Part shown: positions 1 through 44,934 of the stretch, piece after piece
How the letters are laid out: each line of letters begins with the position of its first letter
How positions within the stretch are numbered: the first letter of the stretch is position 1
IMG/VR virus record: IMGVR_UViG_3300045988_069571
Span: 1 to 44,934 of that record
DNA length: 44,934 nucleotides
Reading direction: 5' to 3' (one strand)
Origin: a virus
The notes under the pieces: generated by a model
What the model was told of the DNA's origin: nothing
Databases searched by the model: none
Seen by the model: only the letters and a program-made list of their open reading frames with translations
Position numbers and translations under genes: made by a program

Positions 1-119
1 CTTTTTTTTGCTCACAGGGCAATGACAACGGAGCCCTCGCTGACCTCCTGCTGGAGCCGCTCCTCCAGAAACTTCTTGATGGTCTCCCGGGCGGTCAGCT
101 TCCACATGCCGCCGTCGGC
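1..119. repeat. Terminal direct repeat, copy 1 (identical to 44816-44934)
   Basis: Base-by-base comparison by eye: c + T8 + gctcacagggcaatgac...ccgccgtcggc occurs at both ends. Confidence 0.95.
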
Positions 120-746
120 CTCGGTGAAACTGATGCCCCGCTCGCTGACCCGGATCAGGAAGGGGGACTCGGGCTGCTCCACCTCCTGGAAGGTGCGATA
201 GGGCTTGAGCCGGACAATGGGCCGGATGGCTTCGTTGGCCTGGAGCGCCACCCCCTTCTGGGTCACAACACTGGTGGCGATACCGTTGTCGTTGAAAGTA
301 ATCTTGCCGCCGGTGGTGATGTCGGACAGCAGCTTCATGGCGTAGTGGGAGTCAGAGGTCTCCTGGAAGCGGGTGCGCAGGGCGATCTGCATCTCCTCAA
401 AGCCCATCTTCACATCAGACTGCCAGCCGGGTACGTCAGTGGCCTTGGCCCGGTAGTAGTTCACGCGGCTGAAGCGCAGCTCACTGTCCGGCTGGCCAAA
501 GCAGACGGCAGTCAGATGATCCGGAATGGTGATGTACAGCGGCGCGTCCAGCTCCGACGCCTCAGTCTTGACCAGCTTTACCAGGGCGTCCAGGCTGGTC
601 AGGATCAGCTCCGACGGGTAATCCAGCTCCGGCTTGACCTGCTCGTACTGGCCCTCGCGGTCGATGATGTAGGTGTTCCCGTCAATTTCCTGGATAAAGG
701 GCTTGTTGGCGGTCTCCTGGATGTGCTGAATGGCTTCTTTCAACAT
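12..746 (-). CDS. Hypothetical early protein (244 aa)
   Basis: Long ORF, co-directional and tightly packed with the early genes. No motif recognised. Confidence 0.7.
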   Translation of the reverse strand: MLKEAIQHIQETANKPFIQEIDGNTYIIDREGQYEQVKPELDYPSELILTSLDALVKLVKTEASELDAPLYITIPDHLTAVCFGQPDSELRFSRVNYYRAKATDVPGWQSDVKMGFEEMQIALRTRFQETSDSHYAMKLLSDITTGGKITFNDNGIATSVVTQKGVALQANEAIRPIVRLKPYRTFQEVEQPESPFLIRVSERGISFTEADGGMWKLTARETIKKFLEERLQQEVSEGSVVIAL

Positions 747-759
747 GATGGCTTCCTCC

Positions 760-1119
760 TTACATAGCTTTTACGAGCTTCAGAACCGGGGCCGCGTCCT
801 CCTCAACTCCGTCCATATCAATCTGTCCAGGCAGCTGTGGAACCATCTCCACAATGGTGTCCTGGTCTGCCACGTACAGCGATGTGGTAACGGGATTGGT
901 AGCCGCCAGGGTGCTCTTGGCTACCACGCCTACGGCGATGTTCTGCCGGGTGTCGTCCGGCTTGAGGGTCAGGGTGAGCGTCAGCTTCCGGGCCGCGGTG
1001 GCCGAGGTGTTGGGGTCCAGGATATTGTCCAGGATTTTGGTGATCTCGTAGTCGGCCCGCTCCTGAATGGCCCCCCGGGCCATCTGTAAGATTGATTTCT
1101 TTTGGTACAATTCTTCCAT
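760..1119 (-). CDS. Hypothetical early protein (119 aa)
   Basis: ORF from the track, with a 13-nt gap to the next gene. No motif recognised. Confidence 0.6.
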   Translation of the reverse strand: MEELYQKKSILQMARGAIQERADYEITKILDNILDPNTSATAARKLTLTLTLKPDDTRQNIAVGVVAKSTLAATNPVTTSLYVADQDTIVEMVPQLPGQIDMDGVEEDAAPVLKLVKAM

Positions 1120-1136
1120 GCCTTAACCTACCTTTT

Positions 1137-1298
1137 TTATAAACTGGCCGCTACCACAACCACCAACACGAGCGCCGCTCCGGCAACCACCGCCAGTTGT
1201 ACCCGCTGGGCCATCGCCTGCGCCTGCTGTACCCGGCGGCGGTAGGCCCGGTAGCTGTACGCCTTTGCGCGCCTGTCGCGCTCGGCCTGATGATTCAT
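1137..1298 (-). CDS. Small membrane-anchored protein (53 aa, below track cutoff)
   Basis: My translation is MNHQAERDRRAKAYSYRAYRRRVQQAQAMAQRVQLAVVAGAALVLVVVVAASL, a basic N-half followed by a hydrophobic helix. The ATG overlaps the upstream stop as ATGA (1295-1298). Confidence 0.45.
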   Translation of the reverse strand: MNHQAERDRRAKAYSYRAYRRRVQQAQAMAQRVQLAVVAGAALVLVVVVAASL

Positions 1299-1567
1299 TC
1301 TGTCGTCACCTCCTTGTATGGGACGCCGACGATCTCGCAGACCTCCTGGCCTGTAAAATGAAGCACCCGTGCCATCAAGGCAAAATCCTGTAGGGGCGTC
1401 GTCTGAAACGACTTTTTCTTTCTGCGCAGATATGTAACAGGAACGATGCCCAAACGGTTGGCGACATCTATATCATATTTCAGGTCATTCTCAAATTTTG
1501 CTTTTTCGAGTGCCCGCATCAGCGCCTTTTCTCTGCGTTGCTGGTCTGTCATTCTCAATTTTGGCAT
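1295..1567 (-). CDS. Small basic DNA-binding-like protein (possible regulator or excisionase-like)
   Basis: 90-aa ORF. The C-terminal half (LQDFALMARVLHFTGQEVCEIVGVP) looks like a helix-turn-helix. The function is inference only. Confidence 0.5.
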   Translation of the reverse strand: MPKLRMTDQQRREKALMRALEKAKFENDLKYDIDVANRLGIVPVTYLRRKKKSFQTTPLQDFALMARVLHFTGQEVCEIVGVPYKEVTTE

Positions 1568-1582
1568 TCTGATTCCTCCTTT

Positions 1583-1879
1583 TTACAGATACCGCTCCGC
1601 AAAATCCTGTACGGACAGCCCGGAGGCGGCGTACAGCTCACAGAGCTGCCACAGCTCCAGCTCCGTGTAGTTGGCCGGGTCAAATTCCTTTCCGGCCAGC
1701 TCTGCCGCCATCTGGAGGCAGGCGGTAAAGAGCGGGAGATAGCCGCCTGAGCCGCCCCGGCCTCCGTGAAGGCGTTCGTGCTCGTCCCAGGTCATCCCGT
1801 AGTAGGCCCGGCACAGATCGTCCATGACGTGCCGCGCGGCGGTAAAGCGGTTCTCAATTTCATCTTTCTTGTTCGGCAT
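1583..1879 (-). CDS. Hypothetical early protein (98 aa)
   Basis: ORF with the SD AAGGAGG (revcomp of 1886-1892) 7 nt before the ATG at 1879. Confidence 0.65.
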   Translation of the reverse strand: MPNKKDEIENRFTAARHVMDDLCRAYYGMTWDEHERLHGGRGGSGGYLPLFTACLQMAAELAGKEFDPANYTELELWQLCELYAASGLSVQDFAERYL

Positions 1880-1898
1880 AATTTTTCCTCCTTGCCAG

Positions 1899-1927
1899 TT
1901 GACAGGCTCGAAGGAAAGTAGTACACT
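1899..1927 (+). promoter_or_regulatory. Sigma-A-type promoter candidate TTGACA-17-TACACT
   Basis: TTGACA at 1899-1904, a 17-nt spacer, then TACACT at 1922-1927. Confidence 0.45.
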
Positions 1928-1933
1928 TGTTCC

Positions 1934-2007
1934 ATCAAGCCTAGTCGGGTGGGTCGATTAGGTTTGCAGCCCTCGTCGGTGTTCCCGCACCGGCGGGGGC
2001 GTTTTTT
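1934..2007 (+). ncRNA. Candidate ~75-nt small RNA or attenuator leader
   Basis: Lies between the promoter candidate and a strong terminator. It contains an 8-bp hairpin (CCTAGTCG 1940-1947 / CGATTAGG 1955-1962). No ORF. Confidence 0.3.
1969..2007 (+). terminator. Intrinsic terminator (13-bp stem + T6)
   Basis: GCCCTCGTCGGTG (1969-1981) pairs with CACCGGCGGGGGC (1988-2000), including two G-U pairs, and is followed by G + TTTTTT (2002-2007). There is a T-run on the plus strand only. Confidence 0.65.
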
Positions 2008-2018
2008 CGTGGCATCCC

Positions 2019-2047
2019 TTGTCAGGTTCCTTGCCCCGTGCTAAAAT
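2019..2047 (+). promoter_or_regulatory. Promoter TTGTCA-17-TAAAAT with extended -10 (TGc)
   Basis: TTGTCA at 2019-2024, a 17-nt spacer, TG at 2039-2040, and TAAAAT at 2042-2047. It sits ~27 nt upstream of the ATG at 2074. Confidence 0.6.
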
Positions 2048-2073
2048 GCAGTCAAAGAGGGGAGGTGAACAGG

Positions 2074-2553
2074 ATGCCTTACACTACAGCCCAAATTTGT
2101 CTAAACGGTCACTGTATTTCTTCTGCTGTGGATATGTATCCTGAAGAGGCCCAGCCCTTCTGTGAAAAATGCGGGGCCAAGACTATCACTGCGTGCCCAA
2201 AGTGCGGTGCGCCAATTAGAGGCGTTTATTGCGAGAAAAACTGTGGTTTTATTCCTGAACTTGATAAAGCTCCGGCGTATTGTTTACAGTGCGGCAGTCC
2301 ATTCCCCTGGACTCAATCTGCATTGGATATAGCCGTTGCCCTCATCGAAGAAGATGATTCTCTTTCTGGTATTGAGCGAAAGCAGATGATCGAAACTCTT
2401 CCGGACGTTATCTCTGAGACTCCAAAAACGAAATTGGCCGTTATTCGCTTAAAAAAGGTACTTTCTGTGGTGAGCTCATTTACCGCTGATGGTCTGCGGC
2501 AATTTGCCATTGAGTTCGGTTGTGAACTTGTAAAAAAGCAATTAGGTTTGTAA
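2074..2553 (+). CDS. Multi-zinc-ribbon protein (DUF2321-like from memory), lysogeny-side moron
   Basis: ATG at 2074 follows the SD GGAGG (2061-2065). The N-terminal half has CEKCG, CPKCG and CLQCG pairs. The gene reads opposite to the surrounding early genes and has its own promoter and terminator. Confidence 0.7.
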   Translation: MPYTTAQICLNGHCISSAVDMYPEEAQPFCEKCGAKTITACPKCGAPIRGVYCEKNCGFIPELDKAPAYCLQCGSPFPWTQSALDIAVALIEEDDSLSGIERKQMIETLPDVISETPKTKLAVIRLKKVLSVVSSFTADGLRQFAIEFGCELVKKQLGL

Positions 2554-2718
2554 CCGCTTCTTCTTAATCAAGAGCCTGTAACCGGGGCACTTCTCCTGCC
2601 CGCAGTTATATGGCTCTTTTTTTATCCAGCAATCGCAGACTTTCCGTAGTTTTGCCCCACATGCCTTACAGAAATTAGCTCCTTCCGGGTTGTTCGTTTT
2701 GCAAGAAGAACATTCCAA
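2542..2718 (-). CDS. Small zinc-ribbon protein (58 aa, below track cutoff)
   Basis: TTG start at 2718 sits right after an in-frame TAA, with the SD AGGGGGTGG upstream. My translation is MECSSCKTNNPEGANFCKACGAKLRKVCDCWIKKEPYNCGQEKCPGYRLLIKKKRLQT. The CxxC...NPEGANFCxxCGAKL motif is the classic zinc-ribbon signature. Confidence 0.55.
   Translation of the reverse strand: MECSSCKTNNPEGANFCKACGAKLRKVCDCWIKKEPYNCGQEKCPGYRLLIKKKRLQT
2571..2623 (+). terminator. Putative terminator after the zinc-ribbon gene
   Basis: Outer stem AGAGCC (2571-2576) / GGCTCT (2612-2617), inner stem GGGCA (2585-2589) / TGCCC (2597-2601), with a T7 run ending at 2623 (first T shared with the outer stem). It lies inside the convergent sORF. 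Confidence 0.4.
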
Positions 2719-2747
2719 TTAGTCCACCCCCTTCCTCTCAGTCCGTT

Positions 2748-2963
2748 TTATCGGACTTCGCTTGTGGTATTCTCGTAGAGAGCATCAACAGAAACACCAA
2801 GTACATGAGCAAGGCGCGGAAGAACTGTGCTCGGAGGTTTTCGATCTCCGGTCTCCCACATAGTTACGGTGCTCGGGCTTTTCAAATCCAGCCGAAACGC
2901 AAGCTGGGCCTGGGTCAGACCGGCGGACTGCCGTAGCTCTTTAATTCGGAAACAGGTACCCAA
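2748..2963 (-). CDS. Cro-like XRE-family HTH regulator (71 aa)
   Basis: TTG start with the SD GGAGGTG (revcomp of 2969-2975) 5 nt upstream. The motif LRQSAGLTQAQLAFRLD is an XRE HTH. The gene is divergent from the repressor gene. Confidence 0.75.
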   Translation of the reverse strand: MGTCFRIKELRQSAGLTQAQLAFRLDLKSPSTVTMWETGDRKPPSTVLPRLAHVLGVSVDALYENTTSEVR

Positions 2964-2979
2964 ATTCTCACCTCCAAAT

Positions 2980-3084
2980 TCTCGTTATGTGAACTATTAT
3001 ATTCTCATATCGTGATTTTATCAAGCTGGCAGATTTACTAAAAATCTCTTTTTGTGATTGTGCTTGATTATTCACATTTTGTGA
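2980..3084. promoter_or_regulatory. Genetic-switch operator set: four 13-bp TC(T/A)C-N5-GTGA sites
   Basis: Sites are TCTCGTTATGTGA (2980-2992), TCTCATATCGTGA (3003-3015), TCTCTTTTTGTGA (3045-3057) and TCACATTTTGTGA (3072-3084). Two of them lie in the spacers of the divergent promoters. Confidence 0.55.
2996..3024 (-). promoter_or_regulatory. Early-lytic promoter TTGATA-17-TATAAT
   Basis: On the minus strand, TTGATA is the revcomp of 3019-3024, followed by a 17-nt spacer, and TATAAT is the revcomp of 2996-3001. Confidence 0.7.
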
Positions 3085-3092
3085 TATATAGT
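3064..3092 (+). promoter_or_regulatory. Repressor promoter TTGATT-17-TATAGT
   Basis: TTGATT at 3064-3069, a 17-nt spacer containing the operator at 3072-3084, and TATAGT at 3087-3092. Confidence 0.6.
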
Positions 3093-3110
3093 GTAGGCGA
3101 GGTGGTCAAA

Positions 3111-3521
3111 GTGAGAATCCAAGAGATACGAAAAAGTAAAGGAATAAAGCAGAAGGAATTGGCCGCCAAGCTTGGGATTGCGGCTAATACATTGAGCCAG
3201 TACGAAACAGGTAATAGAGAGCCAGACCTTGAAACCATCAAAAGGATTGCGCTCGTATTAGAAGTTACTGTAGACGAACTCCTTGACGCAAAAACAAAAG
3301 CACCCACCCTTACCAAGAAGGATGAGCGCGATATCGAAAAGAAGTTAGCGGATATTTTAGCAGATCTAGAGAGCGGGCAGGACGGACTTATGTTTTCAGG
3401 CGAATCCATTGACCCTACCACCCGCGAGCTCCTGGCGGATTCTCTTCGTAACAGTATGGAAATGGGCAAGAAACTTGCCAAGCAAAAGTATACGCCGAAA
3501 AAATACCGCAAGGAGGATTAA
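3111..3521 (+). CDS. CI/ImmR-like XRE-family repressor (136 aa)
   Basis: GTG at 3111 lies after the SD GAGGTGG (3099-3105) and downstream of the promoter. The track's longer start at 3054 would precede the promoter. The motif QKELAAKLGIAANTLSQYETG is an HTH. Confidence 0.8.
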   Translation: MRIQEIRKSKGIKQKELAAKLGIAANTLSQYETGNREPDLETIKRIALVLEVTVDELLDAKTKAPTLTKKDERDIEKKLADILADLESGQDGLMFSGESIDPTTRELLADSLRNSMEMGKKLAKQKYTPKKYRKED

Positions 3522-3523
3522 CG

Positions 3524-3967
3524 GTGGATACCAAAGTGATAGCCGAAGCGATGTGCCGTAAATACGAAACGCGCAACCCGTTTGACTTGGCGGCGTCACT
3601 GGGTATTATTGTGCTACATGAGCCGTTGGGCGAAATTTTGGGGTATTATAACCGCTGTTACAAGCAGAAGTTCATACATATCAACGAGGAGCTGGAGGGG
3701 TACACCGCTACATTTACCTGCGCCCATGAGGTGGCTCATGCTATCCTGCACCCGAATCTGAGCACGCCGTTTCTGAGGGCACACACAAGGTTTTCGGTTG
3801 AAAAATTTGAGAATGAAGCTGATCGCTTTGCGCTTGATTTTCTGTATGATGACAATGAACTTCTCCCATTTTTAGAGCGCACAATATCAGATGCTGCGGC
3901 CTATATGGGAGTTCCGCAACGTCTTGCTAAATATCGCATGAGTACAATTAAAAATTTTTATACCTAA
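3524..3967 (+). CDS. immA: ImmA/IrrE-family zinc metallopeptidase (anti-repressor protease)
   Basis: GTG start after the SD AAGGAGG. HEXXH is present as CAHEVAHAILH, together with the downstream ENEADRFALDFL motif. The position directly after the repressor matches the immR-immA arrangement. Confidence 0.8.
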   Translation: MDTKVIAEAMCRKYETRNPFDLAASLGIIVLHEPLGEILGYYNRCYKQKFIHINEELEGYTATFTCAHEVAHAILHPNLSTPFLRAHTRFSVEKFENEADRFALDFLYDDNELLPFLERTISDAAAYMGVPQRLAKYRMSTIKNFYT

Positions 3968-4016
3968 TTTTAACTGATTCTACAAATTAAAGCCTGCAAG
4001 AAAAGAGGTTTTATAT

Positions 4017-4685
4017 GTGAAGCAGTGCTTCTCAAAAATAAAAATTTTTCTAAATAGGTATGCAGATGTTTTTATCCCTATACTGCTTGTAGTTTCAATA
4101 CTACTTGGAGCCGGACTATATGACGCGATTACGCAGAATGTAGAATGGAAAAAACAAATTGAAACACTAAGCGAAGAAGTAGAAGAACTTGAGTCAAGGA
4201 ACACTAATGTAAAAAAGCAACTGTCTCAAAAAGAATCGGAAATAAAAGATTTAACAGAGAAAAACGAAGATCTGTCTTATTCTGATTTTTTCACCAAATG
4301 CGTCATAGGGTTAGTTTACGAGAACGACAGTACGTATTACCATACACCGATTTGTAGCTTAACGGATGAATTAGGGGCATTTAATGTTTTTTCTTCATGG
4401 GTGTGTGACAGTGTAGGTTTAATGCCTTGCCCTTCATGCCATGATGCACATACGATTGAGACTATTAGCAGACTAACCGAGGAACCGAAATCCGATCTAA
4501 AACATAATGCAGAAACTGTTCCTCCTTCAAGCCAAGAGCAGCGGGTAGAAGTCACCGTCTATATCACTGAGACAGGCGAGAAGTACCACCGGGCCGGATG
4601 TCAATACCTACGCAAAAGTCAGATCCCAATCAGTTTGGATGATGCCCAGGCCATGGGATATACAGCCTGTTCGCGTTGCTGGTAG
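4017..4685 (+). CDS. Membrane-anchored coiled-coil protein with two YH..C...CxxC motifs
   Basis: GTG start after AAAGAGG. It has an N-terminal TM helix (VFIPILLVVSILLGAGL), a coiled coil, then YYHTPIC...CPSC and KYHRAGC...CSRC. The segment is visibly AT-richer. Confidence 0.7.
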   Translation: MKQCFSKIKIFLNRYADVFIPILLVVSILLGAGLYDAITQNVEWKKQIETLSEEVEELESRNTNVKKQLSQKESEIKDLTEKNEDLSYSDFFTKCVIGLVYENDSTYYHTPICSLTDELGAFNVFSSWVCDSVGLMPCPSCHDAHTIETISRLTEEPKSDLKHNAETVPPSSQEQRVEVTVYITETGEKYHRAGCQYLRKSQIPISLDDAQAMGYTACSRCW

Positions 4686-4691
4686 AAGGCC

Positions 4692-4720
4692 ATAAAAAGA
4701 GCCGCCCCAGGAGAGGCGGC
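4692..4720 (-). terminator. Intrinsic terminator for the minus-strand sORF transcript
   Basis: On the minus strand: GCCGCC-TCTCCTGG-GGCGGC followed by TCTTTTTAT (plus A-run at 4694-4698). Confidence 0.5.
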
Positions 4721-4721
4721 C

Positions 4722-4750
4722 TTGACAAGAGAATACAGGGCGGTTATAAT
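4722..4750 (+). promoter_or_regulatory. Perfect consensus promoter TTGACA-17-TATAAT
   Basis: TTGACA at 4722-4727, exactly 17 nt of spacer, and TATAAT at 4745-4750. Confidence 0.7.
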
Positions 4751-4756
4751 GAGCAT

Positions 4757-4848
4757 GAAAGAGGCGCTACCGGCAGACGGTGGCCCCTATCTCATGTCAT
4801 TGAAGTGATCGCCGAACTTTGGAAGGGGACGGCGGTCACTTCTTTTTT
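4757..4848 (+). ncRNA. Candidate ~90-nt antisense RNA (type I antitoxin-like)
   Basis: Runs from the consensus promoter to a hairpin (GTGATCGCCG 4805-4814 / CGGCGGTCAC 4830-4839) plus TTCTTTTTT (4840-4848). Its 3' end overlaps the stop codon of the convergent sORF. Confidence 0.5.
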
Positions 4849-4922
4849 GTGATCTGAAAGACCAGACCAACAACGCCAATAATCACCAGGGAGTAAGCAA
4901 AAAGCTCACTGTATGTAACCAT
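4836..4922 (-). CDS. 28-aa hydrophobic peptide, candidate type I toxin (BsrG / holin-like-toxin type)
   Basis: My translation is MVTYSELFAYSLVIIGVVGLVFQITKKK. The SD GAGGGGG (revcomp of 4931-4937) is 8 nt upstream. The ORF is below the track cutoff. Confidence 0.55.
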   Translation of the reverse strand: MVTYSELFAYSLVIIGVVGLVFQITKKK

Positions 4923-5113
4923 CAGCATCACCCCCTCTCGCTGGAGGGGGCAAGAAGTCCCCTCCGGGATGGAGAGGCCAACCGCCTACCGTTGCGGGTA
5001 GCGCCATAATCAGGATAGCATATCGTTCGACAGAAAGCAAGAGAAACCGCCCCCGGTACTCGCAATACCAGAGGCGGCTCAAGGGCAGATGCTTGTGGGC
5101 TGTCTGCTCCTTC

Positions 5114-5142
5114 ATTTTATCGGAATGGAGGGAATTTGTCAA
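5114..5142 (-). promoter_or_regulatory. Promoter TTGACA-17-TAAAAT reading away from int
   Basis: On the minus strand, TTGACA is the revcomp of 5137-5142, followed by a 17-nt spacer, and TAAAAT is the revcomp of 5114-5119. The -35 box overlaps the int ATG. Confidence 0.6.
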
Positions 5143-6209
5143 TGAAAGTTCCAAAGGCCAGGAAACTCTCGTCCGGGAAATGGTTTATACAGCTCCGCCT
5201 CGGCGGAGAAAGCATCCCGGTAACGGCCGGCACAGAAAAGGAATGTACCCGGCAGGCTCAGGCGGTAAAAGCAGAGTATCTGGTTGGTAAGAGAGCCCCG
5301 AAGAAACCGGAGGAAACAGACTCCCCGACATTGAACGAGGCCATAGACAGCTACATATCGGCTCGGGACAATACCCTGTCCCCTCTGACTGTGCGGGGAT
5401 ACCGAACCATTCAAAAGCACCGGTTCAAGAGCACACTGTTCCGCAGGCTGGACGAAATACCAGAGTCCGAGTGGCAGGTCATTGTAAACCAGGAGGCCGC
5501 CTTATGCTCTCCCAAAACACTGAAAAACGCCTGGGGATTTATTCGAAGCGTCGTAGAGGACGCCACCGGGAAAAAGCTGCCGGCGATTACCCTTCCGGTT
5601 CAGATCCCAGCCGAAAAGCCATTTCTTTCACCTGATGAAATAAAAAAATTTGTTTCTGCTGTCAAGGATACGAAATATGCGGTTCCATGTTTGCTGGCTT
5701 TATGCTCTCTCCGCGTATCAGAAATTCAAGCCTTAAAGTGGCAGAACATACCGCAGAACCCGAAATTCATCCGCGTATCCGGCGCGGTAGTCTTGAACGA
5801 GGACAACAAGTATATTGAAAAGCGCCAGAACAAAAATGTTACCTCAACCCGCAAGGTCCCCATCATGATTCCAGAACTGGCAGCGGCGCTGGAGCGTGAC
5901 CGGAAACCATCCGGCCCGGTGCTGGAGATACATCAAAACAGCCTTCGGTGCGCCATCAAAAAGATTTGCAGCGCGAATGGGCTTCCGAATGTCGGAGTCC
6001 ATGGCCTCCGGCACAGCTTCGCCTCCCTGGCTTACCACCTCCAGATTCCGGATAAAATCGCAATGGAAATCGGAGGCTGGGCTGACGCCACAACTATGCA
6101 TAAAATCTATACCCACATTGCCAAGTCGGACATAGCTCGCTATGAGACGGCCCTGAGTGCATTCTATCGCAGCGAAGAAAATGCTAACAAAAATGCTAAT
6201 GAAGAATAA
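5142..6209 (+). CDS. int: Tyrosine recombinase / phage integrase
   Basis: ATG at 5142 lies after GGAGGG (5127-5132). The C-terminal catalytic-type motifs are LRVSE, HGLRHSFASL and the final Y in KIYTHI. It is adjacent to attP. Confidence 0.9.
   Translation: MKVPKARKLSSGKWFIQLRLGGESIPVTAGTEKECTRQAQAVKAEYLVGKRAPKKPEETDSPTLNEAIDSYISARDNTLSPLTVRGYRTIQKHRFKSTLFRRLDEIPESEWQVIVNQEAALCSPKTLKNAWGFIRSVVEDATGKKLPAITLPVQIPAEKPFLSPDEIKKFVSAVKDTKYAVPCLLALCSLRVSEIQALKWQNIPQNPKFIRVSGAVVLNEDNKYIEKRQNKNVTSTRKVPIMIPELAAALERDRKPSGPVLEIHQNSLRCAIKKICSANGLPNVGVHGLRHSFASLAYHLQIPDKIAMEIGGWADATTMHKIYTHIAKSDIARYETALSAFYRSEENANKNANEE
6175..6199 (+). repeat. 25-bp direct repeat copy 1 (AAGAAAATGCTAACAAAAATGCTAA)
   Basis: Identical to 6405-6429. 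Internally it is a tandem of AAAATGCTAA about 11 bp apart. It lies in the last codons of int. Confidence 0.9.
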
Positions 6210-6211
6210 GC

Positions 6212-6233
6212 ACCATTGTGGCACAATGGTTTT
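6212..6233 (+). terminator. Weak hairpin after int
   Basis: ACCATTG (6212-6218) / CAATGGT (6224-6230) followed by TTT. Confidence 0.35.
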
Positions 6234-6245
6234 AACAATTTATAC

Positions 6246-6273
6246 GAGGGTTCGAATCCTTCACCCGCTGCCA
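6246..6273 (+). other. attP core: 3' portion of a tRNA gene (T-arm + acceptor 3' strand + CCA)
   Basis: GAGGG-TTCGAAT-CCTTC forms a T stem-loop, followed by ACCCGCT, G and CCA. No matching 5' acceptor strand (AGCGGGT) or anticodon arm occurs upstream. Confidence 0.7.
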
Positions 6274-6276
6274 AAG

Positions 6277-6313
6277 CTCCGAAGCCTTTAGTGATAAGGG
6301 TTTCGGAGTTTTT
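6277..6313 (+). terminator. Hairpin + T-run directly after the tRNA fragment
   Basis: CTCCGAA (6277-6283) / TTCGGAG (6302-6308) followed by TTTTT. Confidence 0.5.
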
Positions 6314-6404
6314 CTTTATTTTTCAATGGTTTGCGGGCGTTTTTGAAGTTTCATAAATGAGAGCTACGATAACAAGTCGGATACTCAAAAATACCCTTTT
6401 GAAA

Positions 6405-6429
6405 AAGAAAATGCTAACAAAAATGCTAA
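6405..6429 (+). repeat. 25-bp direct repeat copy 2
   Basis: Identical to 6175-6199. The pair brackets the tRNA-derived core. Confidence 0.9.
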
Positions 6430-6455
6430 CGGATTTTCAAATGACATAGATAAGA

Positions 6456-6484
6456 GAACACCGCCCTATTAATGGGCGGTGTTC
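6456..6484 (-). terminator. Terminator at the end of the minus-strand cargo genes
   Basis: An 11-bp stem (GAACACCGCCC 6456-6466 / GGGCGGTGTTC 6474-6484) with a 7-nt loop, followed on the minus strand by TCTTATC. Confidence 0.55.
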
Positions 6485-6499
6485 TTATTGTCGCCTTTA

Positions 6500-6898
6500 T
6501 CAATCTCGTTCCAGCTCAGTCATAAAACGACGGATGGCTTCGCGTTCCCTCTCGTTGGTCGCGCTCTCCATCATATCGCGGGCCTGCTCCATCATAGTCT
6601 CGACGGCGTCATGCCTGGAGTACCCGCCGTCACGGCTATAGCCACCCCGGTCATTGCTGTAACCGTCACGGCTATAGTGTCCGCGGACGTAGTGGCGGCG
6701 GCGGTAGCTGGAGCCTCGGCTATAGGAGTCGCCAGAGTAGCCGCCGTCCTCCTCCAGTGCACAGATTTTGTCGATATTCTTAATTGTGTCAGTGAGCTTG
6801 TGGGCCAGCTCCAGGTCGCCCGCACCCAGTTCACCCTTCCGGGCCAGCTCTTCCAGCTCCATCTCGAATTTTTCTTTCAGCTCGTATAGTGCTTTCAT
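6500..6898 (-). CDS. Coiled-coil protein with Arg/Gly/Tyr/Ser-rich repeats (132 aa)
   Basis: ATG at 6898 lies after AAAGGAGAGG; the track's GTG at 6916 has no SD. The central region reads GGYSGDSYSRGSSYRRRHYVRGHYSRDGYSNDRGGYSRDGGYSR. Confidence 0.7.
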   Translation of the reverse strand: MKALYELKEKFEMELEELARKGELGAGDLELAHKLTDTIKNIDKICALEEDGGYSGDSYSRGSSYRRRHYVRGHYSRDGYSNDRGGYSRDGGYSRHDAVETMMEQARDMMESATNEREREAIRRFMTELERD

Positions 6899-6912
6899 GC
6901 TATCCTCTCCTT

Positions 6913-7344
6913 TCACGCCTCACGGCTGACGATAATGTTGGCGTTAACGACTTCGACGGGCTGGGCGGAAATATTCCGAACGGAAATAACTGCCCCGTCT
7001 CTCGTCGCAAACACCTTTGCGGGGATAAATACATTAAAGAAATCCCCGGCAGCAGTTGGCGTCACCGTACCAACCGAGGCGGGTAGCGGCTCACCATCAA
7101 TGGAAATGGCGAGGGAGATCGCGCCAGCAGTACCGCCGGCGGGTACAGCGATGTTAGCCCCAAACATCACCAGATACTTTGCAGTCCTCTGGCAACTGCG
7201 GGCACAAGGGCCGCTCAGACGAATGATGCCTGCACCCTCTCTGTGCGTGATGCAGCCGTTGTTGCAAGTGTCCGGGGTCTCGTTGTAGACCACTGGCTGG
7301 TTGGGCTGTACGACCTGCAAATTGGCATTGGTAAACTCAGCCAT
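6913..7344 (-). CDS. BclA-C-terminal / C1q-TNF-like domain protein (143 aa)
   Basis: The sequence pattern (KYLVMFGANIAVPAGG..ISLAISIDGEPL...VISVRNIS...NANIIV) resembles exosporium BclA-CTD-type jelly rolls. This is from memory, with no search run. Confidence 0.6.
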   Translation of the reverse strand: MAEFTNANLQVVQPNQPVVYNETPDTCNNGCITHREGAGIIRLSGPCARSCQRTAKYLVMFGANIAVPAGGTAGAISLAISIDGEPLPASVGTVTPTAAGDFFNVFIPAKVFATRDGAVISVRNISAQPVEVVNANIIVSREA

Positions 7345-7361
7345 AATCTCAATCCTTTCTG

Positions 7362-7394
7362 AAAAAAATAGCGGCGGGACAATTGCCCCGCCGC
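7362..7394 (-). terminator. Strong intrinsic terminator between the 242-aa and 143-aa genes
   Basis: On the minus strand: GCGGCGGG-GCAATTGT-CCCGCCGC followed by TATTTTTTT (plus A7 at 7362-7368). Confidence 0.65.
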
Positions 7395-7459
7395 GTTTGT
7401 ATCAATATCGGCACGGGGCCGAACATCCAAGGAATCCTCGGAAGTTGATGTATTGGGTT

Positions 7460-8188
7460 TTAGCAGCCGCAGTTATTGTAGCCGCAGCAGCCGGTATAGG
7501 GGTTGGGCACCTGGTAGGCAGGCACGGGCATGGGGTTAATGCGGCGGATCAGCTCGGCGGTCTGGGCTTCCTGATTCGCGGTAATAAAAGCATTCTGGGC
7601 CGCCTGAGAAGCCTGGAACTTCAGGCTCTGGTTCTCAGCAGTCAAAGTAGCGATCTTGTCCTGAGTCAGGAAATCCAAAATCGCCCGGCTGTTGGCGTTG
7701 GCGTTGTCGATGATGTCCCGAGTGGTGTTCTGGATGGTGTTCCGGGTGTCACATGCCTGGGTGGCCATATCGTAGCGGACGCTGTCAATGCTCCGCTGGG
7801 TGTCGCAGCAGCAGGAAGCCAACTGAGCACCCAGGGCATTGAAGCCCGCCTGGGTCTGATAGCCCAGGTTACAAACAGCGGTATCCACACCGTGGAATCC
7901 ACTGGTCACGGCGTCCCGGATGGAGGTCTGACCGTTCTGCAGGCCGTTCAGGGCAAAGCCCTCGTTGATATCAGCGCGGGTAGCGTACCCCTGGAAGCCG
8001 GGGCCGTTCACACCGTTCCCGCCGCCGAAACCGCCATAGCCGCCCCAGCCGCCGAACAGGCCGAAGATAAGGAACAGGATGATCCAACTGGACCAGTCAC
8101 CGCCCCAGCCGAAACCGCCGTTGCCGCCCTGATAGGCGGGCTGAACCGGCATCGTCATAACGGTGCCGCCGTCAGAAGAAAGACTCAT
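7460..8188 (-). CDS. Gly-rich TM / coiled-coil / Cys-rich C-terminus protein (242 aa)
   Basis: SD AAAGGAG lies before the ATG. It has a GGFGWGG...WIILFLIFGLFGGWGGYGGFGGG segment, an internal CCC, and a C-terminal GCCGYNNCGC. No family recognised. Confidence 0.7.
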   Translation of the reverse strand: MSLSSDGGTVMTMPVQPAYQGGNGGFGWGGDWSSWIILFLIFGLFGGWGGYGGFGGGNGVNGPGFQGYATRADINEGFALNGLQNGQTSIRDAVTSGFHGVDTAVCNLGYQTQAGFNALGAQLASCCCDTQRSIDSVRYDMATQACDTRNTIQNTTRDIIDNANANSRAILDFLTQDKIATLTAENQSLKFQASQAAQNAFITANQEAQTAELIRRINPMPVPAYQVPNPYTGCCGYNNCGC

Positions 8189-8218
8189 ACTGATTCTCCT
8201 TTGTTTTTATTTTCAAAA

Positions 8219-8230
8219 CCGTGGCCACGG
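8219..8230. promoter_or_regulatory. Perfect 12-bp palindrome CCGTGGCCACGG in a divergent intergenic region
   Basis: It is flanked by AAAA and ATTTT and lies between the starts of 7460..8188 (-) and 8295..8531 (+). Confidence 0.4.
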
Positions 8231-8294
8231 ATTTTGATTTCATTTCATTTCCTGATGTGATACAATAAAACAAAAATTTTTGGGAGAGACATTC

Positions 8295-8531
8295 ATGAAA
8301 ATAAGGCCTAATAGATTGATTAAAGATAAACTGTGCCAAACTTGCGAAAATTTCACAAATCCAAATTGTCCCAAATATCAAATGATGAAATCTATTTCAT
8401 TGAATATAGAAAAATTTTTAGTTGGAATGACCGTAATAGAAACACCAACAGAAATAACCATAATAGATTGTCCAAAGTATAAAAGAGGGAAATTTTTAAG
8501 CGACTATCTCCCATTTTTGGATAAAGCTTAG
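8295..8531 (+). CDS. Small Cys-containing protein (78 aa) in an AT-rich islet
   Basis: ATG at 8295 lies after GGGAGAG. An extended -10, TGATACAAT (8258-8266), lies upstream. CPKY occurs twice, along with CQTC. The gene is on the opposite strand to its neighbours. Confidence 0.55.
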   Translation: MKIRPNRLIKDKLCQTCENFTNPNCPKYQMMKSISLNIEKFLVGMTVIETPTEITIIDCPKYKRGKFLSDYLPFLDKA

Positions 8532-8753
8532 TTACTTCCCGAACATTCCACGCATCCCCTCAAACATGCCCGACATCTGCTGGGCCTGCTGTTGGACGTG
8601 GTTTAATTGTTCCTGCGAGATTTTTCCGCTTGAGACCATTTCATTGATGATAGCATTGGGGTCTTTGCCCTTCATCTGCTGCATAAACTGTTGAAACTGC
8701 TGCATCATGTTGGGACGGCCACCGCCGCCCATGACTCCGAAAAAGGGCTTCAT
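8532..8753 (-). CDS. Gln/Met-rich small protein (73 aa)
   Basis: SD AAGGAGG upstream. The ATG shares one base with the upstream stop codon. Confidence 0.6.
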   Translation of the reverse strand: MKPFFGVMGGGGRPNMMQQFQQFMQQMKGKDPNAIINEMVSSGKISQEQLNHVQQQAQQMSGMFEGMRGMFGK

Positions 8754-9202
8754 TATGCATCCTCCTTCGCGTTCTTCTTCGCAGTTGTTTTCGGGGCCGC
8801 CAGCGCGTCCACACGGGCCGCCAGGGCCTCCAAATCAGCCTTTGTGGCAAACTCCACACCCTGTGGGGCTTGCGCCGTTCTGGCCCCGCTGGTGCGCTCT
8901 ACGAGGTCATAGACCTTGATGGACGGTTTCCCGCTGGCATCCGCCTGCTTGAGATAGATGGTGGGTGAGTTGCTGTCCCAAAGCGCCACGGCGCTGTTAG
9001 GGGCCACCAGATAGGCCATTGCCTCCGCCTCACCGCTCACCCATACCATGCTCTGGCCGCTGGCCTGCGCCTGCTGGGGCTGTGCCTGCGGCATCTGCTG
9101 GGGCATGGGCTGAAACTGTGCCCCACGGAGCTGTGCAAGCTGATCCGGCATGGGCGGCTGGTAGAATTGCGGCTGCTGGTATCCATAGTAAGGGTAGCTC
9201 AT
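8753..9202 (-). CDS. Protein with a Gln/Pro-rich N-terminus (149 aa)
   Basis: SD AAGGAGG lies before the ATG. No family recognised. Confidence 0.65.
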   Translation of the reverse strand: MSYPYYGYQQPQFYQPPMPDQLAQLRGAQFQPMPQQMPQAQPQQAQASGQSMVWVSGEAEAMAYLVAPNSAVALWDSNSPTIYLKQADASGKPSIKVYDLVERTSGARTAQAPQGVEFATKADLEALAARVDALAAPKTTAKKNAKEDA

Positions 9203-9205
9203 GGG

Positions 9206-9586
9206 TCACGCCTCCTTGTGCCAGTAGTAGAGCGGTATCTCCCCGCCGCTGTCCCAGGTGTCGATCCAATCTCCGTTTTGCACGCACACCACATGGCCGG
9301 ACAGGGCCAGGATATAGGTGCCTTCGGGATGCTCCGCGGCAAAATCGGCCACCGTATAGCAGTCCGGGCAGGAGTTGGGTATCATGTCCCGGTCAAAGCC
9401 ACGGCTGCGCAGGTAGGCCCCCCACACATGGTTGGCCGACGGCATATCCCGCATCATGTAGCCCTGGAGGGCGACGCCCACATAGGTCTCCTCCCAGCTC
9501 TGTCCGAGAGCCTTTGCAATGGCCCGGATGGTGCAGTCCCCTACGTTGCGTCCGTCTGGGTTTTCGTTATGCTGAATGAATCCCAT
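9206..9586 (-). CDS. Putative papain-fold Cys-His(-Asp) peptidase-like protein (126 aa)
   Basis: SD GGAGG upstream. The motifs NVGDCTIRA (Cys), SGHVVCV (His) and DWIDTWD occur in the C-H-D order. The assignment is inference. Confidence 0.6.
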   Translation of the reverse strand: MGFIQHNENPDGRNVGDCTIRAIAKALGQSWEETYVGVALQGYMMRDMPSANHVWGAYLRSRGFDRDMIPNSCPDCYTVADFAAEHPEGTYILALSGHVVCVQNGDWIDTWDSGGEIPLYYWHKEA

Positions 9587-9737
9587 GTTTTGCCTCCAAT
9601 GCTGTCACATATGCCTCCAGGCCCTCGTCATCCCCCTGCGCCATGTACCAGACCGCCGTTTCGGCGGCGCACTCGCGGGACATCCCGGCGGCTACCATCC
9701 TCTCGATTAGAGTCATATCCAACACGTCCTTGTCCAT
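9567..9737 (-). CDS. Possible 56-aa ORF (below track cutoff)
   Basis: My translation begins MDKDVLDMTLIERMVAAGMSRECAAETAVWYMAQGDDEGLEAYVTALEAKHG. No clear SD is present, and it overlaps the next gene by 20 nt. Confidence 0.3.
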   Translation of the reverse strand: MDKDVLDMTLIERMVAAGMSRECAAETAVWYMAQGDDEGLEAYVTALEAKHGIHSA

Positions 9738-9815
9738 AAAAATAAGGAGTCCGTGAGGAGGGCGGCGACGTGTACCAACCCTGTATCCTCACGTCCTCCA
9801 TGTCTATATTGTCGC

Positions 9816-9854
9816 ACAAAAAAACTTCCGCCGGGGGACATCCCAGCGGAAGTT
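9816..9854 (-). terminator. Strong intrinsic terminator ending the structural operon
   Basis: On the minus strand: AACTTCCGC, a 14-nt loop, GCGGAAGTT, then TTTTT. It begins 9 nt after the stop at 9863. Confidence 0.7.
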
Positions 9855-9862
9855 ATGGGGCG

Positions 9863-10123
9863 TTATGTACCTTTTTGGAGGAAGCCCAGCTTTGAGGCCG
9901 TGAACTCCACCTTTTCACAGATAAAAGGCATGTGGCGGTGAATCGTTTTCCGGTCGATTTCGCAGCAGTCGGCAACATCAATCTGAGGCTTTCGCTCCAG
10001 CAAATAGAGCTCCGCGATCCGTGTGTCGTCTTTCCCCAGGTTGGCCTCGCGGATGGAGTGCTTCATTTCGGTGGTGGTCAGTTCCTCCAGCCTTCCGGGG
10101 AACCGAATCAAAGCCTTTGCCAT
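9863..10123 (-). CDS. Small sigma-region-4-like / HTH protein (86 aa)
   Basis: ATG at 10123 lies just after the stop of the giant gene (10128), with GGTGG upstream. The motif RIAELYLLERKPQIDVADCCEIDRKTIHRH looks like an HTH. Confidence 0.55.
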   Translation of the reverse strand: MAKALIRFPGRLEELTTTEMKHSIREANLGKDDTRIAELYLLERKPQIDVADCCEIDRKTIHRHMPFICEKVEFTASKLGFLQKGT

Positions 10124-10127
10124 AGGA

Positions 10128-13100
10128 TTACCACCAGCCCCAGCTATGCCACGGCGCGTCGCTGATGGTGTCCTCATCGTATCCCGCCGCGTAATAGTAT
10201 TTATCCTTCACCTCGTCGCTTACATTCATCTGGTCGATCACATTGAGAACCTTTTTCTTTTCAGAGCCCCGTATGGTTTTCCCATTCTCGTCCTTGTCGC
10301 CCTCAATGTCCACAGTGGCCGCACGGAACAAAATGTAATCTTCCGGGGATAGGCCGCTCTGCGCAGCCGTTTTTACCCATCCGTCCAACTCATAATTGCT
10401 GATCTCGGACTTTGTGGTCTTGTCCGCATACTCATAAACGCTGTCAATGACAAACGCCTTATCGGTATCGCTCATGCTCCGATATGCCGGGTTGTCTATG
10501 ATGTTCCACAGCATTTCAAACTGCATCTGACCCCGCTTGGTGGCGTACTGCTCGTACTTCTCCTTGCTCAGGTCAATCCGCTCCCCGTCCACGGTGATGT
10601 AGCGTTCCGGCCGCTGGGGAACCACTGAGGCGTCTCCTGTCTGGTCATAAATCCTCTGTATCTCCTCGTCCACCGGCGTCACCTGCTTGTTGGAGGTGTA
10701 GGCCGGATTGAGGAAATTGTTTGCCATGCGCAGCCAGAGGGGACCGCTGCTGTCCTCCCTGCCCCATGCGTCGATGTAGGGCATCTGCTGGTAGTCCCAT
10801 CCGGGTATCCTGGCGCTGGCCCGGCCAATGGCATACTGGAGATCGGTTGGCAACCGCAGGTTCTTGTCGGTGTAGGTGGTCATGCGCACGTCCTCGGCGG
10901 AGCGCTCAATCTGTCCGCCAAAGGTGGGGATTGGCTGCGTGAAGTAGCTGACCAGCGCGGAGGAGACCAACGCCCCCAGCTTGTTCTCCGAGAAAGAAAC
11001 ACTGTCAATTACATCGTTGAGGGACTGGAGCATGGACAGCTCCAGCATGGGGTCGGAGATAGATTTCAGGGCGGTGGAAATGCTCTCCGCCGTGTTTCCC
11101 CCCTGTCCCATGGAGTCCATCAGCTCCACGCCCATGAAGAAGGGCAGGGCCTCCGGGGCCAGCCAGTCCAGCGTGACATTCCCGCCGCCGGGCAGGTTCA
11201 GCGCGTAATTCTGTACGCCCGTCAGGTCGTTGATGGCGTCCTGCCCCTCGTCGTCCCCGCCGCCGCTGGTGACAATCCCCTGGGCGAACAAGTACGCTCC
11301 CAGCGCCATGAGCCCCGAGCCGGTGAGTCCGGAGGCGATGTAGTCGATGGCCTCCGCTCCCGTCATCCTGCCGCGCTTTACCTGTATCAGATCGTAGGTC
11401 AGGGCCTTTGCCAGCCCGGCCGGGCTGTACTCCATGCCCCGCACCAGGATATTGGCCGGGGTGCGCTTGAAGGGCAGGACGGCCTCACCGGCGGGCCCCA
11501 GGGCGCGGGCGATCTGCACCACCTTATCCGATACCATATTCCGATCCTGATAGGTGGCCTTCAGCGCCTCCCGTCCCGCGTAGTCCCGCGCCCGGCTGAG
11601 AAGCTGCGTGTCCACCGTGTTGTTCCGCATCTGCTCCGCCGTCACGCCGTTGGACTGGAGATAGCCGGCCAAAGCGTCGGCGTAGGTGATACGCTTGAAA
11701 ATGGCGTCCTCCGCCTCCAGGGCCCAGGAGTTTATCTTGCGACCCGCCTCCAGAGGGGCGGTGCGGAAAATACGGCGGCGGCTGTTGATTTCCGTTCGAA
11801 TGTCGTCATACTTGTTCCCGGAAAGCACGTCCCGCACGTTTGACCAATCGGCCCACGCCGCCTTATAGAGCGCGGGATTGGCCGCGAACGACTTGGTGCG
11901 TCCCAGCCTTCCGCCGCTGATTTTAGAGACCCCCGCCTCAATGGTTGCCGCCACCCGGTCCTTTGTCCAGCGCAATGGCTGGAATCCGACGTTGCCCACG
12001 ATGTTTCGGATGTGCGTCCTTGGGTTAAAGAGCATCGCCATATACCGCCAGGCGTTCCACTTATCCTTCCATTTGGCGGGCACCTGGTCAGCCACGTTCT
12101 GATAGATTTTGTCCAGCACCGCGTCCCGGCCCGCCTGGTCGGTCTTCTGGTTGAACTCCTCAATCAACGACGGGTCAATGGTGATCTCCAAATCCTTGTA
12201 GTTTTTCTGGATGGTCTTTTCCAGCTCGCTCACCACGCGCTTGGCGGCGTAAAGCTGGTCACTGGGAGCCAGCTTGCGCAGGATGGAGGCCGCCTGTACC
12301 GCCTGCCCAGCGGTGGTCTCCATCTGCGCGTAGAGGGAAAGCAGCTCCGCCGTGGCCTTCCCGTCTCCCGCGTTGGCGGCGTTGATGAGAAGCTGCTGGC
12401 CCAGGGTAGCGATGTCTTTGGACACGACGCCCTTGCTCACCGAGTTTCGAAACTCCTCAAGTGCACCCCAAAATTCCTTTTCCTTTATAGTTCTGATTGC
12501 CCGGTTTATCGACGACTTATCGCTCACTCTTTCATAGGACAACTCCCCGCGCAGCACCATGTTCTGGATGTCCCCCACCACCTCGTCAGGGATGGCTTTT
12601 GCCCCCATGGCGGTGGAGGCGGTCTTGCGGATGCGGCGGCCCTGGGGGTCTGTGGTTGGAACGTCCACCGGACGGGCCGCGTTGGCCCCTTCGGGGAAGA
12701 ACTCGCTCCTGGTGCCCTGGAACTCCGACCATGGGTCGAAGCCCTTCCGCGCGGCGCCCACCGAGCTCTCCGGGCCCTGCGCCTGGGTCGGCCCGGCGCC
12801 GGTCTGGTTCTCCACCGGCTGCCTCGCACCCTCCATGATAGTATCCAGCTCTTGGATGTACGCATCGTAATCCTGGAACACTCCGGCGAACTGTGCCCGC
12901 GCGTTCTCCGGATCTGCTTTGTAGTATCCCCAGACCAGGGCATTGAGTTCGTCATAAACGGTGTCCAGCTCTTCCATGGACAGATCAAACAATGTCTTTC
13001 CTGGATATCTGCTTTCAATTACAACGTCCAGAACCCCAGTCGGATCTCCAGTATATGCTATACGTTCACCTACCGTATCCACAAAGCTGCGGTAAGCTTC

Positions 13101-14963
13101 ATTGCCGCGCTGTTTTAGTGCATGGATAATCTCGTGGTTAGGGACAACGGCGGACAACTCCTCCGGGATGGCATCCGAAAGATAAATTACTCCATCCGAT
13201 GTAAGTCCGAGCGTATTCGGCCTGTGTGCTTTTATGACACTATCCTCTACAACAACCGCATCAGGTGTATAGGCTTTTGCCTGTCCAAGCGCACGATTTA
13301 CAGCAGGTGAAGAAGGGTTTTCGACTATGTGCCCCCTGGCCCATTCTCTGATTCTTGCTTGCCCCGCTGCGCCGCTTTCTCCACGGTATACTGCTCCAGC
13401 CGTTTCCGGTATCTGTCCATCTCTTCCGCCGTGTATACCCGCTTCTTCGGCTTGAAGCCGTATAGTCCCTCCACGACCTGTTCCCAGGTCAGATGCTTGT
13501 CTTCGCTCATGCGTTACGCCTCCGTCTGCCCATTCAGCCGTTTCTCGGTTCTCTCTTCCATCAGTTTGTGAAGATGCTCCTTCTCCTCCGGTGTAAGTTC
13601 TCTGACCTCCGCCCCGTACATCTGCTGCATAAACTCCTTGAAGTTCGGGAGCTGCCGTTTCTCTTCCGCCATCATTCACGCCTCCTGTCCGAATATTTTG
13701 TGTGCCTCCATCATAGACCGCCCCGGACGGATTGTCAACGGCGCTGCGCTGGTAGGCGGGGGAGCCGGGCAAATAGACCCGCTTTCCGGCCAGCGCCTCT
13801 TCCCCGGTGGGGAGCATTGTGGCGAGCGGGTTGTCCGCCACATCTCGGTAAGCGGGCGTACTCAACCGTTCCCCGGCCCTGGCCGCGATCTCCGCGTTGG
13901 AACCAATGCTGCGCCGGGTGGAATAGATATCCGAGATTGTCCCCGGAAGCTCCAGGCCGCCCTGGAGCACTCCGGCGGCCACGGCGCCCATGAGCGCGCT
14001 CTGTGCAATCTCCTCCGGCGTGGCGTTGGGGGCGTCCGGGTCATAAATGGCCCGCTGCAAATAGGGGGTGAGGACGGTGGAAAGCGCCTCCTCGCCGCCC
14101 TCGCCTGCGATATCCAGGGCCCGGCTGACCAGGGGGCTTGCCTTGACCGCCTCGGCAATCTTCTTCACCTTGCCGCCGCCCAGGCCGGGGATGCCGCCCG
14201 CGATGCCCTCAATGGCGGTCTCCAAGGCCCCGGAGGCCGCGCCGAAGGCCAGGGCCTGCCCGGATGTCGCCCCCTCCGCTTTGGCCTGGCTGGCCGCATT
14301 GCCTGCCGCCTGGAGGCCGAACAGCGACCGGCCCACGTTCTCCCCGCGGGAAATCGCCTGGGCCGCGTTGAGCCCCTTCCCTGCTGCGGACACGACCTTG
14401 GACGCACCAATACCGGGGAGCATCTGCACGATGGTCTGTCCGATGCCGGTTACATTTTCTGCCCCCTGACTGGGGCGGTATCGCTCACGGATGCTCTCCT
14501 CATAGTCCCGCGTGACGCTGTTCTCCAGGAAGGCGTCAGCGTTCCGCCCGGCCCACTCCGATACCGGGTTGGGGACCAGACCACCCAGGGAGCTGATGCC
14601 CTGCACCCCCTTGTAGAAGCCGCTGCCTATAAAGTCCGTAACGCCCTCTCCCGCGCCGAGCAGAGCGGCTGCCGCCCGCTCGCTGCCATACAGGAACGGG
14701 GAGCCCTCCACGCTCACCCCGCCCGCCAGGAAGCCCCTCTCTCCCGCTTTGGGCAGGGTCAGGGCTTTCCCCTTGCTCTCAGGCAGCGCGGCGGGCGGGG
14801 CGGATTTTACCGTCCGCTGCGCCGGAGCGGGCCCCGCGCCGCCTGCGGCACTCTCCGTCTCCTGACTTTGCCCAATCTGGCGCAGATGATTCAGCCTTTC
14901 ATATACCGACGCTTCGCTGCTTTCCCCACGCAGGCGGTTCAAACGCTCCTGGATACTCGCCAT
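10128..14963 (-). CDS. Giant virion/ejection-type protein (1611 aa) with embedded HExxH zincin-like motif
   Basis: SD AAGGAGG lies before the ATG. It has a Gly/Ala-rich N-terminal third and a disordered Gly/Arg linker. HEIIH is encoded at 13122-13136 within a visibly AT-richer patch. Confidence 0.8.
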   Translation of the reverse strand: MASIQERLNRLRGESSEASVYERLNHLRQIGQSQETESAAGGAGPAPAQRTVKSAPPAALPESKGKALTLPKAGERGFLAGGVSVEGSPFLYGSERAAAALLGAGEGVTDFIGSGFYKGVQGISSLGGLVPNPVSEWAGRNADAFLENSVTRDYEESIRERYRPSQGAENVTGIGQTIVQMLPGIGASKVVSAAGKGLNAAQAISRGENVGRSLFGLQAAGNAASQAKAEGATSGQALAFGAASGALETAIEGIAGGIPGLGGGKVKKIAEAVKASPLVSRALDIAGEGGEEALSTVLTPYLQRAIYDPDAPNATPEEIAQSALMGAVAAGVLQGGLELPGTISDIYSTRRSIGSNAEIAARAGERLSTPAYRDVADNPLATMLPTGEEALAGKRVYLPGSPAYQRSAVDNPSGAVYDGGTQNIRTGGVNDGGRETAAPELQGVYAADVRGGGQRTYTGGEGASSQTDGRENRETAEWADGGVTHERRQASDLGTGRGGTIRLQAEEAGIHGGRDGQIPETAGAVYRGESGAAGQARIREWARGHIVENPSSPAVNRALGQAKAYTPDAVVVEDSVIKAHRPNTLGLTSDGVIYLSDAIPEELSAVVPNHEIIHALKQRGNEAYRSFVDTVGERIAYTGDPTGVLDVVIESRYPGKTLFDLSMEELDTVYDELNALVWGYYKADPENARAQFAGVFQDYDAYIQELDTIMEGARQPVENQTGAGPTQAQGPESSVGAARKGFDPWSEFQGTRSEFFPEGANAARPVDVPTTDPQGRRIRKTASTAMGAKAIPDEVVGDIQNMVLRGELSYERVSDKSSINRAIRTIKEKEFWGALEEFRNSVSKGVVSKDIATLGQQLLINAANAGDGKATAELLSLYAQMETTAGQAVQAASILRKLAPSDQLYAAKRVVSELEKTIQKNYKDLEITIDPSLIEEFNQKTDQAGRDAVLDKIYQNVADQVPAKWKDKWNAWRYMAMLFNPRTHIRNIVGNVGFQPLRWTKDRVAATIEAGVSKISGGRLGRTKSFAANPALYKAAWADWSNVRDVLSGNKYDDIRTEINSRRRIFRTAPLEAGRKINSWALEAEDAIFKRITYADALAGYLQSNGVTAEQMRNNTVDTQLLSRARDYAGREALKATYQDRNMVSDKVVQIARALGPAGEAVLPFKRTPANILVRGMEYSPAGLAKALTYDLIQVKRGRMTGAEAIDYIASGLTGSGLMALGAYLFAQGIVTSGGGDDEGQDAINDLTGVQNYALNLPGGGNVTLDWLAPEALPFFMGVELMDSMGQGGNTAESISTALKSISDPMLELSMLQSLNDVIDSVSFSENKLGALVSSALVSYFTQPIPTFGGQIERSAEDVRMTTYTDKNLRLPTDLQYAIGRASARIPGWDYQQMPYIDAWGREDSSGPLWLRMANNFLNPAYTSNKQVTPVDEEIQRIYDQTGDASVVPQRPERYITVDGERIDLSKEKYEQYATKRGQMQFEMLWNIIDNPAYRSMSDTDKAFVIDSVYEYADKTTKSEISNYELDGWVKTAAQSGLSPEDYILFRAATVDIEGDKDENGKTIRGSEKKKVLNVIDQMNVSDEVKDKYYYAAGYDEDTISDAPWHSWGWW

Positions 14964-14975
14964 ATTCCAGCCTCC

Positions 14976-16535
14976 TTATACTCCGAGCACCCCAAGGAGA
15001 TAGCTCGCATCCTGTTCCGTGATGCTTCCATTTCTCAGGGCTGTTTCAATCCGGTCTGCAAATACCTCGGCAACATTGGAAGATGTGCCAGGATTCACAT
15101 GCTGGTAACTATTGAGGATGCTCTGTGCCGCCGGAGAAAGACCGCTGCTGCTCTTGTTAACCTGTTGTGTCGTGCCCGGCCACATATTGATTATGCCGGC
15201 CCCACCTTGGAGCAGACTATTTTGAAGTTGCTGTGCATAGGGGTTAAGCTGTGTCCCACCAGAGTCTCCGCTAGTGTTGTCCTCCGGCCATGCTTCTCCC
15301 ATATAATACTGCCATGCGGCTTTGACCGTCGGCGTAATCTGCTTCTTTTCAATAGCATCCATCATCTGAGTGTAAGTCAGAACAGGCTTTTCAGTGCCGC
15401 TGGTGCCGCTGGTTCCGCTGGATCGCCCGCTCCGGGAAGAACCGCTCCCGCCGCTGCTCCTGGGCGGATTGGCCGCAAGTTCAAACTGTGCCAGCGCGCC
15501 GGGGTTGACGTTCACGCCCAGCTCACGCAGGCCGGAGAAATCGCCGTACTGCGCTTGCAGGAGGGCCAGATTATACCGGCGCTCATAATCCGTCGGATTA
15601 TTGGAGGTGTCGATCCCAAGCCCATTCAGGCCGCTGTAATCCCCATATTGCGCGCCGAGCTGCGCAAGAGTAAGTTGCCGCTCTATCTCTGCCGGAATGT
15701 TGCTAGTGTCCCAGCCCAGACTTTCATATCCACCGTAGTCGCCCATTTCCGCCCGCAGAACCGCCTCGTTCAGCGCATCGGTACGCCGCTGGTTCTGAGA
15801 CGACAGCCCATCCAGGAACTGTCCGTAGCTGAAATTGCGGTCGGTGTTGTACTGGTTGAGCTGGTTAAGGTATTTGTCGTAGTCGCTCTGTTCCGCCCCC
15901 TGGACAACCCCCAGGTTGCTCAAATCCATGTTGTAGTCGTTCAGATACTGGTTGTAGGCCAGTTGGTAGAGGTCGGGAATCTTGTCGGTCAACTGGGCCG
16001 CGTAGTAGTTGGACGCCTGGTTGGCGGCGGCGTTGGCATAGGAGGAGGGGATTCCGCCGGAGGCGGCCGCCGCCGCGCCCAGGGCGTCCGCCGTGGCCTG
16101 CTGGCCCTCCCTGGTATACTGCTTGCGGTAGTTCTGGTAGAGGGGGTCGGTGGCCGGGTCATAGGAGAAGTCCGGCCGGTCCAGAAGCCCCGCGATCAAA
16201 TCCTGTATGGTGTCGTCATAGCGGCTCTCATAGGTGGGGGCCGCCTCATACTCGAAGTTCCGGGGCGACATGGGGTCAAGGACAAAGCTGCCGCCATTCC
16301 CGCCCCCGGTGTATCCACCCCAGGAGCTGCGCAGGGCGTCCGCCTGCCGGTGGACCGCAGCCCTCGCTTCGTCGGTGGTGGCGTTCCGGTAGTCCTGCTT
16401 GGTTTTCAGGATGGACATGCCGAAATCCGGGTTCTGCTGGGCCATCGAGAGGTCGGCCTGGGAGAACTGGCCCCAAAGCCCGCTGTCCTGCGCCGACTTC
16501 CGGAACTGGTCATAGGTATATCTGCTTTTTGCCAT
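14976..16535 (-). CDS. Virion-associated protein with three ~34-aa tandem repeats (519 aa)
   Basis: SD AAGGAG upstream. The repeats have the form ..GDY(G/S)G...LG.DTSN.P...ER...LA.L.AQ, spanning aa ~260-355. Confidence 0.7.
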   Translation of the reverse strand: MAKSRYTYDQFRKSAQDSGLWGQFSQADLSMAQQNPDFGMSILKTKQDYRNATTDEARAAVHRQADALRSSWGGYTGGGNGGSFVLDPMSPRNFEYEAAPTYESRYDDTIQDLIAGLLDRPDFSYDPATDPLYQNYRKQYTREGQQATADALGAAAAASGGIPSSYANAAANQASNYYAAQLTDKIPDLYQLAYNQYLNDYNMDLSNLGVVQGAEQSDYDKYLNQLNQYNTDRNFSYGQFLDGLSSQNQRRTDALNEAVLRAEMGDYGGYESLGWDTSNIPAEIERQLTLAQLGAQYGDYSGLNGLGIDTSNNPTDYERRYNLALLQAQYGDFSGLRELGVNVNPGALAQFELAANPPRSSGGSGSSRSGRSSGTSGTSGTEKPVLTYTQMMDAIEKKQITPTVKAAWQYYMGEAWPEDNTSGDSGGTQLNPYAQQLQNSLLQGGAGIINMWPGTTQQVNKSSSGLSPAAQSILNSYQHVNPGTSSNVAEVFADRIETALRNGSITEQDASYLLGVLGV

Positions 16536-16550
16536 AGGGTTCTCCTTTTC

Positions 16551-18149
16551 TTATTGCCGCCCCGGCCTGCTCTTGAGCTCGCTGCCGGAATAGCTCTCCC
16601 GCACCAGGGAATAGAGCCGCCACCCGCCGGTGCCGGAAAAGCGGATGCGGAAGTGGTCGCTTCTGCGGGGGATGATGGGCAGGTAGAAGCTCCGCTTCAC
16701 CGTGGCGGAGAGGGTGGTCACCTCCCGCCACTCCCCGTCGCTGTCAAACTGCATTTCGATTTTGACCGACGCCCCGGCGTCCAGCTCCATGCGTACCTGG
16801 AGCTTGGCGGTGCCCTTCTTGTTGGCGTCGCCCTCGGTAAAGTCGGCAAACTCCGCCATGCTCTCCACCGCGCCCTCCGGCGCGGCGTCCTCCGGTACGG
16901 TGCGGGTGTTTCCATTGAGCCACAGCCTGCCGTCCGCCCCCAGGAAGTACAGCTCCGTGTCCCACCCGAAGCCCACGGCCTCCAGGCTGTCCTCCTTGTG
17001 CCACACGCCCTTTTGGGTGTCGTAGACAAAGAGGGTGTGCCCGCCTGTGCTGTCCTCCAGGGAGACGTAATACTTCACCCCGTCGCTGCCCGCCACGCCG
17101 TTGCGGTAGCGGTCTGTCCCGAAGGGGGCGGCGACGCTCTGCGGGATACCGCCGGAGTAGGCCACCACCCCCACCCGGCTCAGATAGTACAGCGTCTCCC
17201 CCGCAATGGCGAGACTGGCATGGCTGCCCGCCTCCACCCCCAGGGACGCGCTGCTCATTACCTGGAAGTTGCTGGGCTTGTCCCCGTAGACCTTGTAAAT
17301 CTGTTCCTCTTTGAAGAACACCGGGTAGCCCCGATAGGCAAAGCACCCGGTAAAGTCCCCGGCGCTGCCCACGTCCACCGCGTAGGAATCGGTGCTCACT
17401 CCGTCGAACACATTCCAGTTGAAGGGATCGCCCAGCTTGGAGGCGTAGATGGTGTCGCCCTTGCAGCCCCACAGGCGGTTCTCGTTCTCGCACAGGAAGT
17501 CCAGCTCGGGCACCTCCCGCCTGACCGTCAGCTCCTCCGTGTCGCCGCCCTTGTTGATGGTGAAGGAGTTTTCATAGAATCGCAGATTGTCCCCATCAAT
17601 CTCTCGGATGACAATGGTCTGGTTGTTGCTCTCGTGGGTCTTTGCCCCGGATATGGTCACCGCGTCCCCCACCTTGAAGATGGAATCCCAGTCGGCCCCG
17701 GAGGCGTAGATGGTGTTGGCCTCGGCCTCCTCCTCCGCGTAGGTGCCGTCCTGAATTTTCGCGCTCCCGCTCCAGCCCGCCTCCAGGCTTCCGAACTCCC
17801 CCGTCAGGCGGTTGTAATACGCCTTGTCGGGCAGGATGATGATGTAGGCCCCCAGGGCGGCAAACTGCTTGCGCCCGTCTGCAACGTCGCCCTTTTTCTC
17901 TCCCCCGGCGTAGAAGACCGTGCCGTCCACCCAGTACAGCCCGTCCTTTGCATACAGGCCGTTGGGTTTTGCCATGGTCTCCACCAGATACCGGGGCCGC
18001 CGTGCGGAGAGCAGCGGGGCGAGGTCGCTGGTCAGGTTCTTCATGTCCCAAAGCGTCCCGTCTCCGGCGGCCAGCCGGTGGTCATAGCCTCCGAAGCTGG
18101 TCTGCCCATACTTGCGGATTCCGTCGGCGTGTACCATATCCGGGAGCAT
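16551..18149 (-). CDS. Large tail/baseplate-type structural protein (532 aa)
   Basis: SD AAAGGAGG upstream. It is beta-rich, and its position lies between the fibre gene and the internal proteins. The function is inference. Confidence 0.7.
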   Translation of the reverse strand: MLPDMVHADGIRKYGQTSFGGYDHRLAAGDGTLWDMKNLTSDLAPLLSARRPRYLVETMAKPNGLYAKDGLYWVDGTVFYAGGEKKGDVADGRKQFAALGAYIIILPDKAYYNRLTGEFGSLEAGWSGSAKIQDGTYAEEEAEANTIYASGADWDSIFKVGDAVTISGAKTHESNNQTIVIREIDGDNLRFYENSFTINKGGDTEELTVRREVPELDFLCENENRLWGCKGDTIYASKLGDPFNWNVFDGVSTDSYAVDVGSAGDFTGCFAYRGYPVFFKEEQIYKVYGDKPSNFQVMSSASLGVEAGSHASLAIAGETLYYLSRVGVVAYSGGIPQSVAAPFGTDRYRNGVAGSDGVKYYVSLEDSTGGHTLFVYDTQKGVWHKEDSLEAVGFGWDTELYFLGADGRLWLNGNTRTVPEDAAPEGAVESMAEFADFTEGDANKKGTAKLQVRMELDAGASVKIEMQFDSDGEWREVTTLSATVKRSFYLPIIPRRSDHFRIRFSGTGGWRLYSLVRESYSGSELKSRPGRQ

Positions 18150-18151
18150 GC

Positions 18152-18331
18152 TTAGTCCTCCTTTGCGTCCCCGCCGGGCTCTGTCTCGCCGGACTGCTGG
18201 GAAGCCATCAGCTCCAGGGCCCGGCGCAGCGCCATCCGGCAGGCCGCGACCACGTCCACCGCATCGCCCCGCACCGGCAGGGCCGCCAGCAGATTGTAAG
18301 CGTTCTTGATTTCGTTCCGCACGTCGTTCAT
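18152..18331 (-). CDS. Small protein (59 aa, below track cutoff)
   Basis: My translation is MNDVRNEIKNAYNLLAALPVRGDAVDVVAACRMALRRALELMASQQSGETEPGGDAKED. It has an ATGA overlap with the upstream fibre gene, and its 3' end carries the SD of the next gene. Confidence 0.55.
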   Translation of the reverse strand: MNDVRNEIKNAYNLLAALPVRGDAVDVVAACRMALRRALELMASQQSGETEPGGDAKED

Positions 18332-19743
18332 ACTCGTTCCTCCAATTCTCTCACCTTTTTCTTTAACTTCTGTATCTGGTCAATGCACAGGGAAATGAAC
18401 TCCTCATAGCGCAAGGAATAGAAGTCCGTTCCCTCCTTGTCCGTCTCCTTCACGAACCCGGCAAACTCCTTGCCCGTCAGTCCGCAGGCGGCCAGCGCCT
18501 CCTCCACATCCTGAGAAATCAGTCCGGTGTGGGTGCGTCCGCTGGTCCCCTCGTTATACCTGTACGGCGTGGGCCTCAGCCGGTCAAACAGCGCGTCATA
18601 GGCGCTCATGTCGTAGGTGATGGAGTTCTTTTTATTCCGGTCAGAGGTGATAATAGAGGAGCTGGCCGCGTACACCGCCGACCACCGATGCCCGTTCGTC
18701 CCGCAGGCATAGCGGTTGTCAAGGTTCGGCTGCAAATCACACCGCCCAACCGTCACCTCACCGTCTGAAATCTGGACATAGCCCGCGCTTCCCCCATACA
18801 GGCCCAGGTAGATATCGCCATTCACTGCGTTGAGCTCAATCGCGTTGCTGGTGAGCAGTACCTTCTGCCCCGATGTAGAGGACGAGCCGTCCAGCGTAAA
18901 AGTACCGGCCTCATACCCTCTGCTGTCCAGCAGGCGGATTTCCCCGCCCTCCAAGGTGGAGGCAGATACAGTGCCAGTCATAATCCGGGTGCCGTCGATG
19001 TAGGTCGTCCCCCGGTATGTCCAGCCCCCAACCGTATCCGCCGCATCCGCCGCCACGGTCTGCGCGTCCTCCGCCATGGAGTACGCATCGTTGATATCGT
19101 TTTGAACACTGTCTGCCAGATCGCGGAAGGTAATCATCCCTGTCAGGTTCAGGTTTGTGGCGTCAATCTGCCCGCCGTCGATGGTCAGCGTGTCCCCGCT
19201 GGCGTTGGTGATGGTCACCCCATTGGGGGCGATGCGCAGGGTCTGGCTTAGTCCGGTCTCAAGGTCGCTAACCGACTGTGTAATGCCGCTGACTGTGACG
19301 GTGATTTGTGCCAGATCCCCTTCCGCGTTTTTGAGCCGCAGGTTAAATGCCTGAGACGTCTGCTGGAGAGACGAGACGTTCCCCTCCAGGTCGCTTATTT
19401 GGCTGGTCAGGCTGGTTGAGGTCTGCTGGAGAACCGAAATGTTTCCCTCTGCGTCTGCCATACGTGAAATCAACTGCTCCGCGGTCACCGTCAGGGAGGA
19501 CAGGTTTCCCTCCACGTCCTTGAGCTGGATGTAAACCGGCTCCGTAATCAGGCCCGCAATCTCCTGAAAGGCGGTGTCGTTGAAGTTTTCCCGCCCAAGA
19601 TTCGCCATTGAGTAGCGAAGCTGCTCCAGCAGCATGTAGAGGTAATCGCTCACCATGCGGAACTTCTCGTCCGTGCTCTGGTTCCCCCTCAAATCCGGGA
19701 ACCCGGTGTCCACGTTCAGCAGATTACTCGGCATTTGAACCAC
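18328..19743 (-). CDS. Tail fibre/spike with C-terminal S74-type intramolecular chaperone domain
   Basis: The C-terminus (SDRNKKNSI...HTGLISQDVEEAL...YSLRYEEFISLCIDQIQKLKKKVRELE) matches the endosialidase-chaperone pattern. The N-terminal region has repeated heptad-like segments. Confidence 0.75.
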   Translation of the reverse strand: MVQMPSNLLNVDTGFPDLRGNQSTDEKFRMVSDYLYMLLEQLRYSMANLGRENFNDTAFQEIAGLITEPVYIQLKDVEGNLSSLTVTAEQLISRMADAEGNISVLQQTSTSLTSQISDLEGNVSSLQQTSQAFNLRLKNAEGDLAQITVTVSGITQSVSDLETGLSQTLRIAPNGVTITNASGDTLTIDGGQIDATNLNLTGMITFRDLADSVQNDINDAYSMAEDAQTVAADAADTVGGWTYRGTTYIDGTRIMTGTVSASTLEGGEIRLLDSRGYEAGTFTLDGSSSTSGQKVLLTSNAIELNAVNGDIYLGLYGGSAGYVQISDGEVTVGRCDLQPNLDNRYACGTNGHRWSAVYAASSSIITSDRNKKNSITYDMSAYDALFDRLRPTPYRYNEGTSGRTHTGLISQDVEEALAACGLTGKEFAGFVKETDKEGTDFYSLRYEEFISLCIDQIQKLKKKVRELEERV

Positions 19744-20074
19744 CCTCCGTTCTATCCGGCGGCTCTGTGGGCAGTTGTTTCAGAGCCTCCACCAATTTTG
19801 CCGCCATGCCATTCCCACCCAACTCCTTGTAGGCATTGTACATGTCCAGCACGTTCTCCATCCCATAAATCGGGATATAACGTTGTTCGGAGTAGTGGTT
19901 GTACTCGGCAATGATTTCACGTCTTAGCAGAGACTGTACCCCATTCATAAGGGCATCGCTCTTCTGGTTGTCCGCTTTGATGCGTTTCCGTTCCCGCGCG
20001 GCAATCGCCTCGATGATAGCCACCAGGACGACCGCCGCGCCGGAAATCAGTGGGCCAACCCACTCCATGGGCAT
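19724..20074 (-). CDS. N-terminally membrane-anchored protein next to the holin (116 aa)
   Basis: It has a TM helix (GPLISGAAVVLVAIIEAIA) followed by a soluble domain. A lysis-accessory role is inference. Confidence 0.55.
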   Translation of the reverse strand: MPMEWVGPLISGAAVVLVAIIEAIAARERKRIKADNQKSDALMNGVQSLLRREIIAEYNHYSEQRYIPIYGMENVLDMYNAYKELGGNGMAAKLVEALKQLPTEPPDRTEGGSNAE

Positions 20075-20346
20075 CAGCCCTCCTTAGTCATCTGCTTATA
20101 AACCTGATTGATACCAGTGGCCGCAAGTCCGCTCACAATGCCGACAGCGGCGGCGGTCAAATAGTCCGAAGCCGGGAACTCGGGCATGATAAACATGCCG
20201 AGGATGCCCAGCACCGCACCAAACGCACCGCAGATGATGGGAATCCACTTGTTGTCCAAGCCGGTGGCCTTAACCACCTGGCCGACGAGGAAGCAGATCA
20301 CAGTGATGACTGCTACTCCGGTGATACCCAAAGAAGAAATGTCCAT
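20074..20346 (-). CDS. Holin (phage_holin_4-like, 90 aa)
   Basis: ATG at 20346 lies after GGAGGT. It has multiple TM helices and a KWIPIICGAFGAVLGILG motif. It lies directly downstream of the endolysin gene. Confidence 0.7.
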   Translation of the reverse strand: MDISSLGITGVAVITVICFLVGQVVKATGLDNKWIPIICGAFGAVLGILGMFIMPEFPASDYLTAAAVGIVSGLAATGINQVYKQMTKEG

Positions 20347-20360
20347 AATATGTACCTCCA

Positions 20361-21704
20361 TCAAATCAGATTCAGCCGATCCAGCACCACGGCCAGCTCC
20401 TGCCGGGTCATATTGTCACGGGGACGGGTGCCGTCCAGCACGCCCTTGTCTTTGGCTTTCTGCCACGCCTCAGCGGACCAGGCGTCCGGGGTATCTGCGT
20501 TGTCCTCTCCTGGATCGGCCTGCCACGCGACGCCCAGGAACTCACAGATGCCCTTTGCGGTGGCCTCGGCCAGCTTGTCCCGGTACTTGCTATCCTTGAG
20601 ATACTCCGTGTCCATCTTGTTGGTATGGAAGCCATACTCAATGAGCGCGGCGGGGGCGTCGGTCTTGGCAAGCACAGTATACAGCTCGTGCTTGATAGGT
20701 TCACTCCGCAGGGACACCCCGGCGGCGTGGAAGGCGTTGACCAGCTTGGAGGCCAGCACATTGCGCTGGGCCGTCATGGGCCCGGCGCTGGTGTAGATCT
20801 CCAGCCCGGACGCGCTTGACCAGCCTCCCTCCCCGGCGGCGTTGGTGTGGATGCTCACAAAGCAGTCCGGCTTTGCTTTGTTGCTGATGTTGGCCCGCTC
20901 CGTCAGGCTGGGGTAATTGTCCGCCGTCTTGGTGAGCACCACGCCCACCCCCTTGGCCTCCAGCAGCGGCTTGATGCGTTGGGCCATATCCCACGTAAAC
21001 TCCCATTCTTTGTAGGTGCCATCCGGGGAGCCGTTGACGTTGCCCGGACCGTGCCCAGGGTCTAGGCATACAGTGTGCTTGCTCATAGGCTTGTCCTCCT
21101 CTTCCGGCGGTGTCTGCTCCGCCTGCTTGAGATACACGCAAATCCAGTTGTGCACCTTGCGGCTGGCGGTGATGCGCTCTCCGCCAAAGTCGCACTGGCT
21201 GGAGCCGCCCCCATCCAGCATAACGGCGGAGGCCCAGCCCAGCCCGGCCAGCTCGTCCCGCAACTCCTCCGGCGTGGTCACGTCTCCGGTTCCGTCGCCA
21301 GAGCAGTAGAGGGCCAGACTGCCACCACGCAGGCCGATGGCGCTGCGCCCCCGCTTGCCTCCCTGGGCCGAGCCGTAGGATGGCTTGTCCACCGGCTTAC
21401 CGGAGGTAACGAGGGCGGTCACAGCGATAAAGTTGGCCGCTCCCTCGTACTCGGAGGTCATGCGGATGTCTGGGCCTTTGTCCCAGGCGTAGCCCATCGG
21501 CCTCCAGGGCGTGCCGGAGAGCATAGCCCCGCCCACCTTAAGCAGCGGGCAAGGGGTGCCGTCCGGGTTCCACATGCCGCCATTCAACACATAATGCGCC
21601 CCGGTCTCTGTTTTGACCTGGGATAGCGTTTTGCGGCAGTTGGTGACTCTCAGCTCAATCCGCTCCACGGAGGAGAGCGGGACGTATGTAATGAGCTTAC
21701 TCAT
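20361..21704 (-). CDS. Endolysin: phosphodiester-glycosidase (DUF2233)-like + amidase_3 + SLH-like tail
   Basis: ATG at 21704 overlaps the upstream stop region. NGGMW...SAIGL...LDGGGSS marks the N-terminal domain. LDPGHG...SIHTNA marks the amidase. The C-terminus AWSAEAWQKAKDKGVLDGTRPRDNMTRQELAVVLDRL is SLH-like. Confidence 0.8.
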   Translation of the reverse strand: MSKLITYVPLSSVERIELRVTNCRKTLSQVKTETGAHYVLNGGMWNPDGTPCPLLKVGGAMLSGTPWRPMGYAWDKGPDIRMTSEYEGAANFIAVTALVTSGKPVDKPSYGSAQGGKRGRSAIGLRGGSLALYCSGDGTGDVTTPEELRDELAGLGWASAVMLDGGGSSQCDFGGERITASRKVHNWICVYLKQAEQTPPEEEDKPMSKHTVCLDPGHGPGNVNGSPDGTYKEWEFTWDMAQRIKPLLEAKGVGVVLTKTADNYPSLTERANISNKAKPDCFVSIHTNAAGEGGWSSASGLEIYTSAGPMTAQRNVLASKLVNAFHAAGVSLRSEPIKHELYTVLAKTDAPAALIEYGFHTNKMDTEYLKDSKYRDKLAEATAKGICEFLGVAWQADPGEDNADTPDAWSAEAWQKAKDKGVLDGTRPRDNMTRQELAVVLDRLNLI

Positions 21705-22074
21705 TGCCGTCCTCGTCGGGCTTGTCCGCGCCGCTGACCAGACCGGGGTCCTCGGCCTCCTCCACTGCATCCACCATAGCGGCATACTTGCCCTCCTGGT
21801 ACAGCTCATTGAGGGCCACGGCATTGGCAGACAGCTTGCGCGCCCAGACGTTAAACTCCTCGTTGTCCGCCTGTACGGCCTCCAGGCCGCCCAGCGCGGC
21901 CCACAGGGGGCGGTACAGCTCGGGCAGGGCCTCCGCGCCGGGGTAGGTGTCCAAACCGTCGATGATGTTGCGTTGTATCATGTTGGCCGCATCAGTGATG
22001 CCGCCGCGGGCACCGTTGCCCTCGTAGATTGCGTAGCAGGCAGGGGTGAGCTCGTTCCAGTTGATGTTTTTCAT
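21697..22074 (-). CDS. Hypothetical late protein (125 aa)
   Basis: ATG at 22074 has AAAGGAA upstream, whereas the track start at 22092 has no SD. Confidence 0.6.
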   Translation of the reverse strand: MKNINWNELTPACYAIYEGNGARGGITDAANMIQRNIIDGLDTYPGAEALPELYRPLWAALGGLEAVQADNEEFNVWARKLSANAVALNELYQEGKYAAMVDAVEEAEDPGLVSGADKPDEDGNE

Positions 22075-22219
22075 TTTGGTGATTCCTTTCATTTTTGATT
22101 TGTGATATACTCTTTTTGCCGTGGTGGCCCTTTATCCCTCTTGACCATAGATTTACCTCCCAAAGGATCTGTGATCAGGGCCGCCGCGGTTTTCTCTTAC
22201 GTGATGGTGGAGGTGCCTT

Positions 22220-22417
22220 ATGAATATCGTTGTGATCTGCTCCAAGTGCGGAGCTGTGTGCCCATCCACATGGGTCAACGGTCAGCGCGAGTGGCTGTGG
22301 GAAGGCCAAAAGTGCGAAAAGTGCGGCGCGGAGGCTTGGGCCGCTCACGACCCAAACCGCGATTGGCGCACCGGGAAGCCACTGGAAGCCCCCTCCCGCT
22401 TTGCTCCAAAGGATTGA
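22220..22417 (+). CDS. Zinc-ribbon protein (65 aa) reading against the late operon
   Basis: SD GGAGGTG lies 5 nt before the ATG. SKCG...CEKCG gives four Cys. Its own terminator follows. Confidence 0.65.
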   Translation: MNIVVICSKCGAVCPSTWVNGQREWLWEGQKCEKCGAEAWAAHDPNRDWRTGKPLEAPSRFAPKD

Positions 22418-22422
22418 CCTCT

Positions 22423-22450
22423 GCCGCCCGGACAGGGCGGCTTTCTATTT
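22423..22450 (+). terminator. Intrinsic terminator of the plus-strand zinc-ribbon gene
   Basis: GCCGCCC (22423-22429), loop GGACA, GGGCGGC (22435-22441), followed by TTTCTATTT. Confidence 0.6.
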
Positions 22451-22588
22451 GGTCAGTTGAGCGGCCAGCTCTTGGTACTCCTCGGGGGTGAGCCGGTCGG
22501 CGGCCAGGTAGACATCCATCTTGTCCTGCAGGCCGTCGGTGCGTCCCCGGTCGATGAGCAGCTTGCAAAGGTTGTATACGGTTGTCAT
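22445..22588 (-). CDS. XkdX-like small late protein (47 aa, below track cutoff)
   Basis: SD AAGGAG upstream. My translation is MTTVYNLCKLLIDRGRTDGLQDKMDVYLAADRLTPEEYQELAAQLTK. The ...ITxEEYxEL pattern and position are typical of XkdX-type genes. Confidence 0.55.
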   Translation of the reverse strand: MTTVYNLCKLLIDRGRTDGLQDKMDVYLAADRLTPEEYQELAAQLTK

Positions 22589-22601
22589 AGTGACTCCTTT
22601 C

Positions 22602-22973
22602 TCATATGGTGGTGGTCAGCTCCAGCATACATAGCCGCGCCTCGTGCTCGGCCAGCACGTCCAGCGTTACGTCCTCCGCCCTGGGCCCAGGCTCTGCTAT
22701 CGCGGCCCGGTCGGCCTCAATCTCTTCCTCGGTGCGCTCTACTGCCTTGCCATCCTCCAGCTTGTACCGGGGGATGCCGTCCTCGGTGTAGATGGGCTGG
22801 GGGAAGTAGTTACCCTGGGCGTGGTGGTATTTGTCTCCGTAACCTCGTTCAATCTCCGTCCCCCAGTCCCCGATCACAAAGGCGGAGGAATTGACGGCGG
22901 TAATACGGCCTTGCTTATCCGTTTGGACATATACGATGTAGGGGGGATGAATTGTCAAATTGGGTGTACTCAT
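22602..22973 (-). CDS. Hypothetical late protein (123 aa), downstream of the fibre gene
   Basis: ORF from the track. The position is analogous to XkdW-type genes. No motif recognised. Confidence 0.6.
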   Translation of the reverse strand: MSTPNLTIHPPYIVYVQTDKQGRITAVNSSAFVIGDWGTEIERGYGDKYHHAQGNYFPQPIYTEDGIPRYKLEDGKAVERTEEEIEADRAAIAEPGPRAEDVTLDVLAEHEARLCMLELTTTI

Positions 22974-23055
22974 CGAATATTACTCCTCATTTCTATCTAC
23001 TTGACCAAATAGGGCAGACTCTGGCCTGCCAGTCACTACCCTGGCCTTTGTAGTG

Positions 23056-25071
23056 CTAAAGTTCGGCGGAGAGCGTGACCGGACCGCCCTGGATATCGTT
23101 CGAATGTAAAAACACAATAGAATTGGTACTCACAGCGTCCTGTAGCGTTATATTAACACGCACAGCAGTCGCACCAACACCCAGAGGAGCAACCGAAGCG
23201 ACCAACCCATTATTGCCCCCGCCGTAAAATGAGACAGCGCCGGAAACGGTTGGTATAGCACGCATCTGTACCGGCGTCCAAATCACCCCCTGTCCATATT
23301 TGTCGGAGTCCAGATGTACAATCCCGATAAACCGCTGCTCTTCAGAGCGAAACTGCACAAAGTATCTCTGGCACTTTGCCAGCTCCCCGGCATAATCCGG
23401 CGTCTCAAAGAGCTGCCAGTTCCCTCCCTCGTCCTTGTAAGCGAGGGTTTGGGTGGAGCCAAGCTCCAGCTTAGATGCTTGCAGGAGTACGCTGTTGCCT
23501 GCCGAGACGATAACGCTACAAAAAAACCTGTCCGCCGTATTGTCATAATTAAACTGGACAAATCCAAACGGTTTGATAATGTTTATGATATTTGTCCACA
23601 CACTCGGTTTTTCCTCCGGGGCAGACGTGGACATCGATAGCAAGTCTCCATCAACCAGTCCAGAGAGGCAAACTGTTTCTCCCAATAGACGGTCATTTGG
23701 AATGCCCAAAAATTGCATGAATTCCAGATTCCCTGTTGTAGCAGTTAAAGTGATTCCATCGCTGCCCAGGGTTGCAGTGCCTTCCCCACTCAGCTTCCAT
23801 CTGTCTATAAACCCCCCTGAACCGGAACGGCTCGTTTCCCCCCTCTGGTTAATGGGAAACTGCCCGCCGCCCTGCTGGGAGCCGCCACCCACGAAATACC
23901 AGTTGTCCAGCAGGTTCCGGTTCGGTCTTCCCCCGATGTTCCGCAGCGCCTTCTGCTTATTGCTCAGGTTGGAGAGGGTAAGGTCGGCCTTAATGCTTTG
24001 GAGCCTCTTTCCCATTTCTGCGCTAAGAGCATCAGACACACCGCCTGTGGTGAGATCGTTGATGACTGGGGCTTGTACACCCTGGGGGCCTTGGGGGCCC
24101 CGGATGTTGGCCCCTGCCACGGAGGGCATCCCCGCCTTGCTGGCTGTCCAGGTCAAGTTGCCGGAGCCGTCCACGGCGGGCTGGTAGTAGCCGCCGTCCG
24201 CGCCTGCGGGGCCAGGCTCGCCATCCGCCCCGGCGGGACCGGGCGCTCCGTCTGCACCGTCCTTGCCGTTGGATCCCGGCGTACCCTGGGGTCCCGCAGG
24301 TCCCGTCAGCTTCCCGGCGTCGAACTTGTCCTGGAAGGTGTCCCCATCGGTGAACGTCACCAGGTCTGCGGTGTAGTCCCCCTTGACGGGTCTCACCGCT
24401 CCTGTCCGGTTGTTGAAGGAGGTCACACCGCCGCCCGCCGCGTCCTGGGCCCGTGCAGACCAGTATTTGGCGTTGTTGGTGTCCTCCCCTTCCCGCATTC
24501 CGGTTCCGCCCACCGCCCAGCTCTCCGCCTCCGTGGCGGATGCCGCGGCATTTTCCTCCGCCTGACCGATGGACGCGGCGCTGGCGGCAGCCGCTTCCGC
24601 GCTCTTCTCTGCCGCGGCAGCCTTTTGCCCGGCCAGTTCCGCGCTGGCCGCAGCCTCTCCGGCGGAATCACTTGCATTTCCAGCCGCCGCCTCTGCGCCG
24701 TTCTTGGCGCTGACTGCGGTTTCCTTCGCACTCACCGCCGTCTCCGAAGCCGTGACCGCGGAATCTCTCGCCGCCTCTGCGGCTGTCTTTGCGGATTCCG
24801 CCGCCTCCTTTGCGGCGGTAGCCTGTTCGAGCACCTCTGTGACGACCTCTCCATGGAGCGCATTGATATCCATGAGTTCGATCCATTCGTCCGCGTCCTC
24901 ATATTTCCATTCCAGAGTCTTGGTGTCTTCGTTGTAGCGGAGCTGCACCTTGTCGCCCTTCAACGTCTCCAGCCACTCCGCCTCCGTACCCTTGAATCCG
25001 TGCTTAACGGCGATTCCGTAGGCGGTGATATAGTAGCCGCGCCAGCGCTTTCCCTGATCGTTACACTCCAT
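23056..25071 (-). CDS. Tail fibre with collagen-like G-X-Y repeats (671 aa)
   Basis: SD GGGGAGG upstream. It has an Ala/Glu/Ser-rich coiled region, then GPAGPQGTPGSNGKDGADGAPGPAGADGEPGPAGADGG and GPQGPQG, and a C-terminal globular domain. Confidence 0.75.
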   Translation of the reverse strand: MECNDQGKRWRGYYITAYGIAVKHGFKGTEAEWLETLKGDKVQLRYNEDTKTLEWKYEDADEWIELMDINALHGEVVTEVLEQATAAKEAAESAKTAAEAARDSAVTASETAVSAKETAVSAKNGAEAAAGNASDSAGEAAASAELAGQKAAAAEKSAEAAAASAASIGQAEENAAASATEAESWAVGGTGMREGEDTNNAKYWSARAQDAAGGGVTSFNNRTGAVRPVKGDYTADLVTFTDGDTFQDKFDAGKLTGPAGPQGTPGSNGKDGADGAPGPAGADGEPGPAGADGGYYQPAVDGSGNLTWTASKAGMPSVAGANIRGPQGPQGVQAPVINDLTTGGVSDALSAEMGKRLQSIKADLTLSNLSNKQKALRNIGGRPNRNLLDNWYFVGGGSQQGGGQFPINQRGETSRSGSGGFIDRWKLSGEGTATLGSDGITLTATTGNLEFMQFLGIPNDRLLGETVCLSGLVDGDLLSMSTSAPEEKPSVWTNIINIIKPFGFVQFNYDNTADRFFCSVIVSAGNSVLLQASKLELGSTQTLAYKDEGGNWQLFETPDYAGELAKCQRYFVQFRSEEQRFIGIVHLDSDKYGQGVIWTPVQMRAIPTVSGAVSFYGGGNNGLVASVAPLGVGATAVRVNITLQDAVSTNSIVFLHSNDIQGGPVTLSAEL

Positions 25072-25429
25072 AGTAGACCTCCCCGTGGGTGTCCGCCGGG
25101 CTGTAGGTCAGGGCGAACCACCGGATAAACTCGCCGAAAAAGGCGTTGAACATCTGCATCGTGTTCTGGTACTTTTCGTACTCCCCGTTGGCGTAGTCCA
25201 CACGGGCCTCCAGATAGGCCGGATAGAGCTTGTCGTGGGGCGGCTGTACCAGGAGTTCCACGTCCTTGTCCTGCTCGTAGGAGTAGGTGATGACCTCCTC
25301 GCTGGCAAACAGAAGCACCTCCGTCTGCACCATTCCCTCCACCTCATTGAGCCACCGGGTCTTTTCTTCGTTGGAAAAGGCGTTCGGCTTGACCTCGTCC
25401 ACCGCCTGTATCACCTGAGCTACGGTCAT
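25061..25429 (-). CDS. Putative head-tail adaptor / head completion protein (122 aa)
   Basis: Assigned from its position directly after the capsid gene and from its size. No motif recognised. Confidence 0.45.
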   Translation of the reverse strand: MTVAQVIQAVDEVKPNAFSNEEKTRWLNEVEGMVQTEVLLFASEEVITYSYEQDKDVELLVQPPHDKLYPAYLEARVDYANGEYEKYQNTMQMFNAFFGEFIRWFALTYSPADTHGEVYYGV

Positions 25430-25445
25430 GATATCCTCCTATCTG

Positions 25446-25476
25446 AAAACCGGGCGGCGGCAAACCCGCCGCCCGG
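25446..25476 (-). terminator. Hairpin/attenuator after the major capsid gene
   Basis: An 11-bp GC stem (CCGGGCGGCGG 25450-25460 / CCGCCGCCCGG 25466-25476), followed on the minus strand by TTTT. Confidence 0.5.
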
Positions 25477-25487
25477 CCTTTGTGCTG

Positions 25488-26504
25488 TCAGCCGCTGATA
25501 AGCTGAGTGCCGCCGCTTACGCCGCCCACTGCAGCGAAGCGCCAGTCGTTGAAGCCCGCGGTAAACCGGGCGCGGCCCTTCCACACGTTGGCGTCGTTGC
25601 CGGGGTCAATCTCGCTGCGCACGTTGAGCTGCACGCGGTCAAACCACATGGCACCACCGTACTGCTCGTTGTACCGGCTGTCCAGCAGCACCCAGGGGGA
25701 CGTATCGGCGGTAATGAACTGGTTGAGGTAGGGCCAGATGATCACCGACCACCGGCCGTACTGGTAGTTAAAGCCGTTGTTGGAGGTGGTGGGGTCCTTG
25801 TCCGCGCCGATGGCGGCGAACACGTCCTTCTTGAGTTTGTAGTTGTTGGGGATCAGAATAGTGTCGGGGGCCACATCCAGGATCTCGCCGTTGTCGCCAC
25901 GGAAGTCCTGCATGGCCGTCTCCATAGCGCCGAGGGCGTCGTTGGAGAAGGCGTCCGCAAACTGGTTGGACTGGGTCCCCTTGGTGCGCTCCAGGGCAGA
26001 GGGGTGGGCCTTGTCGAACAGGGCCTTGCCGTCCGCGCCCTTGGCGTCAAAGGTGCGGCCGTGGAAGCTGACGGAGGTCTTGCCCGTGATGGCCGCTCCG
26101 TACAGGGCCGCGCCGAACTTCTCCCGGGTGCGGTAATACCCGGCGATAAACTGGGCGGGCCGCTTGCGCAGATCCATAATCTTTGCATCCTCCACAATCT
26201 CCTGGGACATGGAGAAGGAGTCCTTCCAGGTCATGTGCTCCAGGGTCTTGTCGAAGCCCTCCTGCATGCTGTCCAGAGGATAGGTGCCGTTCTCGCCCAC
26301 GGGCTGGAAGCCCTCCATGGCGGTCATGGTTCCCATCTTCTCGGCCCACTTGTTGGAGCTCTCCATATTGAACAGCTCCTTGAGCATGCTCTGCTGCTCG
26401 AACGCCTCGCCCCGCTTCTCCAGGAACATGCGGATCGGGGCCTGAGACTTGCCAAAAATGCTGTCCTGGAGGCCGGAGCCCTCGGTAAACGTAATGCCAG
26501 CCAT
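25488..26504 (-). CDS. Major capsid protein (HK97-fold type, 338 aa)
   Basis: Assigned from its size, its position after the scaffold and decoration genes, and the strong hairpin downstream. The family assignment is inference. Confidence 0.7.
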   Translation of the reverse strand: MAGITFTEGSGLQDSIFGKSQAPIRMFLEKRGEAFEQQSMLKELFNMESSNKWAEKMGTMTAMEGFQPVGENGTYPLDSMQEGFDKTLEHMTWKDSFSMSQEIVEDAKIMDLRKRPAQFIAGYYRTREKFGAALYGAAITGKTSVSFHGRTFDAKGADGKALFDKAHPSALERTKGTQSNQFADAFSNDALGAMETAMQDFRGDNGEILDVAPDTILIPNNYKLKKDVFAAIGADKDPTTSNNGFNYQYGRWSVIIWPYLNQFITADTSPWVLLDSRYNEQYGGAMWFDRVQLNVRSEIDPGNDANVWKGRARFTAGFNDWRFAAVGGVSGGTQLISG

Positions 26505-26523
26505 ATATCTTCTCTCCCTTCTG

Positions 26524-26949
26524 TTAACCGCCGCTCTGCGTGATATTGACTACGGCGGGGAACCGGACGCGCACCCGGTCGCCTGCGGCGGTGCCGTCCA
26601 TGCCAACCACCTCGGCCACGCCGTTCGTCTTGGTGGCGGTGACCTGGAGGCCATCGGTGTGCAGCGTCACCTTGTCGCCCAGCTTGATGGCCGTGGCGGC
26701 GGCCTGGAAGGTGGTCTCAAACATCATATCGGGCAGCACCCGCAGCACAGGGATGATGTCGCCCGCGGTGCACGCCTTGTCCATTTCAACCATGCTGATA
26801 TAGGTGGGGGTGGTGGTGCCGCTGGCAACCGCCAGATTGCCCCCCGTCTGTGTCAGGGCCATACCCACTTTAGGGGTGATAGCCCCCGCGGGCAGGTACT
26901 CGATGCCGGGGATTCTGCCCCCGTCTACCTGCTGAATCAAAAAAGCCAT
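26524..26949 (-). CDS. Putative head decoration/cement protein (DUF2190-like, 141 aa)
   Basis: SD AAAGGAG upstream. The gene lies between the scaffold and capsid genes. The function is inference. Confidence 0.4.
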   Translation of the reverse strand: MAFLIQQVDGGRIPGIEYLPAGAITPKVGMALTQTGGNLAVASGTTTPTYISMVEMDKACTAGDIIPVLRVLPDMMFETTFQAAATAIKLGDKVTLHTDGLQVTATKTNGVAEVVGMDGTAAGDRVRVRFPAVVNITQSGG

Positions 26950-26950
26950 T

Positions 26951-27883
26951 TTATTGCTCCTTTCGGCTGTTTTTCATGTAGCTTTGATAGTGCTTCTGGA
27001 TCTCCTCTTTGGTCGCGCCGGGGTTCAGGGCCCGGTACTCCTCAAGGACGCTGTCTGGGACGGGAATCGCCCCGCCGCCGCGGCGCTCCGTGGCTTTCAG
27101 GTGCTGCTTGCTCTGCACGGAGTTGATGGCCGCCTTCCGGCTGGCCTCCGCGGCCCGCTGGGTCAGCGTGTCATAGTTCGCCAGACGGTAGGCATCCAGG
27201 AGGGAATAGCCCCGCTTGACCATGTCGTACAGCTTAGGATAGGTGTTCAGCTTCGCCAGATCGCCCAGCTCCTTGACCGTGGGGTCGATGGCCTGAATCT
27301 GCCGGAGCTGCTCGTCCACCCTTGCCTTTGCCTCCTGCTCTCTGGCCTGCCTTGCGGCGGCCTCCGCCTCGGCCTTGGCCTGCCGGGCCGCCCGCACCTC
27401 CGGAAGCCCCTGGACAAACGCCTGGAACTCCTCCTGGGTGATGCCCGCCTTCTCCATGAGCTTGGCCTTCTGGTCGGCCTCGAAGCGCTCCCGGTATGCC
27501 TCATACTCCGCTCTGGTGGTGATGGGCTGCCCAGTGTACGGGTTCATCAGCCCCGAGTTCTTGAAAAACTCGTCCACCTGCTTCTGGGCGTCCTCTTTGG
27601 CCTGGGCGATGGCGGCGTCCCGCTCCGCCTCCGCCTTGCGGCGGGCTGCGGCAAACTGTGCGTCGCGGTCGGTTTTGGGTTCCTGCTCCGGCGCCTCCGT
27701 CTGAGGCTGTTCGGACTCTTCCGTTTCCTCTACGGCAGGGGCGGCGGCCTCCTGCTCTTCTGCGCCTTGTGCGGCGGCTGTAGTGGTGTCATTTCCCGAC
27801 GGTTCGGCGGCCTCCGTCTCTTCTGCGCCTGTGGTAGTCTCCGGCACCTCTACATCAAACACCGCGCCGTAGTTGATTTCCAT
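26951..27883 (-). CDS. Scaffolding protein (310 aa)
   Basis: It has an acidic N-terminus and a long Ala/Glu/Lys/Gln coiled coil. Its position lies between the portal and capsid genes. Confidence 0.6.
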   Translation of the reverse strand: MEINYGAVFDVEVPETTTGAEETEAAEPSGNDTTTAAAQGAEEQEAAAPAVEETEESEQPQTEAPEQEPKTDRDAQFAAARRKAEAERDAAIAQAKEDAQKQVDEFFKNSGLMNPYTGQPITTRAEYEAYRERFEADQKAKLMEKAGITQEEFQAFVQGLPEVRAARQAKAEAEAAARQAREQEAKARVDEQLRQIQAIDPTVKELGDLAKLNTYPKLYDMVKRGYSLLDAYRLANYDTLTQRAAEASRKAAINSVQSKQHLKATERRGGGAIPVPDSVLEEYRALNPGATKEEIQKHYQSYMKNSRKEQ

Positions 27884-27906
27884 GTGTGTGTTCTCCTTTC
27901 ACCCTA

Positions 27907-28035
27907 TTACTTGCCCGTTCTCAGGTCGTTGCCCTTCTTGACTGTGCCGTTCCCCTTCTTTCCCGTGGCGGGGTTGGGGGCGGTGACCTTCTGCACACCG
28001 CTGTGGCTGACCTTGCCGATGTATCCGTTCGCCAT
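27907..28035 (-). CDS. Small basic protein (42 aa, below track cutoff)
   Basis: Strong SD AAAGGAGGTG upstream. My translation is MANGYIGKVSHSGVQKVTAPNPATGKKGNGTVKKGNDLRTGK. Confidence 0.5.
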   Translation of the reverse strand: MANGYIGKVSHSGVQKVTAPNPATGKKGNGTVKKGNDLRTGK

Positions 28036-28094
28036 ACTGCGCACCTCCTTTCTCCTGGATTTGCCATTTCTTCGCTGTTGGCGTGCGCTTGATT

Positions 28095-30152
28095 TTATGC
28101 CATATAGGTGGCCCTTGCTGCCGGGATTCCCCCGTCCTGCGCGGCCTCGGCCGCGTCCTGCTTGGCTCGGGAGACCGTCTCCTGTACCGCCTGCATCTGC
28201 ATCTGCTGTTGCTGCATTGCCATCTGCTGCTGCATCATGGCCTGCTGCTGTTGGTACTCCTGCTCCAGATAGGTCTTGGTGTCACCTGCGCCCGGATAGT
28301 GCAGCAGCTCCATCTTCGTCCAAAACAGGATCAGTGTCTTGAGGTTGGTCGGGTCGCCGAACGCCCCGGTCTGTAGATTCATTCGCGTCTCCTGCCACAT
28401 GGCCTCCCGGTTGTTGGCAAGGGGGGCGGAGGTGTCGCACGAGAACAGAAAGTCGTCAATCCACCGCCACTCCCCCGTCTCGTCCTGCTCCAGGAAGTCG
28501 TAGCGGTTGAACTGCCGGTACTCAGCCCGGCCCTCGATGTCGTGGGATACCACGGGCCGCGGCTCGTCGGCATAGGCCAGCTTAAATTTGAACATGGCCT
28601 CAAAGAGCGCCGCGTAGGCCGCGTCCTTCATTACCCGTTTGCTCTCCAACCGTCCGGCGGCCTGGGCGGCGGAGAACTCCTTCGCCGTCCCGCTGGTGGC
28701 GGTGGAATCCTTGCGGCCCTGGAAGGAATCAGTGATACCGATGACCTGCCGGGCCTCCTCATAGATCTGCGCCAGATAGGCCATGTCCTGTTCGATGTCC
28801 CCCTGGAGGTCGTACACGTCCAGATAGGACTTGTCCGCCGGGCTGGAGAGATAGATTTTCTTCATGTCCTCCTCGTCGTAGCGGATCTTGGCGTCGTTGG
28901 GGAGGCTGATGTAGCTGCCCGATTTGGTGAGCTTGTCGATGATCTTGGCCTCGATGCGGTTGGTGGTGTTCTGCTGGTCGGCAATCTTGTCCAGATCGCT
29001 GTCCCCCAGGAACCTTCCGTACACACTCACATTCTTTTGGAGGATGACCGGGTAAATGTCCGGCTTGTAGAAGGGGATCCGGGTCGGCTCCTGCACCACC
29101 GCCACCACGGGCAAGCCCAGCTCGTCCACTGTATCAGTGACAACCTCCACCGGCCGCGCCCCGGGAATCTCGGTGCCGTCGCTGCGGGGTATGGGGACGT
29201 AGACCTCCTCGTACTCCTCCTTGTCCTCCTCCCACTTGTCGCCGCCGCAGTAGGGGCAGACCCTCCGCTTGCCCCTCCGCCCGGTGGGCGCTCCGGGCAT
29301 CCCCGCGCCCGCCCCGTCGGGGGTCATGCCGGGGAGCAGCCCCTTGTCCGCCGGGGCATCCACCGGCTCGGCCTCCAGGGGCTCCACCGCGCCGCACTGG
29401 GCACACCGGCGCAGCCGCCGGGCCTGATAGTCCTCCAAGTCCTCCAGCGCCGTGTCGTTGACCCAGGAAAACAGGCCAATCCCCCCGTCCAGGTTGCGGT
29501 AGTAGGCTACGTACTGTGTCACCATGTCGTCCGCCGTGCCCTCTCCGCCGCTGCCCTTGACGTCCGGCTCCTCCTCGGCCTCCTCGGACACGTCCACGCC
29601 GTAGGTGCGCCTGATGTACCCCTTGGTCTGGGGGATTTTTAGAATGATGTAGTCCATGTCATCCACACCGGTGTAAACCCCGTCCTGGGGGATGATCTGC
29701 TTGGGGTGGAGCGTGGAGACGGCCAGCTCTCCCACAGTGGCGCTCCCCGCCTTGCTGTTGTCCCACTCCACCAGAAAGGCTCCGCCGCCCTGTATGGGGA
29801 TGGTGCGCTCCATGATGTCGTTCATCTGCTCAAAGGGCAGCCGGTCGAGCTCGTTGCGCAGCATGTCCTCGATGAGCTTGGCCCGCCACTCATCCTCTCT
29901 GCGCCGGGGCGTGACCTTGGGCTGTGGGATGTTACTGTCCACCTGGCTCTCCACCAGCTCGGCGCACAGGTTGCGCACGTGGGGGGTCTCCTTCTTGCGG
30001 GCGGTGCAGACGATGGGCCGGATGCGGTTGCAGCCCTGGTAGAGCTCTTCCCGCCCGTCCATTTTGGACAGCTCCGGTTCATACGCCGCGTTGGCCCGCC
30101 CGAGCCTGTCCTGCCACAGCCGCAGCCGGTCTTTGTCTTTCTTTTTCCCCAT
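28095..30152 (-). CDS. Portal protein (685 aa) with an internal CxxC...CxxC zinc-ribbon insertion
   Basis: Assigned from its position after TerL and from its size. CAQCG...CPYCGG is at aa 250-303 (nt 29244-29405). The C-terminal tail is Gln/Met-rich. Confidence 0.65.
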   Translation of the reverse strand: MGKKKDKDRLRLWQDRLGRANAAYEPELSKMDGREELYQGCNRIRPIVCTARKKETPHVRNLCAELVESQVDSNIPQPKVTPRRREDEWRAKLIEDMLRNELDRLPFEQMNDIMERTIPIQGGGAFLVEWDNSKAGSATVGELAVSTLHPKQIIPQDGVYTGVDDMDYIILKIPQTKGYIRRTYGVDVSEEAEEEPDVKGSGGEGTADDMVTQYVAYYRNLDGGIGLFSWVNDTALEDLEDYQARRLRRCAQCGAVEPLEAEPVDAPADKGLLPGMTPDGAGAGMPGAPTGRRGKRRVCPYCGGDKWEEDKEEYEEVYVPIPRSDGTEIPGARPVEVVTDTVDELGLPVVAVVQEPTRIPFYKPDIYPVILQKNVSVYGRFLGDSDLDKIADQQNTTNRIEAKIIDKLTKSGSYISLPNDAKIRYDEEDMKKIYLSSPADKSYLDVYDLQGDIEQDMAYLAQIYEEARQVIGITDSFQGRKDSTATSGTAKEFSAAQAAGRLESKRVMKDAAYAALFEAMFKFKLAYADEPRPVVSHDIEGRAEYRQFNRYDFLEQDETGEWRWIDDFLFSCDTSAPLANNREAMWQETRMNLQTGAFGDPTNLKTLILFWTKMELLHYPGAGDTKTYLEQEYQQQQAMMQQQMAMQQQQMQMQAVQETVSRAKQDAAEAAQDGGIPAARATYMA

Positions 30153-30174
30153 GGCCTACCTCCATAAAAACTAT

Positions 30175-30215
30175 AAAAAAACGTGAGTAACCTGTAAGGA
30201 ATCCTTACAAGTCAC
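30175..30215 (-). terminator. Hairpin + T7 just upstream of the portal RBS
   Basis: On the minus strand: GTGAC-TTGTAAGG-ATT-CCTTACA..GTCAC-type interrupted stem, followed by GTTTTTTT (plus A7 at 30175-30181). Confidence 0.4.
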
Positions 30216-30242
30216 CCACACTCGGGCCTTCCGCCTCAACGC

Positions 30243-30413
30243 TTAGAGGCGGGAGCAATGTTCATTTGATTCCGGATATTCCGCAGTTTCCACCCTTATT
30301 TTTGATAAATCAATAGAATCACATTCCGCCTTTAATCGCTCATTTTCTTGGGTAAGGTCCGCCACTCGCTTTTGATTGTCATTCTCGCAAAAGTCCTTCC
30401 ACCAATCGCTCAC
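30243..30413 (-). CDS. Small coiled-coil protein (56 aa, below track cutoff)
   Basis: GTG overlaps the upstream stop as GTGA. My translation is (M)SDWWKDFCENDNQKRVADLTQENERLKAECDSIDLSKIRVETAEYPESNEHCSRL. Confidence 0.4.
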   Translation of the reverse strand: MSDWWKDFCENDNQKRVADLTQENERLKAECDSIDLSKIRVETAEYPESNEHCSRL

Positions 30414-30592
30414 CTTCTCACTTCCTCTCGCTTGATATGTATGATTTTAACACCATCTTTCACGGGAATCAACTCCACCCGATCGCCTTTAGACAAAGGG
30501 GCATCCACCATCCGCAAGAAATCTTCTACCAGTATCCCATGGAATGTGCATGCCGTAATTTTACTCCCGTCGATCACTTTGGATTCCCCCAT
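30410..30592 (-). CDS. AbrB/SpoVT/MazE-like small protein (60 aa)
   Basis: The motif LSKGDRVELIPVKDGVKIIHIKRE resembles a swapped-hairpin barrel. It lies in an AT-richer insert between terL and the portal gene. Confidence 0.45.
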   Translation of the reverse strand: MGESKVIDGSKITACTFHGILVEDFLRMVDAPLSKGDRVELIPVKDGVKIIHIKREEVRR

Positions 30593-32070
30593 TTCTTGAT
30601 CAGGTATTCCCGCTCCTCCGGGCTTGCGTTGTTATAGTCCTCCCACATGGAGTCGTCCCACACCGCGCCGCCCGCCTTTCTGGCGGCCTCCACGGTGTAT
30701 CTCTGCTGCGGGCGGATGTGGTGTGCAATGGCCAGGGCCATAACGCAGTCGTCGTGCGCGCCCTCCTCGGCCCTTGGCTTGTAGTCCTCGCCCCGCACGA
30801 AGGTAAGCATCTCCTGTAACGTGGTCTCGTCGGACACGATGGTGATATCCTCCCGCACGGCCCGGATCAGTTCGGAGAGGATGACGGGCCGTGTCTTTGT
30901 CGATGTCCAGAAGCCAAACGCCCGTTTGATGCCGTGGGTGTAGTCGTCCACCACCTCCCGGACGTACTGGTTTGGATAGCCCAGGCGCTCCAACGTCAGG
31001 ATGGGATAGGTGCTCCAGTTGGCCTCCACGCCCACCAGCGCGGTGTTGTACCACATGCCCAGGCAATACACCTGCATGGAGTACAGATCCTCGTCGGTCT
31101 GGTGCCGGAGGACGGCCACCTGCTCTCCGGTGCGGTTGTCCAGCACCTGGGCCACAAAGCTGTCCGAGCCGTCCCCGGCGGTGTCTCCGCCGACCACATA
31201 GGGCACGCCCGCCTCCGGCGCCCGGTAGACCTTGATAAAGCCCCCCGGATCGTCCACCCACCGGATCCCGGATACCGTCCGTCCGTCGTAGCCATACGCA
31301 AAATACCCCACCCGCACCGGCTGGATGTGCTCCAGCAGCCGGGCGGTCACGGCCTTGGCATCAAATACGGTCTTGCCGGTGACGCCCCACTGGCCCAGGC
31401 AGTAGACCATGTAATAATACTCGTCGGTGTCCCTGAACGCCTCCAGCGTCCGCACCGCCTCCTGGGTGAGAAAGCGGTTGTCCCTGTATGTGGACTCGTG
31501 CACCGTGGCCCGGGAGTCGCTCCGGTCAAAGAACCGCCCCTTAAGCCAGTGGGTGATGCTAATCGGGTTAAAGGTCAAGATCATCTGGAGGTAGTAAGGG
31601 CACTGTGTCCGCAGGCGGATGTCGAGCTGGTTAAAGTCGGCCTCCAGCAGCTCCGACGCCTCCTCAATCCAGATCCCGGTGATGTCGTAGATGGATTTGA
31701 GCTTTTCGACGTCATCCAATCCGGCAAAGAGTATCTCGGAGCCGTTGGGGAATACGATGCGCAGCTCTCCCCGGTTGACCACGGCCCCGCAGTCCGGGTA
31801 GTGCTCAGCAATCTGTCCCCGGAGCTGTGCAAAGCAGCTCTCCCGCAGCGTCTTGGCCACCTTGCGGCACACGAGGAAGCGGTGTCCCGGCTCGGAGACG
31901 CAGCGCTCCAGCACCTTGCGCCCGGCGAAGATGGACTTGCCAGAGCCGCCTCCGCCCTTGAGCACCAGATAGCGGCTTTCGCAGGAAAACAGCGGCATAA
32001 AGGTGCCGTTGCTGGTGTCCCTGAGATGGTTGTACCAGACGGCCAGCCGGGCCAGCTCGTTAGTTGTCAA
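30574..32070 (-). CDS. terL: Terminase large subunit
   Basis: Walker A is VLKGGGGSGKS, Walker B-like is GIWIEEASE, and a C-terminal nuclease-type acidic motif is present. TerS lies upstream and the portal gene downstream. Confidence 0.9.
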   Translation of the reverse strand: MTTNELARLAVWYNHLRDTSNGTFMPLFSCESRYLVLKGGGGSGKSIFAGRKVLERCVSEPGHRFLVCRKVAKTLRESCFAQLRGQIAEHYPDCGAVVNRGELRIVFPNGSEILFAGLDDVEKLKSIYDITGIWIEEASELLEADFNQLDIRLRTQCPYYLQMILTFNPISITHWLKGRFFDRSDSRATVHESTYRDNRFLTQEAVRTLEAFRDTDEYYYMVYCLGQWGVTGKTVFDAKAVTARLLEHIQPVRVGYFAYGYDGRTVSGIRWVDDPGGFIKVYRAPEAGVPYVVGGDTAGDGSDSFVAQVLDNRTGEQVAVLRHQTDEDLYSMQVYCLGMWYNTALVGVEANWSTYPILTLERLGYPNQYVREVVDDYTHGIKRAFGFWTSTKTRPVILSELIRAVREDITIVSDETTLQEMLTFVRGEDYKPRAEEGAHDDCVMALAIAHHIRPQQRYTVEAARKAGGAVWDDSMWEDYNNASPEEREYLIKKWGNPK

Positions 32071-32530
32071 TCGTCCTCGCCGCCTCTCTGATGGCCGCCA
32101 GCTTGTCAGATAGGGTCATTTCATCAGCCTGGGCCACAGTCTCCGCCTTCTCCTGGGGCTTGTCCCTCCACTTGTCCGGCCGCCTGTTTTTCAGCCAGAA
32201 GATCTGCGCCGCCGTGTCCGGTATGACCTGCTTCACGGTCTGGATGACCTTCCGCCCATCTTTTTCGCTGATTTCCACCCGCTCCTCCATGTACTCATAG
32301 CCCAAGGCCCGTTTCAGGAGCGCGTTTTCCACCTGGATGTCTACGATTTCCTTGCCCTTTTTTAGGGCCTCGGAAATCTCGGGATGCTTATTCTTCCAGT
32401 CGTACAAGGTTGCCGGGTTTATTCCCATTTTTTCGGCAAGCTGCTCGTCTGTCAGCCCATCTCTGGCCCAGCCCTCCAGCAGCAGGAGCCCGTCCGGCTC
32501 CAGCCATCTCTGATACTTGCCTTTCGCCAC
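32060..32530 (-). CDS. terS: Terminase small subunit (HTH type)
   Basis: GTG at 32530 lies after GAGAGGTGG and gives MAKGKYQRWLEPDG...LTDEQLAEKMGINPATLYDWKNKH. An alternative ATG at 32599 would add 23 aa. Confidence 0.75.
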   Translation of the reverse strand: MAKGKYQRWLEPDGLLLLEGWARDGLTDEQLAEKMGINPATLYDWKNKHPEISEALKKGKEIVDIQVENALLKRALGYEYMEERVEISEKDGRKVIQTVKQVIPDTAAQIFWLKNRRPDKWRDKPQEKAETVAQADEMTLSDKLAAIREAARTIDN

Positions 32531-32600
32531 AACGGGCTCACCACCTCTCTCCGTCGATTCTTGGTGCCACCGCCCGCCTAATGCGGCGAGGAGCGGCATA

Positions 32601-32858
32601 TCAAAGCCTCACTCGTTGGACATATCCACACCTCTTGCATCGGTAAGTGTTGTGGTGGCTCGTGCCCATTAAGACATCATGCTCGGTGACTTGCGCCAGC
32701 AGTTCAAATTCGTGCTTGCACCAGCACCCGCGGAAGTAATTGCAAATTCTTCTAAGCATAAATATCTCCTTCTGGAGCCGAGAGGCGGTATTGAGCCGCC
32801 ACACGTCCACAACGTTGTCCATGGCCACCGCTTCCGCTTCTGCTACTGCACTCGGCAT
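32601..32858 (-). CDS. Small Cys-rich protein upstream of terS (73-85 aa)
   Basis: ORF from the track. It contains CWCKHE...CKRCG. The start is ambiguous between 32858 and 32823. Confidence 0.55.
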   Translation of the reverse strand: MPSAVAEAEAVAMDNVVDVWRLNTASRLQKEIFMLRRICNYFRGCWCKHEFELLAQVTEHDVLMGTSHHNTYRCKRCGYVQRVRL

Positions 32859-33300
32859 ATGTGCGCTTCTCGCTTAGATTGTCACGCCCTAGCCTTGGTG
32901 GCGACATCATGATTAGCCACTCGCAGGGTAGTTTTCAGCGGGATAGTGCCGGGGCAAGTCATAGCTGCCACCGCTTCCGCCTCCATGACAGGCGGGCGTC
33001 ATGTCCCTTCTCCGGGGCCGTCAGACGCTCTAGGCTACCCGGTATAGTGTCTTTCCACAGTCAGCTCCGTGGTCTTTGGAGCGGTTTGTCTATTGCCCGC
33101 AAGGGGCAAAGTTTCGCCGCATGGAGGGCGCGACCCTCCGGCCCGGATGTGTGGGCTGACGCGCTTGTGCGGCATATTGCACACAGTAGGGGCAGCGACT
33201 ACACCGCCGCCACCCCCTCTGCGTGAAGAAGGAAAAGGGGGCGGAAAGATAATGGGAGCGCGAAGGCATACGCCCCCACGCTCCCATTATCGCATAGGTA
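32859..33300 (-). other. ORF-free, hairpin-dense region: late leader, structured RNA or packaging site
   Basis: No credible ORF in any frame. Multiple 5-10-bp stems are present (listed in the finding). One stem has a G-U pair only when read as minus-strand RNA. Confidence 0.5.
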
Positions 33301-33308
33301 AAGTCTAA

Positions 33309-33328
33309 AATTCACAAATCTGTGAATT
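33309..33328. promoter_or_regulatory. Perfect palindrome AATTCACA-AATC-TGTGAATT (operator and/or weak terminator)
   Basis: It has 8-bp arms and a 4-nt spacer and abuts the stop codon of the 80-aa HTH gene. Its half-sites, TCAC/GTGA, are the same as in the switch operators but are spaced 6 nt apart rather than 5. Confidence 0.5.
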
Positions 33329-33571
33329 TCAAGAAATTTTATTACTTTTTTTCGGAGGGCTATTTGGCCAATCGGTTCGCCCCAGCAGGTAGTCAATGGA
33401 CACATCAAATCGATCAGCCAATCCCTCCAGAGCTTTTCTGGATGGCTCCATTTCTCCCCGCTCCAGCCTCCCAATTGCATTCCTGTCCAATTTACAGCAC
33501 TCTGCTAGTGCACACCGTTTTAACCTGTTTCTTTCCCTGAGCCTCTTCAGCCTCTCCGGAAACTCGTTCAA
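33329..33571 (-). CDS. XRE-family HTH protein (80 aa)
   Basis: TTG start 7 nt after GGAGGG. The motif RCALAECCKLDRNAIGRLERGE is an HTH. Confidence 0.7.
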   Translation of the reverse strand: MNEFPERLKRLRERNRLKRCALAECCKLDRNAIGRLERGEMEPSRKALEGLADRFDVSIDYLLGRTDWPNSPPKKSNKIS

Positions 33572-33803
33572 GGGCTATCCCTCCTCCCTCATGCTGTCCG
33601 CCCTCCCCGTTCTTATTTTCCTCCTTTTTGCTTACGGTGAAAAAATCATCATCCATCGCAAAAACACTTCGTTTGTGATACATAGTCGCTCCGATAGAAT
33701 CAATGACAAAATATGTATCGTGTGGATAATGCTCTTGCAACCAACCAATAACCTGCTTCAGAATGGGATAAATTTCGCAATACTGTTTGTCATACTGTTT
33801 CAT
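33492..33803 (-). CDS. Small protein preceding the HTH gene (103 aa)
   Basis: ATG at 33803 lies after GGGGAGGG and has an ATGA overlap with the YopX stop. The 3' end overlaps the HTH gene by 80 nt. Confidence 0.55.
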   Translation of the reverse strand: MKQYDKQYCEIYPILKQVIGWLQEHYPHDTYFVIDSIGATMYHKRSVFAMDDDFFTVSKKEENKNGEGGQHEGGGIALERVSGEAEEAQGKKQVKTVCTSRVL

Positions 33804-34200
33804 TGTCCGCCCTCCCCGTCGTGGATGGAGCCGATGATTTCTTCCTCCCCCGTCCATGCGTATCCTGGCATCAAGTCAGATAGATAGATTGCTGGCATTC
33901 CTCCGATAAAGGTTCCGCCGTGTTCCTGAACCCATACCACTTTATGGGTGCAACCACGGCTGCATTTTACAATGTCCCCAACAAACACTTTCTTCCCGTT
34001 CTTGTCGGTCAGGCCGGTGTACTGGCAGACCGTGGAGGGGTCAACATCATGACAGGTATCGCAGCAAATAAAGCCTTTGCTTTTTGAAAATAATGTTTTG
34101 CTATCACTGGGCAAGATTGCGCGGGCACCGCCTGCAAAGCATACCAAGCTTCCGGAAATCCATTATCCAGCCGCTTAGCTTTGAAAAGGATTTCTCTCAT
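33800..34200 (-). pseudogene. YopX-family gene interrupted by a frame change
   Basis: The N-terminus MREILFKAKRLDN(G) is in one frame, with ATG at 34200 after GGAGG. The rest, WISGSLV...CQYTGLTDKNGKKVFVGDIV, is in the -1 frame. The junction lies at ~34147-34162. Confidence 0.6.
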
Positions 34201-34275
34201 TGTTTTTCCTCCATCCTAGAGCTAACGCAACACGAATGTACTCTTCTGACGTTTTGCATACACACTCAGGGGATT

Positions 34276-34695
34276 TCATTGGGCACCTCCGATGATCTCG
34301 TCCAATGTGGCCCGCCTTATGCTCCTCAGCGTAGGAAACGTTTCATCAAGGTTATCAAGACTGCCCTTATAGTTGTCTTCGTCATCATACATGTAAAATG
34401 TCTGTCCCACTATATCAACGTATGCCAATGTTTTAACAACTGGATATAGCACTTTGATAGCCTTCGCCCTCTCCACCTCCTGCTCCGTCCAGCGGGGCTT
34501 GCGGGCGATGTTTTCTGGATGATTTATGAGATTGTTAAGACATTCCACAGTGGAGAATCCCCAGCAGTCATTTGATATTTCAATCTGGAATGTCCCATAT
34601 TTATTGATACGAAATCGCCCTAACGTGTTCCCTCTAATTTCAAACTTTTCTTCTGGTTCAACCCCAAGCACCTCGCAAATTCTCGGCTTGTCCAT
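34276..34695 (-). CDS. Hypothetical protein (139 aa)
   Basis: Strong SD AAGGAGGGGGG lies before the ATG. Confidence 0.65.
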   Translation of the reverse strand: MDKPRICEVLGVEPEEKFEIRGNTLGRFRINKYGTFQIEISNDCWGFSTVECLNNLINHPENIARKPRWTEQEVERAKAIKVLYPVVKTLAYVDIVGQTFYMYDDEDNYKGSLDNLDETFPTLRSIRRATLDEIIGGAQ

Positions 34696-35008
34696 GTTGG
34701 CCCCCCTCCTTGATTTTCAGGTACTTTTCGATGGCTTCGTCTAGGTCGGTCTCCTTTCGCTGGCCGTAGGAGCAGAAACTCAATGGATGATATTCGTAGG
34801 TGTTTTGCTCAAGCACAAAATTTCTCCCAATAAATTCAATGCGGCGAATACATTCATCTTTGTACTTGCATTCCCAACAATAGCACCCGCCGGCAGCGTG
34901 AACAGGGTCAACCGTCGGCAACTCATCAAACATCCGCTTCATGACGGCTCCAGTCACCCCATCACCACCAAAGCACTCTCTGGCTTTATCCGCATCAACT
35001 AGTCTCAT
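34658..35008 (-). CDS. Hypothetical Cys-containing protein (116 aa)
   Basis: ORF from the track. It contains CYCWECKYKDEC. No family recognised. Confidence 0.55.
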   Translation of the reverse strand: MRLVDADKARECFGGDGVTGAVMKRMFDELPTVDPVHAAGGCYCWECKYKDECIRRIEFIGRNFVLEQNTYEYHPLSFCSYGQRKETDLDEAIEKYLKIKEGGQHGQAENLRGAWG

Positions 35009-35591
35009 GCTCGGCCTCCTCCTTTTCCTGCTCCCTCCGTAGTGCGGCCTCGGCTTCCTCGCGGGTCAGAAAAACAGTTTTGCCTATATCTGACATATAA
35101 AAACTTCTGCTAATTTTATTGTAAGCCGTAATAGCCGAGCAATATATATCGCCATCACAAGCGACCCCTTTAATAGATACATGATTCCCCTCAATTGGGA
35201 AATGTGCTGTAGAAAACGCCGACTTTATAAACCAAACTGTGGCGTTTGGCTTACATTTGAGCACCACGCACCGCCCTTCATCGTCGGCCTGCTTGAGTTC
35301 GCGGAGGCGGTCAACGGGGCCAAGTTCTTTGTAGGCAGATAGTTCCCGCTTCACCTGCTCCAGCTCGGCCTCTTGCTCTTGTAATAGCAAGTGCCTCCGA
35401 TCAAGTTCTTTCGCCTGCTGAAATACTAAGTCCACCTTGCTTTTTAGCTCGGCCCGCAGCTTCTCGTTTTCGGCCTGGAGTGCGGAGAGGGCGTCTGCCG
35501 CCTCCATGCACAAGTCCATGATTTCCAGTGTCGCCTTATCAGCACATAGGCTGTCGGTGCGCAGCCGCTCAATCAGCTTCTCAATGTCCAT
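34995..35591 (-). CDS. Coiled-coil protein (198 aa)
   Basis: ATG at 35591 lies after GAGGAGG and forms a TGATG overlap with the upstream stop. Confidence 0.65.
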   Translation of the reverse strand: MDIEKLIERLRTDSLCADKATLEIMDLCMEAADALSALQAENEKLRAELKSKVDLVFQQAKELDRRHLLLQEQEAELEQVKRELSAYKELGPVDRLRELKQADDEGRCVVLKCKPNATVWFIKSAFSTAHFPIEGNHVSIKGVACDGDIYCSAITAYNKISRSFYMSDIGKTVFLTREEAEAALRREQEKEEAEHETS

Positions 35592-35818
35592 CACTTTTCC
35601 TCCTCGGGCCGCTTGAGCCAAGCCAGACACTCGTCCATTTCGCCAAGTCGCCAGTCATAGATACACAGCAGTTTCGCCAGTTCCTCGTCGCTCATGGTCC
35701 GGATGCGGTCGGCGTTGGACAAAATTCGTCCCGGTTTGTACTGAGGGCACCAAGAAATTCTGGCCGTTGTACCGGCGTTATTGCAGTCATTTTTGCAAGT
35801 AATGCAAATCGTTTTCAT
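35591..35818 (-). CDS. Small Cys-rich protein (75 aa)
   Basis: ORF from the track, containing CITCKNDC. It is coupled to its neighbours. Confidence 0.55.
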   Translation of the reverse strand: MKTICITCKNDCNNAGTTARISWCPQYKPGRILSNADRIRTMSDEELAKLLCIYDWRLGEMDECLAWLKRPEEEK

Positions 35819-36042
35819 GCGTTCTCCTTCCTCTCCGGCGGCCCATCAAAGGCCGTCCAGTATTGTCCGTACAGTTCCAGGCTAAACGGTTTGATATGCT
35901 TGCAGTACAGATATCCATCCCTGCACCCTTCTGCAATCTCCAGGCCGCCCCATTGGAGCTGAGCTATCCCTGCTCCCTCAATGTAGATTGGGGTCTCCTG
36001 GGTGATGGATTCCACCTCTGCGCGTGTGTATTGGTGTCTCAT
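35815..36042 (-). CDS. Hypothetical protein (75 aa)
   Basis: ORF from the track, with a 4-nt overlap with the downstream gene. Confidence 0.5.
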   Translation of the reverse strand: MRHQYTRAEVESITQETPIYIEGAGIAQLQWGGLEIAEGCRDGYLYCKHIKPFSLELYGQYWTAFDGPPERKENA

Positions 36043-36051
36043 GGCGATACC

Positions 36052-36372
36052 TCAATCGCCCTTCCCATCGTTCAGCGCCTCCAGTCTTTTCCTAAGATTC
36101 GTCTTTGCCTCTGCGGTGCGTGGAGCCCCACACCAAGGGCAATAGAACCCTACTGGTGGAGCGATCGAGGGTGTCTTACACATCTTGCACCCCGGCCACA
36201 CCCGCTCCACCTGCTCCCGGCTGACGGGGCGGAGGGCCTTTATTTTTACCTTTTCCAGCTCAATAGCTCTTCCCCGTTGCCGTTTCCCATAGTAGTGAGG
36301 CGGCACACTTTCTAGGTGCCTGATTCTGTCCTCACAGCTCTTGATTGCAGCCTCTCGCCGCGTCATGCTCAT
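36052..36372 (-). CDS. Zinc-ribbon-containing protein (106 aa)
   Basis: It contains CKMC...CPWCG and has an ATGA overlap with the upstream gene. Confidence 0.55.
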   Translation of the reverse strand: MSMTRREAAIKSCEDRIRHLESVPPHYYGKRQRGRAIELEKVKIKALRPVSREQVERVWPGCKMCKTPSIAPPVGFYCPWCGAPRTAEAKTNLRKRLEALNDGKGD

Positions 36373-36665
36373 TGCACCCCCTCCAGCATCTCCATCTCCT
36401 CCGCGCTCAGAATCGGCGCGCGGGTGTTCCAGGCGAGGCGGGTTCCATAATAGTCATAGCTCCAGATAGAAAAGCCAATTCCGCACTCGCACTCAATACT
36501 TACTGGGTCACCGCCGCTATCAGGGTCATAGAAGGTCGGCTCCCAGTCTTCTGGACCGTGTTCCTTTGGTGTTTCGCCGCACATACACGGCAGCAGCACC
36601 CCCGCGTCCGTCAGCCGCTTCGCCGCCTCGTGGTCGCCCAGAAGGGCGCGCACCTTATCGTCCAT
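36369..36665 (-). CDS. Lar-like restriction-alleviation family candidate (98 aa)
   Basis: SD AAGGAGG upstream. It has LLPCMCG...ECECG Cys pairs and a C-terminal LAWNTRAP, resembling the Lar-family AWNRR signature (from memory). Confidence 0.45.
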   Translation of the reverse strand: MDDKVRALLGDHEAAKRLTDAGVLLPCMCGETPKEHGPEDWEPTFYDPDSGGDPVSIECECGIGFSIWSYDYYGTRLAWNTRAPILSAEEMEMLEGVQ

Positions 36666-36810
36666 CGTTCGGGTCCTCCTTGACTGCTTTCCACCGTTCT
36701 TTGCGGCTACACGTTCCGCTCCGTGATATTGCGCTCCACGATCGGCTCCATCGCGTCCAGGCTACGCCAGGGTGCCACCGCTCCGCTGATGCCGTAGGGG
36801 TCTCTGGTGA

Positions 36811-37104
36811 TCATATCAGCACCCCATCCACCGCGTCGGCAAGCGCGTCTGCGGCCTCCAGCGTTCGTTCCTTCCGATATCGGGTTATCGCCGTCTCGGT
36901 CGTTTGCAGTATGGTTGACCTCTGCTCTGCCAACCGTCTCTCGAACTCCTCGGAACTCTTCCGCAGGGCAAAGGTATGCTTCAGCGCACCCTTCTCCCGG
37001 CTCCCGGTGGCACGGTCGATAACTTTCAGGTGGTATCTGGCGTACAGATAGGATAGTCCCTGGAACAACTCCTGCTCCGCCAGCGACAGGCCATCCGGCA
37101 TCAT
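36811..37104 (-). CDS. Hypothetical protein (about 97 aa; start uncertain)
   Basis: ATG at 37104 has an ATGA overlap with the VRR-NUC stop and GGGGGG upstream. The track's longer start at 37224 overlaps VRR-NUC by ~120 nt. Confidence 0.5.
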   Translation of the reverse strand: MMPDGLSLAEQELFQGLSYLYARYHLKVIDRATGSREKGALKHTFALRKSSEEFERRLAEQRSTILQTTETAITRYRKERTLEAADALADAVDGVLI

Positions 37105-37487
37105 ATCCCCCCGCATGGCTCGCTTTTCAAGCTCAGATACCACTCCAGTGTCTGCACTGCGCTCTTCCATCCGTGACATACCTCCCATCGGTATCCCTGC
37201 TCCGTCAGGCGCTCCCCCCACCATTTCTGTTCTTGGGATGCCCGGCCGACGTCATTTTTCATCTCTATGTATAGGCCATGATACGTTCCCCGAGGCACCG
37301 GCAGGCAGAGATCAGGGACGCCCTTCTTCACGCCCATGGCCTTGTCCATAGCCACCTGGCGGGCGCCGCCCTGGGTCTCATTTTTGACATGATGCAGCAG
37401 AGCCAGCTCCGGCCACTTAGACCGGATGCTGGGCTGCTGGCTCCACTTGATCACCGCTTCTTGATGCTTGGATTCATGCACCGCCAT
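37101..37487 (-). CDS. VRR-NUC domain nuclease (128 aa)
   Basis: ATG at 37487 forms a TAATG overlap with the helicase stop, with the SD GGGGAGGAAG upstream. The motif is GVPDLCLP...GLYIEMK...QEQKWW. Confidence 0.8.
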   Translation of the reverse strand: MAVHESKHQEAVIKWSQQPSIRSKWPELALLHHVKNETQGGARQVAMDKAMGVKKGVPDLCLPVPRGTYHGLYIEMKNDVGRASQEQKWWGERLTEQGYRWEVCHGWKSAVQTLEWYLSLKSEPCGGI

Positions 37488-39016
37488 TACGCGCTCTTCC
37501 TCCCCTTCTCCTTTTTCGGGCCGTTGAAGAGCCGGTTCATAATCTGGCTGGCGTCGCCCTTGGTCAGGCCAGTCACGTCGAATCCCTTGCACCGCCTGCG
37601 GATGATCTCCAGCTGCTTGGGCGTAGCGGGCGATCTCCCCCAGCGGCGGACAGCCTCCAGATCCCATAGGTGGCGCTGATCCTGGTAGTCGCGGATCAGC
37701 CGCACATAGGCCAGATCAAGGGCTTTTTGCATCTTCATCCGCTCCCCGTTTGGCATTGTCACCATACCCATGGCGTCCGGGCAAGGGATTGTGATCGTCT
37801 CCCGATCCTTCAGGCTGCACACCATTGACCCATCGGGCATTTTGAACCAGTTGACATCGTGGAGCTGGTACTTCTGCTCCTGAGCCCACAGATCTACCAG
37901 CTTAATATTTTTGATCCAGCTCTCCGGGGTATCGGTGGCAGCCGCGACCCGGTCAGGCAGTTCGAAGAGCATCCCCTCGATCTTCTCCAGTTTGCGGGCC
38001 GGAACAACTTCCATGTCGATGCCCAACAGGGATGGCGCCGTGCAGAGGGACGCCCGGCCGGTGATACCAACACAGTCGATCAACTCCAGCCGCTCCTTGC
38101 CCGGATAAAGCCGTAATCCCCGCCCCACCATCTGGGCGTACAAGGCCTCGCTCTGGGTGGGCCTGGCCACGATCACCGTCTCCACCCGGGGGATATCGGT
38201 ACCTTCCGTGAAAACCATGCAGTTGACGATACAGGGAATCTCCCCGGCAGTGAACGCCTGGATAATGGCGGCCCGGTCCTTCGTCTCCCCGGTGACCACC
38301 ACCGCCCCCGGAATCCTGCCGGCGATCTCATGGGCCTGGTTGACAGACACCGCGAAAATCAAGGTTGCGCCCACCGCCATTTCCTGATATGCTTGTGCAA
38401 TAGCGTCCGCCGTTCCCTCCATGGCCTCGTCCAGCTCGCCGGGGGCATAGTCCCCGTGCCTGGTGTGGACGGCGGACAGGTCAAAACCGATGTCCACCCG
38501 CCGGCAATGGATGTCACACAGGTATCCATTTTGGATGCCCCAGCGGAGATCGCGCTGGAAGATGATGTCCTGGAACACGGTGTCCAAGCGTACCTTGTCT
38601 CCCCGATTGGGTGTGGCTGTAAAGCCGATGAGCTTTTCTGGGCGGAAATAGTTGAATATAGCCCGGTAGGTTCTGGCCGCCGCGTGGTGAGCCTCGTCGC
38701 AGATGATGAGACGGAAGTCATCCGGCCGGAAGCGGTCAAGCCGGCGTACCAGGCTCTGCACACTGGCGGAGACGACCTCCTCCCCGTGGCTGCGGCTGGA
38801 TGCTCTCTCAATACCGTAGGAGCAGTCGAAATATTTTCGAGGCTGCTCCACCAGCTCCTCCCGGTGGGAGAGGATCAGCATCCGTTCCCCGTGACGCGGG
38901 ATGTTTGCAAAAGTCACCGTCTTCCCAAGCCCGGTGGCCATCTGGGCCAGATATGCCCCGGGCGCCTGGGCCTCAATGGTTTCAATGCACTCTCTTTGGT
39001 ATGGTCTTAGTTCCAT
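37487..39016 (-). CDS. SF2 DEAH-box helicase (509 aa)
   Basis: ATG at 39016 lies 4 nt after AGGAGG (revcomp of 39021-39026). The motifs are ATGLGKT, ICDEAHH, FTATPNR and QMVGRGLR. The track's 17-aa extension runs into the iterons. Confidence 0.85.
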   Translation of the reverse strand: MELRPYQRECIETIEAQAPGAYLAQMATGLGKTVTFANIPRHGERMLILSHREELVEQPRKYFDCSYGIERASSRSHGEEVVSASVQSLVRRLDRFRPDDFRLIICDEAHHAAARTYRAIFNYFRPEKLIGFTATPNRGDKVRLDTVFQDIIFQRDLRWGIQNGYLCDIHCRRVDIGFDLSAVHTRHGDYAPGELDEAMEGTADAIAQAYQEMAVGATLIFAVSVNQAHEIAGRIPGAVVVTGETKDRAAIIQAFTAGEIPCIVNCMVFTEGTDIPRVETVIVARPTQSEALYAQMVGRGLRLYPGKERLELIDCVGITGRASLCTAPSLLGIDMEVVPARKLEKIEGMLFELPDRVAAATDTPESWIKNIKLVDLWAQEQKYQLHDVNWFKMPDGSMVCSLKDRETITIPCPDAMGMVTMPNGERMKMQKALDLAYVRLIRDYQDQRHLWDLEAVRRWGRSPATPKQLEIIRRRCKGFDVTGLTKGDASQIMNRLFNGPKKEKGRKSA

Positions 39017-39030
39017 ATTCCCTCCTGCTC

Positions 39031-39300
39031 GTGGGACTGTGGGACGGTGTGGGACAGTGTGTCCCACGGTTCAGTTCTTAGAGCCGCAAGGCTTTGCGTG
39101 TAACCGTGGGACTGTGGGACATAAAATCACAAATTTCCCACGGCGTTTTTTACTGGTAATTCTATCCACACAAAACTCCCTTATATAGGGCTGTGTTTTT
39201 TGTCCCACAGTCCCACACCCTATTTTTAATACGGTTCAAACCTTAGTGCCGCAACGGTTTGCGGGTGTGGGACACGCTGTCCCACGGGCTCCCACATGTC
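39031..39300. repeat. Iteron field (GTGGGAC / GTCCCAC), probable replication origin or master operator region
   Basis: GTGGGAC occurs at 39031, 39039, 39049, 39106, 39114 and 39267. GTCCCAC occurs at 39061, 39202, 39210 and 39279. Near-matches occur at 39136 and 39289. The 15-mer GTGGGACTGTGGGAC occurs three times, once inverted. Confidence 0.65.
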
Positions 39301-39302
39301 CC

Positions 39303-41138
39303 TCACAGCGGCAGTTCGTCCAGCGCATCTTCGTCGTCCAGATCCACAGGCGGGAGTACCAGGCAGAAACACTCGGTCGGGATGCCGTTGATGCGCTTGC
39401 CCCGGGTGTTGTTGCGCCCCCGGGTGATGATCAAATGACTCTCCTTCAAGTATGAAATCATGGCAGCCGTGGAGTATCCGGCATCCTGTAGGATGCGCTC
39501 AAATACAGACCGGATGATGTAGGCGTGCCGGTCGTCCAGGGCGCCCAGAACCTCCTGGTTCGGGTTCTCCGCCCTGGTACAGAGCCGGTTGCTGTTTTGC
39601 GTAACCCAGTCGCAGAGGTACTTGTAGCCCCGGTCTCCGGCACTCACGGCGGCCTTGGAAGCCAGGAACTCCGAAATCTGCTCCACAGTCAAAGGCCGCT
39701 GTGACCCGCCGAAAATCCAGGCGCAGGCCAGCTCGTCCGCGCAGATGATGGCGGCCGCCGCCATGGCCTGCTTCTCAGTGGTATCCCGGTCAGACAAGGC
39801 ACGGAACAGATCCCGGTATCGCTCATCCACCTTCTGGATGACGCCGGGCCGATACAGCTCCTCCACGAACCGGCGGCCGGCGAAGCCGTAGTTGCGCTTT
39901 GCCAGGCCGGAGATCCGCATGCCGTCCCGTATGACCACGTTGGAGGACTTGCACTCAATATCGATGACCCGGTTCACCGCGCCGGCCCCGCTGGCCGTCC
40001 CAGTCAAGGGAGACTCGCCTGTGGTCAGTATGCAGTTGCGCCAGGTGGGTGTCAGGTCTACTCCGCCGGCACGGTTACCCCGGGTGCGTCCCACGCCCTG
40101 CGCCAGCTTATACACGTCAAAGTTAGTTCGCCCTCTGGAGTCCTTGGCCAGCTGCAATTCATCCAGACAGAGCGGCAGATTGTTGAGGAAGGCCGCCGTC
40201 TTTTCCTGGCCCACCACCGTGCCGTCAAAGGTCTTGATATAGCTGCCCACCGCCGGGTCGCCCCATACGCTGGCGGCCACCATAAGCGCCACCGTTTTGC
40301 CGGTGCCGGAATCCACACCCCACAGGTGGACGAAGAAGGGCAGGCAGTTGAGCGGCTCTAGCAGCACTGAGGCGAAGGAAGCCGCCAGGATGATGCAGGC
40401 AGTGGCGGACATGCCGCGTACTTCCCGAGCCATGTCCAGCCATTTCTCTTCCTCCCCGTGGGAGCGTACGGTGGCGAACAGCGCTTTAAAATTGGCGTCG
40501 CCGTCAAAGATCAGCCCGTCTACAAAGGGGGAGAATCCCTCATCCCGGATATAGCCCAGCCGTCCGATGCACTTCCGCTCCGGTATGGTGTCGTAGTTCA
40601 GGTTTTCCAGGTCGGATATGTACTGCACGAAGGCCCTGGCGTTCTGGCTGGTAACGGCAATTCCGCTGCCGGCCAGTTCGGTCACTCGGTTGGCGTTGGC
40701 CAGCACCGTCTTGCTGACGATGAGCCGCCGCCAGACGGCTCCCTTCCGGAAGGCCAGTTTGAGTTTCTCCTCTCCGGTGTCGATGTTGACCAGGCGCTCC
40801 ACCGGCATGATAGGGTGAGGACAGGCCACCTCGTCCACGAAGCCGCTTCGGCGGCAGACCCCCAGATCGGTGGCGTCCCAGTCCCCCGCATTGAGTTCCA
40901 GGGGCTGGCCGGTAAAGCTGGTCACGTTGTCCACATAGACCGTTCCGGCCTGGGCCTTCAAGCTCTCGATGTATTTCTTATACATGGACTTGAAGCCTCG
41001 GAAGCCCTGATTGACCGCGTATACAGCCAGCTCCTGCAGCTTTGTCTCGTGCAGGAAGGGCCGGTCGTGGAATTGATAGAGCGCCTCATAGGGAGCCGGA
41101 GTCAGGAAATCTTCTGTTTTGTATGTCCAGTCTCCCAT
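39303..41138 (-). CDS. DUF927/SF3-like primase-associated helicase (about 611 aa)
   Basis: Walker A is GVDSGTGKTVAL, followed by ASVWGDP and Walker B LCLDELQ. The start is ATG 41138 or TTG 41159. Confidence 0.75.
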   Translation of the reverse strand: MGDWTYKTEDFLTPAPYEALYQFHDRPFLHETKLQELAVYAVNQGFRGFKSMYKKYIESLKAQAGTVYVDNVTSFTGQPLELNAGDWDATDLGVCRRSGFVDEVACPHPIMPVERLVNIDTGEEKLKLAFRKGAVWRRLIVSKTVLANANRVTELAGSGIAVTSQNARAFVQYISDLENLNYDTIPERKCIGRLGYIRDEGFSPFVDGLIFDGDANFKALFATVRSHGEEEKWLDMAREVRGMSATACIILAASFASVLLEPLNCLPFFVHLWGVDSGTGKTVALMVAASVWGDPAVGSYIKTFDGTVVGQEKTAAFLNNLPLCLDELQLAKDSRGRTNFDVYKLAQGVGRTRGNRAGGVDLTPTWRNCILTTGESPLTGTASGAGAVNRVIDIECKSSNVVIRDGMRISGLAKRNYGFAGRRFVEELYRPGVIQKVDERYRDLFRALSDRDTTEKQAMAAAAIICADELACAWIFGGSQRPLTVEQISEFLASKAAVSAGDRGYKYLCDWVTQNSNRLCTRAENPNQEVLGALDDRHAYIIRSVFERILQDAGYSTAAMISYLKESHLIITRGRNNTRGKRINGIPTECFCLVLPPVDLDDEDALDELPL

Positions 41139-41142
41139 GCAA

Positions 41143-41676
41143 TTACCTACCCATTTCAATATGTTCTTCCAGCCACCACTCCAAATATGGCAGCCGCTTT
41201 ACCGCGTCGGCATACAGAGGGTGAATGCAGTCCGCGGCGTCTCTGGCCGGTTCCAGCGCCTTGACGGTCTCCAGCAGACGGCGATGCTCCTCCACCGCCC
41301 GGTAGTATGCCGCAGCCTCCGCCCGCTTCCGCTCCTCCTCCGCCTGCCTAGCCTGAAACCGGGCAGACAGCTCCGCCCGGGTCGGTTTATGGTCAGTCAG
41401 GCCAAGATGAAAATCCTCGTTGAGGCGGCTGCAGGCTTCCCGGAAGTCTACCCCGAAGTAACGCATGACGAAGTCGATCACCGTGCCGCCGGCGCCGCAA
41501 CCGAAGCAGTGCCAGCCAGTCTTATTTTCGGAATAGACCTTCAGACTGGCGTGACGATCTCCCTGGTGGAAGGGGCACTGTACAAAGCCGCTCCGGTTTA
41601 AGGGAAGGCCATAGGCAGAAAACACCACCGGTGCCGGGAGCAGACGCTTAATCTCGGACGCAAGATCATCCATCAT
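41143..41676 (-). CDS. CHC2 (DnaG-type) zinc-finger protein (177 aa)
   Basis: CPFHQGDRHASLKV....WHCFGCGAGGTVIDFV is the primase zinc-binding signature. I saw no TOPRIM domain. Confidence 0.75.
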   Translation of the reverse strand: MMDDLASEIKRLLPAPVVFSAYGLPLNRSGFVQCPFHQGDRHASLKVYSENKTGWHCFGCGAGGTVIDFVMRYFGVDFREACSRLNEDFHLGLTDHKPTRAELSARFQARQAEEERKRAEAAAYYRAVEEHRRLLETVKALEPARDAADCIHPLYADAVKRLPYLEWWLEEHIEMGR

Positions 41677-42502
41677 CCTCGACCAGATCCCTGTAATTGA
41701 TGATGCCGGTCAGCTCGCGGGTCGCCCGGCAGTAGGCGCAGCGCCCACAGCGCCGGGCGGTTTCCCGGCCCTCCTTGATGGCCTGGTACCTGGGCGCCCG
41801 ATCCTCCACCTGATAGAGGGCAGAGGTCAGATCCGCGTCCGAGATATACAGAGCCCCGATGTCCGGTTCCTCTTCTTTAGTTCCGACCGCCAGGATAAAC
41901 GGGAGCTGATGCCCCTCCAGGGCCCGGTAGATTGCTCCCTGGATGTCGTATCCGTATGCCTCCACAAAGGGCAGTTTGCAGTGCTCCTCCTCGCTCCACA
42001 CGGGCTTCATGTCCTTCATGCACTTCTGATCTACAATAGCGCCCCTGGGGATCTCCCCCAGTACGGCCCGGGTCTCCGGATAAAATCGGATGATATCCAT
42101 GCACTCCCGCGCACTGAGGAGGCTGTCCAGCTTACCCTTGAACGGGATGCCGGCGATCTCTCCGACCACGATGTACTGCTTGCGCCCGCCCATCAGCAGA
42201 GAGAAGAGTCCGTCATCCACCATCTTTGCGATAATGCTCTGGGCCTTGATGTACTCACTCTTCAAGGTGCCGTCCCGCTTGAAGATCTCCGGGTGCTGCC
42301 CCTGAAACAGGGGCAGCTCACCAGAGAACCAGGCGTCCACATAGCCGCCCACCAACAGGGCTGTGGAGGCCGGGGGGATATACTCCCCCCGCAGCTCCGC
42401 CAGCGCCGCCGCCTCACAGCGGTCGAAGGCCTTGAATTGGGATGCGGACATATAGGCCAGGTTGGCCTCCTGGCTGTAATAGTTTTCAGCGGTCAGAATC
42501 AT
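41666..42502 (-). CDS. Cas4/RecB-like PD-(D/E)XK nuclease with 4-Cys cluster (278 aa)
   Basis: ATG at 42502 has an ATGA overlap with the upstream stop. The motifs are GKLD...IVDQK, an N-terminal FDRC, and a C-terminal CGRCAYC. Confidence 0.75.
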   Translation of the reverse strand: MILTAENYYSQEANLAYMSASQFKAFDRCEAAALAELRGEYIPPASTALLVGGYVDAWFSGELPLFQGQHPEIFKRDGTLKSEYIKAQSIIAKMVDDGLFSLLMGGRKQYIVVGEIAGIPFKGKLDSLLSARECMDIIRFYPETRAVLGEIPRGAIVDQKCMKDMKPVWSEEEHCKLPFVEAYGYDIQGAIYRALEGHQLPFILAVGTKEEEPDIGALYISDADLTSALYQVEDRAPRYQAIKEGRETARRCGRCAYCRATRELTGIINYRDLVEDDG

Positions 42503-43077
42503 AGCGGCTGCTCCTCTCCTCCGGCGGCCTGCGCGGCCTCCTTGCGCTTCTGGGCGCAAGCGGCGCACAGCGGCGCACCATAGTGTTTTGTGGTATATGC
42601 CGCCAGCCATGCGGCGTTCTTGCCCTCGGTCGGCTTGATTTCCTGCCCGCAGTCGGTACAGGGCGGAACCGGGGGCGGGGCCACGCGGGGCACATGAGGC
42701 CGGATGCGGATGCCGTCGGTGTACCCCCCATCCTGGGGATCCCTCACCTTGTGGTCGATGTAGAGCTGGATGCGCTTGCCCACCAGCGTGGCGGCCTTGG
42801 CGTCTCCGTACAGCTTCCGCAGGGCCTTGCGGTTGGTAGAGTTGACGATCAGGGGCCGCACCTGGAGAATGCCGGGCACCCGCTCCTCCGCGAAGGTGAG
42901 CACGTCCTTCTTCTCCTTACCCCGCTGGAGGGTCACCATGCCGTTCCACAGCCCGGAGATGGTCAGCACCGGCTCCACACCGTCGTCAATATCCTCCGCC
43001 CCCAGATACTCGGACTCCCGCTCCTGACCCAGCCGCTCCTCTCCAGTGAGCTGGCGGAGCCTATCCTTCGGCATCAT
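42499..43077 (-). CDS. Hypothetical protein with C-terminal CxxC...CxxC (about 192 aa)
   Basis: The SD GGAGAGG favours the third codon, ATG at 43077. The C-terminus contains CTDCG...CAAC. An SSB-like role would be pure guesswork. Confidence 0.6.
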   Translation of the reverse strand: MMPKDRLRQLTGEERLGQERESEYLGAEDIDDGVEPVLTISGLWNGMVTLQRGKEKKDVLTFAEERVPGILQVRPLIVNSTNRKALRKLYGDAKAATLVGKRIQLYIDHKVRDPQDGGYTDGIRIRPHVPRVAPPPVPPCTDCGQEIKPTEGKNAAWLAAYTTKHYGAPLCAACAQKRKEAAQAAGGEEQPL

Positions 43078-43279
43078 CGTCATCCTCTCCTTCCGTTACA
43101 CATGAGATCCCGGCCGCTACCAGCGCCAAGATGATGTTGCACTCCTCATAGCAGATATTCGTATCTGCCTTGACCATGATGTTCATAATTTTTCCGGCTG
43201 CTTCCATCAGTTTTGCCATCCGGAAAGGGGTAACATAGCAGGCCCCGGACTGTTCGATCCGCTTCCGCTCAGCCATCAT
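43061..43279 (-). CDS. Small acidic-tailed protein (72 aa; start uncertain)
   Basis: This is the first ATG after the ATPase stop, with a weak SD. The track's longer form overlaps the ATPase gene. Confidence 0.4.
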   Translation of the reverse strand: MMAERKRIEQSGACYVTPFRMAKLMEAAGKIMNIMVKADTNICYEECNIILALVAAGISCVTEGEDDDDAEG

Positions 43280-43293
43280 TCTTTCGGCGGGGG

Positions 43294-44724
43294 TCACAGC
43301 TCCACCACCTCCAGCTCCGGGGAGTCGCTCACCCGGGTAGCAATGAGCTGCAGGCCCTTGGCCTTGCACCGCTCATACAGGGCCGACCGGCTCTTATCGT
43401 CCAGCCGCTCAGCGCCGTCCACCAGGATGATGCCCAGCTGGCCGGGCTTGCTGACCGTGATGTCCACACACAGCTCCAGCAGCTCCCCGTCGGACAGATT
43501 GCTGATGGGCAGGCCATGGATGAGTGGAACGCCGTTCTCCACCGTGAGGCCCTTGATGGGAATGGAGGCCGTCTCCAGAATCTGCCCGGGCAGATCCCGG
43601 GCCAGCTCAATCTTGCGGGTCAGCTCCTCGGACTTGGCCGCCAGCTGCTCCACCTCGCCCTGCATGGCCACCATACGCTGGTACTCATTGAGGTGCTTGC
43701 GCATAGCTTCGGCGGTATCGATGTCCGCGGCCAGCTCTGCTATGTCCTGCATGGGCGTGTCCGCATACCGGGCAGCCACCTCCAGGTCGGCGTCCAGCTT
43801 GGCCCGCCGGGCGGCGAGATCCGCATCGATGGCCGCCACCCGATCCTGGCGCCTCTGATCCAGCCCGGCGAGTTTCTCCCGGGCTGCCTGGATCTGAGCC
43901 TCCATACGGGAGATCCCGGCCGTCAGCTTCTCCCGTTCGGCGGCAATCTCCCGGTCTGCCGCAGCCACCGCCATGTCATGCTCCCCCTGCAGGCCCCGCA
44001 GCTTGTCCTGCTGGCTGCTCAGGAAAGCCTTGGCCCGCTCAATCCTGGCGTTTTCGCTCCGGCGCTGCTCCAGCTCCCGGTACCGCTCCGCCATCGGGTA
44101 GTCGTTCCAGCGGTCGAAATCGTAGTTGGGCGGAATATCCTTGGCGATATCCGCGATAAAGGCCTGCTTGTTGCGGATATCCCGGTTCAGGGCCTGGCGG
44201 CTCTGAAAGTAGTTCCCGTTCTCGGCCTGGATGTCGTTGAGCACCTGAAGAATATGCTGGGAGTAGTCCACCCCGGCCGGGATCTCGCCAAACTGCTCCG
44301 AAATCCAGTTCATATCCCAGGGAAACTCGATCAGTGAGAGGATCTCACGGTTCTTTTCCTGGCGGGATAGCTGGGTAAACTTCACCGGATCCAGCTGTAG
44401 GGGAGTAAAGATCTGTGCCAGGAACTCCGCCGGCCGGGTCTGCACCATGGAACCGTCCCGAACCTTGACCACACTGCCTTTCTCAGAGCGGGCCTTCCGG
44501 TCAATCTGCAGCCCGGTGTCCGTCTCAATGAGGATCTCGCCCTCCTCAGCGCCCTGGTGGATCACATAATCCCGGTCGCTCTTGTTGGTCAGAGCGAAGC
44601 GGATGGCGTCCAACACGGAGGTCTTGCCGGCGCCCTTTGGGCCGGACAGCTCCACCGAGCGTCCGTCCAGGGTGGCCTCCTTGATGCCAAACAAATTTTT
44701 GATGATGATTTTGGTGGTTCTCAT
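43294..44724 (-). CDS. SMC/Rad50/RecN-like coiled-coil ATPase (476 aa)
   Basis: ATG at 44724 lies after AAAGGAG. Walker A is GPKGAGKTS. It has a long coiled-coil middle and a C-terminal LSDGE signature plus ILVDGAERLD Walker B. Confidence 0.8.
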   Translation of the reverse strand: MRTTKIIIKNLFGIKEATLDGRSVELSGPKGAGKTSVLDAIRFALTNKSDRDYVIHQGAEEGEILIETDTGLQIDRKARSEKGSVVKVRDGSMVQTRPAEFLAQIFTPLQLDPVKFTQLSRQEKNREILSLIEFPWDMNWISEQFGEIPAGVDYSQHILQVLNDIQAENGNYFQSRQALNRDIRNKQAFIADIAKDIPPNYDFDRWNDYPMAERYRELEQRRSENARIERAKAFLSSQQDKLRGLQGEHDMAVAAADREIAAEREKLTAGISRMEAQIQAAREKLAGLDQRRQDRVAAIDADLAARRAKLDADLEVAARYADTPMQDIAELAADIDTAEAMRKHLNEYQRMVAMQGEVEQLAAKSEELTRKIELARDLPGQILETASIPIKGLTVENGVPLIHGLPISNLSDGELLELCVDITVSKPGQLGIILVDGAERLDDKSRSALYERCKAKGLQLIATRVSDSPELEVVEL

Positions 44725-44784
44725 TTGACAACTCCTTTTGCCCCTGTTAAAATGGGGCTGTAGTTCTTTGGGGCGATGCCCCAC

Positions 44785-44824
44785 CCCTCGGCCGGGTGTG
44801 CAGACCCGGCCGGGGCTTTTTTTT
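44785..44824 (+). terminator. Orphan plus-strand hairpin + T8
   Basis: CGGCCGGGT (44789-44797) / ACCCGGCCG (44804-44812), extended by CCC/GGG, followed by C + TTTTTTTT (44817-44824). No plus-strand gene lies upstream. Confidence 0.5.
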
Positions 44825-44934
44825 GCTCACAGGGCAATGACAACGGAGCCCTCGCTGACCTCCTGCTGGAGCCGCTCCTCCAGAAACTTCTTGATGGTCT
44901 CCCGGGCGGTCAGCTTCCACATGCCGCCGTCGGC
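44816..44934. repeat. Terminal direct repeat, copy 2 (identical to 1-119)
   Basis: Same 119 nt as the window start. It contains the 3' end of the 12..746 gene. Confidence 0.95.

Follow-up and report, generated by a model that had tools for sequence, protein, structure and literature searches.

Adjacent to the integrase gene (int) of a phage, a short open reading frame (sORF) of 28 codons on the minus strand faces a perfect-consensus promoter on the plus strand, which raises the question of what this convergent pair encodes. The DNA analysed here, hereafter the window, is a 44.9-kb stretch of phage DNA with a lysogeny module; it is a temperate phage of Oscillospiraceae, gut Clostridia. A sequence-only reading of the locus had proposed a prophage type I toxin-antitoxin pair whose convergent arrangement, with an overlap at the 3' ends, is that of bsrG/SR4 and txpA/RatA. 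This proposal is strongly supported in silico by coding selection on the sORF, relatives that match the Hol_Tox model, a match to SprG1, a conserved promoter for the small RNA (sRNA) and covarying sRNA hairpins. On this computational evidence we consider it highly probable that the phage lysogeny module harbours a type I toxin-antitoxin cassette at this locus, with a toxin of the TxpA/BsrG/SprG superfamily whose toxicity and expression are putative. In the module, the order of the genes is XRE repressor, ImmA protease, membrane protein, toxin-sRNA cassette, integrase and attP. A BLAST comparison with 50,697 deposited phage genomes gave no match, either with the DNA in distant mode or with the peptide by tblastn.

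The sORF and its coding signature

The sORF occupies positions 4836-4922 of the minus strand, from an ATG at 4922 to a TGA stop codon at 4838-4836, and encodes the peptide MVTYSELFAYSLVIIGVVGLVFQITKKK, with one predicted transmembrane helix and a Lys-Lys-Lys tail. These features, as well as a Shine-Dalgarno (SD) sequence GAGGGGG 8 nt before the ATG, are found where the sequence-only reading had placed them. The program-called ORF reaches further, to a GTG at 4931, and the start is set by the conservation of the family at M-V-T-Y. Intact homologues total more than 230 and are found in Oscillospiraceae and Lachnospiraceae genomes and in IMG/VR viral contigs, the matches to the toxin family in IMG/VR being 113. 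Loci found by the peptide hold 168 intact homologues and intact variants are also present in 10 further loci, while a search anchored on the sRNA found the toxin intact at 60 of the 71 evaluable sites, an intact toxin being missing from about 9 of these 71 loci. The family consensus is MVTYSELFQF.L.I.GI.GL..QI.KKK and the mean hydropathy of the core ranges from 1.6 to 2.8 in 60 relatives.

The sequence-only reading had also pointed to amino-acid conservation across relatives as a property by which the sORF could be judged, and the coding signature is clear. Indeed, the entropy among toxin homologues is 0.88, 0.46 and 1.25 bits at codon positions 1, 2 and 3 respectively, and single-base codon differences are more often synonymous (24195) than nonsynonymous (14716). 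The sORF is a real gene and its peptide, as judged by these sequence comparisons, is under protein-level selection. A second ORF of 28 codons, on the plus strand at 4722-4808, was dismissed because its start falls inside the -35 box of the sRNA promoter.

Relation to the holin-like toxins

Family membership was examined with the Pfam model Hol_Tox (PF16935), the gathering score of which is 23.3 bits and on which BsrG obtains 34.5 bits. The model is matched by 24 of 40 family members, with a best E of 5.2e-8, and four tested relatives, with 32.8, 32.6, 30.9 and 23.4 bits, all reach or exceed the gathering score. A relative 71% identical to the window peptide obtains 22.3 bits, and the window peptide itself shows no match to Hol_Tox even at E<=10, in its 28-residue form as in its 31-residue form. 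The window peptide was likewise matched by no model of NCBIfam, PADLOC or PHROGs, and does not occur in a collection numbering 15 billion proteins. Furthermore, the family profile matches the structure of Staphylococcus aureus SprG1 (7NS1; PMC8309996) weakly, at E 8.7e-4 and 22.5 bits, and 'putative holin-like toxin' is the NCBI name already carried by some relatives.

Hence the profile-HMM comparison suggested by the sequence-only reading succeeds for the relatives, which match the same model as BsrG, but not for the window peptide, which reaches no Pfam or NCBIfam threshold. The BsrG sequence given in that reading is correct, with a 100% match to phage SPbeta. By transitivity through its relatives, the window peptide is assigned from sequence to the TxpA/BsrG/SprG 'holin-like toxin' superfamily, and the locus, on the same grounds, to a new branch of the known type I systems of that superfamily.

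A candidate convergent sRNA with covarying hairpins

The promoter facing the sORF, TTGACA-17-TATAAT at 4722-4750 of the plus strand, matches the consensus at 12/12 positions, as no other site in the 44.9-kb window does; sites with one mismatch or none amount to 5 in the window, compared to 0.04 expected. A convergent TTGAYN-16..18-TAnnnT is found in 129 of 149 family loci, its -10 box ending 77-94 nt beyond the toxin stop codon. In the window, this promoter would give a candidate antitoxin sRNA of ~92 nt (4757-4848, plus strand, both ends being predicted) with a purine-rich 5' end (GAAAGAGG). The sRNA is composed of a first hairpin at ~4762-4788, a variable linker and a terminator at 4802-4848, of which the arms (4802-4814 and 4830-4842) are 13 nt each and the U-tract covers 4843-4848. 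An RNA of ~90 nt reaching over the sORF stop codon had been predicted from the promoter and hairpin, and both elements are present, with the stop codon lying in the 3' arm.

The minimum free energy (MFE) of the sRNA is -43.6 kcal/mol, with a z of -5.2 relative to shuffles. When 88 sequences are aligned, pairs form in 89.1% of cells, compared to 33-54% with slid partners, and cells changed on both sides number 132 compared to 55.7 +/- 10.8 in shuffles, with 0/500 shuffles reaching the observed value. The two sRNA hairpins are supported by compensatory changes that beat both controls. Some of these changes follow the toxin gene: columns 83:116, which hold AU in 50 and GC in 38 sequences, follow the TAA/TGA stop codon, and columns 77:118, which hold GC in 46 and AU in 38 sequences, follow AAG/AAA of the last Lys.

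The covariance model built for this RNA (R1) gives 69.3 bits at the window sRNA, and the RNA is also recovered in two related loci, L005 and L010. Another R1 match in the window, at 6400-6491 (20 bits, weak), corresponds to the terminator hairpin of the neighbouring gene and was rejected. With Rfam 15, no family reaches its gathering threshold over the whole window, and at E<=10 the region 4300-5500 shows only chance-level ctRNA_pT181 (28.6 vs 56 bits) and ohsC (22 vs 50). In 19 related loci searched at E<=1, no Rfam family reaches threshold either, the BsrG RNA model RF01412 giving in these a single sub-threshold match (22 bits vs a gathering score of 55).

Overlap of the two genes and an inverted repeat

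The 3' arm and U-tract of the sRNA terminator are the antisense of Thr25-Lys26-Lys27-Lys28-stop of the toxin. On the minus strand, a terminator at 4692-4721 (stem 4721-4700, tail CTTTTTAT / CUUUUUAU) abuts the -35 box of the sRNA promoter; it is the hairpin and T-run which the sequence-only reading had expected to end the sORF mRNA beyond the sRNA gene. The toxin mRNA probably ends at this terminator, once transcription has crossed the entire sRNA gene in antisense. L005 and L010 have a toxin-strand terminator arranged as in the window. In the family as a whole, the position of the first terminator on the toxin strand is variable, with clusters 20-40, 60-80 and 130-160 nt beyond the stop codon; the overlap length is uncertain because the toxin mRNA does not end at a conserved position.

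An inverted repeat (I1, 92%), the left arm of which lies at 4763-4775 of the plus strand and the right arm at 4993-5005, is present in the window and alike in L005 and L010. Because of this repeat, GGCGCUACC stands at the start of both the sRNA and the toxin mRNA, and since the sRNA gene repeats the mRNA 5' end in inverted orientation, the 5' end of the toxin mRNA has its complement in the 3' UTR of the same mRNA. The 9-mers of the repeat are identical within the locus in 21 of 29 loci, compared to 5.8 expected (0/10000 shuffles), and five different minor variants of the repeat are matched within loci. Moreover, well over a hundred related loci repeat the sORF, antisense promoter and hairpins in the same register, and these features are therefore more than chance.

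Two finer points of pairing were considered and are not claimed. The first is a locus-specific co-evolution of the sRNA 5' domain with the translation-initiation region, for which the trans pairing is weak, cognate pairs averaging -22.1 and non-cognate pairs -21.7 kcal/mol (permutation p ~0.07); shuffled pairs average -18.1 kcal/mol, and a general complementarity of C-tract and SD does exist. The second is the 5'-3' fold-back via GGCGGUU/AACCGCC seen in the MFE fold of the window, since these motifs co-occur in 10 of 103 loci and show a small cognate preference with p 0.017, a value obtained without phylogeny control. We regard it as doubtful, although with some chance of being right, that the full-length toxin mRNA closes via a 5'-3' helix with which the sRNA would compete, or else that the GAAAGGGG (SD-like) and GCCCC (anti-SD-like) motifs of the sRNA contact the toxin ribosome-binding site or the ribosome in trans. 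If true, the fold-back as well as the second contact would make the sRNA more than a plain antisense to the 3' end, and would be a regulatory layer undescribed for the TxpA/BsrG/SprG group.

Toxin promoter and leader

The toxin promoter lies at 5012-5040 of the minus strand and is made of a -35 box TTGCTT (5040-5035), a 17-nt spacer and an extended -10 box TGcTATCCT (5020-5012), compared to the 12/12 match of the sRNA promoter. The TTGCnn-17-TGnTAnnnT columns are conserved in the family alignment, and 71 of 106 representative loci have an extended -10 located 69-119 nt ahead of the ATG. From the promoter position, the toxin mRNA would start at ~5005 and carry a 5' leader of ~83 nt (4923-5005, minus strand).

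From its 5' end, the leader comprises a hairpin GGCGCUACC...GGUAGGC, a C-tract a (GGCCUCUCC, 4979-4971), a G-tract b (GGAGGGGA, 4965-4958), a C-tract c (CCCCCUCC, 4950-4943) and the SD G-tract GAGAGGGGG (4931-4939), which ends 8 nt before the ATG and contains the GAGGGGG of the sequence-only reading at 4937-4931. The SD, C-tract and G-tract elements described in that reading are all there, and C-tract a is a fourth element beyond its three. A GAAAGGGGGG-type SD tract is conserved in the family alignment. In the MFE structure obtained with RNAfold, the SD is paired with the proximal C-tract in a 10-bp hairpin; the leader alone folds no better than shuffles (z -0.54). In an alignment of 57 leaders the pairing potential is conserved, in 87-94% of cells and in 87% for both topologies (a:d+b:c and a:b+c:d), while the covariation of the SD-sequestering helices is not above controls and the two topologies fit equally well.

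Proposed mechanism and biological role

From this arrangement we infer the expression of both RNAs, their ends, the fate of their duplex, the toxicity and the biological role as follows. The toxin mRNA would be transcribed from ~5005 by the weak extended -10 promoter at 5040-5012, with a leader of ~83 nt whose C-tracts could pair with the toxin SD, and would continue beyond the ORF, crossing the entire sRNA gene in antisense, up to the terminator at 4721-4692. Meanwhile, the convergent promoter at 4722-4750 would produce the ~92-nt sRNA, predicted to show full complementarity to the toxin mRNA over its final four codons, stop codon and 3' UTR. If it behaves like RatA, SR4 and SprF1, sRNA in excess would form a duplex with the toxin mRNA, leading to its degradation, typically by RNase III, and/or to a reinforced occlusion of the SD, and the peptide would be made only when the supply of sRNA fails. 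The terminators on both sides, at 5080-5044 and 4721-4700, would insulate the cassette from outside transcription. The sequence-only reading had put forward prophage maintenance or abortive infection as possible functions; the putative role is most likely the stabilisation of the prophage or mobile element. Among 140 neighbouring ORFs of the family, tyrosine integrases (11), XRE regulators (10) and serine recombinases (5) are enriched.

The toxicity of the peptide is the point on which the best of the other explanations differs. The pair could be real and the peptide a non-toxic small membrane protein of another role, its level being set by a cis-antisense RNA and an addiction or killing function being absent, as would be consistent with YhzE-2, which is non-toxic, and with TxpA, which is toxic in one host only (Fozo et al. 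2010, PMC2887945). BsrG, moreover, acts without permeabilising the membrane (PMC8309996), and decayed toxin copies exist among the sRNA-anchored loci. However, the tested family members TxpA, BsrG, SprG1 and EF3263 are toxic when overproduced (PMC2887945, PMC8309996), and a strong antisense promoter opposed to a weak sense one, an SD occluded in the MFE fold and terminators on both sides are the design expected for a dangerous gene. The tandem duplication of the sRNA gene alone in L005 and L108 also argues against a harmless peptide, which we consider unlikely.

The promoter overlapping the integrase start

The sequence-only reading had assigned the sORF mRNA to another minus-strand promoter, TTGACA-17-TAAAAT at 5114-5142, with a leader of ~170 nt, and had proposed a coupling to int since the -35 box shares position 5142, the A of the int ATG. 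This promoter is indeed present at that overlap and, with a match of 11/12, belongs to the rare class of near-perfect sites in the window counted above. Its role as the sORF promoter was not upheld: a terminator-like hairpin of 17 pairs (5044-5080, minus strand), with the U-rich tail UUUCUCUUGCUUU, separates it from the sORF, and the conserved promoter is the one at 5040-5012, downstream of that hairpin. A terminator-like site upstream of the toxin promoter is found in 71 of 149 family members, with a peak at 120-150 nt before the ATG, and the corresponding distance is 122 nt in the window. The hairpin at 5080-5044 probably insulates the toxin gene from read-through. Judging by its distribution in related sequences, the 5142-5114 promoter probably lies outside the module, and with the terminator at 5080-5044 it would yield an RNA of ~75 nt.

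Indeed, the segment 5054-5142 has no counterpart in related loci. In L005 and L010 the module adjoins int without a promoter of the 5142-5114 type, and among the loci encoding a related integrase only 2 of 24 carry the module, neither of them with an int-overlapping promoter. Some minus-strand promoter-like site upstream of int was seen in 3 of 22 int-homologue loci, and no promoter overlapping the int start was found in the 22 scanned. Furthermore, most members of the toxin family lie away from an integrase of the window type. The coupling to int is thus unsupported, because the 5142-5114 promoter is not conserved and a terminator lies downstream of it. Even if the terminator at 5080-5044 could be leaky, an sORF mRNA starting from 5142-5114, with a leader of 170-185 nt and with toxin and integrase expression coupled, appears quite improbable. 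That the peptide is a phage lysis protein, holin or antiholin, with the RNA timing lysis, is scarcely credible: the Pfam/NCBI name 'holin-like toxin' and a single-helix membrane peptide with a basic tail would suit it, but the sORF is inside the lysogeny module ~15 kb from the endolysin (20361-21824), many toxin copies lie in non-phage chromosomal settings or in tandem arrays of 2-4, no PHROG family matches the peptide, and 28 residues are far below the size of known holins.

Comparison with known type I systems

A type I cassette with a toxin of the TxpA/BsrG/SprG superfamily, the reading we prefer, can be compared with several described systems. A resemblance to hok/sok of plasmid R1, whose hok mRNA is inhibited by fold-back, is only possible: the toxin mRNA 5' end here is complementary to its own 3' UTR, but the MFE fold uses a different 5'-3' helix with a weak cognate preference, the peptide is unrelated, the host of hok/sok is Gram-negative and Sok overlaps the 5' region. 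TxpA, encoded with RatA on the skin element of Bacillus subtilis, is about twice as long as the window peptide.

The 3'-overlapping layout has been described for TxpA/RatA, BsrG/SR4 and SprG/SprF (PMC8594479, PMC8309996). The closest relative with a solved structure is sprG1/SprF1 of a S. aureus pathogenicity island, the family profile aligning to residues 1-24 of SprG1(31) (PDB 7NS1). Both peptides have ~30 residues, one helix and a basic C-terminus, and both antitoxin RNAs are cis-encoded and 3'-overlapping; the 5' end of SprF1, which contacts the ribosome, is purine-rich as is that of the sRNA here (PMC8309996). In contrast, sprG1 gives two peptides from one frame whereas there is a single start at the locus here. 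No similarity is detectable between the RNAs, and the two systems lie in different host phylum branches and genomic contexts.

The bsrG/SR4 pair of the B. subtilis prophage SPbeta is also prophage-borne, with a convergent sRNA overlapping the 3' end of the toxin mRNA, and SR4 acts by both decay and SD occlusion (PMC8309996). BsrG and the family here both match Hol_Tox, start with M-x-x-Y-E/S-x-L and end with KKK. BsrG has 38 residues compared to 28 here, and the sRNA terminator here encodes KKK-stop in antisense; compared directly with the window peptide or profile, BsrG gave no alignment by BLASTP and a probability of 4.9% by hhalign.

TxpA is the founding member of the 'holin-like toxin' family, and txpA/RatA is likewise convergent and 3'-overlapping on an excisable element, its duplex being cleaved by RNase III (PMC2887945, PMC6563280). 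Earlier surveys reported TxpA-like genes in almost no Clostridia, with only C. bolteae cited (PMC6563280); in contrast, the branch here, with its undescribed sRNA, is common in Oscillospiraceae and Lachnospiraceae. The type I modules of Clostridioides difficile prophages (e.g. CD0977.1-RCd11) resemble the present locus in being carried by Clostridia prophages and in encoding short hydrophobic peptides with Lys-rich tails, and are described as contributing to prophage maintenance (PMC7699646, PMC6563280). Their toxins differ from those here in having no sequence similarity to TxpA/BsrG and a length of 34-59 residues (PMC6563280).

Significance

The known picture of type I toxin-antitoxin action is unchanged by these results. 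What they add is a branch with hundreds of copies in Oscillospiraceae and Lachnospiraceae of the human and animal gut and in their prophages, most of them unannotated, and a cognate sRNA family that has covariation support and no Rfam entry, for which a covariance model is ready for annotation. With a terminator that doubles as the antisense of KKK-stop, two genes constrain each other. The cassette can serve to mark where mobile elements end in the genomes of Oscillospiraceae and Lachnospiraceae, and its members are candidates to explain the stability of prophages or the exclusion of phages in organisms difficult to manipulate.

Genomic context of the locus

Reading of positions 4400-5500 together with the ORF list and a motif scan established the layout of the locus. 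The toxin sORF runs on the minus strand from an ATG at 4922 to a TGA at 4838-4836 and encodes MVTYSELFAYSLVIIGVVGLVFQITKKK; its Shine-Dalgarno sequence (SD, GAGGGGG) ends 8 nt 5' of the ATG and a minus-strand terminator lies downstream at 4721-4700. On the plus strand, the convergent sRNA is preceded by a perfect-consensus promoter (TTGACA-17-TATAAT, 4722-4750) and ends in a terminator hairpin with 13-bp arms (4802-4814 / 4830-4842) and six T (4843-4848). A minus-strand promoter, TTGACA-17-TAAAAT, is found at 5142-5114 with its -35 box touching the ATG of the integrase gene int at 5142, and between it and the sORF is a minus-strand terminator-like hairpin of 17 pairs (5080-5044, tail UUUCUCUUGCUUU), an element that the earlier sequence-only reading did not list. 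Each element listed by the earlier sequence-only reading (sORF, SD, both promoters, sRNA hairpin and minus-strand terminator) was found again in the sequence. The 4722-4750 promoter is the sole 12/12 match in the 44.9-kb window, in which 5 matches with at most one mismatch were observed compared to 0.04 expected. Three other sites agree with the sigma-70 consensus at 11/12 positions, namely 2996-3024 (-), 13710-13738 (-) and 44725-44753 (+), the first immediately upstream of the XRE repressor gene and divergent from it.

Judged by its sequence the window comes from a phage, possibly integrated as a prophage, with PHROGs matches for portal, large terminase, tail fibre, endolysin and primase/helicase genes. 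The locus is housed in the lysogeny module, in the order XRE repressor (3054-3521), ImmA/M78 protease (3524-3967), 222-residue membrane protein (4017-4685, plus), sORF/sRNA and tyrosine integrase (5142-6209), whose relatives are found in Oscillibacter, Dysosmobacter and other Oscillospiraceae. The 222-residue protein combines a membrane segment in its N-terminal part with a coiled coil and, C-terminally, a Cys motif (KYHRAGCQYL...CSRCW); its residues 172-221 match PHROG 14556, of unknown function, and a similar C-terminal motif is present in an ORF beside another member of the toxin family. Elsewhere, among phage late genes, a full-length Rfam match to RAGATH-31 RNA (RF03101) is found at 9746-9799 (-), with 81.6 bits for a gathering score of 71.8 (E 1.2e-15).

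The region just after int is a probable attP on sequence grounds. A perfect 25-nt direct repeat, AAGAAAATGCTAACAAAAATGCTAA, occurs in two copies 230 nt apart (6175-6199 and 6405-6429), the first inside the int 3' end, and between them GAGGGTTCGAATCCTTCACCCGCTGCCA (6246-6273) reads as a tRNA T-arm, 3' acceptor strand and CCA. ARAGORN detected no complete tRNA in the window.

Conservation of the toxin gene

By tblastn on 24 integrase-related loci, the sORF peptide was found on the same strand directly upstream of int in two of them, L005 and L010, with 43-52% identity to the window peptide. A search with the resulting 3-peptide alignment gave 113 coding sites in viral contigs of IMG/VR and 226 in species-representative genomes, among them Oscillibacter, Pseudoflavonifractor, Flintibacter, Anaerotruncus, Butyricicoccus, Lawsonibacter and Oribacterium. 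From 160 fetched loci, 168 intact copies yielded 93 distinct peptides of 25-32 residues plus one outlier of 40, and ten loci overlooked by the first search pattern hold intact variants as well. Tandem arrays of two to four sORF copies are frequent; in L029 (728-2182) and other loci the repeated unit is the complete toxin/sRNA module, with diverged peptides, and L029 carries four.

The coding signature is plain, and from its pattern of substitution the sORF is a real, conserved gene. Mean entropy at codon positions 1, 2 and 3 of the family alignment is 0.88, 0.46 and 1.25 bits, third positions are free at the invariant M-V-T-Y-S-E/D-L residues, Ser5 is encoded by both AGY and TCN, and single-base codon differences are synonymous in 24195 cases and nonsynonymous in 14716. 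Furthermore, a peptide-independent search, for which an exact motif was taken from the 5' hairpin of the sRNA, returned 73 sites, 71 of them evaluable, and 60 of these have an intact hydrophobic convergent sORF with a Lys/Arg tail and a stop 42-58 nt past the motif. The other 11 include two that are not losses, namely the upstream one of two tandemly duplicated sRNA genes and an apparently intact sORF variant that had been filtered out. Retention of the region with a disrupted sORF, which the sequence-only reading had named as the observation that would speak against it, is limited to the ~ 9 of 71 sites that are decayed or orphan loci without an intact toxin; such a minority of decayed copies is expected of toxin genes. 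The same 5' hairpin also occurs beside peptides with different N-termini (MSTSEVLQLCLVIIG..., MSFVTYEELFQF..., MVSHTELYAF...), as in L186, L188, L200, L207, L250 and others (L185-L253).

Relationship to known toxins

The toxin family and the architecture are already known. The window peptide alone has no Pfam or NCBIfam match, and the exact peptide is absent from a collection of 15 billion proteins. Pfam PF16935 (Hol_Tox) is matched by 24/40 family members (best E 5.2e-8), individual scores being 32.8, 32.6, 30.9 and 23.4 bits where the gathering score is 23.3, and 22.3 bits are reached by a peptide with 71% identity to that of the window. Some relatives (Coprococcus, Dorea, Blautia, Oribacterium) are already named "putative holin-like toxin" at NCBI. 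The BsrG sequence used for comparison, verified by tblastn (100% match in phage SPbeta), scores 34.5 bits on the Hol_Tox model. Given that direct comparison with BsrG detected no significant similarity, the link to BsrG holds at the superfamily level. The family profile also matches PDB 7NS1 over residues 1-24 (E 8.7e-4), an entry that a review identifies as SprG1, the toxin of 31 residues from the sprG1/SprF1 system of S. aureus; that system was itself found through homology to txpA/RatA (PMC8309996).

The convergent antisense RNA

A convergent promoter, TTGAYN-16..18-TAnnnT, is present in 129/149 distinct family loci with its -10 end 77-94 nt past the toxin stop. In MAFFT alignments the sRNA consists of a conserved 5' segment, (U)AGAAAGGGCGCUGCCGGUAGACGGUYRGCCCC, a variable linker, a terminator stem, GAAGURAYCGC...GCGRUYACUUC, and a U-tract. 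In the terminator, which RNAalifold recovered, two pairs are exchanged, one as GC/AU (46/38 sequences) and the other as AU/GC (50/38 sequences). Covariation was tested on 88 sequences with a hand-specified two-hairpin structure: 89.1% of cells pair, compared to 33-54% with slid partners, thirteen pairs show double-sided changes, and 132 doubly changed cells were observed versus 55.7 +/- 10.8 in shuffles, none of 500 shuffles being as high. The window sRNA folds at -43.6 kcal/mol (z = -5.2) and scores 69.3 bits on R1, the covariance model derived from the alignment.

The terminator 3' arm and U-tract of the sRNA are the antisense of Thr25-Lys26-Lys27-Lys28-stop. The two strongly covarying terminator pairs follow the choice of stop (TAA/TGA) and last-Lys (AAG/AAA) codons, the compensating base at both being in the toxin 3' UTR.

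No Rfam family matches the sRNA at the window locus or in 19 related loci. Sub-threshold Rfam matches were seen to TEG147, an S. aureus RNA, in L029 at 1756-1816 (-) (41.3 vs 56.1 bits, E 7e-5) and to BsrG RNA in L147 at 1449-1683 (+) (22 vs 55 bits), the latter spanning a toxin gene. The sRNA gene is tandemly duplicated beside a single toxin gene in L005 (3489-3615 / 3634-3760), L108 (~ 1590-1790) and L191 (1544-1694); the L005 copies are 87% identical with a period of 145 nt and R1 finds both. These sRNA-only duplications suggest selection for antitoxin dosage.

Toxin promoter, leader and terminators

The promoter at 5142-5114, to which the sequence-only reading had assigned the sORF, is not conserved and is probably not that of the toxin. 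Nothing in related loci corresponds to the segment in which it lies, the promoter is missing in L005 and L010, and none of 22 int-homologue loci scanned has a promoter overlapping the int start. Instead, the family alignment shows a conserved upstream pattern, TTGCnn, a 17-nt spacer and TGnTAnnnT, which in the window corresponds to a minus-strand -35 TTGCTT at 5040-5035 and an extended -10 TGcTATCCT at 5020-5012; 71/106 representatives have an extended -10 at a distance of 69-119 nt upstream of the ATG. The predicted toxin start is hence ~ 5005, with a leader of ~ 83 nt. A terminator-like site is found upstream in 71/149 family members, the distance to the ATG peaking at 120-150 nt and being 122 nt for the window hairpin at 5080-5044, and we read this hairpin as an insulator against outside transcription entering the toxin gene, although there may be some read-through. 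Given the rarity of near-consensus promoters in the window, the 5142-5114 promoter may still be active. If so, together with the 5080-5044 terminator it would yield an independent ~ 75-nt RNA (5030-5142, -) divergent from int; this candidate folds at -33.6 kcal/mol (z -2.7) and was not found in related loci.

The leader contains two C-tracts and two G-tracts, the second G-tract being the SD. Its partner is the proximal C-tract according to RNAfold on the window and the distal one according to RNAalifold on the family. Both topologies pair in ~ 87% of cells and neither exceeds shuffle controls, since the tracts hardly vary; occlusion of the SD is plausible from these models, covariation giving no proof. 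At the 3' side, no U follows the shared hairpin on the minus strand, so in the window the toxin mRNA should cross the whole of the sRNA gene and end at 4721-4692; elsewhere in the family, the first terminator on the toxin strand differs in position between loci.

Shared 5' ends

Owing to an inverted repeat (4763-4775 vs 4993-5005), the first 9-13 nt of the sRNA are also those of the toxin mRNA, as in L005 and L010. Within-locus 9-mers are identical in 21/29 loci versus 5.8 expected, a count that ignores phylogeny, and five different minor variants are matched. As the sRNA is antisense to the 3' UTR of the toxin, the mRNA 5' end is complementary to its own 3' UTR and may close in a hok-like helix. 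Alternatively, the common sequence may stem from gene conversion or form a protective 5' hairpin in both RNAs. The signal is weak both for the specific 5'-3' helix in the toxin mRNA and for pairing in trans between the sRNA and the ribosome-binding site of its own locus.

Discussion

The arrangement at the window locus is that of TxpA/RatA, BsrG/SR4 and SprG/SprF. In these systems the antitoxin promotes toxin mRNA decay, SR4 and SprF1 also block translation, and the txpA/RatA and bsrG/SR4 duplexes are cleaved by RNase III (PMC8309996; PMC6563280). By analogy, a strong constitutive promoter would hold the ~ 92-nt sRNA in excess; it would pair with the 3' end of a weakly transcribed, SD-occluded toxin mRNA, the duplex would be destroyed or left untranslated, and peptide would be made only when the sRNA supply stops. 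Beyond the existence and overlap of the two genes, we infer this mechanism from the related systems.

Tyrosine integrases, serine recombinases, XRE repressors and phage genes abound near family members, which is consistent with a function at the margins of mobile elements, most simply stabilisation. Such stabilisation has been demonstrated for type I modules of C. difficile prophages, which are unrelated to this family (PMC7699646).

TxpA-like genes were all but missing from Clostridia in earlier surveys (PMC6563280). What is new here is a toxin branch abundant in gut Clostridia, an sRNA family missing from Rfam, a terminator that is the antisense of the KKK-stop codons, and an insulated-cassette design.

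What the first reader, a model, noticed from the sequence alone, without database searches (positions are those of the whole stretch)
32859..33328. About 440 bp without any credible ORF, packed with hairpins, directly upstream of the packaging genes
Seen: in an otherwise tightly packed genome, this GC-rich stretch has only short, Arg/Pro/Gly-type shadow ORFs.

Stems I can fold by eye (plus-strand coordinates):
- 33251-33260 / 33279-33288 (10 bp).
- 33210-33218 / 33236-33244 (9 bp). This stem has an A-C mismatch as plus-strand RNA but a G-U pair as minus-strand RNA, which favours a minus-strand transcript.
- 33123-33128 / 33134-33139.
- 33093-33098 / 33104-33109.
- 33064-33068 / 33078-33082.
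- Two mutually exclusive stems: 32984-32989 / 32998-33003 versus 32977-32982 / 32990-32995.

Other features:
- A 14-nt direct repeat GCCACCGCTTCCGC occurs at 32824-32837 and 32967-32980.
- The region is preceded by the perfect palindrome AATTCACA-N4-TGTGAATT (33309-33328).
- A possible extended -10, TGCGATAAT, lies on the minus strand (33294-33286).

Inference, with three non-exclusive readings:
1. A long late-operon leader acting in antitermination, analogous to lambda PR'/qut/tR'.
2. A cos-type packaging site, which sits upstream of terS in cos phages.
3. A free-standing structured RNA.
Basis: partly seen in the sequence, partly recalled or inferred. Interest (0 to 1): 0.62.

Follow-up and report, generated by a model that had tools for sequence, protein, structure and literature searches.

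The report
Phage array of tRNA-like structured RNAs
The "empty" stretch in front of the phage's DNA-packaging genes is a minus-strand row of non-coding RNA modules: an intricately folded pseudoknot/kissing-loop RNA flanked by tRNA look-alikes. It belongs to a family found in hundreds of human-gut phage contigs that matches no catalogued RNA family, and its function is unknown.

Summary
The stretch is non-coding, folds far better than shuffled sequence, and most of the hand-folded stems are real.

It is neither a cos/pac site nor simply a leader. It is a minus-strand array of RNA modules, running 33297 to 32562, beyond the flagged limits at the low end:
- a terminator-like hairpin that overlaps an extended -10
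- a long hairpin
- a 58-nt mini-cloverleaf
- a 207-nt core with an H-type pseudoknot and two hairpins whose 7-nt loops are complementary
- an 84-nt tRNA-like element ending in CCA
- a small ORF
- a 12-bp minihelix ending in ACCA

Each tRNA-like module follows an AUAU|G junction.

I found 284 core copies in viral and human-gut metagenome contigs. The flanking protein genes are unrelated, with at least four terminase types. True tRNAs sit at the same junctions in 46% of copies, and 185 of 186 are on the same strand.

Covariation is strong: 91.8% of cells are paired against 32-46% when the partners are slid, and 11 of 19 pairs change on both sides. Rfam 15 has no matching family.

Most likely this is a tRNA-punctuated transcript cut by RNase P into stable RNAs.

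This scan noted the same family earlier on other genomes.

The parts
33309..33328 (.). Perfect palindrome AATTCACA-N4-TGTGAATT, centred about 40 bp upstream of the inferred start. It may be the operator for this phage's own 80-aa XRE HTH protein.
   Evidence: Read in the sequence. Only about 4 of roughly 100 relatives share it, the same ones that share this HTH gene body. The operator role is inferred.
33286..33294 (-). Extended -10 promoter candidate TGCGATAAT. The inferred transcription start is near 33279.
   Evidence: Conservation across relatives begins exactly here. Variants are TGCGAAAAT, TTTAAAAT and TTTAGAAT, and all keep A2 and T6 of the hexamer. Loci without this cassette have TTGATT-17-TGGTATAAT or TTGATA-17-TGATATAAT in the same place. 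No start site was mapped.
33248..33291 (-). M1: a 20-bp hairpin with a GUAU loop, followed by the U-rich tail UUUCC. It is terminator-like for the upstream HTH gene, and its 5' arm contains the -10 element.
   Evidence: -37.8 kcal/mol, z = -7.9. Listed as terminator-like. Three G-U pairs form only in the minus sense, and relatives carry compensatory changes.
33180..33225 (-). M2: a long hairpin, CACGCAG.GGGGGUGGCGGC...GUCGCUGCCCCU.CUGUGUG, preceded by a pyrimidine tract (CCUUCUUCA) and followed by CAAUAU.
   Evidence: -34.3 kcal/mol, z = -5.8. All 26 sequence variants fold the same way, with G-U pairs and compensatory changes.
33116..33173 (-). M3: a 58-nt mini-cloverleaf with a 6-bp acceptor-like stem GCCGCA/UGCGGC, a 4-bp anticodon-like arm and a T-like arm GGAGGG/CCCUCC. 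It starts right after AUAU. It is not a functional tRNA.
   Evidence: 27 variants keep the cloverleaf through compensatory changes, for example GCCGCC/GGCGGC and GAGGGG/CCCCUC. It lies upstream of the core in 171 of 248 loci and is usually 8 nt from it. ARAGORN and the Rfam tRNA model do not call it.
33064..33112 (-). M4: a variable insert of two small hairpins between M3 and the core. Most relatives lack it.
   Evidence: Folds as two hairpins, z = -2.5. Missing in Castelnaud and many other loci.
32857..33063 (-). Core RNA, 207 nt. It has an H-type pseudoknot (S1 33038-42/33012-16; S2 33024-28/32996-33000). Hairpin H3 is 32990-95/32977-82 with loop GUCAUGG at 32983-89. Hairpin H4 is 32971-73/32950-52 with the complementary loop CUAUGAC at 32958-64. 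A 3' domain with a variable hairpin ends in ...GCGCACAUAU.
   Evidence: The covariance model gives one hit in the window, 141 bits. Loop-loop pairs covary: GUCAUGG/CUAUGAC, GUCAUGG/CCAUGAC, GUCAUAG/CUAUGAC, GGUCUC/GAGACU, GCCUC/GAGGC and GCCAU/AUGGC. There is no conserved ORF and no Rfam family.
32773..32856 (-). M7: an 84-nt degenerate tRNA-like element with acceptor GCCGAG/CUCGGC, T-like arm GGCGG-CUCAAUA-CCGCC and 3' end UCCA. It carries the second copy of the 14-nt repeat. It had been read as the N-terminus of an 85-aa protein.
   Evidence: 77 copies in 29 variants, always after AUAU or AUAC. It takes the place of a true tRNA-Thr in sister loci. Conservation stops at the RBS of the next ORF.
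32601..32759 (-). A 52-aa Cys-rich ORF with RBS GGAGAU, the likely real coding part of the '85-aa ORF'. It is variable cargo and not part of the conserved RNA.
   Evidence: Only 2-5 relatives share it. No Pfam or PHROG hit.
32562..32597 (-). A tRNA-type minihelix: 6 bp, a C-C internal loop, 6 bp and a 6-nt loop, then single-stranded ACCA. It is preceded by AUAU, and its first G completes the spurious ATG of the long terS frame.
   Evidence: 124 copies in 20 variants, all with the same fold and with compensatory changes. z = -3.5. It lies downstream of the core in 152 of 200 loci. TerS matches its PHROG from the GTG at 32530.

Best explanation
The region is a phage 'tRNA-island' type cassette of non-coding RNAs on the minus strand.

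Shown:
- It is a chain of independently conserved, covarying RNA modules: M2 hairpin, M3 mini-cloverleaf, a pseudoknot/kissing-loop core, the M7 tRNA-like element with CCA, and a minihelix ending in ACCA.
- The chain is shared by hundreds of gut-phage contigs whose surrounding genes differ.
- In about half of the relatives, genuine tRNA genes sit at the same AUAU|G junctions on the same strand.

Inferred:
- Transcription starts near 33279 from the extended -10 TGCGATAAT. That element is built into the 5' arm of the terminator hairpin closing the upstream HTH gene, so read-through is stopped while locally started transcripts lack the full hairpin.
- The transcript runs through the whole array into terS-terL.
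- Host RNase P cuts 5' of each tRNA-like module, at 33174|33173, 32857|32856 and 32598|32597. This would work as in tRNA clusters and in plant-mitochondrial t-elements.
- The cuts would release a stable RNA of about 317 nt (mini-cloverleaf plus core, 33173 to 32857) and two small CCA-ended tRNA mimics, and would separate the packaging mRNA from them.
- The core then acts in trans during lytic growth. Its target is unknown. Candidates are a protein partner, a decoy for tRNA-directed host enzymes, or self-assembly through its complementary loops.
For: Conservation pattern. Relatives cover 33297-32765 and 32601-32562 in 30-99 loci. The HTH gene body, the small ORF and terS are covered in only 0-5 loci.

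Varied surroundings. Downstream genes include at least four terminase types, portal, anti-repressor and methyltransferase genes. Upstream genes are an XRE HTH or a terL C-terminus.

Covariation:
- On a structure-blind MAFFT alignment, 94.4% of cells are paired against 33-43% when slid. Eight pairs change on both sides, and the pseudoknot helix is 100% paired.
- On 59 distinct sequences, including a 'type 2' core with different helix sequences, 91.8% are paired against 32-46% slid. Eleven of 19 pairs change on both sides, and 0 of 500 shuffles reach this.
- Loop-loop complementarity changes in step.
- The mini-cloverleaf, minihelix, M2 and M7 all keep their folds through substitutions.

Link to tRNAs:
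- 132 of 284 cores have a tRNA within -1.5/+2 kb, and 185 of 186 of those tRNAs are on the same strand.
- True tRNA-Ile and tRNA-Thr follow the same AAUAU|G and CAUAU|G leaders as the mimics.

Other points. No ORF is conserved. There are alternative promoter cassettes at the same place. Rfam finds only tRNAs in sister arrays. Strandedness comes from G-U pairs that would be A-C mismatches on the other strand.
Against: - The promoter, co-transcription and RNase P cuts are all inferred.
- The core alone does not fold better than shuffles by nested-structure energy (z = +0.8). Its support is comparative only.
- A putative 7-bp helix in the 3' domain, UCCCGCU/AGCGGGA, shows uncompensated mismatches, so that part of the fold is unsolved.
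- M3, M7 and the minihelix fail every tRNA detector, so RNase P recognition is only plausible, not shown.
- No hit was found in 185,579 representative bacterial genomes, so the host range rests on two Flavonifractor phages.
- Many homologues are closely related, which inflates cell counts.
Confidence: 0.75

Rival explanations
1. A cis-acting late-operon leader. The terminator-like hairpin M1 and the structured RNA behind it would control, by attenuation or antitermination or by mRNA stabilisation, how much transcription reaches terS-terL. The RNA would have no function of its own in trans.
For: - In this window the array lies directly between the early HTH gene and terS, with no room for another promoter.
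- M1 is a strong hairpin with a U-rich tail.
- All three alternative promoter cassettes are followed by a hairpin and a pyrimidine or U-rich tract.
- An XRE regulator gene is the usual upstream neighbour.
Against: - The same modules occur between terL and portal, and in front of anti-repressor or methyltransferase genes.
- The modules are shuffled, inserted and deleted as cassettes together with true tRNAs.
- CCA-ended tRNA mimics with RNase-P-type junctions point to excision rather than a leader role.
- No Q- or N-type protein and no known antitermination RNA was found.
Confidence: 0.15
2. A cos- or pac-type packaging recognition site read as DNA by the terminase.
For: It lies upstream of terS, where cos sites sit in many cos phages. 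It is rich in inverted repeats.
Against: - It is shared by phages with at least four unrelated terS/terL types, including an HNH-associated one, and by loci where it precedes the portal gene.
- Substitutions keep RNA pairing, including G-U pairs that mean nothing in duplex DNA.
- The 119-bp terminal repeat of the record lies at the window ends, not here.
Confidence: 0.03
3. A decaying tRNA gene cluster: relics of former phage tRNAs with no present function.
For: - The window has no intact tRNA.
- M3, M7 and the minihelix look like degraded tRNAs.
- Sister phages have real tRNAs at the same junctions.
Against: - The mimics are conserved in 77-171 copies with compensatory changes that keep their non-tRNA folds.
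- The core is not tRNA-derived, and it is the best conserved part.
Confidence: 0.04
4. Mainly a DNA-level regulatory region. The 44-bp M1 inverted repeat and the 33309-33328 palindrome would be operators for the adjacent XRE HTH protein, and the rest would be spacer.
For: A small XRE HTH gene is directly upstream in most M1-type loci. The palindrome is centred near -40 of the candidate promoter.
Against: - This explains at most 90 bp of about 740.
- M1 variants change in the way RNA hairpins do, with G-U pairs and compensatory pairs.
- The palindrome is not conserved.
Confidence: 0.03

Closest known systems
GOLLD (Rfam RF01998) and ROOL (RF03087) large ornate RNAs
   Same: They are encoded in phages and prophages, often beside tRNA islands and possibly co-transcribed with them (PMC5737381; PMC12286853). 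They contain pseudoknots and covarying kissing loops, and their function is unknown.
   Different: No covariance-model match at gathering score, or at E up to 10. This RNA is much smaller: the core is 207 nt and the unit with its cloverleaf about 317 nt, against roughly 580 and over 800 nt. Its sequence and helix plan are different. Multimer formation has not been tested here.
Phage T4 tRNA cluster with its co-transcribed stable 'species 1 and 2' RNAs (from my own knowledge, not checked in a paper here)
   Same: Non-tRNA stable RNAs are embedded in a phage tRNA transcription unit and released by the host's tRNA-processing enzymes. Their function is unknown.
   Different: There is no sequence relation. 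Here the array can lack real tRNAs altogether and uses tRNA mimics as punctuation. The host is a gut Clostridia-type bacterium.
Plant-mitochondrial t-elements (PMC1920247); the mascRNA at the MALAT1 3' end is a similar case (from my own knowledge)
   Same: tRNA-like structures that are not tRNAs lie next to other transcripts and are thought to act as RNase P or RNase Z cutting signals that define RNA ends.
   Different: They come from a different domain of life. Cleavage at the phage junctions has not been shown.
Lambda PR'-qut-6S RNA-tR' late leader
   Same: A short structured transcript and a terminator lie between the regulatory region and the late or packaging genes.
   Different: No Q-type antiterminator gene is present; the neighbour is an XRE HTH. 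The element is about 740 nt, modular, tRNA-linked, and found at other genome positions.
tmRNA (ssrA)
   Same: It combines a tRNA-like part with pseudoknots and a 3' CCA.
   Different: ARAGORN finds no tmRNA. The acceptor-like stems are local, not formed by the 5' and 3' ends. No conserved tag reading frame exists.

Membership tests
GOLLD / ROOL / other catalogued RNA families (Rfam 15) | A match to the family's covariance model | tested here: not met
   The only gathering-score hit in the window is RAGATH-31, at 9746-9799. Nothing meaningful appears at E up to 10 in 32600-33600. Eleven sister loci give only tRNA, int-alpA and GP20-b.
GOLLD / ROOL kind (phage RNAs of tRNA islands) | Encoded in phages or prophages next to, and co-oriented with, tRNA genes | tested here: met
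   132 of 284 cores have a tRNA within -1.5/+2 kb, and 185 of 186 are on the same strand. The context is stated for GOLLD and ROOL in PMC5737381 and PMC12286853.
GOLLD / ROOL kind | Forms RNA-only homo-oligomers through intermolecular kissing loops | not testable with these tools
   Complementary, covarying loops of H3 and H4 exist. Whether they pair within one molecule or between molecules cannot be decided from sequence.
tRNA | A cloverleaf with a 7-nt anticodon loop and a canonical T-loop, recognised by ARAGORN or Rfam RF00005 | tested here: not met
   No tRNA is found in the window. There is no RF00005 hit at E up to 10. M3 has a 3-5 nt T-like loop and a 2-3 bp D arm.
tmRNA | A tRNA-like domain closed by the 5' and 3' ends, plus a tag reading frame | tested here: not met
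   ARAGORN finds no tmRNA in the window or in 80 related regions. No conserved ORF exists.
cos / pac packaging site | Specific to one terminase family | tested here: not met
   The same element occurs with at least four terminase clusters and with non-terminase neighbours.
cos / pac packaging site | Coincides with the virion DNA ends or the headful start | not testable with these tools
   The record's 119-bp terminal repeat lies at the window ends, but physical ends are unknown.
Intrinsic terminator (M1) | A G+C-rich hairpin directly followed by a U tract | tested here: inconclusive
   It is a 20-bp hairpin listed as terminator-like. The tail AUUAUCUUUCC is only moderately U-rich. Relatives have up to five U's.
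Lambda-type Q antitermination leader | A Q-family antiterminator gene directly upstream of the late promoter | tested here: not met
   The upstream protein matches HTH_31, HTH_3 and PHROG transcriptional regulators only.
tRNA-punctuated (RNase P-processed) transcript / t-element | Acceptor-like stem plus T-like arm, or a 12-bp minihelix, placed at RNA boundaries | tested here: met
   M3, M7 and the minihelix all have such stems and follow AUAU|G. True tRNAs in sister loci follow the same leaders.
tRNA-punctuated (RNase P-processed) transcript / t-element | Cleavage at the junctions in vivo or in vitro | not testable with these tools

The most novel reading that the evidence does not exclude
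The 317-nt cloverleaf-plus-core RNA would be a new class of self-assembling phage RNA. The fully complementary 7-nt loops of the adjacent hairpins H3 and H4 would pair between molecules rather than within one, building dimers, rings or cages. Kissing loops first seen as 'tertiary' covariation in ROOL and GOLLD turned out to do exactly this (PMC12286853). The tRNA mimics would serve both as processing handles and as decoys for tRNA-directed host enzymes.
Probability: 0.1. Interest if true: 0.85.

Novelty: new variant of a known kind. Interest (0 to 1): 0.62.

Why it matters
Structured non-coding RNAs of phages are few, and the known large ones (GOLLD, ROOL) have spectacular architectures but no known function.

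This is a compact, abundant member of the same ecological kind, from human-gut phages. Its pseudoknot and loop-loop pairs are clearly supported, which makes it small enough for chemical probing, cryo-EM and genetics.

The tRNA mimics at fixed AUAU|G junctions suggest that phages use the host's tRNA-processing machinery to cut RNAs other than tRNAs out of their transcripts, and possibly to mature the packaging mRNA.

On the practical side, the result corrects the annotation. The '85-aa protein' and the first 23 codons of terS are RNA modules, and gene callers have peppered the homologous region of the two deposited Flavonifractor phages with small hypothetical proteins.

Tried and rejected
- Known-family searches gave nothing for the region: Rfam at gathering and permissive thresholds and ARAGORN for tRNA and tmRNA.
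- Two scans of 185,579 representative bacterial genomes gave no hit, one with a gapped core pattern and one with the 23-mer. I could therefore not place the element in host chromosomes or use genome-based relatives.
- Mutual information with APC on a MAFFT alignment was dominated by module and phylogeny signal and was not used.
- A simple stacked-pair scan was too noisy.
- The putative 3'-domain helix UCCCGCU/AGCGGGA was rejected because of uncompensated mismatches. Pairing of GGGUAG with CUACCC, suggested by the MFE fold, is not kept in relatives.
- The small peptides were rejected. MTPACHGGGSGG..., MEAEAVAAM... and a tmRNA-like 'AENY' tag all have frames and stops that differ between homologues.
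- The minihelix as an attP-type copy of a host tRNA 3' end was considered and set aside. Its loop is not T-loop-like, and it is not next to the integrase.
- Literature searches for a description of this RNA found none. This is not proof that none exists.

Full report
**Setting**

The window is a complete 44,934-bp virus record with a 119-bp terminal repeat at its ends. Around the finding all genes read on the minus strand:
- an 80-aa XRE-type HTH protein (33329-33571)
- the flagged gap
- a nominal 85-aa ORF (32601-32858)
- terS
- terL, of the Terminase_3 family

**The observation**

The gap has only unconserved open frames without family matches. It folds far better than shuffled sequence: z = -5.2 as minus-strand RNA and -4.2 as plus-strand RNA.

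Two are alternatives that compete with conserved helices and are not kept in relatives; details are in the observation check. The repeat, the palindrome and the TGCGATAAT motif are all present.

Several helices contain G-U pairs that would be A-C mismatches on the plus strand. M1 has three and M2 has several.

**Relatives**

Two deposited Flavonifractor plautii phages share pieces of the region in the same position, although their terminases differ.

Pattern scans then found the element widely:
- 86, 29 and 104 IMG/VR contigs, depending on the pattern
- 117 metagenome contigs, many labelled human gut
- no hits in the representative bacterial genomes

In total I count 284 copies of the core.

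Mapping all relatives onto the window shows what is conserved. The non-coding stretch 33297-32765 and a separate block at 32601-32562 are shared by 30-99 loci. The HTH gene body, the small ORF and terS are shared by 0-5 loci.

The surrounding genes vary:
- Downstream there are at least four terminase clusters, or portal, anti-repressor or methyltransferase genes.
- Upstream there is either a small XRE HTH gene or the C-terminus of terL.

That pattern excludes a terminase-specific cos/pac site. It also argues against a simple leader of one operon.

**Anatomy, 5' to 3' on the minus strand**

1. M1 (33291-33248) is a 20-bp hairpin with a U-rich tail, listed as terminator-like.
   - Its 5' arm contains TGCGATAAT, and conservation across relatives starts exactly there.
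   - The hexamer varies (GAAAAT, TAAAAT, TAGAAT) but keeps A2 and T6.
   - Loci without M1 have a consensus -35/extended -10 promoter at the same place.
   - I infer a promoter whose transcripts start inside the hairpin arm, near 33279. The hairpin would then stop read-through from the HTH gene but not locally started transcripts.
2. M2 (33225-33180) is a long hairpin kept in 26 variants.
3. After CAAUAU comes M3 (33173-33116), a 58-nt mini-cloverleaf. Its acceptor-like, anticodon-like and T-like helices are all kept by compensatory changes in 27 variants.
4. M4 (33112-33064) is a two-hairpin insert absent from most relatives.
5. The core spans 33063-32857.
6. After CACAUAU comes M7 (32856-32773), an 84-nt tRNA-like element that ends in UCCA. 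It has 77 copies, and it sits where sister phages have a true tRNA-Thr.
7. A 52-aa ORF follows, with its own RBS.
8. After GAUAU comes a 12-bp minihelix ending in ACCA (32597-32562). It has 124 copies in 20 variants, all with the same fold.

Two annotation consequences follow:
- The ATG of the long terS frame is made by the minihelix leader 'AU' plus the minihelix's first G. TerS matches its PHROG from the GTG at 32530.
- The first 33 codons of the '85-aa ORF' are M7.

**The core**

On a MAFFT alignment of 20 sequences made without structural information, my proposed helices score as follows:
- 94.4% of cells are paired, against 33-43% when the 3' partners are slid.
- Eight pairs change on both sides; shuffles average 3.4, and 1 of 500 reaches eight.
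- The pseudoknot helix S2 is paired in 100% of cells, with two double-compensated positions.

I then built a covariance model from the nested helices only. It found exactly one copy in the window (141 bits). It also found a 'type 2' group whose helices have quite different sequences: S1 is CUGGC/GCCAG instead of CCGGG/CCCGG, and S2 is GGUCGC/GCGGCC instead of GCGUC/GACGC.

On the resulting 59 distinct sequences:
- 91.8% of cells pair, against 32-46% when slid.
- Eleven of 19 pairs change on both sides.
- No shuffle out of 500 reaches any of the five measures.

S2 was not part of the model, so its 86.6% pairing is not an effect of fitting.

The loops of the adjacent hairpins H3 and H4 are complementary over their full 7 nt (GUCAUGG/CUAUGAC), and they change together. 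The other observed pairs are GUCAUGG/CCAUGAC, GUCAUAG/CUAUGAC, GGUCUC/GAGACU, GCCUC/GAGGC and, in type 2, GCCAU/AUGGC.

The 3' domain has invariant single-stranded-looking segments (CUGAAAACU, GUGUGACAAUCUAAGCGGGA) around a hairpin of variable length and sequence. Its fold remains unsolved.

The nested-structure energy of the core alone is unremarkable (z = +0.8). This fits a fold that depends on pseudoknotted contacts.

**Link to tRNAs**

- ARAGORN finds true tRNAs within -1.5/+2 kb of 132 of the 284 cores. They are Thr-UGU, Gln-UUG, Met-CAU, Ile-GAU and others.
- 185 of the 186 tRNAs lie on the core's strand.
- They are inserted at the same AUAU|G junctions that precede M3, M7 and the minihelix.

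The window itself has no true tRNA.

**Mechanism**

Shown: this is a conserved, modular, covarying, tRNA-linked set of non-coding RNA structures on the minus strand.

Inferred: one transcript, cut by RNase P 5' of each tRNA-like module. The cuts would release a cloverleaf-plus-core RNA of about 317 nt and two CCA-ended mimics, and would detach the packaging mRNA. tRNA clusters work this way, and so do plant-mitochondrial t-elements (PMC1920247).

The function of the core is unknown. I favour a trans-acting stable RNA of the lytic cycle.

**Comparison with known systems**

The closest known kind is the group of phage and prophage RNAs found beside tRNA islands, GOLLD and ROOL (PMC5737381, PMC12286853). 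Membership in those families was tested with their models and is not met.

The element is also not a tRNA or a tmRNA. It is not a Q-type leader, because the upstream protein is an XRE HTH.

Four literature searches found no description of it.

Earlier notes of this scan, made on other genomes, describe what is evidently the same family and reached the same reading. I re-derived the evidence independently here.

**Verdict**

This is a real, ordinary-looking 'gap' that holds an apparently uncatalogued structured RNA family of human-gut phages, embedded in a tRNA-punctuated array.

Noticed in passing
window 9746-9799 (-): A full-length match to the RAGATH-31 RNA motif (Rfam RF03101): 81.6 bits against a gathering score of 71.8. 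It lies far from the finding, near the tail/lysis region.
   Followed up: no
window 32601-32858 (-): The nominal 85-aa Cys-rich ORF is a chimera. Codons 1-33 are the tRNA-like module M7. A 52-aa ORF with its own RBS (GGAGAU, ATG 32759) is the likely gene. It has no Pfam or PHROG match, and only 2-5 relatives share it.
   Followed up: partly
window 32530-32599 (-): The long terS frame (ATG 32599, 179 aa) begins inside the minihelix. TerS matches phrog_309 from residue 1 when started at GTG 32530 (156 aa).
   Followed up: partly
window 33521-33610 (-) and related loci: The RBS and first ~20 codons of the XRE HTH gene are conserved at the DNA level in about 40 loci, although the rest of the gene is not. 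A 65-81 aa XRE HTH gene is the direct upstream neighbour of the array in most loci with an M1-type start. This looks like a regulator/RNA-array unit or a recombination boundary.
   Followed up: partly
L019, L050, L064, L077, L082 and others (sister loci): In these phages the same RNA array lies between the end of terL and the portal gene, behind a consensus promoter (TTGATT-17-TGGTATAAT or TTGATA-17-TGATATAAT).
   Followed up: partly
L009, L010, L011, L026, L029, L054, L066 (about 90 nt upstream of the core): ARAGORN calls a 79-81-nt 'tRNA-???' with an abnormal two-base anticodon read-out (aa). This is a further tRNA-like module type that takes the place of M3.
   Followed up: no
L082 6586-6653, L013 7124-7193, L007 4598-4661: Related phages carry int-alpA RNA (RF02996) and GP20-b (RF03003) motifs elsewhere in the fetched loci.
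   Followed up: no
L001 (ON453903) 2983-3483 and L002 (ON453904) 2634-3117: In the two deposited Flavonifractor phages the homologous RNA modules are annotated as several small 'hypothetical proteins', probably gene-caller artefacts.
   Followed up: partly
window 32824-32837 and 32967-32980: The 14-nt repeat GCGGAAGCGGUGGC (minus sense) links M7 to the H3-H4 junction of the core. Most relatives have it in both modules. This suggests a partial duplication or a shared binding site.
   Followed up: partly
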